This document shows positions 1-64,000 of a DNA stretch of 64,000 nt, piece by piece. A program made the position numbers and the translations under genes. The DNA is taken from positions 39,060,001 to 39,124,000 of the forward strand of contig NC_135887.1 of NCBI RefSeq assembly GCF_964194155.1, written 5' to 3'. How positions within the stretch are numbered: the first letter of the stretch is position 1; each line of letters begins with the position of its first letter. The stretch comes from Cetorhinus maximus. Taxonomy: Eukaryota. The notes beneath the pieces are model-generated. The model was not told the DNA's origin. It ran no database searches and saw only the letters and a list, made by a program, of their open reading frames with translations.

Positions 1-951
1 TTCATCAGTCATGTTCTGGTCACAATCATTAGTGGTATCTTGGTTATCATCCTCATCCATTCGCTCTTCAAAAAGTAGTGCAAGGTCCAGAATTTCTTCC
101 TCTGGCTGGTAACTGTGGTCAATGGCAGTCTGGTCATCTTCTTCATCTACCTGCTCCTCAAAGAGTAACACAAGTTCCAGAATGCCTTCCTGTAGCTGCA
201 GATGTGGTGCTTTCTCTACGGAGACTAGTTCAAACCATTCTCAGTTGACCTGGGTTTCCATTGCTACTGGTGAATAAAGAAGCTGCAAAGCTATACAAGC
301 TTATCGGCTTAATAAGGAGCAGCCTTGATTATGAATAACATAGAGAGCGTCAGTAAGTTCTCTTCCATTAAATCAAAGTGTGGCAGTCATCTGCCCTTGC
401 GCTTTTCGTGAGGTGCCTACAGTGCCATAAAGTCGAGTGATAGATGGTTCGAGAAACTCAGGCTTCAGCCACTGTACCATATTAGAAAGAATTGACACTC
501 CTGCCCCTGTGTCCAACTTAAAATTGATTTTGTGGCCATTGACTATGATGTCTGCACTTCGTAAGTTCTCCTTAGATTTTGCAACTTCACCCAGGAAAGG
601 CACTTTGTGTTCCTCTGTATCTTCTATTTCCTGGATACTGCTTGCTCTGATTGACCTCCCTTTACATTTTTGAGAAGGAGGCTATGTTGCAGCATACCGC
701 TTTAAAATGGCTCTGCCTCAGGCAGGAATGACACTCAGCATGTATGGTGGGGCATTCATTGCCCCTATGGGGTTTGCTTGCATCACAACAGGTGCCCTGG
801 ATAATGGTAGCAAATGCCCTCTCTTCCGTCTGGGTCTGCTTTTTAGTGAGTGTGCCGGTACCTCTATTGCTCACAAACTGGACCGAAAATTGAAATACGA
901 ATCGAAGGCCTTAATGACCTTTTCACAAGTTGCTGCGTCCTCATTAACGCC
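1..951 (-). mobile_element. Degenerate Gypsy-like gag/protease remnant, truncated at 951 by a different LTR element
   Basis: Minus-strand ORFs show a CCHC knuckle (CHSCLRQSHFKAVC, 662-874) and a retropepsin active site (FKLDTGAGVSIL, 373-603). Confidence 0.8.
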
Positions 952-1207
952 TGTAGTAATTATGGTTTTATTTAGTGTGCAACATACCTTTAAGAATAAT
1001 ACTTGTTAGGCAAGATCACATGATCTTTAGTAACCAATAGGAGAACAGCACGGGCCACCTCAACAGTCAGTGTAGAGATAGAGTTGGAGTTGAAAGCACA
1101 CGTGTAGTTGCTGCTGAGTACATTGTAAATAAACTTACTGTTTCCACCCAAGAATTGTCTGCAGATCAATTCTATCACTAACAGCACAACTCAGCCACCC
1201 AACAACC
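952..1207 (+). repeat. 5' LTR (~256 bp)
   Basis: Starts TGTAGTAAT. Matches the reverse complements of the LTRs at 11313-11561 and 19757-20012. Followed directly by a PBS. Confidence 0.9.
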
Positions 1208-1210
1208 AAC

Positions 1211-1223
1211 TGGTAACGAGGAT
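1211..1223 (+). promoter_or_regulatory. Primer-binding site, probably tRNA-Ser(GCU)
   Basis: TGGTAACGAGGAT three bases after the LTR end; resembles TGGCGACGAGGAT, the complement of the vertebrate tRNA-Ser(GCU) 3' end. Confidence 0.7.
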
Positions 1224-1941
1224 AAAACAGGATTGAACAGAAGAAATCAAGTTAAAAAGAAATCGTCACTGTGCCTCGCCCAGTGATTGTAAGTAGCAAG
1301 CTCCATTAGAATTGAGGAAGTTATCCCCTCTCCAAATGCCACAATTTGGGAGAATTGATCCTTTTGAACCAGCCACAGATGATTGGACTCAATACATAGA
1401 ACGCCTCACATTCTTCTTTCAAGCAAATGACATTATGGGGGAAGAGAATAGGCGAGTGATCCTCTTGAGTACTTGTGGGAGCAAAACCTACGGTTTGATT
1501 TGAAGTTTGACAGCACCCAGTGCCTCAGATTCAAAGAATTTCGATGAATTGGTCAACCTTATGAAGGGTCACTTTCAACCCAAGCCCTCAGTCATGAAGC
1601 AGAGGTTCAGGTTTCATTCACAAAATAGAGCCCCAGGTGAGACAATTGCATGCTACGTGGCAAATTTGAAGCAGCTAACGGAACATTGTGAGTTTGGTAC
1701 GGCTCTGAATGACATGCTCAGAGATCGTTTAGTGTGTGGTGTATAAGAGGACACTATTCATAAAAGCTTATTGTCCAAAGTGAATTTGGATGTCAAGAAG
1801 GCACTAGAGATGGCGCTGGCCATAAGCAGAGTAACTGTCCATTATGGAAGCCAATCGGCAAAGCTACCAGTGTTAGTATTGATAGGCAGAGGACCAAGCC
1901 TTCTAGGGTGACATTGGCTAAGAGAAATCAACCTTGATTGG

Positions 1942-2545
1942 CCACTGAGATTCCAAAAGGAAGCTGGAAGCATTCCTGTTTTGAAAAAGGAGTGTGTAAG
2001 GACTCAACAACCTGAAGAAATGCAGGCTGTCTTAAGCCAAAACTGAAGAACAGCAGAAGGATCTCAAAGAGACCCTGCTTGATGACCGAGTTCAAGACGA
2101 GGTGAGCAACCTTTGCAAGGAAAAAGAAAACCTGTTGAATGACCTTTACATGCTACAAGATTCCCTCAGGTCAAAGTTTGTACCTCTGGGAAAGTATGAA
2201 GAGAAACAGAAAGAATTCAGCACCTCTCTGATTAAACTCAAGAATCAGTTGGCAAAGAAGGTGCAACAATGTTCAATTTTCCAGGAGGCAGCAAATAAAT
2301 ACAATAAAGAGACAGAAGAGCTGAAGAATCAGCTAAATGAAACCAAAGTGGCTTTAGAAGCAAAAGTCACAGAATTTCCCAAACAGCAGAAAGATAATGA
2401 AATTCTGGGAGACTCAGCCACTGAGCTCAGACAAGTTCAACTTGCATCTGAGAGAAATCTGGCCAGTAGTGAGGTCAAAAAGAAGGCCGAGATTAAAGTC
2501 TGTGGTTGAAAGAAGAAGGCACTTAGAAAGAAGATACAGAAATAC
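1942..2545 (+). pseudogene. Captured coiled-coil host fragment (UACA/RAI14/ANKRD24-family-like) inside Gypsy pol
   Basis: Translation ..QDEVSNLCKEKENLLNDLYMLQDSLRSKFVPLGKYEEKQKEFSTSLIKLKNQL.. resembles the UACA coiled-coil repeats (comparison from memory). Has one frameshift near 2040. Absent from the sister Gypsy copy. Confidence 0.6.
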
Positions 2546-3231
2546 TAATAGGGCCTTAATTCTGGCAGCTTTCATGCATAGGCCTGAAAATCAAATCATA
2601 AACTGCGATGCCCTTAGTCGTTTGCCTTTATAAGAAAATGATGAGCACGTCCCAGTTCTACAGTAAGTTGTTTTACTGTTAAATTTCTTAGATTCCTCAC
2701 CAGTATGTGCTCGACAGATCAGAGGCCAGGCAATTCGGGACCCAATCCTACCTCAAGTACGAGAACAAGTGCTACATGGTTGTCTCAGGAGCCCGGTATC
2801 TGATGGAATGAAACTGTACTTCAACAGAAGACATGAAATAACCAGCCAGGATGGCATCTTATTTTGGGAGCACGAGTGATAGTTCCTCCAAAGGGAAGGG
2901 AGCCACTTTTAATTGAGCTCACAGTGCCCATCCAGGAATTTCCCGAATGAAGAGCATAACACACAGCTATCTATGGTGGCCTGGGACGGATGGTGAAATA
3001 GAGAGTTTATAAAGCACTGTGTGCAATGTCAGCAACTGCAAAAGTTTCCAGCGACAGCTCCATTTCACCCGTGGGAGTGGCCAGGTTGACCCTGGGTGTG
3101 GTTACACATTGACTACGCTGGACCTCTCCTGGGAACAATGATTCTGCTCATTGTCAAAGCCCATTCAAAATGGTTGGACATATATGAGGTGAAGTCACCA
3201 ATGTCGGGCACTACAATTGAAAAACTACGTC

Positions 3232-4523
3232 TGTAGGGGTGGTAGTGTGTGTCAGCTTCACCTCTGACTTTTGAGCGGCCCGAATCACTCCCACTCCCTG
3301 GGTTCTAGACCTTGGACTTATTTGGAGGTTGTGACAAAGTGCAGCAGACAACTGGTTTTGGTGCAAGGAAAAAAAAACTGGGTTTATTGAAGTCACAAAT
3401 GAACTTATAACATTAGGATTACACTGAGATTATACAGACCTACAAAGTACACTTAGTTAAGAATGGGGAACACACGGCATAACGAGGGAAAATCACGCTA
3501 CTAATCCCCTTACCCTTGTCCCACCCCCAAAACCTAACTAAATTGAACTAGGAGAGATCAGGGATCATGCTCACCAACCAGGGTTCCTTGACAGTTTGAA
3601 ATCCAGCCAGGTAAGCCGGTTGCAGTCGTGGGGTATGCTCTTTGTGTCCTCTGGGGCCTGCCATCTCCACATGGTCCTGGTCTGTGGAATCTGCGAAGGT
3701 TCTTCAGTTGGGTGGAGGGCGCGGTTGTGGGTGGTCGATCTTCGTGGACGGCTGTGGTTGCATCCTTGTTGTCTTCGGTTGAGCCTGCCACCCCATGCCC
3801 CTCGTCATGATGTTGCCTGTGGGCCTGCAAACCTCCAGATCTCCTCCCTGCTTAAACTCTGCTTCAAGCGCTCCAAAAACTGCTCACCCTTCAGATCGCC
3901 TTCCTCCGCTTAGCTCAGCTCCCTGCTTAAAACTCTGCTTCAATCTCTCTAAAAACTGTTCACCCCACTGTGTCCCCTCCACCTTCATAACTGGTGACCC
4001 AGTTATACTATTTTTTCGAATTTCTTATCTGAAACCAAATCAAGGTTAGTTCTTTGTCTGATTTTGGTGGGCTTCCCCAGGTGATTGTTGTCTCGTTGTT
4101 TTTAATGGGCTCGCATGATGTTTATCGTTGTCTTCCTGTCCCCGTAACTAGTCTTGAACTGAAAGCCATTGTATATGTGGAGTATTGATAGGTTCGCATA
4201 ATTGCATTGATGGCTGCCTTCATGCCTTAGTAGTTAGTAGTGATTATTTATGCAAGGTTTTGATGGGCTTTAGTTTCATGTAAGATGAAGTCTTTCTCTG
4301 GGTTGATCGTTATAAAGGGAAGAATGTGTATTCTGTCTCCTCTCGTTTGGTTCCAGGCAGCAATCCACACTGCACGCAACAAGCCCGGGCATGTCCAGTC
4401 CCAGGCCTTCATGGGCTGCAGGGTTCTACACTTAACCCAGCAGTTGGGTCCTCTGCCATAAAAGTCCAAAAGTCATATCCTTGTTGATGATATGAAAAAT
4501 GTGGGAATTTTGAGAACCCTTCA
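3232..4523 (-). mobile_element. Long solo LTR (~1.29 kb) inserted in the Gypsy integrase
   Basis: Termini TGTAGGGG...CCCTTCA; 4-bp TSD CGTC (3228-3231 and 4524-4527). The host integrase resumes on both sides. Minus-strand AATAAA near 3384-3389. Confidence 0.85.
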
Positions 4524-4698
4524 CGTCAGAGTTTTGCAATTCACGGACTATCAGAAGTAATCATTTCCAATAACAGCACGGCTAGCCCAACATTTATTGC
4601 CCATCCAGATACTGGCTGTTCAATCTTCAACAATTATCTTCAGTGCTACAGACCTGCTTGGCTCAGGTTCTGATTCCTCAGTTTGGGAGGTGTCAGCT

Positions 4699-4760
4699 GT
4701 GGCTCAGTTCATAGCACCCTCGCCTTTGAATCAGAGGGTTGTGGGTTCATGTCCCACTCC
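4699..4760 (+). mobile_element. tRNA-derived SINE head fragment
   Basis: A-box-like GTGGCTCAGTT and B-box-like GGTTCATGTCCC at tRNA-like spacing; too diverged to be a tRNA gene. Confidence 0.55.
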
Positions 4761-5454
4761 TGGAAAACCAAGAACTGTGATTGTACTCGAAAGAAGTTGC
4801 AATCTGTGACTGTTGGTAACTCGAAAAGAGTTTCCTCAGTTTGGCCACAAAGCATTGGCTTAGCTTCAATCTACCATCACTAAGAACACCATCTCAACTC
4901 AACCCAAAGGCACCTCCTCCCTGTTTCATCAAGTCAATTGTACTTGCTGCACTAAGCCATGCTGCATTGTTCTGGCAGTGGTGATTTTGAGTTGGATTTT
5001 CAGCTTGATAAATTGTCATTACTTCAGAAGGATGCACCCAGCTGAACTGAATTTCCAACCCTGCAAGCATTTACATTGCATACTTCTCAGAGAAACACAA
5101 TTGGGTGTACTCGGCACAATTCAGAGGACTGTTTGGTTATCATGACCTTCATCAGGCAAGATATTTGGCAACATAATGTATGTATTTTTTAAAAACAAAA
5201 TTAAGTTCACCAGTAAATTAAGCCCCAAGATGCCTTTTTTTGGCCAATAGGATGTAGATTTGAAATTTCACATGATGCGGAATGGTTCATTTTTTTCCCA
5301 TTTACCCTGGTTTTCTCCTCTTCTGTAAGATTTGGCCTACACAGAGGTACAATTCAGTGTGCACTGATAACTGTCCAGAAGCTCTCCCAAGTGGCCCTAT
5401 TTAATGTGTGAGCCTGACAGTGACATCAGCAGTCCGTATTATATCTTACCAATA

Positions 5455-5620
5455 TAAAAACAGAAAATGCTGGAAATACTCAGCAAGTCTGCAATGTCTA
5501 TGGTGAGAGAAACAGGGCAAACATTTCTTCAGAAGAGTCATTCTCAGACCTGCTGAATATTTCCAGCACTTCGGTTTTCATTTCAGATTTCCAGCATCTG
5601 CAATATTTTGCTTTTATTTC
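5455..5620. mobile_element. Penelope-like terminal repeat remnant forming a short inverted pair
   Basis: GCTGGAAATACTCAGCA...TGCTGAATATTTCCAGC, similar to the termini of the element at 33283-35615. Confidence 0.6.
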
Positions 5621-7625
5621 TATAATACCAACCCTGCCCTTTCCACTTTCCACTAAGTGGGAGTGAATGAACAGCCATTGGAGTGAAATCAGAAGCAGGA
5701 ATTCTTGTTGATGTTTCCCTCTCCCAATTCCAGACACTCGATTGTAACCAAGCCCATAACCCAAAGAGCAACAATCCCATAGGGTTAATTGGCTTAAAAA
5801 TAGGAGGTCCTGAACAGTGATTGTACAAGTAATAATGGAGAATACCATCATGTGTGTCAGTTCTCAGTCTCCAGGTCTACAAAGTGAAAGGAGAATTACC
5901 TGCAATAACAGAGCCCAGAATATACCAGGATGTTCAGACCTCAGGTAATAGTCAAATTGGTGGCCTCCTGCATCCAGACACCAATGAGCCAAGGATTCTA
6001 CCCACTGTCTGAAGCTGCTGAGAATCTAGTGTCATTAACATTTATTGAATGAGAATGGATTCCTCTGAATAACTTAGAGTGCCCATTTTGGACTACAAAG
6101 ACAGATCATGTGTGGCTGAGATGCCTACTCAATACTTGATCCCTCAGTAAATCCTCTCTCAGGTAGCTCTCCATCCAGTGAGAAAAGCTCAAGGACTCCT
6201 CTAGCTGGTTGGTTGGCCATGGTTTTGGCCAGCAGATTTCTCTTCAAAGGTTCCTGTGCAGCAGGATTTATTTCAGGCAGAAGTACTGTCACTGTGGCCA
6301 AAATCATCCCAACCATCCTGGAAATGAACCTTTAAGACAGTGGAAAGACTATAGAGTTAAATAAAGAATACTCATGGCATGGAATCATTTCCATCCACTT
6401 AAACAGGCAGAAAGGACCTCACCTTAATGCCTCACTCAACCAAGGCTCATTCTGCTCTCTCTCTCTGCAAAATAAAATGTTCTAAGCAGCATTAATGCAA
6501 ATTTTAATGCTTGTCAAAACATATCATGGAGGAGAACAGTTCAATTGGTCATGAAGATGGAGCTTTTAGTTGCAAAGACTAAAAAAAAACCACAAGACTT
6601 CGGAAAAGATGCAACAAACACCTCTTCAACATCACTTAGTGTTACCAAAATGCTTACGTAGTATTCATAAGCTTATGGCAATTTTATGTAAACTTTATTT
6701 ATCTGAATAATGGTACATTCCTTCCAGAATTTCTTTGCTCTAAGTTTTACTTGTCCTCTCTCAGATACATACAATAATGAAGACAATGGTCTCTTTAGAA
6801 TGGGACACCCAGAAGGAGATAAATTTACCAAGTTACAAGAAAGCTTTCTGATTTAAAAAGTGAGTACTATTACCAAGCTGAGTAGTAAAATGGCAGTTTC
6901 CTGTTGTATATGATTAAATGCGGTCAGGAATTCATACACAGTAAATGGGGATAAACCAAAATTAGTAGATGCTGCAATTCGTTCCGCTGGAGTGCATGGC
7001 AGAGACAAAGAGGTAGTTATTATCCAGAACCTGGTGTGGTCATTGTTTCATATTGATTCTAAGCAAATAATTAACCTTCCTCCAGTAATATTCATTTCTG
7101 GTAGCTATAAGTATGAGAGCTGAACATTCTTCTGGGGCTAGCCCAGTATAAATATTTGCTGCATGTCTGTTTAAAAACTGATCAAATCATGCTCCTCATT
7201 TTGAAATAGGACCCTATGCTAAGTGGATTAGCGATTTGAGGTCTGTATAGAGGGTCAGGTGGCAAAGTTCAATAACCCCCCAGAAATGGGCATAGGGTTT
7301 GCGATATGAAATTAGCCCCTGCCTGTTGCTTCCAGTTCAGACTACAAGCAAACTTTGTGCTACCTTCAAATTTACATGATCGTAGCATTCAGCCAGGATT
7401 AAGCGTGTTGTTGAGTGGCTGCACATGAGCAAGGTGCACAAAATCACAAAAGGCTAGTAAAAGTTAAAGCTAGCCTATGCTAGTTGAAGCCAGCCTGCAC
7501 CTCTTACGGAAGAGATGCAATCTGAGTGGAGCAGCTGCTGGAAGTCATTCTACAACTGATTCTGACCTGGGAAAGAAACAAAAATGGCAGAGGGCTGGCT
7601 CCAAAATTCTGTGCTGGTGGGCTTG

Positions 7626-8745
7626 ATTTTTTTAAATTCTTTCATCAGGTGTGGACATTGCTGGCTGGGCCAACATTTATTGCCCATCTTTAATTGCCCT
7701 CGAGAAGGTGGTGATGAGCTGCCTTCTTGAACCGCTGCAGTCCATGTGCTGTAAGTATACCCACAGTACTGTTAGGGAGGGAGTTCCAGGATTTTGACCC
7801 AGCGACAGTAAAGGAACAGCGATATATTTCTAAATCAAGATGGTGAGTGGCTTGGAGGGGAATTTGCAGAAGGTGGTACCCCTGTGCATTTGCTGCCCTC
7901 GTTCTTCTAGGTGGTGGAGGTTGTGGGTTTGGAAGGTTCTGTCGAAGGAACCTTGGTGACTTGCTGCAGTGCATCTTGTAGATGGTGCACACTGCTGCCA
8001 CTGTGCATTGGTGGTGGAGGGATTGAAAGTATAAGGTGGCGGATAGGGCACTAATCAAGGGGTCTGCTTTGTCCTGGATGGTGTCAAGCTCCTAGGGTGT
8101 TCTTGGAGTTGCACTCATCCAGGCAAGCGGACAATATTCCACCACACTCTTGACTTGTAGGTGGTGGACAGGCTTTGTGGAGTTAGGAAGCGAGTTACTC
8201 GCTGCAGATTTCCCAGCCTCTGACCTGCCTTTGTAGCCACAGTATTTATATGGCGGGTCCAAATCAGCTTATGGGCAATGGTTACCCCTAGAATGTTGAC
8301 AGAGGGTGAATTCAGTGATTATAAAGCCATTGAATGTCAGTGGGAGATGGTTAGATTCTCTCTTGTTGGAGATGGTCATCGCCTGGCACTTGCGTGGCAC
8401 AAATGTTACTTGCCACTTCATGCCCAAGCCTGAATGTTGCCCAGGTCTTGCTGCATATAGGCACAGATGCTTCAGTATCTGAGGAGTCCCTAATGGTGCT
8501 GAACATTCTGCAATCATCAGCGAACATCCCACTTCTGACCTTATGATGGAGGGAAAGTCATTGATGAAGCAGCTGAAGATACTTGGGCCTAGGACACTAA
8601 CCTGAGGAACTCCTGCTGTGATGTCCTGGGCTGAGATGACTGACCTCCAACAACCACAACCATCTCCCTTTGTGCTGGGTATGACTCTGACCAGTGGAGA
8701 GTTTTCCCCCTGATTTCCATTGACTTCGGTATTGCAGAGCGCACC
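7626..8745 (-). mobile_element. CR1/L2-clade LINE, 3' fragment
   Basis: RT motif GVPQVSVLGPSIFSCFIND and C-terminus WNSLP..FKKAAHHHLLEGN. Other pieces of this family lie at ~30665-31143, 32970-33140, 49970-50165, 54275-54375, 58090-58290 and 61215-61290. Confidence 0.85.
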
Positions 8746-8749
8746 ACAC

Positions 8750-9870
8750 CAGAGATAACAGCAACCACAGAGGGCCAGGAGGTCCTCCAGGTGAAATTTC
8801 CAAAGGCAGTGAGACCAGATAGTCATGTCGGTCAATGCCAGGAGTCGAGCTCTGAGAACCAGGATGCAGTGCTGCAAGAAGTTAATGACCTCACACGAGT
8901 GGCTAAGATCAATGTCATACCCCATCAATTGCTCTACTAGTCTTACAAACTGCTCAATGCACCACACTCCTTCACTTACCTACCAACAATCTCCATCAAT
9001 CAGGACTCACACATATCATTCATAGCTTCACCTCATCCTCACAAACTTAACACTGCTGCAAGCCTCATACCCACAGCTCACATATACGGCAGCTATTCCA
9101 CCGTGACAGTCAAATCACCCAAACACATTGTACCATACTCATTGACACATTTCCCCCTTTCTTGCAGGTGATGATGAAGCATAACTGGGGGCAGCAGCTC
9201 TGAACTGCTGGGGGTCAGGCTCAGCTGCACGTCTCCACCACCTTGGAGGAGATGGTAGTCCCCAATACTGGAGCAGCTATGACTATGGGCAGGATTTTCC
9301 CCACCCGCCTGCCACCAGGATCATCCGGTGCCACCGCAAGTCAATGAACTTCTGGCTGGGGGGCCGCCTCACCTGCAGTGAGTCCCACCCGCGATGGGGC
9401 CAGAAAATCCCAGCCTATGGCTATGGTCAGCAGTGAGGCTGAAACCAGTGAAGATAACAGTACTGTCATATATAATCCTCCTTTTCATATCTCATTTCCT
9501 CCTCCCTCAATCTTTTCTGAATTACAAATTGCAGATGGCATAAGCATGCACTTCTTACTTTCGCACCCTCCTCTCATCACAAAACTAGCTTTGTGCCTTT
9601 CCTCTTTCAGATATTCAAGATCTGCAACATGTCCATGTAGTGTGGAGGAGCTAGAGCTGGAGGAGCAAGAGACAGTGATGATGAAGACACACCGCCACTC
9701 ACTCTCACACTGCCTAGCCACCAGCTCAGATATTGACACAACGTGTACTTAGACAAAAACTTAGAGCGGGGGGATCGGCATGTGGTGAGACACCAGACAT
9801 GAGTGACCTACAGCTAGGGCACAAGACAAGGGTAGCACAAATGCCAGCTCACCAGACAGCCTCATTTCCC
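8750..9870 (+). mobile_element. Decayed Harbinger-associated Myb/SANT gene remnant
   Basis: RTRMQCCKK resembles the QCRKKFNDL helix and is followed by intron/exon-like segments. Similar remnants occur at 28810-30013, 31960-32900 and 51030-51260. Confidence 0.5.
9287..9415. mobile_element. 129-bp Harbinger-type MITE
   Basis: TIRs GGGCAGGATTTT...AAAATCCCAGCC; 3-bp TSD TAT. Confidence 0.75.
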
Positions 9871-9914
9871 TACTTGACATAAACTGTGAGTGAATATCAA
9901 CATCCCAGCTTAGA

Positions 9915-12010
9915 ATCATAAAAAGATAGAGGACAAAAAGAAGACCATTTGGCCCATCATGCCAGTGCCAGCTCTTTGTTAGAGTTATCCAATTAGTCCC
10001 AATCCCCTGCTCTTTCCTCATAGCCCTGTCAAATTTACCCATCATGTATTTACCCAATTCCATTTTGAAAATTACTATTGAATCTGTACTGCCATCCTTT
10101 CAAGCAGTCCATTTCAGGTCACAACAACTCACTATGTGAAATATTTTTCACCTTGTGTTGCCTCTGGTTCTTTTGCCAGTCACCTTAAACCTGGGTCCTC
10201 TGATTTCTGACCCTTCTGCCATTTGAGATAGTTCTCCTTATTTAATCTATCAAAAATTTTCATGATTCAACAGCTTCAAGATTTCAACAGCTCTATTAAA
10301 TCTCCTCCAAACTTCCTCTACTTCAGCCTCTCCACATAACTGGCGTCCTTAGACCTGGTACCATTCTTGTAAATCTTTTCTACTCCCTCTCTTTGGCTTG
10401 ACATTCCTAAAATGTTGTGCCTGGCATTGAGCACAACACTCCAGCTGAGGCTTAACTTTCTTGATTTTGCACTCTATTTGTCTCTATTAATAAGCCAATC
10501 ACACAACTGGCCCTGTCACCTCCAAGCACCTGTGTATGTACAACCAGTTCTCTCTGTTCCTGCACTTCCTTTAAAATGTATCACTTCTCTGCATTAACTT
10601 TCATCTGTCATGTGTCTGCCCAATTCACCAGTCTGTCTATGTCATCCCGAAGTCTATTACTATTCATCTCATTGTTCAGACTATTTCTGAATTTTGCATC
10701 ATCTACAATCTTTAAATTACTTCTTATACCGAAATCCAGGTTATTAATATTTATCAAAAAGGACAGAGATCCTAATACCAATCCCAGGGAGACAGCGCTA
10801 CACACTTTCCTTTAATCAAAAAAACAACCAGTCACTTCTGCTTTCTCTCTTAGCTAACTTCTTACCACACCGCTACTGTCCCCTTAATGATCCCATGGGC
10901 TTTAATTTTGCTAACAAATCTATTATGTGGTGTTTTATTAAATGCTTTTGAAAGTTCATAAACAAAAAGTCAATTGTCCTACCCTCTCCACTACTTCATC
11001 AAAGAACTTGATCAAATTAGTCAAACATAATGTGCCCTTAACAAATCTGTGCTGACGTTCATTTTATAGTCCATACTTTCCCATGTGCCAATTAATTTAC
11101 CCCAGGGTTCTTGACTCTAAAAGTTTCCCGAAATGAATGTCAGGCCAACTGGCCTTTGGTTGCCCAGGTTAATCCCGCTCCTCTTTTTTGAGCAGGGTTA
11201 ACATTTGCAAACCTTCAGTCCTGTCTACATCCATACCTAAGGAGATTGGGAAAATGTGCTCAGTGACTCCATAATTTCCATCTTTGCTTCCCTCAGTAAT
11301 AAAGAATGTATCTGTTGTAGGGTGGCTGGGTTGTGCTAGTAATGATAGAATTGAGCTGCAGTCACTTCTCGGGTGGAAAAATTACGTTAATTTACAATAT
11401 ACTCAGCAGCAAATACACATGTGTTTTCAACTCTAACTCTACACTGACTGCTGAGGTAGTCCGTGCTACTCTCCTATTGGTTACTACAGATCATGTGATC
11501 TTGCCTAACAAGTATTATTCTTAAAGTACATTACACACTAAATAAAACCATAATTACTACAGTATCCCACCTGGACCAAGTGAATTTTCTACCTTAAGTA
11601 CTGCTTATTTCAGGAATTCCTCCCCTCTTTACCCTTTACACTATTAATATCCCAGGCCAAATTAAGATAATTCAAGCCTCCAGTTATCATTAGTTAATAG
11701 CATTTCTCTGTAATTTGTTTGCAAATTTGCTTCTTTATCTCCTTCCCAGTATTTGGTGCCCTAGATTACACAATCGGTGTTGTAATAGCTCATCTAATGC
11801 TCCTTAAGACTAACTAAATAGATTCTGTCCCTCAACTATACTATCCCTTTCTAGCGCTACAATTGTTTATTTAATAAATACTGTCACTCCTGCCTTCTCA
11901 TTTTTCTTCCCTACATTGTAACCAGGAATATTAAATTCTTAATCCTCCACTTTTTTGAGATAGGTCTCTTGTTATTGCCAATAAATCATAGTTCCACACA
12001 GCAACATGTA
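9915..12010 (-). mobile_element. Old CR1 LINE remnant(s)
   Basis: Minus-strand peptide GLVLGSLSFLININNLD...RLRDDIDRLVNWAD is a degenerate CR1 RT; CR1-like 3' tail near 9915. Confidence 0.7.
11313..11561 (-). mobile_element. Solo LTR of the 952/19757 Gypsy family
   Basis: TGTTGTAG...ACTACA with a perfect 5-bp TSD GTATC (11308-11312 and 11562-11566). Confidence 0.92.
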
Positions 12011-12502
12011 CCTTTGATCACTCTTCTGAACTATTCTTTACTCTAGTGCTATTTGTCTTTCAGAGGCTTCTGTGTACCTTGTTTGTCCTTTCTAATATTT
12101 CATCATCGTGCCTAATGCCCCCTGTCAGCAAGTTGTGGAAACAGGTTCATCTGAAGGTTGTGTAAAAGATTGCATATATAACTGTTACTTCATTGATGTG
12201 TTTGGAATATAAAATGAGAGGTGCTAGTAAATGCAGTTAAATTAAAACCATTTCTTGCTAAAATAAAACAGATCATCTGGTAGGAGCACTGCAGCAATGT
12301 AGTCTTCTCCTCTGTTGAATGTGCAGTTTGAGTTCCGTCAATAGGCGATATGTGGAAAACACAGCTACAATTAACACAGCTTATCAGTAAACCTGTAATC
12401 ACAGGTGTTATGCTTACACTCCTGATTTTGTAATAGCAGCCAGTACACCAGGGTATCAAACTTGTCACAAGAATAGGCATACTGCACCTCTGACCTTGTA
12501 AT

Positions 12503-12759
12503 TGTAGTATGATGGTGTCCAGGACTGTAAAGAATAATGTGGGACTGGGGAAACTGTACTACCCACATTATGATGTAGAAAATCACATAGTAGTAGTAGA
12601 GTGTAGTGATGAGTCTGGTAGAAGTCAGCGGGAAGATAGCACCTAGTCACGACTGTATTCTGTATATATGTACATAGTTATGTGTTATTAACAAACAGTT
12701 ATTGTTCAACATACAAGCCCTCTAGACCTCTTCATGAGACAACATACAACCTCACAACA
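12503..12759 (+). mobile_element. Solo LTR (257 bp) of a different family
   Basis: TGTAGTAT...CACAACA with a perfect 5-bp TSD GTAAT (12498-12502 and 12760-12764). Confidence 0.85.
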
Positions 12760-12869
12760 GTAATAGCACATCCACATTTTAAACGTCTAACAGTAGCTAG
12801 TATACTAACATTCCAGATATGTAATAGTGGTATACACACATTCCTGACCTTGTAACATCAATTCATATA

Positions 12870-13110
12870 CAACAACTTATATTTGTTTTGAATCTTTAAC
12901 ATAATAAAATGTCCCAAGGCACTTCACAAGAACATTATAAAACAAAATACAACACTGAAACACATGAGGAGATATTAGGTCAGAACACCAAAAGTTTAAT
13001 CAAGGAGGTAGATTTTAAAAACTGTCTTAAAAGAGGAAAGAGAGGCCAAAAGGTTTAGGGAGTACCTAGGGTTGAGGTAGCCAAAGGCACAGCCACCAGT
13101 TGTGGAGAAA
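12870..13110 (-). mobile_element. L2-like LINE 3' end fragment
   Basis: CAACAACTT..ATTT..TGTCCCAAGGCACTTCA tail; a similar copy is at 51818-52400. Confidence 0.55.
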
Positions 13111-13464
13111 TTAAGACCAGGTTTGATCAATTATTACATTCACTCCTGGCCTTGTTATGAGGGTCCCTAAAACTTCACCCTTAACTTTTTAATGTTAGCT
13201 TGTTTATCCTCTTTCCTGATTTTATATTGGGAGTTCACATATCTGCACTTATGCCTGACCCTGTAATGACGGTTAATATAGCTTCACTCTTGAGCTTGTA
13301 ATGACAGGTCACCACATGAAACATTAACCTGCCTTTGACGGATGGAACTAGACTTGCTATGAATTGCAATATTTCTAATAATTCTGTTTACTTTTATTTC
13401 ATTTAAAGTCAGCTTGTGCTCCACAGAGACTGTCAGTGCCAATAATGCATATTAGAATTAGATA

Positions 13465-16400
13465 GCATCGCAAGGCTATACCCCTAATTTTTTTGAAAAA
13501 AGAACTTTCAGCTTTCAACTGACTGGAAATCTTGCGATTTGAAATGAAAAGAACAAAGTACCTAAAAATGCCAGGACACCTTCCAAGGTGAAGGGAAAAG
13601 GCAAACGTATAGCTGCAGGGCAGAGCCATTTCCTTTAATTCAAAGATCCACCGAAACTCGTCACTGTCAAAGGAACAGACATTAAAATGCAAAGTGCTGG
13701 ATATTGAAACAATGGCTGCCACAGGCAGACCCACTCAAAACCCCTTGAAAATACACAATGGGTGAAGCATAACAGGCTAGGCTGCAGACACTGAGGAGAG
13801 ATTGCAACTGACACAGGGATTGTCAAGAAAGGTTTCAGTGGAGGAAACAGGCTGAAAAGCTGTGCTCTCTCTCCCTCTCTCTCTTTTGGAACTAATGCCT
13901 TAACTGGTTCACAAGACAACTTCATTAGAAATCTACCAGTGAAACCGTGATCTCGTAATAATTGCAACATCTTCTATACCTGACCACATCCACGAGGCCA
14001 GTTAATCCAAACATCTCCATACCCTTTCCGATAAGAACTCACTCAGAGGTGTAGAGAGTAACGGGCGCTAGGCAGGCAGCAACTCTGGCTGATGATTATA
14101 AGCTTATCCACAAACCCTCATCCCAAAAGGAAACCTTTCCCTAGTCACCCCCAACCAAATGAGAATGATAGAAGATGGGAGAGCGATAGGACACTGAGCA
14201 CGCCTGGGAGAGGAGGGGCAGCTGGAGACACAGGGCCAAAAAAGGCTGGTGCTGAGAAGAGGAGTGAGGCCAAGAAGCCTGTGTGTTTTAACGGCTGCAA
14301 GGTAGGACTCCTCTGTGCTGATTGCTGGAGGTTATGGGAAAAACGCGTGAGATTTGTTGAGGCACACAAACCCTGAGCAGAAAATGGGAGTCAGACAGAG
14401 GGGATAGGAGACCAGACTATGGCTCTGGCTGGATTAGCACATCCCTATAAATGCACTACTGTGAGTCTGGGTGCATTTTAAAAAATTACCTGAGAATTAC
14501 AAGGATTTTGCGTCAAAAAGAAGAGTGACCACATTTCCCCAGGGCGAGGTGGGTAAGCCTATAGTGATACTGAGGGATACTGGGGCCATCTAAACTCTAC
14601 TGCTGGGAAAAGGCATGGCCTTTCCGCCAGAGCATGCAGTAAGTGCCAAGGTGTTGATAAAGGGTTTTGAAGGAGGCCCATCCCCTTATACCGGGTACGC
14701 CTGGAGTGCAACTTTATGTCAGGCCCAGTGATTGTTGGAGTCTTTCCCAGTTTGTCTGTGGACTGGGTCGACCTGCTCCTTGACAATGACCTGGTGGGAT
14801 CAAATGTGACAGCATCCCCGGTAGTCGTAGAAAAGCCAACCAAGCTCAGGGAGACAGGACAGCTGCAGTAGAAAGTGCCTGGCATTTTCTCTGACCCTGT
14901 GGTAACCTAGTCTATGGCCAGACAAACTCTGTCAGAGCAGGCTGAAGTGACACTGCAGGCGGATGACCTCACTGTCTGGTTAGAGGCAGCCGAGGCAGGC
15001 TGGAGAATAGTGTTCCCAAAAGGTCAGGGACAGTCTAGAGAGGCTGAAATAGATAGAGAAAGCCAGCAGGAATCTGTAAGGGTACAGGGAACTGAGAGAG
15101 GTCCGGACATCCTACAGGGGAAAGAGTGGCAAAGGAGGAACTATTGGAACTTAAAAGGGCTGAAGCTAGGCCAGTAGAAGTAAAACGGGTCAGGATAGAA
15201 TCCGTCACTGTTGTGATGGCTAAGGAACAGCCATTTGAATTTAAAAGTGCCAAAGTCAGGCCGAAGCCAGGCCAGCAGCAGTAAAAAGAGTAAAAGTAAA
15301 CTCTGAGAAAGTTAAAAGAGCTGAAGCCAGGCTAGCAGGACTTGGGAGCAGTAGTGTTCCAGGGAACCTGGGATAGGTTAGGGGAATGACCATTCCCAAA
15401 ACAAAAGAGGAAGAAAGGAGACCCTACCCCAAAGCTGGCAATACTTATGGAGATCACGGAGGAATAGCAAGGAAACTCATGCAGGGTTAATTACTAATAA
15501 GCAAGACGAAACAGATCAAGTTTTAAAATTCACTAATAATGAAGGGCTGGGCGCAAAACCAGAATTCCTACAGGAGGCAAAAATCCAATTACAGCCCACT
15601 GGCCTACTTAGGATTCAGATTTGTAAGAGTGCCTGGGTTGAAGCTAATCATTTCATAGGTTATAGAGGTGGATAGCAAGGGGTTAAAACCAATCTGATCA
15701 AACCTAGAAATCCAAAAAATTTGCCTCTGTTAAAAGCCTCTGTGCTAAACAGCATGAAGGCAGGGCCAGTGAGAAGCACAGAAACTCCTACAGGTAACAA
15801 AGAGCAGTTTAGCCATTACCAGCAATCTGGGAGTTAACAGTCGGGTAAACCAGCCGAATCCCTTGTACCGATGCTTAATCTGAATTTACAGCAAGGAACA
15901 AGCACTGGGCTACTGTCAAAATTATCTGTCATACCTACCGCCAAAAAAAATAAACAACTTCAGAACCCTGACGCCAGTCAAACCTTTTCAAATGAAGACA
16001 GGTTTTGTTCATAACCAAGCACCTGAAAAGGAAAAAAACCAACATAAGAACTTGTTATCCAGACCTAACACAGTTTAGAGTCACCTGGGTAGCAAGACCA
16101 TAGTAGAGCAGAACAGCTGCAATTTGAGTAAGAGAGTGAATGTGTTTTTTTATATACTTTGTAATGAAATGAGAATGAATCTCATTTCATTTGTATTGAT
16201 ACGGAGGTGTCACGAGGCTCTGCCCCTTTATTTTTGAAAATACGAATTTTCAACTTTCGACTGACTGGAAACTTTGCAGTTGAAATGAGACAGGACAAAC
16301 TACTTAAAAATGCAAGGCCGCCTTCCAAGGCGAAGATGAAAAAACAAACAAGACACGCTCAGGGGAATGTGAAGAAAGGGACACTGTCAAAGATCTAACG

Positions 16401-17096
16401 AAACTTGTCACTAAGGGAGAGACACTAATATGCAAAGTGCTGGATATTGAAACAATGGCTGCCACAGGCAGACCCACCCAAAACCCCACAGAAATACACA
16501 ATGGGTAAAGCATAACAGGCCGGGCTGCAGACACTGAGGAGAGATTGCAAGTGACACAGGGAGTGTCAAGAAAGGTTTCAGCAGAAGAAACAGGCTGAAA
16601 AGCTGTGCTCTCTCCCTCTCTCCGTTTTGGAACAAGTGTCTTAAGCGGTTCAGAAAACAACTTCACTAGAAATCTGCCAGTTGAACTGATATCTCATAAT
16701 AATTGCAACATCTTCTATATCTGACTGCAAAATCAGCTAATCCAAATCAGCTGCAACATTCAACAATCTACACCTCAAGGACAAACAAAGGACACATAAC
16801 CATATATTCTTTTAATGTTTTTTACTGGACTTTCCTTATTTCTGATATCAGTGTGTGCGTATAACATTGTGATTTTATTATTTTTCCTCAGGTTTAGTGG
16901 TTAATAAATTTGCTTTTTCTTGAACTCAAGATAACCTTGTTTGATTGGCTCCTTATTGCTCACTGCTTAAAAGTCAAATACATTCGGATTTGGAAAAGAA
17001 ATGTCCTCGTAAATAGAAACTTAAACCTTTTTTGTGACCAGCCAAGGAGGTTGAATAGAGGGGAGCCAATTCACTTCTTCTTACCTGGTCATAATA
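13465..17096 (+). mobile_element. Degenerate Gmr1/Gypsy-like LTR element: partial 5' LTR, gag/protease remnant, full 3' LTR at 16208-17096
   Basis: 13465-14000 is a diverged direct repeat of 16208-16730. Protease remnant IVILRDTGAI*TLLLG near 14560. The 3' LTR reads TGTCACGA...GTCATAATA and contains AATAAA. Confidence 0.75.
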
Positions 17097-17765
17097 GTAA
17101 GAGTGGCCACATGGATTCTGCAGAGTGTGCTGCCTCCTCTTGGCAAATCAGAAGCATTGTCACTGAAGCATCAACCAATTGTCTTGGAGCCACAGTCTCA
17201 GTATATTATCAGTTTATCAGCTGCACAGGGACAAACCAATTTGTAATAAAGAATAAAAAGCTAACTTAGCAGCTGGCCCCACACTTATAGACAACAATGT
17301 TGCCAAATAAAACTAAATATTAAGATCCGAAGGACCAAGGCAATTTAAATGAAAGACTTAGTTCAAAGCAATATTTGAAAACAGATGCTCAAATTGTTGC
17401 ACTACTTAATGCAAAAAGTATTTCAGACATGACACTTGCTAATTCTGTTCCAATAACACTCAGCACACGAAATATGTGAATTCCTTCACAGGGAAACCAA
17501 ATTAAGAGCATGTTACGGAATAAAGATGCATCAAGCTCAAACCATCTTTACTGTTTCGTTCAATGTTCCCTCGTTTGCCGTAAATCTTAAAAAATAAATT
17601 AAATTACATTGGCATCTGGCTCTTGGCAAGATAATGAAGCCAATGACAGATATTAAAACCTATACTCGGGACATGGTAGTGTCAGTTTGCCTACCTGCAC
17701 TCTGATATCATAATGACATAAACCTGATCTTGTAATGATAGTATACCTGCACTCCTAAACTTGTA

Positions 17766-19281
17766 GGGCAGAATTTTACGAGTCGGTGAGCGGGGGGGGT
17801 GGTGGGGGGGGCCCTCTCGCTGACACGTAAAATGACGTCGGGCGGAACTCCTGACGTCACCGTGCCCGATTTAAATTTTCAGGAAGGCGGGGGCACAGCA
17901 AAATCAGCTGCACGCCCGCTGAACTGTCAATGGCCAATTGAGGCCATTGACAGGGTCAATTAAGTAATTAAAGGACCTGCCCGTCCAACCTTGAACTTGG
18001 TGAAACAGATCAAAAAAGCTGGATGCAATGTTCTATTGATACAAAAATCAATTCTCAGGGATGCACTTAGTGACCTGGCCCTGCATTTCCTCAATAAGAT
18101 GAAGATTATGGTGATCAAAGATATCGAGAGAGAAGATATTGAGTTCATCTGTAAGACTCTTGGCATAAAACCAGTTGCCCATGTTGAACAGTTCATGCCA
18201 GATATGTTGGGCACTGCAGAGCTGGCAGAAGAAATCCGTTTGAATGGTTCTGGCAAACTGATCAAGATTACTGGCTGTGCAAATCCGGGAAAAACAGTAT
18301 CCATTGTAGTACGTGGCTCTAATAAATTGGTAATGGAAGAGGCTGAGCGTTCCATTTATGATGCTCTCTGTGTCATTCGCTGCTTGGTAAAGAAAAGGGC
18401 ATTGATTGCTGGAGGTGGCGCTCCTGAGATTGAGCTGGCACTATGTTTAACTGAATACTCCCGTACTTTTAGTGGTATGGAGGCATACTGTGTACGTGCA
18501 TATGCTGATGCACTAGAAGTTATCCCATCTACTTTGGCTGAAAATGCGGGTCTTAATCCTATTTCCACTGTCACAGAGTTGAGGAATAGACATGCACAAG
18601 GAGAGAAGACGGCAGGAATTAATGTCAGAAAGGGTGGCATTTCTAACATTCTGGAGGAGCTGGTTGTGCAGCCTTTGCTGGTCTCCCTCGGTGCCCTGAC
18701 ACTAGCTACAGAAACAGTTCGTAGTATCTTGAAGATTGATGACGTGGTTAATGCACGATAAGTTCAGTCATATGTTCAACAGAAGTGAGTGAGATGTCTT
18801 GATTCCTTAAGGTTGGTGGGCAGGCCAGGGGCCCCGGCGGCAAATAGAGAAAACATGAAACCTCATTCACAGGCGGGATATTAAAAAAAATTTTAATAAA
18901 GGTTTTGTAAAAATTATGGACATGTCCCAACTCATGTGACATTGTCACATGAGGGGACATGTAAGAGAAATTTTATTTTTCTATTTTTGTCTTTTTCACA
19001 CGTGCAGCCGATCTCCCTGAGGCTGCACTTAGCCTCAAGCAGATGAGTGCACTCTTTCATGCACATGCGTGAAAGAGCGCACTCTTGATTTAGGGACTTA
19101 CCCCCACCCCCGCCCGCACAAGGAGCGCATAGCACTTCAGTGCGCACATCACACTGAGCGAGCCTTAATTGGCCTGCCCACGTAAAATGGCGCCGCGCCA
19201 CTGATCGGGGGCGCCGATTGGAAGCGCGCCCGTACGCGCCCGCCCATTAACTTCCCCCCCGATGGAGGGAAAATTCAGCCC
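17766..19281. mobile_element. Non-autonomous Harbinger-type element carrying a CCT4 cDNA fragment
   Basis: TIRs GGGCAGAATTTT...AAAATTCAGCCC; 3-bp TSD GTA (17763-17765 and 19282-19284). Both arms match the empty copy at 26916-27533. Confidence 0.9.
17991..18761 (+). pseudogene. CCT4: Processed, 5'-truncated copy of chaperonin CCT4 (TCP-1 delta), C-terminal 256 aa, followed by ~43 nt of putative 3' UTR to 18804
   Basis: [25 protein letters not shown]...GGGAPEIEL...[13 protein letters not shown] is near-identical to vertebrate CCT4. There are no introns and no ATG (the frame begins mid-protein at TTG). Drift substitutions: SIHDA>SIYDA and ALRL>ALCL. Confidence 0.95.
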
Positions 19282-19756
19282 GTAATGTCAATTCATGTAA
19301 CTGCATCCACTCCTGTACTTGTGATGATATGTCTCCACATAAAACATTAAACCTGACTGCTTTTATAGGTGTGCATAGACTTGCTGTGTATTTCCAGCAT
19401 TTCCAGTATTTTGGTTGTATCTTTGCTTCATCTGCTATCAGCGTGTGCTGCTCTTTTGGCATTGAAGCACAGAAACTATTCATAGGTCACGAATTGTAAG
19501 AATTGTGTAGGCATGACCACATAGATTCAGCAGAGTTCCCTTGGTGGCTTAGGTGAACTTTTGTTCAGTCAGTGTATCTATCAATATTCCTTTGTAACTT
19601 TCTGCTTCTGTCCACACTACTTACTCTGCCACCTAATTTGGTATCAGATACAAACCTCATTATATGGCTCTGTATTCCTTGGTCTAAGTCCTTTATAAAT
19701 ATAGTGAAAATTAATGTAACTGGTCAATGATTGCCCCCTGCTGATTGACCGGCTTG

Positions 19757-22700
19757 TGTTGTAAGGTGGCCAAGTTGTACTATTAATGAGAGAGTTGATC
19801 TGCAGACACTCCTTGCGTGGGAGCATTAAGTTTCTTTACAACATGCTCAGCAGCGACTACACATGTGCTTTCAACTCCAGCTCTATATCTGTGCTGACTG
19901 CTGAGGTAGTCAACGCTACTCTCCTATTGGTTACAACAGATCATGTGATCTTGCCTAACAATTATTATTCTTAAAGGAAAATTTAACACTAAATAAAACC
20001 ATAATGATTACATTCCTCCCCCTTTAACTGGGCTATACATATTAAATTTATAAGTACATACGTTTCAAGACGACATAATATTTACACTGGGTAAGGGATT
20101 TACAAGTTCAAACTTTCAGGTGGTTTCCTGGCACATGTGGAATGTCTCAGCTCCACAACTTCAGATTCTTTGTCAGGAACTCCCTTTTCCGGAGTTGCCT
20201 GAACATCAGGTGCTTCGGTGGGAACTTGCAGTTCTGTATCCTCAACTCTTACAGGAACATCAGACATGTCAGTCCTGGGTTGAGTATCCTCGACAGGAAA
20301 TGCAGATCCGGTCATGGTCACTGGTGGAACCAAATCTTGGTGATTTGTCTCTCTCTTCCTTAAGTGGTCCACATGTTTATGGATGATCATGTCTACCACC
20401 TCCACATGGTAAGATAGAGGTCCAGTCACCGCACTTATTTCACCCGCTAATCACTTTGGTCCTTCCCTGAAGATTTTCACGTATATCGGCTCTCCTATGG
20501 TAAATTTCCTCTTGGGACTATGCCAGTCGTGTCTAGTGTTCTGGCTTCCCTGACCCATTTCCAACTTCCCCTCTAAATTCGGCATTATTAAGCTCAATCT
20601 CATCCTGAGACGCTGTTTCAACAATAACTCCACAGGTGTGGCACCTGTTGTTGTGTGAGGGGTAGCCCTGTAATGAAAAAGAAAGCGTGCTAGCTTGGTT
20701 GCCAAGGAATCACCAGTTAGCTTTCTCATGCCTGTCTTGAACATTTGAACCACCCTTTCAGCCAATCCGTTTGAGGAAGGGTGGTACGGTGCAGCTTTCA
20801 CAAGTGATACCATTGAAGCTGATAAACCGTTGAAACTCAGCACTCGTATGTGCCGTGCCGTTATTGGAAACGACTACTTCTGGTAGTCCGTGAATGGTTA
20901 AACTTTGACGTAGTTTTTCAATTGTAGCGCCCGACATTGGTGACTCCACCACATATATGTCCAACCATTTTGAATGGGCTTTGACAATGAGCAGAAACAT
21001 TGTTCCCAGGAGAGGTCCAATGTAGTCAAAGTGCACCCAGGGTCTACCTAGCCACTAATGTGGGTGTATTGGAGCTGTCACTGGCAACTTTTGCAGTTGC
21101 TGACATTGCACACAGTGCTTTATAAACTCTCTATTTCACCATCCATCCCAGGCCACCACAGATGGCTGCGTGCTATGGTCTTCATTCGGGAAATTCCTGG
21201 ATGGGCACAATGTAGCTCAATTAAAAGTGGTTCCCTTCCTTTTGGAGGAACTATCACCCGTGCTTCCCACAATAAGATGTCACCCTGGCTGGTTATTTCA
21301 TCTCTTCTGTTGAAGTACAGTTTCATTCCATCAGATACAGGCTCCTGTGACCATCCATGTGGCACTTGTTCTCGTACCTGATGTAGGACTGGGTCCCGAC
21401 TTGACAGCCTCTAATCTGTCAAGCACATACCAACGAGGAATCTAAGAAATTTAACCGTAAAACAAACTCTTATGGAACTGGGGCATGTTCATCATTTTCT
21501 TGTAAAGGCAAACGACTAAGGGCATCGGCGTTTGCGATTTGATTGCCAGGCCTATGTACGAAAGTGTATTCGTACGCTGCCAGAATTAAAGCCCATCGTT
21601 GTATTCTTGCTGAGGCTATGGGTGATATAGCCTTGTCCTCACTAAAGAATCCTAGCAATGGTTTGTGGTGTGAAATGATTGTAAAATGGCAGCTGTGTAC
21701 AAACTGGTGAAATTTCTTGACACCAAAGATGATGGACAGGCCTTCTTTTTCTAACTGCAAGTATCCCTTTTCCGCTGTGGTGAGCATTCTTGATATGTAA
21801 CCTATTGACCGTTCCGTGGCGTCGTTCATCCAATGAGAGAGCACTGCTCCCACTCCGTAGGGAGATGTGTCACATGTCAGCACCAATTCTTTCATCTAGT
21901 CACAATGCACTAATAGATTAGACAAGTGCAACATTTGTTTCCCCTTTATGAAAGCTCCTTTCTGGGGCATCTCCCAAGACCAACGTTGATTCTTTTTGAG
22001 TAGAGAATGCAGGTGGGCAGAACTGTAGACAAATTGGGTAAGAACAGCCCATTATAGTTGATCATTCCTAGGAATGATTTGACCTCTGAGGCATTCTTTG
22101 GTGCAGATGCCTCTCTGATGGCTCTCACTTTCTCCTCAACTGGATGGAGGCCCTGTGAATCTACCCGGTGACCCAAATAGATTACCTAACTCATTTGGAA
22201 TGTGCACTTTTTTTTTGATGCACTGCAGCTTGCAAGAGATGTTTTAAGACTTCTTTTAAGTTTGTCAAATGCTGTTTTTCAGTGAGCCCTTTCACCAATA
22301 CATCATCTTAATATGCTACAACCTGGGCCAGTCCTCGGAAAGATGTTCTCTGAAAGATGGCACAAGCAGAAGAGACACCAAAAGGCAACCGAGTATATTG
22401 GTACAACCCTTTGTGGGTATTAATTGTGATAAATTCCCAGGAGGCATTATCCAACTCTCATTGTTGATCAGCATGACTCATGTCAAGTTTTGTATAAGTT
22501 GTCCCTCATGCCAGCTTGGCATACAGGTCTTCAATTTTTGGAATGGGGTGCCTATCTAGCTTAGTTACTTTATTAACTGTTAGTTTGTCGTCTCCACAAA
22601 TTCGGGTGCTTTGGTCGGGTTTAAGGATGGGGACTATGAGTGCTGCCCAATCTGAGAACTGCACAGGTTGTATAACACCCAGTTTCTCTAGTCTGTTCGT

Positions 22701-23535
22701 CTGTTCAGTTCAATGTCGATATTTTCTCGCAGGACATATGGCACCGGTCTCGCCTTCATGAAGCGAGGTTTTGCTCCAGGATCCACATAAATCTTGGCCT
22801 GCAGACCCTGGATTTTCCCCAGTTCATCATTAAAGATGGTGGCATACTTTCTAAGTAGCTCTGGTAACCCACTTGCTCTCAACTGGAAAATTTGAGAACA
22901 TTCTAACTTAATCTCCTTTAACCAATTTCGTCCCAGGAGGCTTGGCCGTTCATCTGCTACCACCATCAAGGGTAGCTTTGCCGATTGGCTTCCATAATGG
23001 ACAGTTACACTGCTTATGCATTTTATTTGAATGTCTTAATCCGTATATGTTTCTTCTATTACTTCTAAAATTAATTGATGCTCACCATTATTTAATTATC
23101 TTAAGGTGAGTTCCCCAATTACTGTAGTGGAAGCTCCCATGTCCACTTCCATTCTAACAGATTTGCCATTTACTTTTGCTGTGACAAATATTGCTTCTGT
23201 CTTTCCAACTTTCAGATTAAACAATGAGTGAATGTCTGAATTTGTTGTTTCAGGCTCTTCGACATTATAGATTTCATTGGGCTTTCTCTGCTAGAATCTT
23301 TCCTTGCATTGTCTCATCATATGTCCATTTCTTTGACAATAGTAGCATCTGAGTTTTTTAAACTGCCAATCATTCAAAGACTGATTGTTTCGACCTCTAT
23401 TAAAATTATTCTTTGATTTTGCTGCTAAGTTATTTTCCTTTCTTCTTCAGCTAGTGGGGGCTGTTTCCCGCTCCTTAGCGGAGTCTCGCTTTTTTGCGCC
23501 TCTTTCGGCTGAGGTTTCCCGCCTGATGTGGAGGA
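19757..23535 (-). mobile_element. Gypsy element, 5'-truncated: gag knuckle, PR, RT, RNase H, IN, PPT and 3' LTR (19757-20012)
   Basis: CYYCQRNGH knuckle, LLGRNWL, RNase H (LTCDTSPYGVGAVL..EKEGL..DALSRLP) and IN (PYHPSSNGLAER). PPT complement TTCCTCCCCCTTTAA abuts the LTR. Many frameshifts. Confidence 0.93.
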
Positions 23536-26500
23536 TTAATACAGCTTGTTTTTTCCCATTTAATTTCTATGAAATTTTCTGTAACAAGTTGCTGGAAGTG
23601 AGAGATAGAAATGGCATGGTACTCCCATCTAGGGCACCTGAGATCTGAGTGAACATGGCAAACAGCAAATGTGGAGTCGAAACGTCGACTCTTTTCTTCT
23701 CCACCGATGCTGCCAGACCTGCTGAGTTTTTCCAGGTAATTCTGTTTTTGTTATGGTAAACATCAGTCCAACTGCTTAAGTAATTCGGTCAAATAGCCGT
23801 AAAATCAAAGGACAAAATCTGCACAAGGAAGTATAAATTCGAATGGGTGAATTAAATGTTAAATCAGATGCAGAAAGAGAAACAAAGAGAAAAAAAAAGA
23901 GACTGAATTAAGAGAGAAAACCAGAGACAGAAAAAAAGGTAAAATAATTTTTACATTTTAGTTAAAGGAAAATCTCCAGAAATAATAAAAACTTGAAAGA
24001 ATAAGACTCCAAACTCATTTTTTTTTCAGTGATAGAGGGCGGAATTGTCTGTGTCCACATCAGGCGTGTTTGATGGCATGAACGGACAATATGACAAGAA
24101 GGCCAAAAATCGGTTACATGATGTTGTGAAACCAGTTTGCGATCATCTGCTCAGCCCATCAATGGCTGGCCAAGTTCCCCGCCATCGGAGGTTGGGAACC
24201 TCATTGTATTACATCAGCATATCATTATAATGCCAGCCCGCTGGACTCATTCCACACCCCCATCACCCCCCACGCCCCCACTACCCCACTGGATCATCTG
24301 CCCACATCGGCTGGAAAACACGCCAGTGCAGGACACGTTTTGACAACTGTGGCGTGCAGAAGTTGGGACTTACCACCAGGGTCTTGATCACATCGCAGAC
24401 ATCTGAGGAGGAGGAGATGCTGGAGCACGACATCAACGGCACACTGGTGGAACATCCATGGCATGTTGGATGGATTCTCATGGGCATGGCTCTGCTGTGA
24501 AGCAGCTCATGGAAGCTGGAAAGTCACCGTTGATGCTCACAATGGATGATGGTCGAGGGGGCACGAGAGGAAGGCCTAGGATCGATTGGGAGAAGTAAAG
24601 ATGTTGGGGGGTGAGTTTGGGTGCGGGAGAATGAAGTTGTTGGGGGGTGAAGTTGGGAAGGGGAGATTGAAGGTGCTGGGGGTTGAGGTTGGGAGGGGGG
24701 AATGAAGGTGTCCACGGGAAAGGTTGGGGGTGGGGAGGGAGTATGGGGGGAGGAGGGGCAACAGGGAGGAGATGACAACTGGGGATGTAGGTGTAAGGGA
24801 GGTGGAAGGGGTGGAAGGTTTAAAGGAAGGAGTTCAGAGGGGGTAAGGAGTGTGGAGAGGAGAGGGAGTCCAGGAGGAGGAAGGGGTGTGGAGAGGAGTA
24901 AACTGTTTAAGGGAGTGATGAACAGTTTGGGGATAAAACAGTTTAAGTCAACAGTTTACCATCCTGAGTCACAAATGGCTTTGGAAAGATGGCATCAAAC
25001 TCTTAAAACTATGATGAGATTGTATAGTCAGGATTATCCACAGGATTGGGATAGGGGAATTCCATTCTTGTTATTTGCTATCAGGGATGCTCCTAATACA
25101 TTGACTGGTTTTAGACCTTCTGAACTAGTTTATGGTCATGAAGTAAGGGGACCACTGAAATTGATTCATGAGAAATTGGTGGGTCAAAATTCGGAACCTG
25201 CTCTCCTGGATTATGTATCAAATTGCAGAGAGAGATTGGATAGAGCATGTGAGTTGGCTAGGGAACGTTTAAAGATATCACAGCAAGTGATGAAAAAGAA
25301 GGTAGATAGGAAAGCTGCAGCTCGTAGTTTTGTTACTGGGGAGAAAGTGCTAGTTCTGTTATCAGTACTGGGACACTCATTAAAGGCAAGTTTTAGTGGG
25401 CCTTATAGGATTGAAAAGAAATTGAGTGATATGAATTATTTAATAAATCCTCCAGATAGAAGAATGGAGCAGAGGGTGTGTCATGTAAATATGCTTAAAA
25501 AGTACTTTGACAGGGAAAACGACCAAAAGGAAGTGCTAGTAGTGGTAGATAATGAGAAAGAAATAGAAATGCAAGATCCTGAAATTAATTTTCCTCTAAT
25601 CAAACTGGATAATGAGGGGGAGCTTGAAAAATTAAATGTAATATTGAGTTACCTTCCAGACACATGTCAAAGTGATTTGAGGAAGCTATTGCAGTCACAC
25701 AAAGATATTTGTGGGAATAAGCTGGGAAGGACAAATTTAGCTATGGATGATGTATGTGTAGAAGTTTCATCTTCACTTAGGCAATATCCTTATAGATTAA
25801 ATCTGGAAAAGTTATCACAAGTACAGAAAGAAATTGAATTCATGCTTCAAAATGATATCATTGAGTCTAGTTGCAGTAACTGGAGTTTGTCTATTGTGCT
25901 GGTACCAAAACCGGATGGAACACAAAGACTGTGTGTGGACTGTCGAAAGGTGAATGCGGTGACAAAAGCAGATTCATATCCTATACCACGGTTGGAAGAT
26001 TGTATTGAGAAAGTGGGACAATCAAAATTTATCACAAAGATTGACTTTCAGAAGGATATTGGCAAGTAGCATTATCAGAAAGAGCAAAGGAGCTATCAGC
26101 TTTTGTAACACCAGATGGACTATATCAGTTTAAAGTCATGCCATTTGGTATGAAAAATGTAGCTGCAACATTTTAAAGACTGACAGACATAGTTATTGCA
26201 GGCCTGAGCAATTGTGCTGTTTATATTGACGACTTGATAGTTTTCAGTCAGATGTGGGAAGAGCATTTACAACATCTGGAAGAATTATTTACTCGGTTAC
26301 AAGAAGCTAATTTGGTGGTGAACTTGGCTAAAAGTGAATTTGCAAAAGCACAAGTTACGTATCTAGGCATACCATTGGACATGGTAAGATGGCTCCAAGA
26401 GATGTGAAAGTCAAGGCTATCGCAGATTTCCCAGTTTTCAGATTTCTGGGCATGAATGGGTTTTATCGGAAATTTGTACCAAATTTTAGCAATGCGGTTG

Positions 26501-26915
26501 CTCCATTGGCTGAACTATTAAAGAGGGACAAAAAGTTTCAATGGACACAGGAGTGTAAGAAGGCATTTGACAGTTTGAAAACTGTATTAACTACGACACC
26601 AATTTTGGCAGTATTAAATTACACCAAGCAATTTAAATTGGCTGTTGATGCAAGCAATATAGGCATTGGGGCTGTACTGTTACAAGAAGATGACACTGGA
26701 ATTGAAAAACTGATAGGGTATTTTTCACGGAAGTTGAATGTACAACAGAGGAGATATTCAATGATCGAGAAAGATACTTTGGGGTTAGTGTTAGCATTGC
26801 AGAATTTTGAAATTTATCTTGCAAACAATTAATCAGAAACAATTGTTTATATTGAGCACAATTCTTTAACATTTCTGAACAAATTTCGAGACAAAAGTGC
26901 AAGGCTATTCAGATG

Positions 26916-27533
26916 GGGCAGGATTTCCTGGTCGGCATGCGGGGGCGGGACTCACATGCTGATGCATAAAATGACGCGGGATGATGTCAGGCAGAACTCC
27001 CGACATCACCCCATGTCATTTCAATTTTCAGGTCAACGGGGGCGCAGCCAAATCACTTGTCTGCCCGCCGACCTTTCAATGGGCGATTGAGGCTATTTAA
27101 AAAGTAATTGTACTAGTTAAAGGACCTGCCCGTCCAACCTTAAGGTTAGCGGGCAGGCCGGGAGCCTTGGCGGTCTTCAGATAAAGCATGAAACCTCATC
27201 CATGGGCGAGATGAGGTTTCATGTAGGATTTTAAAAATGCAATAAAAGTTTAATTAAAAGTGATGGACATGTCCCAACTCATGTCACAGTGTCACATGAG
27301 GGGTCATGTCAGGGAAATTTTATTTTTCTATTTTTAACATTTTTGAATTTGGCACGTGCACTCTCAGCTTAGGGAATCCCCTCCCGCTTGCACAGGGAGG
27401 GCATAGCGCTTCCTGGCGGACGTCCCGCTGGGCGGGCCTTAATTGGCCCACCCACATAAAATGGCGCCGATCGAAGGCGCACCTGCACACGCCCACTCCT
27501 GAACTTCCCCCCAACGGGGGGAAAATTTTGCCT
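26916..27533. mobile_element. Empty Harbinger-type MITE, same family as 17766-19281
   Basis: TIRs GGGCAGGATTT...AAAATTTTGCCT; imperfect TSD ATG/GTG. Interrupts the Gmr1 RNase H tail and has an uninterrupted CCAACCTTAAGGTT palindrome. Confidence 0.88.
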
Positions 27534-28095
27534 GTGCAGTTTATTACTGCACCCATTTAATCTACAGATTATACATGTAGCAGGATGAGAAAATCTGATT
27601 GCAGATGCATTGTCAAAAGTTTGAAGCTTAAAGGGAAAATTAGGCATTTAAAACCTGGACACTGGACGAGAAAGATTTCTGTTGATACCAATGATTTGAA
27701 TATATTGTTATGTTAATGCATGCATCTGGTAATGTAATAGTGTAATAAATATAGGAGGTAATGTAAGATGCATTCAGAAAATGAAGCCATCTTTTTAAAT
27801 GATGATGGTTCATTTTTTAATGAGAGGGATGTCAAGAAGATATAATAATTTTCATGTTATTGGAATTTATTGTAAAGTAATAATAGGGTCTGTGTCTATG
27901 TCTGGGTGTGTGTGACTTAATTTAATTAAAGGAAGCTGGTCTGAAGGATTTGATGTTACAAAGATAAGCTAGGTTTGAAATGTTAAGTAGGTAAACAGGT
28001 GTAAAGGGAACATTTGCATTTTTAAATAAACAAGACTAGTTGAATTCAAAGGAGGGGTGAAATATTACACTAGCCAGAAGAAGTTAAGAAACAGT

Positions 28096-28212
28096 GGGCA
28101 GAGTTTTACTGCCCTGTTTTGGCAGGGACGGGGCTGTAAAATGCAGTGAGACATTATAAATCCCATTGATGACAACGGGAACATAAAATACTGCTGTCGT
28201 AAAATTCTGCCC
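28096..28212. mobile_element. 117-bp Harbinger-type MITE within the Gmr1 LTR
   Basis: GGGCAGAGTTTTAC...GTAAAATTCTGCCC; TSD AGT. Confidence 0.85.
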
Positions 28213-28809
28213 AGTGTGTTTATTTTTCCTAAAGAATACTGGTAAAATTTGTACCATGAGGGATTTTTATTAACAGAGAGGTAAAGTCCAAAGACATAGT
28301 GAAACAATGGGAATTTGCATTCAAAGGGGCAAGTATGGATAAAGGAGAGAAGACTGTATGAAAGGGCAGGAATTCTAAGATCTAACAAGTATGAAAACCT
28401 CCAGCATCTAAGCGTTAAGCTGCTGTATACAAAGAACTGAAGTTAAGAAAACTCACTCCGAGTTGGATTGTTCAGGGTATTGTGTTTCTTTGCCTGGGTC
28501 TTTTAAAATCTATGTGGCATACTGTTTCCTTAATGAAGGTGTAACTGGGAGTTAGATTAATGAGGGGATTTAGAAGTTATCATAGTAGTAATTTATAGAT
28601 TTATGTATGTACTTAAAATAATTTCTTCTATTAATAAAGGTTTAATTTAATTTTGTAAGAAACCTATAAGACATAGTGGCCTAATTACTACTGAATTCAA
28701 GGCATGCATCTTGAAATTTATACAAATTGTAAAACAGTCATGGCAGTTGTTTCAAGTTTCCCTTTGGGATTTGAGCAGCTCAGCATTTACCATCAGCTAT
28801 GCCATAACA

Positions 28810-30013
28810 ATCCCACTGAGGTGTGTGTCTCTGCGCTGGTGGAGGGTGTGGGTAAGCACTGGGATGGGTCTTCTAGGCTGCTTATTTCCAGCTCTTCAAT
28901 GGAGGCGATGTCCACTTGGTTGGAGGTAAAGATATGGATGGAGCTGAGGGACTGGCTGGCTGAGGGTGTCACTCATTTGGTAGAGCACCCTGTGAACCAA
29001 AGTAGAGATAATTAGTGCATGGCAGCAAAGTCAAAAGCAGGAGACAGAGCACTCACTGTTGCATTGAAAGTGGGATGATGTGGTGCAGGATCCTCATGTG
29101 GGTGTTCGCCACCAACATCAACATCGCCGCAGGCATGGTCCACGTCCTCACCAGTCAGTGCAATGGCACACTCCTCAAAGTGAGTGAGGGGCCTAATGTG
29201 GGCCACTCCACCCCCCCCCACCCTGGTCTCGGACCTCTCCTTGCTGATGTGAACAGGCTTCTCCTTCATGGGAACGGATGGAGGGCATGTGAGCAGGACG
29301 CATGGCATTGCGTGGAATGTTTGTGTGGTGAGCGGATCCATGGACGGGATGAGGACGCGAGCTCGAGAGGATATGAGCCTGATGGAGATGTGGGAGTGTT
29401 TGCGAGAGTTAGTGGTGTTGTCCCTTAAGGTGTGAGATCTGTGTGGATGTGTGATGGGTTTGTGAGTGTGAGTTGAGAGTGATGAGAAGAGTGAGTTACC
29501 CTGGCGGAACGGATGAGACCATTCATCCAGTAGTGGCACTGGGTGGCTGTCCTCTTTTGCAGGGCATTGGCGCTGACCACCACTGCCACTGCCGCCCATG
29601 TTGAATTGATGATGCCACTGCCCCTCCTTCGGCCAGAGCGGGGGTACAGGACATCACGGCAGGTCTCCATGGCATCCAAAAGGCACTCGAGGGATGTGCC
29701 ACTAAACCTGGGGGCTGCAGTCTTTTTGCCTTTCGGAACCATCCTGCCTTCCGTGCAGCATTCCCATTCCCGGGCTGGAAGCACTGAGAAGTGTGCACAT
29801 GGCTGGGCTTTAAATATGGTGGTTGGCGTGACGAAGCAGTGAGGTGATGGCGTGGCGGGCGAATGAGACCCCCACCATGGAAATGGCATGTTTCCCGGGA
29901 ATGCATAGTTAATTCAGTGGGTTTGGAACAGCACGACATGAAAAGCCACTATTGTAGCTGGTGGGTAAAACGTTGTTTTACCCATTTAGTGCAAATCTGG
30001 AACGATTTCACCC
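28810..30013 (-). mobile_element. Harbinger fragment with a Myb/SANT DNA-binding gene
   Basis: APRFSGTSLECLLDAM..DVLYP..WAAVAVVVSA..RTATQC is a trihelix Myb-like domain. Splice donor near 29499 and a second exon ..GGGVAHIRPLTHFEECAIAL. Confidence 0.75.
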
Positions 30014-30664
30014 AGAGAGTTTGGCTGGTAATTATTAACATTTTTCACGCCTTTGAAAGGGTACTTAGACTTGAAATGGCTTGATTTAACTTATATTTAT
30101 ATTCTCCAGTGACAGAAAGTACCACATTGTACCTTGGTCTAATTAACTTCTCCCTAATGAAGAACAGTTAAGGACAGGGGTGAACAATTGTAAACTTGTA
30201 GATACAAATCCACTCACCCTTTTCATCCTCTTTGGCTTTTTCTTCCAGCATTATTGGCAGTTCTTAAATGTATTTCTGAGGATTTTTTATATTTGCTCTG
30301 TTGAGAGATGTGACGCTGTTGGAAATGGGGCAATATTTGTGCCCCATTATCACCTTCAGGGACACATGCACAGATAGAAACAAAGCATTGATGCTGCAAA
30401 TCTGGCCTAAAAAAAAACGTTGGAAATATACAGTTTCTGTAAAGAGAAAAGTCAGAGAAGGCAGGTTGCTGCGGAGGTGGACCTATTGCCTAGATCACAT
30501 GAACACAGGTCGACAGGGTTCTGCACTAGAGACATTGGCTTGTCTCATGTCAGGCATGGGTGTTAGAATGCTGTACCTGAGGTATTGACCAGTTTGACCT
30601 TTCAGGTATTGACCCAATACTCTGTGTTTCCATCATTTTGTTTCCTCAATTCAAATGCATTGAG

Positions 30665-31143
30665 TTAGGCACAAGTCAGGAGTATAATGGAATACTCTCC
30701 ACTTGCCTGGATGAGTGCAGCCCCTACAACATTCAAGAAGCTTGACACAATCCAGGACAAAGCAGCCGGTTGATTGTCACCCAATCCACAAATATTCACT
30801 CCCTCCACCACTGCACACTGGCAGCCGTGTGTACTATCTACAAGATGCACTGCAGGAATTCACCAAGGCTCCTTAGGCAGCAGCTTCCAAACCTATGGCC
30901 GCTACTACCTAGAAGGACAAGGTTAGCGGACACAAGGGAACACCACCACCTGGAAATTCCACTCCAAGCCACTCACCATCCTGGCTTGGAACTATATCAC
31001 CGTTCCTCTAGGATTGAATCCTGGAACTCCCTCCCTAACAACACTGTGGGTGTACCTACACCACATGGACTGCAGCGGTTCCAGAAGGCAGCTCACCACC
31101 ACCTTCTCAAGGGCAACTAGGGATAGGCAATTAAAGCTGGCCT
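30665..31143 (+). mobile_element. CR1/L2-clade LINE 3' fragment
   Basis: IHSLHH..AAVCTIYKMHC..WNSLP..HHHLLKGN. Confidence 0.8.
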
Positions 31144-31149
31144 AGAAAC

Positions 31150-31900
31150 TTGGGTGTGCTTGTATCAGGGGAATGCAGAAAGTTAGCATGCAGGTGCAGG
31201 ACATAATTAGAAAGGCTAATGGCATGTTGGCCTTTACTGCAAGAGGATTGGAGTTCAGGAATGAAGAAGTCTTGCAACAATTGTACAGGGCTTTAGTGAG
31301 GTGACATCTGGAGTACCATGTGCAGTTTTGCTCTCCACATTTAAGAAAGGATATACTTGCATTGGAGGTGGTACAGCAAATGTTTACTATATTTGTCCCT
31401 GGGATGAGGGGCTTAATAAATTGGGCTTATATTCTCTGGAGTTTAGGAGAATGAGAGACCTTTGAAAGGCCATTGAAACCTACAAAATGAGAGGCCGTTG
31501 AAACCTACAAAATGAGAGGCCATTGAAACCCACAAGATCCTGAAGCGGTTTGATAGGGTAGATGCTGATTGTTTCCGATGTTCGGGTAATTTAAAACACA
31601 GGGGCACAGTCTTAGGATAAGAGGCTGATCGCTTAGGACTGAGATGAGGAGAAATTTCTTCATTCAAAAGGTTACGAATCTTTGGAATTCTCTACCCCAG
31701 AGGGTTGTGGATGCTTCATCATTGAATACATTTAAGGCTGGGATAGACAGATTTTTGGTCTCTCAGGGAGTTAAAGGGTACGGGGAGCAGTTGGGAAAAT
31801 GGAGTTGAAGTCCAAGTTCAGCCATGATTGTATTGAATGATGAAGCTGGCTCTATGGGCCCTGTGGTCTACTCCCTCTCCCATCTCTTGTGTTCTTGTGA
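31150..31900 (+). mobile_element. CR1 LINE 3' fragment with an internal 25-bp triplication (31467-31536)
   Basis: Similar to the C-terminal part of the CR1 at 37746-39163. The unit AGGCCATTGAAACCTACAAAATGAG occurs about three times. Confidence 0.75.
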
Positions 31901-31959
31901 TGTGTTTGGACAATAAAATGCAATGGCAAGTATGCCAGAAAAGCTGATTACATTGGCAA

Positions 31960-32900
31960 AGAACTTGCACGGCTCTGGCTCCAAATTGACACAGGCTTTA
32001 AATTACATGCAGTGTCAGTGTCTGAGTCGGTGGCAAAGGATGTGAAATCAAGTGATGTTGTCTCTTCATCTTCACCGAATTCTTGCTCTTCCACCACTGC
32101 CTGGTCTTGTTGCAGCTCTTGGGTGTCAGATGGAAAAATGGACAAGGTTTTATTAAGGAGATTGGAGAAGAAAAAATAAATGCTTGCATACACCATCAGC
32201 AGTTTGTAAATCTGAAGAGACTGAGATGAGGGATGAGAGATGGAGGATTAGGTGTGCAGATACCCTCATCTTCAATAGCTTCAGCCCCACTGGTGGCCAA
32301 AGTTTCAGCAATGGCCACTCCCATGATGGCCAACATCACCTTCTACATGGCAATTAGAACATGCAGGTGCACCAGTACCCCTCCAGCTAGCTCCTGTTAC
32401 CTCGCTGTGTGTCACCCTCTCCTACAAGAGAGTGGCAAGTGTATTACCAAGTGTCATGCAACCTGTGTAGGTAATGTGGCTGTCGTGGATGAATAACTGG
32501 GAATGTGTGCAAGCTATGGATTGTGTGTTTGAGGCTTGCAATTGTGCTAAGTGTAGGGTGAGGTGAAGCATATGAATGCCATGTATGAGTTCTGATTGAT
32601 AGAGATTGTTGGCAGGTGAGCGATGGAGGCATGGTGAATTGAGCAGTGTTTGAGAAAAGTAGAAAAGTGGTACAATTGGGAGGAAAAAGCATTTGAAGAT
32701 ACATTTGACCTTGACCATTCATGGCCTAGTCCTACTCCTGGTTCATATGTTCATATGTGAGGTCATTAAACTTCTTTTGCACTGCATCCAGGTCTTTGTG
32801 GCTTTATGCCTGACATTGACCTCTATAGCTATCTGCTCCCACTGCCTTCTTATGATGAGGCTGGAGGACCTCCTGCCCTCTCCTCCTCTCCTTGCCTTCC
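31960..32900 (-). mobile_element. Decayed Harbinger-associated Myb/SANT remnant
   Basis: Reverse complement shows a QCKRSLMTS-type helix and downstream segments similar to 8750-9870. Confidence 0.5.
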
Positions 32901-33376
32901 ACCAAGACCTGTTGCCCACACCCTCTGACAGTTAGCCATTCTTCACTCTGCTTCAGGTCAGCTTTATTGTATTTATTCATTCAGGTGAGAAGGTGGTGCT
33001 GAGTTGTCTTCTTGATTAATTGCATATGGTGTTGGTACACCCACAATACAGTTAGGTAGGGAGATTTTGACCCAGCAACAATGAAGGAATGACAATATAT
33101 TTCTAAGTTAGAATGGTGTGTGACTTGGGGGGAAACCTGCAACTGTCTTGTTTTTTGTTTCAATGATGCACACAAGCCGTCGACATTGTAGCTGAGTTAA
33201 TTTTATTTGTAACACATTTTCCTAACATAAACACATATCTGCAGTAACTGAATTCTATCAAGACAGGCTCCAACATGTGCTAAAAGCAAAATACTGCAGA
33301 TGCTGGAAATCTAGAACAAAAACAAAAATACCTGGAAAAACTCAGCAGGTTTGACAGCATCTGCGGAGAGGGATAC

Positions 33377-33415
33377 AGTTGACGTTTCAAGTCCGTATGA
33401 CCCTTTATCAGAACT
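33377..33415 (-). ncRNA. Minimal type I hammerhead ribozyme motif with a core mutation
   Basis: AGUU-CUGAUAA-A-GGGUC-AUACG-GACUU-GAAAC-GUC-AACU; CUGAUGA is mutated to CUGAUAA. Confidence 0.7.
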
Positions 33416-35516
33416 AAGACATATAGAAATGAGATGAAATATAAGCTAGTAGAAGGTGGAGGGACAGGAGAGCTCGATAGGGGGCCAGTGATAGGTGGGG
33501 GCTAAGAAGAGACTGCCAAAGATGTCATAGACAAAAGGACAAAGGGGTGTTGACAGTGGTGATATTATCTAAAGGATGTGCTAATGGGGACATTAAGGGA
33601 AGCAAGCAGGACAAGCTAGTGGCAGATGTCCCTTGTGAGGGTGGGTTGGGGGGAAGGGATCGAAATGGGCTAAAAGGTGGAGATAAAACAATAGATTGAA
33701 ATAAATTTAAAAATAGGAGAGAAAAGAAAAAAAATATAGTTGTAAAAAAATTATAAATTATTGGAAAAAGGGGGGTCGGAAAGGGGGTGGGGTTGGAGGA
33801 GAGAGTTCATGATCTGAAATTGTTGAGCTCAATATTAAGTCCGGAAGACTGTAAAGTGCCTAGTCGGAAGATGAAGTGCTGTTCCTCCAGTTTGCGTTGA
33901 GTTTCACTGGATCATTGCAGCAGGTCAAGGACGGACATGTGGGCATGAGAGCAGGGAGGTCTGGGTCATGCTTGCGGACAGACCAAAGGTGTTCCGCAAA
34001 GCAGTCACCCAGTCTGCGTTTGGTCTCTCCAATGTAGAGGAGACCACATTGGGAGCAGCGAATGCAGTAGACTAAATTGAGTGAAGTGCAAGTGAAGTGC
34101 TGCTTCACTTGAAAGGAGTGTTTGGACCCTTGGACGGTGAGGAGAGGGGGAAGTAAAGGGGCAAGTGTTGCATCTTCTGCGTTTGCATGGGAAGGTGCTG
34201 TGGGAGGGGGTTCAGGTGTAGGGGGTGATGGAGGAGTGGACCAGGGTGCCCCAGAGAGAATGATCCCTGCGGAAAGCCACAGGGGCAGGGGGGGGCGGTG
34301 AAGGGAAGATGTGTTTGGTGATGGCATCATGCTAGAGTTGGCAAAAATGGCGGAGGATGATCCTTTGAACGCGGAGGCTGGTGGGGTGATAAGTGAGGAC
34401 AAGGGGGACTCAAACATGGTTCTGAGAGGGAGAGCAAGGTGTGAGGGCGGATGCGCGGGAGATGGGCCGGACATAGTTGAGGGCCCTGTCAACCACCGTG
34501 GGTGGAAAACCTCGGTTAAGGAAGAAGGAAGACATGTCAGAGGAACTGTTTTGGAAAGTGGCATCATCAGAACAAATGCGACGGAGGCGAAGGAACTGAG
34601 AGAATGGGATGGAGTCCTTACAGGAAGCGGGGTGTGAGGAGCTGTAGTCGAGGTAGCTGTGGGAGTCAGTAGGCTTGTAATGGATATTGGTGGACAGTCT
34701 ATCACCAGGAATTGAGACTGAGAGGTCAAGGAAGGGGAGGGAAGTGTCAGTGATGGACCACGTGAAAATGATGGAGGGTTGGAAATTGGAAGCAAAATTA
34801 ATAAATTTTTCCAGATCCAGACGAGAGCATGAAGCAGCACCGAAGTAATCATCGATGTACCGGAAAAAGAGTGTGGGAGGGGGCCTGAGTAGGACTGGAA
34901 CAAGGAATGCTCCACATACCCTATAAAGAGACAGGCATAACTGGGGCCCATGCGGGTACCCATAGCCACACTTTTTATTTGGAGGAAGTGAGACGAGTTT
35001 AAGGAGAAATTGTTCAGTGAGAGAACAAGTTCAGCCAGAGGAGAATAGTGGTGGATGGGGATTGTTCGGGCCTCTGTTCGAGGAAGAAGCGGAGAGCCCT
35101 CAGACCATCCTGGTGGGGGATGGACGTGGAGGGATTGGACATCCATGGTGAAGAGGAGGCGGTTGGGGCCAGGGAACTGGAACTTGTTGATATGATGTAG
35201 GGCGTGAGAGGAATTGCGGATGTTGGTTTATTTCGATCTATTGTTTCATCTCCACCTTTTAGCCCATTTCGATCCCTTCCCCCCACCCCACCCGCACTAG
35301 GGACATCTGCCACTGGCTTGTCCTGCTTGCTTCCCTTAATGTCCCCATTAGCACATCCTTTAGAAAATATCACCACCGTCAACACCCCTTTGCCCTTTTG
35401 TCTATGACATCTTTGGCAGACTCTTCTTGGCCTCCACCTATCACTGGCCCCCTCTCAAGCTCTCCTGTCCCGCCCCCTTCTACCAGCTTATATTTCATCT
35501 CATTTCTTTATGTCTT

Positions 35517-35555
35517 AGTTCTGATGAAGGGTCATACGGACTCGAAAAATCAACT
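35517..35555 (+). ncRNA. Minimal type I hammerhead ribozyme motif with a stem III mutation
   Basis: AGUU-CUGAUGA-A-GGGUC-AUACG-GACUC-GAAA-AAUC-AACU. Confidence 0.7.
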
Positions 35556-36316
35556 GTATCCCTCTCCGCAGATGCTGTCAGACCTGCTGAGTTTTTCCAG
35601 GTATTTTTGTTTTTGTCCAACATGTGCTATCTGACTTTTAAACCCCAGTTCAGGTGATCCCCTAGTTAGTACAGAGTACCGTATAGTATCCACTACCGCA
35701 ATCAACTATTATCATGACTTTTCCCTTTTTAAAAAAAAACAAACTTTTATGCAACTCAAGTGCACAAAATCTCTTATCAATTCTTCATCACTTTATTTTA
35801 GTCAGTCTGTTTTGTCTTTTACTCATCTCTGTATCTCTGTGGTTTTTTTGCACAATTCTTCCACTGGATGTTCTAAATGTTGACGGAGGTGATTTTGAAG
35901 GACAAGGGGCCTTCTCCAGATCTGTGTCACTATCACCCCTTGGATAGTTTTCAGGACTCTCAGGCTTTGTCTGGTTATCTGTTGTTTCACTGGTGCATTC
36001 TGGTTTTTGTTCTTCAGCTACATTTTCTTGTTCAGAGCAGGATTGAGTTGCATTTGTTTTCCATAAGAATTTCCGGTTTCTCCTATACTGTTGTCCGTTT
36101 GTAGTCTGCACTATATAAGACCTTGGTTCTCCTGTGATTCATGTGACAACAGCAGGATTCCAGATCCCTTCATGCTGAATCCTCACTGTCTCTCCCATGT
36201 TCAGGTGAGGCAGAGGTTAGGCGCCTCGATCAAAGTACTGTTTCTGCTTCTGTTGTCTCAGTTTGAGCAGGTCCTGCATGCTGCAGCTCACTGGCTGTGG
36301 AAACAACAGTTGGGGC

Positions 36317-37202
36317 TGTCACGACTCACTGGGGATAGTGCACTGCAATATCAAGCCCCACTGCTCCCCGCGCCGCGACAAATGTGAAAAGTTTGATCAA
36401 CCTGCCTAATTGTTTAATTTAGGTTAACAGAATACGAGCAACAGGCTTGTAAACTTAATCAGTAAATGACTGTTAATTGAACAAATTGTCTTTAAACAGT
36501 GGCAAAAGAAAGAAATATGAGCTGCTGACTTCTAACTCTATAACCTAAACTCTACCCCTTCTTAAAACCCTATACACACACATGCAAGACACATAAGACA
36601 CACAAAAACATGGATTTTAAGGGTGGGATAAAACAGTTCAATAGCACCAATTCCGGATTACAGGATTTCATGAGTTGATTTTGATCGATGTCTTCCAAAT
36701 TCCCTTCAGTTCTTTGTTGATAACATGAGGTGGTCTTCCAGAACTTCCAGTCTTTAGCTCACTGGTTTAGCACTTGCCTTTCAAAGTCTCTAACATTGAT
36801 TTTCCCCTTTGCCTCTTGACAAGGGTTTTCTGAGAGAGAGCAGGTTACAGGGATATGAGGAGAAAAAGCCAGCTAGCTATTATTCTAGAATTACTGGAAT
36901 CTAACATGACAGGAGCAAGAGGTTTTAGGTCTTTTTGTTTTTCAGGCTAGGGGCTATTCTGCTGCACTGCTCTCACACAAACCCTGGTCAATTGGTCAGG
37001 AGCCAATTAAAACATTGTTGCCAGGCAGTTCCCCATTAGACCAGACTCCTTGGCACCATCCTGACTTTCAGGGCACACCCTGTTCCAGGACAGCAACATT
37101 GTATATATCCCTCACACTATTCCATTGGACATGCCCTTCAAACTGCAGCCATTGTAATTTTACTCCACAGTCCAACAGAAATAAAAATATATGTTCTTTA
37201 CA
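36317..37202. mobile_element. Solo LTR (~886 bp) inserted in the Gypsy integrase C-terminus
   Basis: TGTCACGA...TTTACA; imperfect 4-bp TSD GGGC/GGGT. The host frame KLPTAP|QLLFPQP rejoins. Confidence 0.75.
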
Positions 37203-37745
37203 GGGTGCAGTTGGAAGCTTAGTTCTTAGCCTTCTCCCCACCAGGAGCTGTGCTGGAGATGGTCCAATGCTCTCCAATGGAGTATTCCTGAAATCCAGCA
37301 GAACCAGGTAGGAGTCTCTTCCGTCCATATTTGCCTTCTTCAACCGGTGTTTTAAGGTCTGCACAGTATGTTCCACCATTCCGTTGGATTGTGGATATTT
37401 GGGACTTGACATAATGTGGCAAAACTCCCAGTCCTATGCAAATTTGTGAAACTCAGTGCCTGAGAATTGTGGACTGTTATTTGGAATGAGCACTTCAGGT
37501 ATGCCGTGCCAAGCAAAAATTGATTTAAAATGATTTATTAGTGTGATGCTCTTACTATAAGTTCTCAGCAGCACAGACTCAAAAAACTTTGAGTAATTAT
37601 CTACTGCTAGTCGGTACTCAGTATTGTCAAATGTGAGCAAGTCCACCTCCAATTTTCTGCCAGGGGCTCTCTGGAACACTGTGTGGTTGAAATTGTTCTT
37701 ATTGTTGCGATTTACTGTACTTTTGGCAGACTGCACATGCATTCA

Positions 37746-39163
37746 TTGTACAGATAAGCCAGGGAACTACAGGCCAGTGAGTCTCACGTCAGTGGTAGGG
37801 AAACTATTGGAGAAATTTCTGAAGGAGAGTATCTATCTCCACTTAGAGAGGCAAGGTTTGATCAGGGATAGTCAGAATGGCTTTGTCAGAGGGAGGTCAT
37901 GCCTAACAAATTTGATTGAATTTTTTGAGGAGGTGACCAGGTGTGTAGATGAGGGTAGTGCAGTTGATGTAGTTTATATGGATTTCAGCAAAGCTTTTGA
38001 CAAGGTCCCACATGGGAGACTTATAAAGAAGGCAAAGGCACATGGGATACAGGGTAATTTGATAAGGTGGATTCAAAATTGGCTTAGTTGTAGGAGACAA
38101 AGGGTGATGACAGAAGGATGCTTTAGTGACTGGGAGCCAGTGTCCGGTGGCATACCACAAGGATCTGTGCTCGGTCCCCTATTATTTGTCATTTATATAA
38201 ACGACATAGATGACTATGTGGGGGGTAGGATTAGTAAGTTTGCAGATGACACAAAGATTGGCCGGGTGGTTAACAGTGAGGTTGAGTGTCTTGGGCTACA
38301 GGAAGATATAGACGGAATGGTCAAATGGGCAGATAAGTGGCAGATGGAATTTAACCCTGAAAAGTGTGAGGTGATACACTTTGGAAGGAGTAATTTGACA
38401 AGGAAGTATTCAATGAACAGCATGACACTAGGAAGTTCTGAGGAACAAAGGGACCTTGGCGTGTGTGTCCATAGATCTCTGAAGACAGAGGGGCATGTTA
38501 GTGGGGTGGTGAACAAGGCATATGGGACACTTGCCTTTATCAATCGAGGCATAGATTACAAAAGTAGGGAGGTCATGTTGGAGTTGTATAGAACCTTGGT
38601 GAGGCCACAGCTGGAATACTGTGTGCAGTTCTGGTTGCCGCATTATAGGAAGGATGTGATTGCACTGGAGGGGGTGCAGAGGAGATTCACCAGGATGTTG
38701 CCTGGGATGAAACATTTAAGTTATGAAGAGAGGTTGGATAGACTTGGGTTGTTTTCATTGGAGCAAAGAAGACTGAAGGGCGACCTGATCAAGGTGTACA
38801 AGATTATGAGGGGCATGGACAGGGTGGAAAGGGAGCAGCTGTTCCCCTTAGTTGAAGGGTCAGTCACAAGGAGGCATAAGTTCAAGATGAGGGGCAGGAG
38901 ATTTATGGGGGATGTCAGGAAAAACGTTTTTACCCAGAGGGTGGTGATGGTCTGGAATATGCTGCCTGGGAAGGTGGTGGAGGCGGGTCGCCTCACATCC
39001 TTTAAAAAGTACCTGGATAAGCACTTGGCACGTCATAACATTCAAGGCTATGGGCCAAGTGCTGGTAAGTGGGATTAGGTAGGTAGATCAGGTGTTTCTC
39101 ACGTGTCGGTGCAGACTCGATGGGCCGAAAGGCCTCTTCTGCACCGCGATTCTGTGTGATTCA
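37746..39163 (+). mobile_element. Young 5'-truncated CR1 LINE with an open RT frame to 39078
   Basis: PGNYRPVSLTS, DFSKAFDKVPH, GIPQGSVLGP and SKFADD with no stops over ~440 codons. ATTCTGTG-type tail; ATTCA is present at both junctions. Confidence 0.95.
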
Positions 39164-39494
39164 CCATTTCCCCGATTTTTGCTCCCAATCTGGGCTAATA
39201 CATTACATCTGGAGCTCTTCTATGCCAAGGTGACTTTCATGTATGCTTTGCAGCATTTCTTTCCTCAGTGTTGCAGGTATTATGATCTCTTCTCCCTAGA
39301 AAAGTATTCCTGCTGCCACATGAAGTTCTTCATGAAAGTTCCAGTACTCTTGTACTGCAGAAAGGGCTCTGCTCCAATGTGTGGGCCAGTTTGCACAATC
39401 TGCTGCAGTTTTCTCAGGGTGGTGTCGTTCTTGGTCACTTCCCTGATCCCATCCAGTTTGGTTACAGCCATGTCCTCAGTGTGTAGCCTTTGTT

Positions 39495-41380
39495 CCCAAG
39501 GAGACACCCCTGCAGCTTCTGTGGACACTGGAAGATGTCAGGGATCTGTGACCGACTGAGAATGTAGATGTTGTGAACACTCCCTGGAAACCGTGCACAC
39601 ACCTGCAGGATGGGTTTCTGGTGGTCGCACACCAGCTGCAAATTCAGCGAATGGAAGCCTTTGCGGTTGAGATATTTGACCACTTGTTGCGACAGAGATC
39701 TGAGCCTCACACAAGTGCAGTCAATGGCATTCTGCACCTGTGGGAAACCCAAAATCAGGGCACATTCCCATGCTCTTGTATCCTGGCTGTCCTGGTCCCA
39801 GGCGAAATACACAATGTTGTGTACCCTCGTGAAGATGTCATCCATGACCTCATGGATGCATTTATGGATGGAGGTTTGTTAGATCCCACAGAGGTCACCT
39901 GTGGAGCCCTGAAAGGAACCATTGGCATAGAAACTTGAGCACCACAGTCATTTTCACAGCCACTGGCAGTCGATGCCCTCCATGTCTCCGTGGCGCCAAA
40001 TCCTGCAGCAGGTGGCAAATGTGCCCGACCAATTCCCTAGACACGCACAGTCTTCAACAACAGTGGTTCTCGGTCATCTACAGGAATGAAAGGTGGCATA
40101 TATAGACCCAGGGTCTAGCTTGGCACCAACCAGCGATGGTTCGTTGTGGCTCTTCAGCAGTGCGTGTAGGAGATCCAGCTGCCCCTTCTTCCTGTGGTCC
40201 TCCTCCTCCCTCTGCAAAGCCAGGTGCCTCCGTCCCTCTCTTCTTTGTCACCTCCACTCTCTGTATGCCATGAGACGTACAGTTAGTTCACCAGGCTCCA
40301 TGCTCCTGATGTACTCCTTCTGCAGGACGAAAGAGAGAGATGCTCGGGTTAGCTTGGGTGTTCTTGGTTAAGTCTGAAGGCCACTTAATGCATCCCAGAG
40401 AGTGCTGGCCACCACTTGGATGGCCATAGTTTAGTGCACTGCATGGCTGCCTGAAACCCCACCCTCCTCTGCCCCACCTGACTGATTGGCAGCAGCTTTG
40501 CCCATTGGGCTGCATGCTGTGCTCTCAGTTCAGGCGCAGGCATTCTCCTCACCTGCACTGCAAGGCTGCACTGTTAGCTTGAACCATGGGGGAGACTGGT
40601 CCAACCCTGAATGATGACATTGCAAAGAGGCTGTGAGCGCCTCCACCAGTGACTGCTCCATGGCCAGCTTTAGCAAGGAGATTGTACAACCTGCCCAGTC
40701 GTCCAATTGTCCTGCAGTCCACCAAAACGCTTGTTAGTTTGCAGTCTAAAGTTCTGGAGCAATTGGTGCCTCTGCATTGCTTAAGTGGGCAGATATGCTA
40801 GAGGCCTAATTCCAAGCAGGTCAATGTGGCTGTGTCTAAACTGTCTCAGCTGCAGAGGAGTGGTCACTTTACACAAGGCATCCTGATGCATGGCCGCTTC
40901 CCTCTCCCCCACCCTGCACATGCTTGTGCGCTAGCATCAACTGCAGGGCAACCCTTGCCCCGCTCCCCCCAACACGCCTTAACCGCAGGCAGCCCTTGCA
41001 CCCTACCCACAAAGCACCTCAACCTTGAAGTCCAACAGGTGACCCTTTGAGCGCAGCGCAACGTTACTCTGCACCCATTTCCGACTTCCCCTCAAAGTGC
41101 AGCCTGCCAAGTGCACGCCTTATATATGCTGTTGTGAAACACGTTGGCATGCAATCACGTGCCCAGATGACCCAGTGGGTGGTGGGGAGAGGGAGCGGGC
41201 TGGGCTTATAATGATATGCAGGTGTATTACAATAATGTTCCTGACATCTGACAGTGGGAAATGCGGCCCTCCATTGAAGGGCAGAGTGGACAATTGCAAA
41301 TTGGTTTCATGACATTGTGAAACTGATTTTTGGCCTTCTCGCCATATTGTCCGCTCATGCCGCTGAACACGCCTGGCACC
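39495..41380 (-). mobile_element. Harbinger transposase (HARBI1-like DDE) pseudogene with upstream sequence
   Basis: GFPQVQNAIDCT, YLNRKGFHSLNLQLVCD, ARFPGSVHN and LLGNKGY (catalytic Asp residues decayed to Asn). Confidence 0.85.
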
Positions 41381-41389
41381 AGTCCAGAC

Positions 41390-41888
41390 AGCAAGCAGGA
41401 AGAAACAGGACAGCCTCCTCAGTCACTCCTCCAGAGACAAGCATGCCATCTCTCCCTTCAGGGAAAGGTCAACAAGTGTCTCCAACAGACTACGAAACTG
41501 CCAAAGTCAGCTCCAGAGTTCTACTGAAATCATCCAACTAACCGCTGCAACATGCCACCATGTACACCTCACGGACATGCCAAGGACTTATTTGTATATT
41601 CTTTTTAACTTTTATTTGGATACTTAACTTTCTTTTCTGATCTGTGTGAATGTGTGTTGGGTATTTTATTGTTTTTCCTCGGGTTTTAGTGACCAATAAA
41701 CTTGCTCTTTCTTTGACTCAAGAAAACCTGGTTTGATTGGCTCCTTGTTAAAAAGTAAATATATTTGGACTGGAAAAGGTATCCACTGTGGGGGGTGGGG
41801 GAAAGAATTTTAAACAAACCTTCATTGTGACCAACTGAAGGTGTTCAAAAAAAGGGGAGCCAGCTCATTTCTCCTCACCCAGTCATAA
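41390..41888 (+). mobile_element. Partial LTR related to the 3' half of 16208-17096
   Basis: Shared blocks AATAAA..CTCAAGA.AACC..GTTTGATTGGCTCCTT and the GGGGAGCCA..GTCATAA end. Confidence 0.7.
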
Positions 41889-42009
41889 TGCAGCGAAGCT
41901 GTTGATGTAACAATATCACAGCTGTGCACTGTCAGCTTCACCAGCTAACCTACTGTGGTGTATTACACTTAACTCCTTTAGAGATATTTTCCTCAGTTAA
42001 ATATTACCC

Positions 42010-44200
42010 TGAGAAATCTGTTGGTTAGCCTTAATCATCACAAATTTCCATGTCTGACTTTTCCCTTCCCTCCATCAACTTTATTTCCATTTCTGGGGAT
42101 ATGCTGCCGACCAAATTGTGCTACAAGCTCACCTACTCCCTAAGATACCTTGAATATACACCCACTTCCGAGAATGGCTCTATTCCACTCTCCTAATTTC
42201 CTCGTCTCCATCATATCTGCTCCAGCAATGTCACCTTCCAGCCAGAGTTTGCAAAATGTTTTTCTTTCTTCTTAGTCAAGGATTCCTCTCCACTGAGTTT
42301 GACAGGCCCTGGACTGCATCCACATGATTTCTCACAATTCCACCCTAACACTTTCCCCTCTTTCACAGACCCATAATGGGGTCGCCGAATGCTTCACCTG
42401 CCACGTCAGCAGCTTCTATCATCTCCGCTACCTTCCATGCCAGGTTAAGCACATTAAATGCACCTTCACATCCCCCACCGCCCCCCCCACCTTTTAACAT
42501 TCCAAAAGGGTCATTTCCCTCCATGACACCCTAGTCCATTCCTCCATTGCCCTTAATGTCTACTACCCTTCTCCAGGTGACTTCCCATACAAACACAGGA
42601 GACACAACACCTGCCCTTTACCTCCTGTTTTCTCACAACCAAGTTCCAAAAGATGCTTTCTAGACAAAACAATGGCCAGGACTTTTCAGATGGCGGTGTT
42701 TCCCTTCCCGTCACCCAAAGAGCTGGCGGAGAACTCATCCCCACCAATACTCCTGGCCCACAGCCATTTCACACTCCAACAAGCATTAACTGGCTTCAGG
42801 CAGGACTCTAGTCCCTGAGGCGCAGAAGCTGCAAGTGGACAGGACTGGGACTGCAAATAGTCCCCACAGCCTAAGTCCCAGGAGTCCAGAAACGGGTAAA
42901 TTTTGGTGGTCTCAGGATGGGGAGGGTAGGCGAGGCCTGGTGAGGTAGACGGGGTTGGGGGAGGGGGAGTGGGGTTGGTGTGTCAGTTGGGAGAAGCTGA
43001 AGAGGGGAAGAGCCCCTGCAGGGCTCAGACCTTTGCTGGGGCAGTGGTGAAGCAGGAGGGGAGGGGGGTGGGGGGTGTGTCTGATGTTAAGCTGAGGCTG
43101 CTGATGGAGGCCCCCCATCAACCACCCAATTACCACCCGAGGTCTGAACACAGTTCATTTTCGGGCTCCTGCCTTACCACTGAACTCCTCCTGCCAGCCT
43201 GAAAGTTGAGGCTGGGTGGAAAACCAGGGTGGAAAACCTGGGTGGAAAACCAGTGACCAGTGGTCACTTCAGGCCTCAAATGGTGAAAAGGCAGGTGGGC
43301 CTCGCCCATCCCAGTGTAAATTTGTGGAGAGGTTGAAGCGGGCAGGAACCGGCAGGAAGGCCTTCTGACAAACTTTACGTTCATCCCTGACCTACAAATC
43401 TGCCGGCGGGGGAACATAAAATTCTGCCCAATGATTTACATGCTCATCTTCCAGCGTAGTATACTTTACTTGGTACTCATAATGTGTTCTCCTCTACCTT
43501 GGAGGGACCAAGTGCAGATTGGGTGATCGCTTTGTTGAACACCAGTGTCCAGTCCAAAGGCTTGACCTTGGAAATCTGTTCACTTGCCACTTTAATTCCC
43601 CATCCCACACTGACCTCCCTGTCCTTGTTTCCCATACAGTTCCAATGAAGTTCAATGCAAGTCCAAGGAATAGTACTTCAACTTTTGTTTAGGCACTCCA
43701 GGTCTTAACATTGAATTTTCGATTTTAATTATCTCTCACGTTCTCTCTTGGGCAGCCAGTGCTGTTATTGGAAGGTAACTATGCTACAGCCATTGGGAGT
43801 GGAGGAGGTTTGGACTGGTGCTTAAGATGGTGATTCCCTACAAAACCAGGGGTGCGAACCACATCCCTGGAATCTACTCACCTTTCTCTGTCACATCTCC
43901 ATTGGAAACACCTTTTTATTCAAAATTCACTCTTGCCCTCCACCCTATCACAGACCCCTCATTTTTGTTCCTCATTCCTACCCCATTTTTCCTGGATCAT
44001 TTCTGGCTTAAAAGCTGTTACTTCACTAACAACTTTCAGTTAGGCCATAAGACCATAAGACATAGGAGCAGTTCTAATGAAAGGTCATTGACCTGAAAGA
44101 TTAACTCTGTTTCCCTCTTTATAAATACTCCTGCTTGCTAGCTGCATCAGGATTTTCTGTTTTTGCTTGACTTCCAGCATCCTGCAGTATTTTGCTTCTG
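42010..44200 (+). mobile_element. Old Penelope-like remnant split by a MITE
   Basis: Diverged similarity to the reverse complement of 33860-34750, and a degenerate hammerhead/terminal repeat at 44068-44200. Confidence 0.65.
42674..43429. mobile_element. Harbinger-type MITE
   Basis: GGCCAGGACTTT...AAAATTCTGCCC; TSD AAT. Confidence 0.75.
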
Positions 44201-45313
44201 TTTCATTACTTGAGTGAACCAAGAAAAATGAAATCAGTAATCTTAATGGGGTAAATCCATTTGAATCTGACACTGTGTGAGAAAGCAGTATTCTTTATTG
44301 TGTATCTTTGAAAATTTCCATACAGTTGAATTTTCACAGGAATCTACATTTCAAAAGGACAGTTCTAGCAAGCTTCCAGCCCAATCATCTTCTGGGCTCT
44401 TTAGTACTCTAGATTAAAACGTTGTTCATTACAATTGTTCAGAACATCCTGAATGTTAAACTTGTGAAATGTATCTAATTAATAAACTTCAATCAATGTA
44501 ATTATTTTCATCTTCTTAATAATTGGCCTTAATCCGTATTGTGAGGAAACAGGTCAAGTGAGGTTTCTCACCACCTGACAAATTCAGATATGAAATAATA
44601 CAAATGAGGGAGATTCTATTTTACCTTCCCCACAATGCGTTACCAGTAACACTGAGCAGTAACCTGCAGCCACTGGGGTCCCATACTGTGACTGGCAGGA
44701 GCAGCAGCCAGTGGTGTGGGTCACAAGCTCACTGTTAACCTGCTGATGGGCTATTTGAAAATGTGGACTTTGTTCATCCATGAAATAAAGGCGTCAGATT
44801 ATGGATGGGTATGAAGATTGACTGAGAACTGTCAGAGCAGCTGGTGTGAAGCTGGTACAATGACAGATCACAAAGTTATTGAAAATTTATAAAAATTGAC
44901 AGTAATAACCTAGCACAGAACCATAGCTTTGTGAAAGTAATGAACTCAAATGAGAGTCTTCATCTTTCTAACATTAAACAGCAGCTGGGGGTGCAGATCC
45001 CTCAGCTTCATTCCCTGCTAATAATCTTCAGTCACTGGGAACAAATGATTGAGGATGGATATTCTGTGAAAGCAGTGAGTTTGATTATAGCAGATACAAT
45101 GGCTGACCATTGCCTCCTTACCAACATTAAAGTCTCAGTTCATTTCAGGTGAGCTGCTGCTAGTATTCCTCACAAGGACCTGAACAAATGAAAGTTTTTA
45201 CATCCCATCACAATTTGTTTTCCCCAGCTCTCTAATCTGAATAATGCCACATCACCTGCAATTTTGTCTTGTGATGTAGGAAAAATAAAAGCAACAATGA
45301 AACATAATCAGGT

Positions 45314-45319
45314 TTTATT
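45314..45319 (-). terminator. Candidate polyadenylation signal of the collagen-C1q gene
   Basis: Minus-strand AATAAA about 470 nt after the stop codon. Confidence 0.5.
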
Positions 45320-45789
45320 ATTGGACCAGATTGTTACCAATCCAAGGTAGCTTTTGCTGATCAGAGGGCTGATTTCAGCCTTTACCTCAATTTTCCATGG
45401 AGCCAATCACCTGAGGAATTTATATATTTGATTAATTATAGGTCCAAAACCTGTAATACATGATCAGCCGTTGTTTTGTCCAATTTGACCAGGGCAGGCT
45501 AGACTGGGGAGTTACGAGATAAAACATAACTACATTGAATTATTTAAAGAAATGCTGTATTTAAATTGGTACACTTTATATGGGATTATTTTATGAGTAG
45601 TCCTGGAATACAGGAAAAACTTCACCCAGAGGTGCAGGCTTAAATAAGAATCACAGCAATGATCATTAGAATTAGATACACAAAAAACTAGAGTGAAAAC
45701 TAAGTTTTCTGAACAGCATTGTTTTAACCCATGGAAATATCACCGGCATTAAAATAAAGCCAACGAAAAATCTAGACAATGTCTCAAAA

Positions 45790-46538
45790 TCATTTTATCA
45801 AACGTGGACTTATCAGATGTCCCATGAAAGTAGATTGTTTACATACGCCATTGTAGTTATCTTTAATCTCTAACCAAACTCTATCTCCATGATTCAGGCT
45901 CAATATCAAACCAGCTGACGCAACTTCATAAAATGAATTGAAAGGCTGGAAGGTGCTCCAGACAGTAACATCATTTACTTTGAAAACTATGTAAGCATTC
46001 ACTGAATATACTTGTATGATATAATGAAAACGATAAATACCAGCTATTCTAACACGGTATATGCCTGTGTTAGCCTGGAAATCTCCATCTGCGTTGAAGA
46101 TTGTTCTTTGCCAAGTAATTGATCTGCCCGGTGCAGGATTGCCTTCCTCAGGTGCAACTGAAAATGCAGTTAACTTCAAAAAGGTATTTGGCCCGCTGGG
46201 TCCCACTGGTCCAGGATCACCTTTCTCTCCCGGAGGCCCTGTAGGTCCCACTGGGCCCATTATTCCTCTTGTTCCAGGAGCTCCTGGGGCTCCTTTATGT
46301 CCCACTAAGCCATGGCGTCCGTTCAAGCCTCTTTCACCAGGAACACCGCGAGGTCCTCGGGGTCCTGGCCATCCAGCGTTACCAGCTGTTCCAGGAGAAC
46401 CGAGTGCGCCTGGCATTCCATCTGCTCCATCACGGCCAGGCCAGCCAGTTGTCCCTGGAACTCCATTGTCACCTCTAGGGCCACGTGATCCAGGTAGCCC
46501 TGGTAGACCTTCCTTACCCCTTGTTCCATAATATACAG
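45790..46538 (-). CDS. Collagen-C1q (C1q/TNF-related) protein, last coding exon: 38 Gly-X-Y triplets + gC1q
   Basis: Acceptor TTTTTCTTTCAG| at 46539 (phase 1). GTR...GPN runs 38 triplets without a break. C1q motifs [26 protein letters not shown] and STFMGHLI; stop at 45790. Confidence 0.93.
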
Positions 46539-46614
46539 CTGAAAGAAAAAGGTATATAATATTATAATGCTGAGGTTTAAGTACCTCATTATTCACTTAA
46601 CTGCACTCATTAAA

Positions 46615-48190
46615 CCATGGAATAGCTACAGGACAGAAGCAGGCCATTTGGCCCGTTGTTTCCACGTCAATTCTCTGTAAGAGTTACTCAGCTAGTCCAC
46701 TTCTCTCCTTTTCTCCACTGCACTGCAACTTTTTTCTCTTCAGATAATGATCCAATTCTCTTTTGAATCCATGATTGAACCTGCCTCCAACAGACTTTCC
46801 AGCGGTGCATTCCACATCCTAACCACTCACTTTGTAAAATAAGTTTTTCCTCATGTTGCCATTGCTTCTTTTGCCAAGCACCGTACACCAGTTTTCTCCG
46901 GTTCTTGACCCTTCTGCTGATGGAAACAATTTCTCCCCATCTACTCTCTCTGGGCTGCTCAGCGTTTTGAACACCTTTATCAAAACTCCTCTCGATCTTC
47001 TCACCTCTAAAGAAAACAGCCCCAGCTTCACCAACCTGTTCATAACTGAACTCTCTCATCTTCATAGCCATTCTCTTAAGTCTTTTCTGCATCCTCTCCA
47101 ATGTCTTCGCATCCTACTTAAAGTGTGGGGTTCAAAATTGGACACAAGAGTCTAGTTGAGGCCGAGCTAGTGTTTTTACAAAGGTTCACCTTTCTTGCTT
47201 TGTACTACTTTGAGTAGGGTTTAATGGATGGAGGGGTTTCCCGCCCCACCATCCGAAGAGCCATCAGGGAATACGTCCCGACTAATGCTGGCTGCCCCTC
47301 AGCCATTTAATAGTCTGAGGAGTGTTAATTGGCTGCAGGTGTGACTTCCGCCACCAACCCCCACCCCCCCACCACCCCCCAGGCAGACGTCCCACCTCAG
47401 AGAACTGCTGCCCAATCTAATTGACCGGCAGCTCTGCAATGCCAGCAGTGCTGCTGGCAGTGGTCATCACTGCAGTGACTACAAGCAGTCACCAAAACCT
47501 AAGTGCCCGAGCCAGGCTGTAAGTATTGGGAGTCTTTCAGGACAGGAGATGGGGAAGCAGATCTAGGGGAGTGGGTGCCCAGTGTGAAACCCCTTCTTTC
47601 CCACCTGAGGCTCGAGCAGCCCTCATCTCCTCTCGCCCACTTGACAGCCTCAGGTGGGGGAGCATGCGAGGCCTGGGACATAAATTGCAGACAGGTTGGA
47701 TGCAGGTGGGAGGGCAGCGGCCACTCGGGTAATTTAACAGGTCCCCTGCCTACAAACCAGCTGTCAAAGGACTATTACATTCTGCCCTATGCCTCTATTC
47801 ATAAAGCCTGCATCCCATGTACCTTATAACCCGCTTACTCAATCTGCCCTGCCACTTTCAAAGATTTGTGCACATGAACCTCCAGGTCCCTCTGCTCCTG
47901 CACCCCCTTTTAGAATTGCATCCTTGATGTTATATTGTCTTTCCTACCAAAATGTATCAATTCACACTTCTCTGCATTAAATTTTGCCTGTCACGTGTCC
48001 ACCCATTCCATCAGTCTCTCTATCCTTCTGACAATTCACAATACTTCCACGTTTTGTGTCACCTGCAAATCTTGAAATAGGTCATTAATATATATCAAGA
48101 AAACCATTGGTCTCAATACTGACCACTAGGAACCCTACTATATACCTTCCTCCAGTCCAATAAATAACTGTTCGCCACTACTCTCTGCTT
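46615..48190 (-). mobile_element. Intronic CR1 fragments interrupted by a GC-rich MITE-like piece (~47217-47790)
   Basis: LGLFSLEVRRSRGVLIKVFK is a CR1 C-terminus; further RT remnants at 47790-48190. Confidence 0.7.
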
Positions 48191-50312
48191 CACTCACATG
48201 AGGTGGCGTTCTTGCCAGAAGTGATACATCAACTGTGCAATATGCCTTCCCATATATGGACAGGAATGTTCTACTGAGATGCAATTGAAATAATTCAATT
48301 TTGCCCCATAGTAACACTGGGTGCTATGCACTCTATACATAGTGCTCACTCAGGCATTGTAGGGGAGGTCGCATCACATTTTGGAAAGATTTGATAACCG
48401 CCTCTGCCAAATTCACCCAGCCACTCTCTACCTGGAGGCTCCTGTCCCTTGCCTTTTTCCCCACTGTATGCCTGATACCTCTTCTCCAAATACAATCCTT
48501 AGCTGCTAACGATCATATCGGATAATTGCAGGTGTTCTGTCCATCGTTGTTCTGTTAACTGGTGCAGCTTCACCAGGAGTGTGAACATTTCTCCTGTCCC
48601 TGTGCCCAATAACTATATGCAGTTCCAGTGCCTTAAATGCAAGCTTGCCTTATCAGAGTATTTTCCTGGTTCTATCAAACATAATAAAAGTAATCTTTCA
48701 TTGAGAGATTAGCTCATTTTATGCTGTGGAGTTTCCTGTTTACTGTGCCAAGTTTCAATGCTTTTCTCTCCCTGCCTCTCTCAAAAGAGTTAGCTTCTTC
48801 TGAGGGATGGTTTCATAGTTGCCTCATTCCACTAGTACTTTAGCTCAGTAGCCTATTGAAACCTAATGAAAAGGGAAATGGGGGCATTAAAGGCAAGCCT
48901 CCATCTTGTCCTCCTGTAACATCCACACACATATGGACACATTCTCCAAGAGATGTTATTGAAATATGTGAAAATTGTGGTAAACAGCACCCATCATGTG
49001 TCAGAGATATCCTAAGCCTGGTTGTGAAGAAGACATTGAGACTAGGATGCTTTGGCAGAGACTGTTTATGGCTCACCACAGAGCTTATTTCTCCACTCAA
49101 ACACCAGAGCCCAGTACTGGCTGACTCTTCTTTCTATGCACATTTAACAAATCAATACCCAACATTTGCTCACCTTATTACTTTAAACTACTGGGTATTT
49201 AACAACCATCAAACAGAACCTATTAGATTATAATATCATGCATCAAACACAATACACCCATTTGCCATGAATATACACTTCCTTCATGGTCATCCTTGAG
49301 GTGCGAGAGCCACAGTACTGTTGTTCTTTTGGCTTTGCATCCAGATGAGAACCTTTGCTGATTTCCTATTGCTAGCTTAGAGATGGTGAAGCCTTTTTTA
49401 GTGCTCATACTGCCATCTTGAGAACTCAGCACATATTCATGGCTAACCAAAGAACTGCCCCTCCTTGTTTGCATATCAGTTTTTTAGCTGGCTAATGGGA
49501 GCACTGCTGCACTGGGGTATTGTTTCCAAGTGAAGGTTCACTTCCTTTAGTTAGTTATAAATTAAAAACTAGGATTTATCAATTGACCACATGGTGCAGT
49601 CACTGTTTATGCACTTGATGGTAAGGTATTGTATTAATGTTCTTACCAACGCAATAGGGCGCTGGATTCTGCCAGCGACAGTTTGGCATGCAGTGTGATA
49701 CTGGATTCCCCACCATTTCATAACCACGATTGCATCTGTAAAAAGCTGTCCTTAATTCAACTGTCCATGTTCCATCTTTCAGAGGAGGAGGTTTACCACA
49801 AGAAAGAGCTGGAAAAAATTTTTAAAATTAAAATAATACTTATCATTGCCAGAATCCATTTGATGGTTTTGCAAACTCTGTTTGTAGTACAGAGACCACT
49901 CTGAAACTATGGGAAAAATAAACCATCAACAACCAAAGTAAGAGAACGGTACACTGTATGCTGGACAAAGGGTAAGGCTTTGACAGCACCTTCCAAATCA
50001 ATGACCTCCACCACCTAGAAAGACAAGGGCATCAGATGTATGAGAACACCACCACCTCCAAGTTTCCCTCTAAGTCACTCACCATCCTCACGAACATATA
50101 TCACCGCCACTTAATTATCATTGTGTCAAAATCGTGCAACGCTCTACCAAACAACATTGTGAGAGGTAAGGATTAACTTAAAATCCTGCACCTCCACAAG
50201 GCCAAAAAAAAAACTTCTGAGCGGCAAGGTATCCTGAGAACTTTGTTGAAAACTGGGTTGACCACTCAGACATTTTTATTTGGTGAAAATGAATCAACAT
50301 CATGTCACCAAT

Positions 50313-50500
50313 CACTGCTACCCTTTCACTGCTGCCCTTTCACTGCTGCCCTTTCACTGCTGCCCTTTCCTTGCTGCCCTTTCACAGCTGCCCTTTCATT
50401 GCTGCCCTTTCACAGCTGCCCTTTCACTGCTGCCCTTTCACTGCTACCCTTTCACAGCTGCCCTTTCACTGCTACCCTTTCACTGCTACCCTTTCACTGC
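50313..50500. repeat. 14-bp minisatellite (CACTGCTGCCCTTT), about 13 copies
   Basis: Directly visible tandem array with minor variants. Confidence 0.95.
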
Positions 50501-51817
50501 GCAAAAGCAAAGTCTATTAAATCAAACGCTTTTCCTAGCTGATTTGATAGATATTCTCAGTGATGGTCCCTCTTCCTCCAGCATCCTAAAGAAAATATTC
50601 CTCCCAAAACTTATCCGCTAATATGTTGTTTACTGCAATGTCAAGATGGCAAAGGTTAGTGTGTAGAGTCCAAAGTGATGGGCACACAGGAGGGGCAAAA
50701 TTCCAATGGTGCTGTCGTGACTGAGGCAGGTTGGACGTTCTTCTGCCTTGTGGTAGTTTTGCCGACCCTGTGCTATTGCTGAGGTATACAATCGCCATTG
50801 ACATAGTTCATAATAAGTCTGACATGCTGCTTGTGGTGGGAAGGGAAAGGGAAGGAATGGGTCAACAGTTAGTTCCAAAAATAGCTCTGACTGGCTGGAG
50901 AGGGCAGCGTGTAAAATATCAGGGAAGGTTAGGAATAGCTGGAGGTTTGACTGGAAAATGCCTGGCAGAGAGGAGGGCTATGAAAAAATGAAAAAGGGCA
51001 ATGGACAACAAGGATGTAAGCCAAAGTGATGAAGCCACCAACAAGCCTCAGAGAGCTAGACCTTCTCCTTTACATAATGAAGGTACAGAACAAGAGGGTC
51101 AGGCTGTTTTGGGTCAGGGGTCAAAGGCCTGCTAAGCAAATGAAATGCATTGTAGATGATGGTGGCTGTGGCAGTGTTAGTTGTTTAAATGCTAGGCCTC
51201 TTTTGAAGTGCAGGAATAAATTTAACAACCTCACCAGAGCAACTAATATAAGAAACCTGCTCCCTCTTATCCATCATTCATTCACTTCTTGCACAGGGCA
51301 GTCAGAAGTAAAGGTTAGATCTGGGAGTGAGGAGCGGAAGCTTCATAAATGACAGCCCCTGGTTCCATAATCTGTGGTCTCAGGTTTATAGAATCATGAT
51401 CTAGATGCGCTGGGTGAGCATTACGTTTCTATGGCGGCAATGAGGCCCACTCCAGACCCCCTGAGATAGATGGTTGGGGCCACGACTGACTTTAATAATA
51501 TCCTCAGTTCTCATGTCTGAGAACGATTTGGTGCAATGTAGTTCTACCTGTAGTGAATGGAGCCCACATGGGACACCTGCATGCATACCCACGCACACTC
51601 CACCCCCCGCTCCCCTCCACACCATGACATAAACCTCTACTCCTCCATTATAAGGACAAATGTGAGAAAATACCACAGAGCACCACATTGTGAGGACAAC
51701 ATGGCAGATGGTTGATAGAAAATAATTGCCCTGCTTGAAACTGCTGAAAGGCAGATATGCAGAATCCTTTCTTAGCAGCAATGCTTGAAATTTGTAACAT
51801 CTGGAGAGCATGATCAG

Positions 51818-52400
51818 CAACAACTTGCATTTTATATCACCTTTAATGTAGAACAATGTCCCCCAGCACTTCAAGTGTAATCAGACAAAAATAAGCCAAG
51901 GAATAAGATACTGAGTGGTGTGATCAAATGCTCAATCATAGAGCTGGGTTTTTAAGAAGGTCATAAAGAGAGAGGAATTTAGGAAGGGAATTTCAGAGTA
52001 TGCAGTCTACATGACTATAGATACAGCATCCAACAAAGGGGCAAAGGGAAGAAGGGATACATCAGGCCAGATTCAGAGGAACTAAGGGCGAATTGTAGGG
52101 CTGGAGGATGATGCAGAAAGAGAGAGCGCAATATTAAACGTGGGGACAAGAATTTTAAATTGGAAGAATTAGGTGGAAGAATGCAGGGAAGAATTTGCGC
52201 AGCAGGATTTAGATGAGCTGAAGTTTACAGAAAATGGGCAATAGGAAATTGCTCAGGAGAGCATCGGAATACTCAAAGCTGGAAGTGGCAACAACATGGA
52301 TGAAAATTTCAGTAGCAGCTGGTAGATTGTCTTTGTGATGTAGAAGATAAATGGTCAGAAGGTCAAACAGAGGTAAATAGGAAGCCAAGGTTGCAAACAA
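51818..52400 (-). mobile_element. L2-like LINE 3' fragment
   Basis: CAACAACTTGCATTT tail and an L2-like body. Confidence 0.6.
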
Positions 52401-52685
52401 TCTTATTCAATCAAAGTATGAGGCATATTCATGTGCCATATATACAGGCGATGGATGGTTACAAGGGAACCTGGAACAATGAATTGTTATCATTGCAAAA
52501 TTGGTCACGATATAGTGACAGGAATGCAGTTTGAGATTATTGGAGTATCAAGTGGAGCATGGTCCATAAGAGATTTCTTTAAAAGGGCAGATTTCCAACA
52601 TTGGATCCATTGCATTTAGTAACTATCAGATTCTGTATGTTACCTTCTCACTCCTAATTGTGGTTAAAGCTGTTTCACAACTCAC

Positions 52686-52750
52686 ATGTCAATCGTTCTT
52701 CCAGGTCACCTATTTCCACTCGGCTGCCTTTAGATTCTTGCAATTCAGAG
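52686..52750 (-). CDS. Collagen-C1q gene, coding exon 3 (SELQESKGSRVEIGDLEERLT)
   Basis: Long pyrimidine tract ..CTCTTCTTTTGCCAG| and donor |GTGAGT. 65 nt, phase 2 in and phase 1 out, matching both neighbours. Confidence 0.75.
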
Positions 52751-53290
52751 CTGGCAAAAGAAGAGGAGATAAATGGAAAAAAAGAGTAGTTCTATGAATA
52801 TTTTTGATAACAATGGACAGCCCTGGTGTGGAATTTGAATACAGTTTGGAACAGTAAGAATGCAAATTGGTTGCGGCACATTAAATAGAGTACAACTTTC
52901 CTCACACTGGATCCAAAGTAGGAAGTAGAGTGTTTGGCGAAATCTAACTACTGCTCTTACTTTCAATGGTGTTATCCAAAAAGACCTTAAACCTTTTCAG
53001 GTTAAGTACAGCGCATAGTATAGGAATTCCTTCTGTGTTTCAGACACCTACATTCCATCTGCAACCTTCAAACTATAGGCTAGCACGCAGTTTCAAGTGA
53101 AATTTTGGGAAGTCTGCTCCTTTCCATCACTTGCTGGTTAAATGAGATGAAGGAAATGCATTTGAAATGGTGAGCCCAGATGAATAGAGAAAGGTATCAA
53201 GAAACTTTCTTCTTCCTCGATTCCGAACAATCCCTTTAAAACGACAGTTTGGAAGCATGATCACTCAGTTACTGAGAGAAAACACACTAT

Positions 53291-53915
53291 TGGCTGAATT
53301 TCCCAGCCCCATGATGGTGAGATTGGAGACAGAAAAATAGTGGACAGCTGCCTCCAGATGACATTCTTGTGCCAGGGAACAGATCAGCTGCCCACTGAAT
53401 GGAGGTAGGCAGCCAATTTACTTACTTAAAATGCCACTTAGAAGTAATTTTGCAGCACCACTGGCATCTTGCCAAATGCAGAGTGGCTTCCTGCCATGTG
53501 CGAAGGCTGCCAGTTCCATGAAGGCAGCTTCCTTGCCGCAGGTCGTGGATCATTGGAGCCAGAGGTTGGATGTCATCAGGAAAGGCCACACCCACAACCA
53601 AAATAATGCCGCCTCTAATGAGAGGGCCCTACTGGCTTGTCCCATATGAAACTTTTGCCTCCAAGGGCACCTACATATTGACGCTCTCCTGTGGTATCTG
53701 AGCTGCTTCAACAACACCCACCTCTCAAGGCAGAGCTGCAGGAGCTGCTCTGATTGGGCCAGAATTGAGCTTGATCGTGTGAGAGCCCACACAAGGATGG
53801 CAAACATGGGGACAGTCAATTAGGAGGCATCCTTTAGAAACATTGTTTCGCCAGCCTCAGGAGCCCTTTTTCAACCTGACACCAGGATCCTGAACCCCAT
53901 GGGAAAATCCAGCCC
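53291..53915. mobile_element. Harbinger-type MITE, diverged
   Basis: GGCTGAATTTCCC...GGGAAAATCCAGCCC termini. Confidence 0.6.
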
Positions 53916-54411
53916 AAGTGATTAACTTCTCTGTCAGAAGCAATAAATATTTATACTGTTAGAAGTTTGGGTGAAGTCAGGCTAAATATGGTTTCCTTTC
54001 ATTAGTTCTCTGACTTCCTCCAACCCCTACTAATAACCGTTAGACGGCACTACAGAAAGAAACACACAACGAGCACTGTTCATTCAGTAGGAACAGGAAA
54101 AAGTCTAATCTTCTTCAGATAAATTTCAGAAGCTGTCACAGGTCAGGTGGTCCTTATCTGTGTGGGTTTAGATCTCCATTTTGCCCTGTGGCATCACTTA
54201 AGCCAAGTTTCAAAATGAGGTAGCTGTGGGGTGTCTAAGGTAGTCCCACATTTAGAAATATCACAAACCCCAGGGTCAAGAAGGCAGTTCACCACCACCT
54301 TCTCGAGGACAATTAGGGATGGGCAAGAAACGCTGGCCTAGCCAGTGATGCCCACATCCCATGAATGAATAAAAAGATGATACAGAACTGCAGAATATTC
54401 CCAGCTCCAAT

Positions 54412-56441
54412 CCCTACCTGAACATTTTGACATCATTTTTGCATTCAATGCACTCAAAAACTATCAGCAATCATTCTAATTTAGAATGAGTTTGAGCGCA
54501 GATTAGCAGCAATTTGCGATCTTTGCCATCAAATGGCAAAAGATGTTTGAAGGCATCGAGTGCGTTCAAAGCTATCCAGTGCCCTCAAAACTATCAAGGG
54601 TGCTTAAAGCTATCTAATGAGCTCAAAGCTATCCAATGCACTCAAAGGTAACCAATGCGCTTAGCAATCTGCATTGAAAAATACAAGCAAGCTAATTACT
54701 TATATAATATCTGAATTTATTTAGTTTTTTTCATTTAGATCAGAAGTTCTTTCCACAGTCCAGTACATGCTTGAGAGCAGGCACCAGATTCCCATCAGTT
54801 AATTCATTTTTGTCTAAGGTGCTATGCTTTTCGCCCACCCAACCCCCAAGTTCAAAGGCTAAACTCTCCACCTGCTCCCCCACACCCTGAGTTCCAGGGC
54901 CTAAACTCTTTTCCCCCCAACCCCAGTCTCCTCCACCACCACAACAGTCTCAGGGTTTAAACTCTCACACCCCACCCCAGTCTCAGGATCTAAAATCTTG
55001 ATCCTGTATCCTCTCTCTCCAGTCTCCAAACTCTTCCCCATCCCCACCCCATCTCCAAACACTTCCCCCCTCTCCCTCCCATCTCCAAACTCTTCCCCTC
55101 TCTCCCTCCAGTCTCCAAACTCTTCCTCCCCCCACCTTCCCATCTCTAAATTCTTCCCCTCTCTCCCGCTAGACTCTTTCCCCTTCTCCAAACTTTTACC
55201 CTTTCTCAAACCAAACTCTTACCTCCTCCCTCCAAAACCTTACCCTCCTCTCCCTCTCCAGCCTCCAGGCCTTGGGCCTAGCTGAACTCCAGGCTCTGGG
55301 CTCTGCTGAAATCCAGGCCTTGGGCCCCGCAGAACTCGGAAACACAGGCCTCTCCCTGGAGGTCAGGCTGCCTCCGAGTCTCTCCACCATTTCCACTCCC
55401 TATCCCCCCAGATACTTATCTCATTGCCAGCTCCCTGGCTGCTCCCATGCCAGTTCAAAACTGCATCGGGACCGACCTCACCATCACCTCTGTTCCGTCT
55501 GGCCTTGCAACCTGAACCCTGGTTAGAGGAAGAGGAAAGCTGGAAGAGGAAAGATGGAAGGGAAGGATGAAAGAGGGAACGGAGGAAGAAAGAGGGAAGG
55601 TGTGAAGAAAGAGGAAAGGGGCAAAGAAAGAGGGAAGGGGAGAAGAAAGAGGGAAGGGGAAGAAGGAGGAAAGGGAAACTATAGAGGGAAAGGGGAAGAA
55701 AGAGCGAAGGGGAGAAGAAAGAGAGCAGGGGAAGAAGGAGGGAAGGGGAATAAGGAGGGAAGTGGGAAAGATAGACGGAAGGGGAGAAAAAGAGGAAAGG
55801 GGGAAGAAAGAGGGAAGGGGAGAAAGAATGCGAGATGGGGGAAGGGGAGAGAGGGGAAGCGAACTGCTGTAATTAGGGGGGAGGGCGGGTTGATGGGGGT
55901 TTAGGGATGAAAGAAAATTGCTTGGAGGGGGTGGTTGGTGATGGACAAAATTTCTCTGTTGGTGGTGCAAAAAAGTGCTGCAATAGGTGGGGGGGGTGGT
56001 GGGAGCTGCAATAGGTGGGGGGGAGGTGGGTGAGGGATGGCACTGGGTGTGCTGGCAGGGTTGTGTTACACTATAAGTTATGAAGAAAAACATAAAACCA
56101 GCTCATTCAAACTTCTGTTAAAATTTGATTTTTCTAAAGTTAGCTCAGTTTTAGGGTGTTTGAAGCTATGAAAATTTAGAAATGTGGAAAATAAGCTTTG
56201 ATCATTTTGGTTTCTGAATGTTTAATGTTAATCACAAATGTTTGAGTACTGCGGTTTGGGGCAATTGATGACATTGATGTCAGCTATCTTACTTGCAATG
56301 TTAAATGATAGCTAAATGATTGCTTTAGAGTGCAATTGATATCAAATGATAGTTCTTGATTGCATTCGACTGCATTTGATGGCAAATGATAGCTAAATGA
56401 TTGCTCTTGAATGCAAATGATGTCAACATTTGTGGGTCGGG
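54412..56441. mobile_element. Non-autonomous DNA transposon with CCC...GGG ends and subterminal repeats (EnSpm/CACTA-like?)
   Basis: Left end CCCTACC..TTGACATCATTTTTGCATTCAA matches the reverse complement of the right end TTGAATGCAAATGATGTCAA..GGTCGGG. Tandem AATGCACTCAAAGCTATC-like units lie near both ends. Confidence 0.6.
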
Positions 56442-56943
56442 TAAATTTACTTCACAGAATAGCATAGGCATCTACCAAAGCACATTTATTATGCACTCAA
56501 TTTGATTCAAACCGTGTTCATTGATCTGAGGTTTTGTTTGGTCTAATCCCTGATCTCTGAGAACAGCAGCCCACAGCACAAGTGTGATTGTAATTCATCA
56601 ATGATTGGTTAGTCTGAGCTGTGAGAATAGCTGGTATGACACTGGAAATGTCACCCTGGTACAGTAGGACTTGGCCTCCTGTTCCAGCCTTGACTCCTGA
56701 GTGACTTGGCTGACTCTAGAGAGGTAGTTCTACTGGCACCTGGAATTGCATATGGCAGCAGAATATGGGTGGTGAGGATTTCCTATACTTTTGATTGATT
56801 CCAATGAATGTGTGTCAGTGATTAGGATAACCTGGGGTTCCCATTCTACACAGTACAGTCCCACCATGAATCCAACATTGTTACTGTGTCACCATTTACA
56901 GACAGCCCAGTGTGAGAGCAAGACTATTGAAGGAAATACCTAC

Positions 56944-56983
56944 GTGAATGCTTGATCCTTTTGTCCAATGGATTCCTCAGAAT
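56944..56983 (-). CDS. Collagen-C1q gene, coding exon 2 (DSEESIGQKDQAFT)
   Basis: Acceptor ..TGATCTGTCTCTGTAG| and donor |GTAGGT. 40 nt, phase 1 in and phase 2 out. Confidence 0.7.
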
Positions 56984-57069
56984 CTACAGAGACAGATCAG
57001 GAAAAGGACATGTCAGTCTCACAGCACAAGGTTCAGAGACAAATCTACCAGTTTGACGATAGAGTTTCT

Positions 57070-58956
57070 ACCAGAAATTTTCCCCCCTACCCCCCAGCAC
57101 CAGGACCGGTCTGGCAGATGGGGTCGGCGGGGGAGGTGGTGGGTGGTTTTGGGCATGCATAAATCAGTTAGGATGTCATGGGGCACCATGCCTATTGCCA
57201 ATCTGCCTCAGCAGAAATTTTAGCAGTGCTGGGGGGCTGTCAGTCAGTCCATCTTGGGCCAACTGAGGCCCTTATGTGGGCAATTAATGGCCAATGTCAC
57301 CAGCAGCAATGGTGGTGCCCATGCCACATGGCAGGGCTGCCAGGTATGCTCCGGTGGCCTGACTGCGGGGGGTGAGGGGTGGCGGTGGTGGGGGTGGGGG
57401 GACAGGTGGCAATGGTGGAGGGGCTTGGCCTTCCTGCTCTTTCACCCTGTTTCCAGTGGAAAGAGCTGTTCCAACTTGATCACTTGATCAGCCCCCCCGG
57501 CCTCTCAATCACTGCCCCACCCCTCACTGGGACCTCCCTTACTGTCTCAGGTGAGGTTGCCACACTTTCCTTATTCTCCAGCTTCCATTGCTATTCCTGG
57601 TAGGGAATCAGCTGCAGTCTCAAGTGGCCACCGCCCCCACTGCCCTCTGATTGGCTGGAAGCTCTTGGAGTAGGGACAGCTGTGCTCATGGGGGCTGAAG
57701 TCACAATCTCAGGCCACACAAAATTGCACCATGGCTTCCCAAGGCAGCAGAGGTGGGTTCGCCCCTGTTGGGTGGGGTCACCTCCTCTGCTTTAAATCCC
57801 AGCCAATGTTTCCATTTCAATAGATAGCAGCTGAATTTATGGTTAAAGTGTAATGTTTCATCCAACTTAATATGGGATTAAATCACAGTTAATGTAATAT
57901 CACAGAGAAAAGGAAATATATCTCACACAGGTTCTCAAGTTTAACAGCTTCTGTTAATTAAATACTGAATCCTAACCCTTTATTTTTCCTGTAAGATTCC
58001 TCTCGATTGTTACTGCATAAACTCAATGGTAACTTCAGCAGAGCTCACCGATGCTCAGATTGTGTTCTGCTAGGTCCCCTCAGCTTCCGATCTCATTACA
58101 GCCTTGGTCCAAATGTGGCAAAAAAAGCTGAATTCCAGAGTTGAGGTGAGAGTGACTACCCTTGACATCAAGGCGACATTTGACCAAGTCTGGTATCCAG
58201 CATCCCTAACAAAATTGAATTCAATGACAAGCAATGGGAAAGCTCAACACTGGCTGGCATTATACCTGGCACAAAGAAAGATGGCTATATATGGAATTGT
58301 ATACAATGTACAGCATAGAAACAGCCCACCCCCAACATGTCTGTAATGTTATGGGATGGGGTGTGGTGGGCGAGGCCCAGGGCAGCCTGCCCGCCCTCAA
58401 ACAAATGAGGCCCTTAACTGGCCATTGGCCACTCTTTTGGCTGGAAGGAGGAGTTCAGGGGGAAGCCCGGCAGGTCACGCTGCTCAGGGGGCTTGGGCAG
58501 AAAAAGTTTGGGTGGGGGGGAGGTCACCTCCATCACTGGCCCCTTTTCCAGATTGGGCATCTCACCCCCATCCCCTACCCCTCCCTCGGGTGGTCCGTCC
58601 CAACCTGACCTTGCCATCAAAACCCTATCCCGCTCTCCCCACTACTCCGGGACTGGTCTCCCATCCTTGCCATAAGACGTCAAACCTACTTGACCCTGGG
58701 GGCTCCAGCACTTAGACTGGCAGCAGTGGACACCACTCGATATGATGCTGTTGGGACTACAGAGATGCTGGCCACTCAGATTGGCTGTCAATCTCAGCTG
58801 TCTGAGACAAGATTTCTGCCTGAGTTAGGAGCAAGTTCCTGCCTCCAGCCAATTAACGCTCCTTGGAGCATTGAATGGCTGCGGGCAGCTGTGACCAACA
58901 AGGATGCATTCCCTGTCAACTCTTCAGGTGAGCCCGCCATCTGAAAAATCCTGCCC
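57070..58956. mobile_element. Two diverged GC-rich Harbinger-type MITE remnants (~57070-57805 and ~58350-58956) with a LINE fragment between
   Basis: Right ends AAATCCCAGCC and AAAAATCCTGCCC; internal GAGGCCCTTAA-type motifs shared with other MITEs. Confidence 0.5.
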
Positions 58957-59939
58957 TTAACAATAGCATTGGAAATCCATTACTCGGTCCCATCCTTTCA
59001 TAAACTTAAGACCCAATTTTTCAAGTTATTTCGCTGAATTTCAATGATTTTTTACCAATGAAATCCTGAATTGTGATATTACTAACACATGAATGTTGCA
59101 CATGTCAATTCTAACCCTGATGTCCGGTAGCTTGTTTTATAACATTGTTTTGTATACATTCCATCCTCATATCGATATAAAGCGTATTGTTATATCAATA
59201 AGTGAAATGGTCCAAGCAGAAATCCAGGTTAATGGTAACATAGAGATATTTACCCCAAATTTAGCTGGTTAAAAAGCTTTAAACCAAGCAATTAAGAAGC
59301 CTGCATAAGGTAGAATTGCTGATTCGTTGAGGAGGCACTCTCCCCATATTTGATCAGATCACAGAGAATGTGCTAACCTACATTTAGGGATCCCCGAGCA
59401 CACAGAGAAGCATTGGAGTTTGACTGATGAAAAAATGAAGTACTAGAGTAGAGAAATGGTAAGTTTCTCATTTCGTGACCAGCTAAGACCACCTACTCAT
59501 TAAGGCACACACTTTCAGGGGCACTTCAAGCTGATCAAAAAGAATCCCCCTTCTCAGCGATAGTTGCAGTTTTCACCATTGAATCAGCCATGCCTAGAGT
59601 TCATGGAGAATGCACAATTGGATGTGTGCCTTATGTGGTACAAAACATAACTTGCAGTAGGACTGTGCTGCCATAAAGGGGAAAGGATCAATACATCTTT
59701 CATTCCTTCTCAGCACAGTCCTGAAGAACCATGTCCAAGCCTACACCAGAGACTTTCTGTATAGTGAAGATGTTGAACATCTTGGGCCCACACATTCTGA
59801 TTTGAGCTAGTCCATATTTAATTAATCAATCATATTTGTAATGCCTTAAAAGTATCAGCACAAATATGTAATTGAATCTCTTTATTCCCAGGGGTTATGT
59901 GAAGAAGACAGATCTAAGGAGTTGGGCTCAGTCTCTTAC

Positions 59940-60012
59940 CTACTAGGGATGCATGACTCTGACACAGGAAAAGCCCAGGGAGAAGCACGCCCAGGACCCA
60001 AATAGGTGCCAT
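59940..60012 (-). CDS. Collagen-C1q gene, coding exon 1: signal peptide MAPIWVLGVLLPGLFLCQSHASLV
   Basis: Acceptor TTTTTTTCAG|A-ATG, hydrophobic core ending in S-H-A, donor G|GTAAGA (phase 1). Confidence 0.85.
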
Positions 60013-60346
60013 TCTGAAAAAAAGCAAACACATTTAGTACATGAGTTTAGCTGAGCGTTCAGTAAATGGAGCTGAGAATAATGGAAATTCAGCTGATTTT
60101 GAAACTATAATAATCAACTAAGGAACCTAAGAAAATCACTGACTCTTCATTTCCAATTCTAGATATCCTGACCCTAACTCTAAAACTCATCCCAAGTATG
60201 AAAGTGGGATTTAGTTCTTCAAATTCTTGTTTACATGTTAATATCCCAGCTGTAACCTTAATTCTAATGTTGATACAACAAGGGCCTGCAGATTGCCAGC
60301 GAATGACCTACGCAGCCCCCAAAATTGGTGGCAGACTGTCACTCAC

Positions 60347-60425
60347 CTCAGGCTTTCAGATCCTCTCTGAAAATGTTTCAGAATCTCAGTCTTTTAAATA
60401 ACTTAGTCCCTCCCATAATTTGCAT
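60347..60425 (-). promoter_or_regulatory. Candidate core promoter and short non-coding first exon of the collagen-C1q gene
   Basis: On the minus strand: octamer ATGCAAAT (60425-60418), TATTTAAAAG (60400-60391), then donor GAG|GTGAGT at 60346. Confidence 0.55.
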
Positions 60426-60954
60426 AATACGGTCCCTTTCTGGCTTGTCACTGTACACAGTGAGTTATTTGGTTTATACAATGCCAGGCACTGAGCGGAA
60501 TCAATCACTCAGTGTCAACAGCTTTAAAGGGACCTTTCTGCTGACTGAAACCCCAGATTGAGTATTAGAGACCAATTCCCCTTAAGAAATCTACAAACAA
60601 AATGGCAAATTTTGTGCTGCTCTCTAGCATTTTTCTGTGGCTTCCCTTCACAATTCCTCAGGTTATTAGATGCTTTTAGTGACATGTCCAATACCTAGCA
60701 AAAGTCAGAGAAGGGTGGGAAGCAGGTCTTGGTCATTGTGCACCTAGTAATGAACTACATGGTGAAGGTGCTTAGTTTATTTAGTTCCTTCCTGAATATG
60801 AAACAGAAGCAGGTGCTGAAGTTAAAGCAAAGAACATTCTTTCCAATGGATCTGCACTGATGTTTTTCTCCACATTAACTGCTGAGTCTAATTTCACTCT
60901 CCTGCTTGCTTCCACAACCTTTAATATACCTCTTTTCCAACTAAATATTGTCTG

Positions 60955-61310
60955 AAAGTCTGAAGTCATTCTCTTCCACCAGAAACCCTGTTCCCTAACT
61001 CCAACCCCATCCCCCTCCCTGGCACCTGTCTGAGAAAGAACTGAACCATTTGCAACCTCAGTGTCACACTTAACCCCGAGATGGGCCTCCCACCAGATAT
61101 CCATGCCATCACTAAGACCCTCTACTTTCACCTCTGTAACATTGCTCAACTGCCCTGCTGCCTCAGCTCATCTGCTGCTGAAACCCTCAGTCGTGCCTTT
61201 GTTATCTCTAGACAAGGGCAACTAGGGGTGGGCAATAAATGCTGGCCCAGCCAGCGAAGCCCACATCCCACGAATGAATAAAGAAAAAAAACTTGACTAT
61301 TCCAATGCAA
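60955..61310 (+). mobile_element. L2-like fragment with a short nested LINE tail (61215-61290)
   Basis: IHAITKTLYFHLCNIA..AETLSRAFVISR|LDYSN is an L2 RT C-terminal motif split by the insert. Confidence 0.65.
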
Positions 61311-62016
61311 TCTCGGCATATTCCAATGCTATAATGTTAAGCGACGCTGCAATTTTAAAATTTGCATCCCTGACAATGATTTACCTCATGTTTAAAAACA
61401 AAAAATACATTGTGTGCTTATGAATTCCTTCTCACTGGGAAACAATAGGACTACATGTGATGGAAGTAAATATGGCATTGCATGCCCCCTCAACCTGGCT
61501 ATTGTATCCTCATGAGAAGTCACATGTTAGACTGATTCTAGACAGATGGCATTTGCCTATAGCATGTATATCAGATTGTCTCTGTCAATGCCAATTCCTG
61601 ACTAACATCATGGGTTCCTTTTTTTTAAAACTAACATTTTCCCTATTTTATTAATCCTTGTCCTCGTCATAGTTCTTAATTGGAAAAAGTGAAACAATTT
61701 TCATTTTGGATATCAACCATTCCCAGATCAAATACAGTAAGTCAGCTTCATAGTTAAGGTTATTCCATTCTGCCTAAACAAAAGATATTGACCGCCAAGC
61801 TTAGAAAAGCACCCCGAACACGACTTGTTCAATTTCTTTTTTATTTCCAAGGCAGCCATCTTCTTTGTGGGATTGGCAATTTAGTCCAAACTGGGTTAAA
61901 TTATGCACAATTTGTACTGAGAGTCAGGCCGATCAGGAACTGGGTAGAGTTTTCCAAAAGTCATTTCGATTAGATTTGCACAGGCAGCACAGCGAGGCCA
62001 TGACCATAATATTATG

Positions 62017-62121
62017 CAAAAGCAGAAAATGCTGGAAAAACTCAGCAGGGCTTACAGCATCTGTGGAGAGAAAAAAAAACAGAGTTAACGTTTCGAGTCC
62101 GTATGACTCTTCCTCAGAGTT
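62017..62121 (-). mobile_element. Isolated Penelope-like terminal repeat with a hammerhead core (62083-62121)
   Basis: Reverse complement reads CUGAGGA-A-GAGUC-AUACG-GACUC-GAAAC-GUU-AACU followed by the pLTR tail. Confidence 0.7.
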
Positions 62122-64000
62122 TTTTTCCCATAAAATTATGGTCTGGGCTAGATTCAAAGTCACAGCTCCAAAGACAAAGGAGACTGCATAAAATTGCTGT
62201 GCACCAATACCCTTAAACCAATTTCCTTCAACTGCATAAAAGCCATAGTTAGGATTATTTGCATCTATGCACTGCAAGAAATTTCAGTCACCACACAAGG
62301 ACAGACAGGGCTCTAACCTTCTGTATCTTCTGTTTCAAGGTCTGGTACAATGGACCAGAAGTAAACTTATATGCCAGAAAATAGAATTAGAAAACTATAG
62401 GTGATTACTTAAACGCAAACATTCAAAGGTTTATTCCAACTTATGTGAGGATGCTAAGTTTGTATTAAGGATGACAATTTGATCCTGATATACTATTTTC
62501 CAGAAAAGACTCATAGAACTGAGATGACCTGATAATTGCAGTACACGTGAGGCATTCACAGTGCAACAACACTTTTCTTCTTTCTAACAAACTAGTTCTA
62601 CAGAATCTTAACTGATCATGTTCACACTGATAACAAGAAGACATAACATTTCACACGTCCCTCAGTCCAAATATAATGAGCCAAATGGTGGAAAATGACC
62701 TGAAACTGATTTAATAATCAATCATTTAATCAGGCTTATGGGTATGCATGGATGGTTTCTGGGAGGGTAGACCTGTTTTTCTTGCTCCACCAGTCACTGC
62801 ACATTATGTTGACTTCTAGCTGGTTATCATGCCCTCAATCAGGCAGACATGTAACAGATTAGATTCTGATTCATCTGAGATATTGTGCACAGTCTCCCAA
62901 CCACAACTGGCTCACTGGGCACTATCGATGGTATAGTTTGTGACCTGAAGCAGTACCCTTGCTCCAGTAAGCACATTAGTGTTGCATTTTATCCAATAAC
63001 ACTGTTGTCAGTCAGGCATAGTTGTAACAGTTTTGTAATATTAAATAGTTTAAAATGTACCTCTGGCTTAACATGATGATTTATCGTTTTAACCATGAGA
63101 TTAAATAACTGCTCAGCTGTCGGACACCAAAAAAAAAACCAGAGGCAAAATATTCTCCCACGAGATGTGGGCACTTTCCCAGGATGTGTAGTTTGCACTG
63201 TTTGCCACAGGAGGAGAACGTGCCTTACAGTTCTCTGCTATGTGCCTTTTTTTTGGGACATCCTGATTTGTTACTGATTTTTACATGAGGAGATGATGAA
63301 ACCCACAAAATAACTTCTTGATCAGGGACTATTTCATCATCTCACTCTGTAGCTATTTCAAAATAGTCCAGTACCTTGGCCAATGATCCCATTTCCAAGG
63401 GGGCTGATAAAAAGTGAATATTAATAAGATTTTTGGTGATCTAGTCAGAAAGCTGGATGGCCGAAGTGAGCGCCTATCTTGCTGGTTAGCAAGCCAACAC
63501 AAATGCCTTCTCCTGGCTTACTGGGCTGCTGATGACTCCCCAAGCTGGAACGTAGAAATACATAGGCTGTGATTTCCTGCCATCCCAGCCATTTTATATC
63601 ATTCACCATTGCCTGTGTTGGGGCAAGGGAGCACAAGTCCCATTTCCAATTAGTCTCCATGGAAAGTACTGGCTGAGACCGGAACGTGGAAGATTGGTTG
63701 CAGATTTTCTTGCCCCTATTTTCCTTGAAAGAGAATAAGCAGAAGTATAGCTTGCCATCTTTCATCTCAGGCTGGGAAATGAACACACTGGGAATAGTCC
63801 CCTTTCTTCCATGCTCACCCAGGGCACCAGCTCATTTTTCACAATCTTACAGCTGGAACTAAACCTTCATGCTGCACTCTGGTTATTGCCTGCTCTAACC
63901 ACTTATGCACTCTGGTTTCATTGCTCCCCTAAAACCAATCATTTGCACGCATAAACAATAAACACTCCCTTCCAATTTATCAATTGCAGTACCCCCACAT

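What the first reader, a model, noticed from the sequence alone, without database searches (positions are those of the whole stretch)
1942..2545. Gypsy element whose RT/RNase H is replaced by a host-like UACA-family coiled-coil fragment
Seen: the plus-strand element follows its sister copy (19757-23535) up to REINLDW, switches to ~600 nt of unrelated coiled-coil coding sequence, and resumes at ALILAA..DALSRLP. About 1.3 kb of RT/RNase H is missing, and the insert is in sense orientation and starts in frame with pol. Known: LTR elements can acquire mRNA pieces by template switching during reverse transcription. Inference: the peptide (LQDSLRSKFVPLGKYEEKQKEF..LKNQL) recalls the UACA/RAI14/ANKRD24 repeats, so this looks like LTR-mediated gene transduction, possibly defining a non-autonomous subfamily.
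Basis: partly seen in the sequence, partly recalled or inferred. Interest (0 to 1): 0.7.

Follow-up and report, generated by a model that had tools for sequence, protein, structure and literature searches.

The report
Shark retrotransposons relay captured coiled-coil genes
Hundreds of dead shark jumping-gene copies carry a piece of the host gene UACA in place of their copying enzyme; the piece came second-hand from another jumping-gene lineage that also carries a spliced piece of the host gene TPR, and its reading frame stayed open while it spread, so it was likely translated and may have been useful to the element.

Summary
The insert matches shark UACA (59% aa, E 2e-21) and one large exon of the host gene (72% nt). 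It replaces about 1.3-1.4 kb of RT/RNase H. At least 438 copies share the window's 3' junction (control 0). It was not taken straight from the mRNA. It is collinear with a cassette in an unrelated LTR lineage, sharing an internal deletion and a linker; an independent capture is rejected (AU p = 0.017). That lineage also carries eight TPR exons without introns, so cargo was acquired through RNA. The true boundaries are about 1982-2550; 1869-1981 is a diverged Gypsy remnant. In the family, gag, protease and coiled coil form one frame. No stop was fixed over 0.27 substitutions per site (about 6 expected), and net dN/dS is 0.53 against 0.78-0.88 within families (P = 0.025; a cruder test was inconclusive). 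Some sister lineages did fix stops. This is a variant of known LTR-mediated retroposition (Tan 2016; maize Bs1). This scan noted similar captures of other coiled-coil genes on other shark and ray DNA (unchecked notes). What the protein did is untested.

The parts
952..1207 (+). 5' LTR of the chimeric Gypsy copy (no matching 3' LTR in the window)
   Evidence: 83-87% identical to the sister 3' LTR and the solo LTR
1211..1223 (+). Primer-binding-site-like motif after the LTR
   Evidence: Same position and motif in full-length copies; no tRNA was tested
1336..1820 (+). gag remnant, broken in this copy; about 580-595 nt (zinc knuckle and protease catalytic part) missing at 1820/1821
   Evidence: Weak Pfam Retrotrans_gag hit, E 0.0014, below the cut-off; other copies hold the missing stretch
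1821..1868 (+). Protease C-terminal part of the contemporary RT-bearing family
   Evidence: Between-family identity 0.90-0.91 here, equal to within-family identity
1869..1981 (+). Diverged Gypsy protease-end/RT-start remnant that travels with the cassette (likely from an earlier carrier)
   Evidence: Identity to the RT-bearing family 0.48-0.75; differences by codon position 0.41/0.26/0.60; all 20 loci picked by this stretch run on into cassette sequence
1982..2328 (+). UACA block 1 (host exon G000:C27:11441704-11441353, minus strand)
   Evidence: 72% nt to the host exon, 59% aa to P0001, collinear with the donor lineage
2329..2431 (+). UACA block 2 (host C27 about 11440911-11440800), joined to block 1 across a shared 450-nt in-frame deletion
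2432..2550 (+). Linker of unknown origin shared with the donor lineage; ends in the family-wide stop of the gag-protease-coiled-coil frame
   Evidence: no host parent found
2551..3231 (+). End of RNase H and N-terminal integrase region, out of frame with the upstream ORF
   Evidence: 87% to the sister; frame analysis
3232..4523 (.). Unrelated 1.29-kb TG...CA insertion with a 4-bp duplication (likely a solo LTR)
4523..4582 (+). Last integrase fragment of the copy
   Evidence: 87% to the sister
11314..11562 (-). Solo LTR of the same family with a 5-bp target-site duplication
19757..23536 (-). Decayed RT-bearing sister copy (partner family)
   Evidence: relative L045 has domain order PR-RT-RH-INT

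Best explanation
This is one dead copy of a non-autonomous Gypsy subfamily (at least 438 copies) whose RT/RNase H is replaced by a UACA-derived coiled-coil cassette inherited from another LTR lineage, likely by template switching between co-packaged RNAs, and whose frame was likely kept open by selection for translation. Steps: (1) an LTR element picked up about 1.55 kb of the big UACA exon and a spliced TPR segment (sequence shown; RNA route shown for TPR, inferred for UACA); (2) that lineage split into subfamilies with nested deletions (shown); (3) a shortened cassette moved into a Gypsy backbone just after protease (shown; an intermediate carrier is inferred from 1869-1981 and a 0.2-substitution stem); (4) flanks were refreshed by recombination with the RT-bearing partner, which would supply RT and integrase in trans (three 3' junctions shown; trans-mobilisation inferred); (5) masters would have made one Gag-protease-coiled-coil polyprotein. 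I think the coiled coil most likely served as a soluble, self-associating tail that kept the RNA translated and packaged with its own Gag, not as a working UACA (inferred, untested).
For: UACA identity at protein and DNA level. All 20 loci examined leave the sister sequence upstream of the insert; 18 of 20 resume at the same base. 438 junction matches against 0 in the control. Whole insert collinear with the L039-type family, including deletion and linker. Tree: 100/97 support for nesting; AU p 0.017 against independent capture. 16 of 17 longer-cassette loci carry TPR exon pieces; L026 has 8 exons in 0.66 kb against 14 kb in the gene, with exact splice joins. No shared stop in the cassette frame in 20 and 29 copies; the donor family has about 575 codons free of shared stops against 36 and 46 shared stops in the other two frames. 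About 6 stops expected, P about 0.002-0.004. Net dN/dS 0.53 against 0.78 and 0.88. LTR pairs, polypurine tract and 5-bp TSDs.
Against: The first dN/dS test (NG86, 8 + 3 copies) did not separate stem from within-family values (0.39 against 0.45, P 0.32), and the better test is only P = 0.025, one-sided, on 170 codons. Other donor-side lineages appear to have fixed stops (one site in all 4 related copies L027/L032/L033/L034; two sites shared by L029 and L037), so an open frame was not needed everywhere. In-frame deletions (4 of 4 shared ones) are expected 62-74% of the time from microhomology alone. Two 1-nt differences shift the frame in the last ~15 codons. The L039-type donor family showed no Gypsy protein match in its flanks, so a Gag fusion cannot explain its open frame. 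No intermediate carrier was found.
Confidence: 0.7

Rival explanations
1. Direct capture: this Gypsy family switched template onto UACA mRNA itself.
For: Sense orientation, replacement of pol and a host-level nucleotide match fit the Tan et al. model (PMC5131818 section 5).
Against: It shares a 450-nt deletion and a non-UACA linker with another lineage. It is closer to L036/L039/L040 (72%) than to the host (69%). AU p = 0.017 against it.
Confidence: 0.04
2. Neutral passenger: the relay is real, but the cassette is only filler. The open frame reflects avoidance of RNA decay, chance and in-frame microhomology deletions, with no use for the protein sequence.
For: Weak and test-dependent dN/dS signal. 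Stops fixed in some lineages. In-frame deletion null of 0.62-0.74. The cassette has been shortened repeatedly.
Against: Third positions diverged 1.8 times as fast as second positions on the stem, against 1.0-1.5 within families. The family stop already leaves about 1.8 kb of 3' sequence, so a stop a few hundred bases earlier would change the 3' UTR length little (inference).
Confidence: 0.3
3. Functional module: the coiled coil was actively useful, for example dimerising the precursor in place of RT to activate protease, or (TPR part, donor lineage) interfering with nuclear retention of unspliced element RNA.
For: In-frame fusion directly after protease. RT aids protease activation through precursor dimerisation in HIV-1 (PMC11998509, abstract). 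TPR retains unspliced RNA and its N-terminal coiled coil tethers it to the pore (PMC5035971, passage). Two coiled-coil cargoes here; more in unchecked notes from other genomes.
Against: No binding, expression or activity data. The window subfamily lost TPR; the donor family shows no protease. dN/dS of about 0.5 is weak for a needed domain.
Confidence: 0.25
4. DNA-level origin: the UACA exon piece entered by DNA repair or recombination, not through RNA.
For: All captured UACA lies inside one 2.7-kb exon (host-strand positions 3651-5201 within 2793-5519), so intron loss cannot be tested for it.
Against: Adjacent TPR cargo is precisely spliced; both cargoes are in sense orientation and in one frame.
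Confidence: 0.07

Closest known systems
LTR-mediated retrocopies in metazoans (Tan et al. 2016, PMC5131818; 12 passages and section 5 read)
   Same: Partial host mRNA replaces part of the internal ORFs of an LTR element; multi-gene chimeras; further rounds as a non-autonomous element.
   Different: The passages read describe young loci with one or a few insertion sites. Here there are hundreds of copies, several subfamilies, transfer of the cassette between unrelated LTR backbones and a frame kept open over 0.27 substitutions per site.
Maize Bs1 (review PMC13317346, passages; primary papers seen only as reference titles)
   Same: LTR element with segments of several host genes joined into a chimeric ORF.
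   Different: Plant element whose cargo is enzyme fragments and whose chimera is reported as transcribed and translated. Here the cargo is coiled coil only, in a vertebrate, all examined copies are decayed, and expression is not shown.
TR-GAG non-autonomous elements (PMC4350172, abstract)
   Same: About 4-kb non-autonomous LTR elements that keep a gag ORF and lack the copying enzymes.
   Different: TR-GAGs carry gag only; this family keeps gag, protease, a host-derived tail and an out-of-frame integrase remnant.
Autonomous/non-autonomous partners that exchange sequence (PMC6894440, 3 passages; soybean LTR swapping, Du et al. 2010, seen as a reference title only)
   Same: Defective elements recombine with autonomous relatives during reverse transcription.
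   Different: Here the conserved core that persists across backbones is host-derived coding sequence.
Extra ORFs of bdelloid LTR elements (PMC5408684, 12 passages)
   Same: Family-specific captured ORFs, some of coiled-coil type, shared between unrelated retroelements.
   Different: Those are separate ORF3s beside an intact pol; no named host parent for the coiled-coil type appeared in the passages read.

Membership tests
Ty3/Gypsy LTR retrotransposon | Domain order PR-RT-RH-INT | tested here: met
   In RT-bearing relative L045: Asp protease (E 7e-5, just under the cut-off), RVT_1, RT_RNaseH, rve in that order; chimeric flanks are mostly 80-90% identical to that family
Ty3/Gypsy LTR retrotransposon | Paired LTRs, PBS, PPT, short TSD | tested here: met
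   LTR pairs in 11 of 12 fetched copies, PPT before the 3' LTR; exact 5-bp TSD at the solo LTR, L119 and L122, 4 of 5 bases at L127, unresolved in the other 7 of 10 listed. The window copy itself has no 3' LTR.
Ty3/Gypsy LTR retrotransposon | RT phylogeny placing it in a named clade | not tested
   No RT tree was built
Non-autonomous LTR subfamily | Many dispersed copies sharing the same loss of RT | tested here: met
   438 junction matches, control 0; 18 of 20 loci with the same 3' junction
LTR-mediated retrocopy (Tan 2016) | Host coding sequence replaces internal ORF, flanked by discontinuous LTR element | tested here: met
LTR-mediated retrocopy (Tan 2016) | Intron loss | tested here: inconclusive
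   Met for TPR in the donor lineage; untestable for UACA, which lies within one exon
LTR-mediated retrocopy (Tan 2016) | Microsimilarity at switch points | tested here: inconclusive
   Short shared words are visible at the three 3' junction variants; no chance test was run, and the 5' and original mRNA junctions are too diverged
Bs1-like chimeric gene | Several host genes joined in one open frame | tested here: met
   UACA + linker + TPR in one frame in the L039-type family; UACA only in the window subfamily
Bs1-like chimeric gene | Transcribed and translated | not testable with these tools
   Only unstranded contigs from runs guessed to be RNA were available
TR-GAG | Single ORF coding gag only | tested here: not met
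   The ORF continues through protease and the coiled coil
Domesticated retrogene | One intact, conserved locus | not tested
   The copies aligned carry private breaks; no systematic search for an intact locus was made

The most novel reading that the evidence does not exclude
Non-autonomous LTR elements of sharks and rays repeatedly recruit host coiled-coil segments (UACA and TPR here) as working protein modules, for example a dimeriser standing in for RT after protease, or a TPR decoy that helps unspliced element RNA leave the nucleus. They pass these modules between unrelated element backbones: host-gene domestication by a selfish element, the reverse of the usual direction.
Probability: 0.25. 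Interest if true: 0.85.

Novelty: new variant of a known kind. Interest (0 to 1): 0.62.

Why it matters
Host-gene capture by LTR elements is known, but in the animal examples I read it gives young, low-copy retrocopies. Here the whole history is legible in one vertebrate genome: two parent genes, nested subfamilies, a jump of the cargo to a new backbone, repeated recombination with the partner, and hundreds of copies that allow selection on the cargo to be measured. If the purifying signal holds, it shows a germ-line retroelement maintaining host-derived protein for its own use. It also makes testable whether coiled-coil cargo is favoured. Practically, these copies can be annotated as spurious 'uncharacterised' or UACA-like genes (P0003) and will confound read mapping to UACA and TPR.

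Tried and rejected
Pfam does not name the insert (only weak generic coiled-coil hits). The 3,910 first-look candidates are not a copy number; I dropped my early 'thousands' estimate for the floor of 438. NG86 dN/dS was inconclusive, and its within-family baseline (0.43) looks distorted by transition bias. The in-frame deletion test is not significant against its null. Linker origin: no host parent found; the only hit was P0003, itself a cassette copy. Intermediate carrier: 20 loci picked by 1869-1981 all run into cassette sequence, none directly into RT. Expression: two runs only guessed to be RNA gave 153 and 144 contigs over the stretch, some across the 5' junction; unstranded and possibly DNA, so not counted as evidence. 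Circular-RNA origin of the permuted UACA order in L024-L026: rejected because the joints lie inside the exon, not at splice sites. One stop upstream of the cassette reached 15 of 20 in a sample picked for likeness to the window; it is a CpG-type site with a stop in 6 of 19 of the first sample and 9 of 25 RT-bearing copies, so I read it as recurrent decay. No structure or complex prediction was run. PMC13343379 (outline) was not relevant.

Full report
Observation. The element starts with an LTR at 952-1207 and follows the minus-strand sister at 1821-1921 (80%) and 2551-3231 (87%); sister bases 22908-21594 have no counterpart. ORF 2036-2506 gave 2 hits among 3088 candidates, both shark UACA (E 2e-21 and 8e-18), 59% identical over 97 aa. 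Searching the genome with P0001 located the host exon at G000:C27:11440482-11443208 (95% aa, 911 open codons). The insert matches it at 72% over 330 nt. The genome is thus a shark's, and the match is not compositional.

Family. A DNA search scored 40 places, the 39 others 89-90% identical over nearly the full insert. In all 20 loci fetched the sister match stops upstream of the insert; 18 resume at sister 21593/21594, 1 at 22154, 1 not within the locus. A 28-nt pattern across the 3' junction has 438 matches with up to 2 mismatches, control 0: a floor on copy number. Eleven of 12 longer fetches gave LTR pairs (median 88.9%, range 75.6-90.4); elements are about 4 kb, with a polypurine tract. TSDs are 5 bp where resolved (3 exact, 1 near). 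An RT-bearing family (43 matches from 40 candidates scored) shares the flanks at mostly 80-90% and has the Gypsy order PR-RT-RH-INT. A second sample of 20 loci, chosen by the 5' segment, showed at least three 3' junctions, resuming at sister 21594, 22154 and about 22216 (the script classed 6 as 'other' and misfiled L141, which I place with the 22216 group by eye). Public runs under three organism labels hold the stretch; two were laid (labels A and C) and are covered in all 30 bins.

Boundaries. Between-family identity equals within-family identity (about 0.8-0.9) up to about 1860, then falls to 0.48-0.75 over 1860-1978, with differences by codon position of 0.41/0.26/0.60. So 1869-1981 is Gypsy coding sequence of another lineage, not UACA. 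Host-derived sequence begins at about 1982.

The donor. One search also returned longer UACA pieces; I fetched 17 of the 32 non-host places scored. They hold exon positions 3651-5201 (host-strand numbering) at 70-87% identity, mostly 78% or more, with nested deletions. Ten of 17 have a direct-repeat pair around the cargo; none matches the sister element by BLASTN or TBLASTX (best E 0.24). Sixteen of 17 also match exons of a locus on C18 that I identify as TPR (Pfam Nucleoprot-TPR in the captured piece, E 5e-10; TPR_MLP1_2 26 kb downstream on the same strand). L026 holds 8 exons in 0.66 kb against 14 kb in the gene, with joins at the splice sites. This shows capture through RNA for TPR. UACA cannot be tested this way because the captured part lies in one exon.

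Relay. The window insert from 1982 to 2550 is collinear with the L039-type family (29 copies aligned; L108 left out, wrongly oriented), including the 450-nt deletion and the linker absent from UACA. On 358 columns the window family groups with L036/L039/L040 at 100/97, on a stem of about 0.2. A tree with all 17 longer-cassette loci as one clade is rejected (AU p 0.017; rooted on the host; 8 of the 20 new copies used) (all 20). Long-branch pull could affect the tree, but not the shared deletion and linker. 'Donor' means structurally earlier: its LTR-pair identities (5 of 8 copies, 81-90%) overlap those of the window family.

Reading frame. In 12 copies one frame runs from the gag start through zinc knuckle and protease into the coiled coil for about 600 codons. 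It has a single position with stops in half the copies, which I read as CpG decay, and ends at a shared stop at the 3' junction; integrase is out of frame. The donor family has about 575 codons without a shared stop, against 36 and 46 shared stops in the other two frames over the aligned region. On the 170 shared codons neither family has a shared stop. Copies gained stops at 0.12-0.14 per codon per substitution, so 5.6-6.3 were expected over the net distance of 0.27 (P 0.004-0.002). Net dN/dS is 0.53 (95% 0.33-0.84) against 0.78 and 0.88 within families (one-sided P 0.025). Against this: an NG86 test on fewer copies was inconclusive (P 0.32); the 4 of 4 in-frame shared deletions are unremarkable given a null of 0.62-0.74; two 1-nt differences shift the last ~15 codons; stops appear fixed in two other donor-side groups; and in a replicate sample of 17 (3 truncated loci dropped) one CpG-type site upstream of the cassette passed 50%, though it is also frequent in RT-bearing copies (9 of 25).

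Mechanism. Shown: parentage, RNA route for TPR, subfamily structure, transfer between backbones, repeated re-joining to the partner, open frame. Inferred: template switching in shared particles, RT and integrase supplied in trans, translation of the masters. I commit to selection for a translated Gag-protease-coiled-coil polyprotein with weak constraint on the tail (0.7 overall). A purely neutral tail (0.3) and a specific function such as dimerisation in place of RT or a TPR decoy (0.25) are partly overlapping alternatives. The last rests on analogy only (PMC11998509 abstract; PMC5035971 passage).

Known systems and novelty. It works like the LTR-mediated retrocopies of Tan et al. 2016 and like maize Bs1 (review passages); recombination between defective and autonomous relatives is also known. 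It is not a TR-GAG. Nine full-text searches listed nothing on UACA or TPR capture by shark LTR elements; (uveal autoantigen + shark + transposable element) returned 0. Subscription journals, Repbase and Dfam were not searchable, and no supplements were read, so the family may be catalogued without this annotation. Earlier notes of this scan report no look-alike of this insert but describe pol replaced by SH3KBP1, CLIP1, Homer, SUDS3 or Rabaptin-5 pieces in other genomes, and one case with non-coiled-coil cargo. These are unchecked leads; the one I probed (Rabaptin) is not seen amplified here. Verdict: real; a new variant of a known kind; interest 0.62.

Noticed in passing
L026:5266-5927 (G000:C20) and host G000:C18:68555562-68569575: LTR elements carrying eight spliced TPR exons; a protein search with this piece filled all 150 scored rows, so TPR-bearing copies are numerous.
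   Followed up: yes
L024-L026, L028, L038: UACA pieces in permuted order (late block, linker, then early block), suggesting an ancestral tandem duplication around the linker.
   Followed up: partly
L086-L115, upstream of the UACA cassette: A variable purine-rich tandem repeat of about 24 nt lies in frame ahead of the chimeric ORF.
   Followed up: no
window 3232-4523: 1.29-kb TG...CA insertion with a 4-bp duplication and an internal 47-bp repeat, likely a solo LTR; no BLAST match among the other fetched loci.
   Followed up: partly
window 376-681 (minus): Another decayed retroviral-type aspartyl protease fragment just upstream, in opposite orientation.
   Followed up: no
window 33316-33705 and 35227-35616: 390-bp inverted repeat pair at 94% identity, much higher than other repeats in the window.
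   Followed up: no
P0003: A database 'uncharacterized protein' of a shark is a 177-aa piece of the donor-type cassette (UACA blocks plus linker).
   Followed up: yes
window 1982-2550: The cassette keeps the host's 40% A content but has 3 CpG in 569 nt against 23 in 1551 nt of the host exon (this copy is decayed).
   Followed up: no
run X7 on window 1982: 24 contigs from another organism label join the cassette at 1982 to a different upstream sequence, a possible other carrier (table 7).
   Followed up: no
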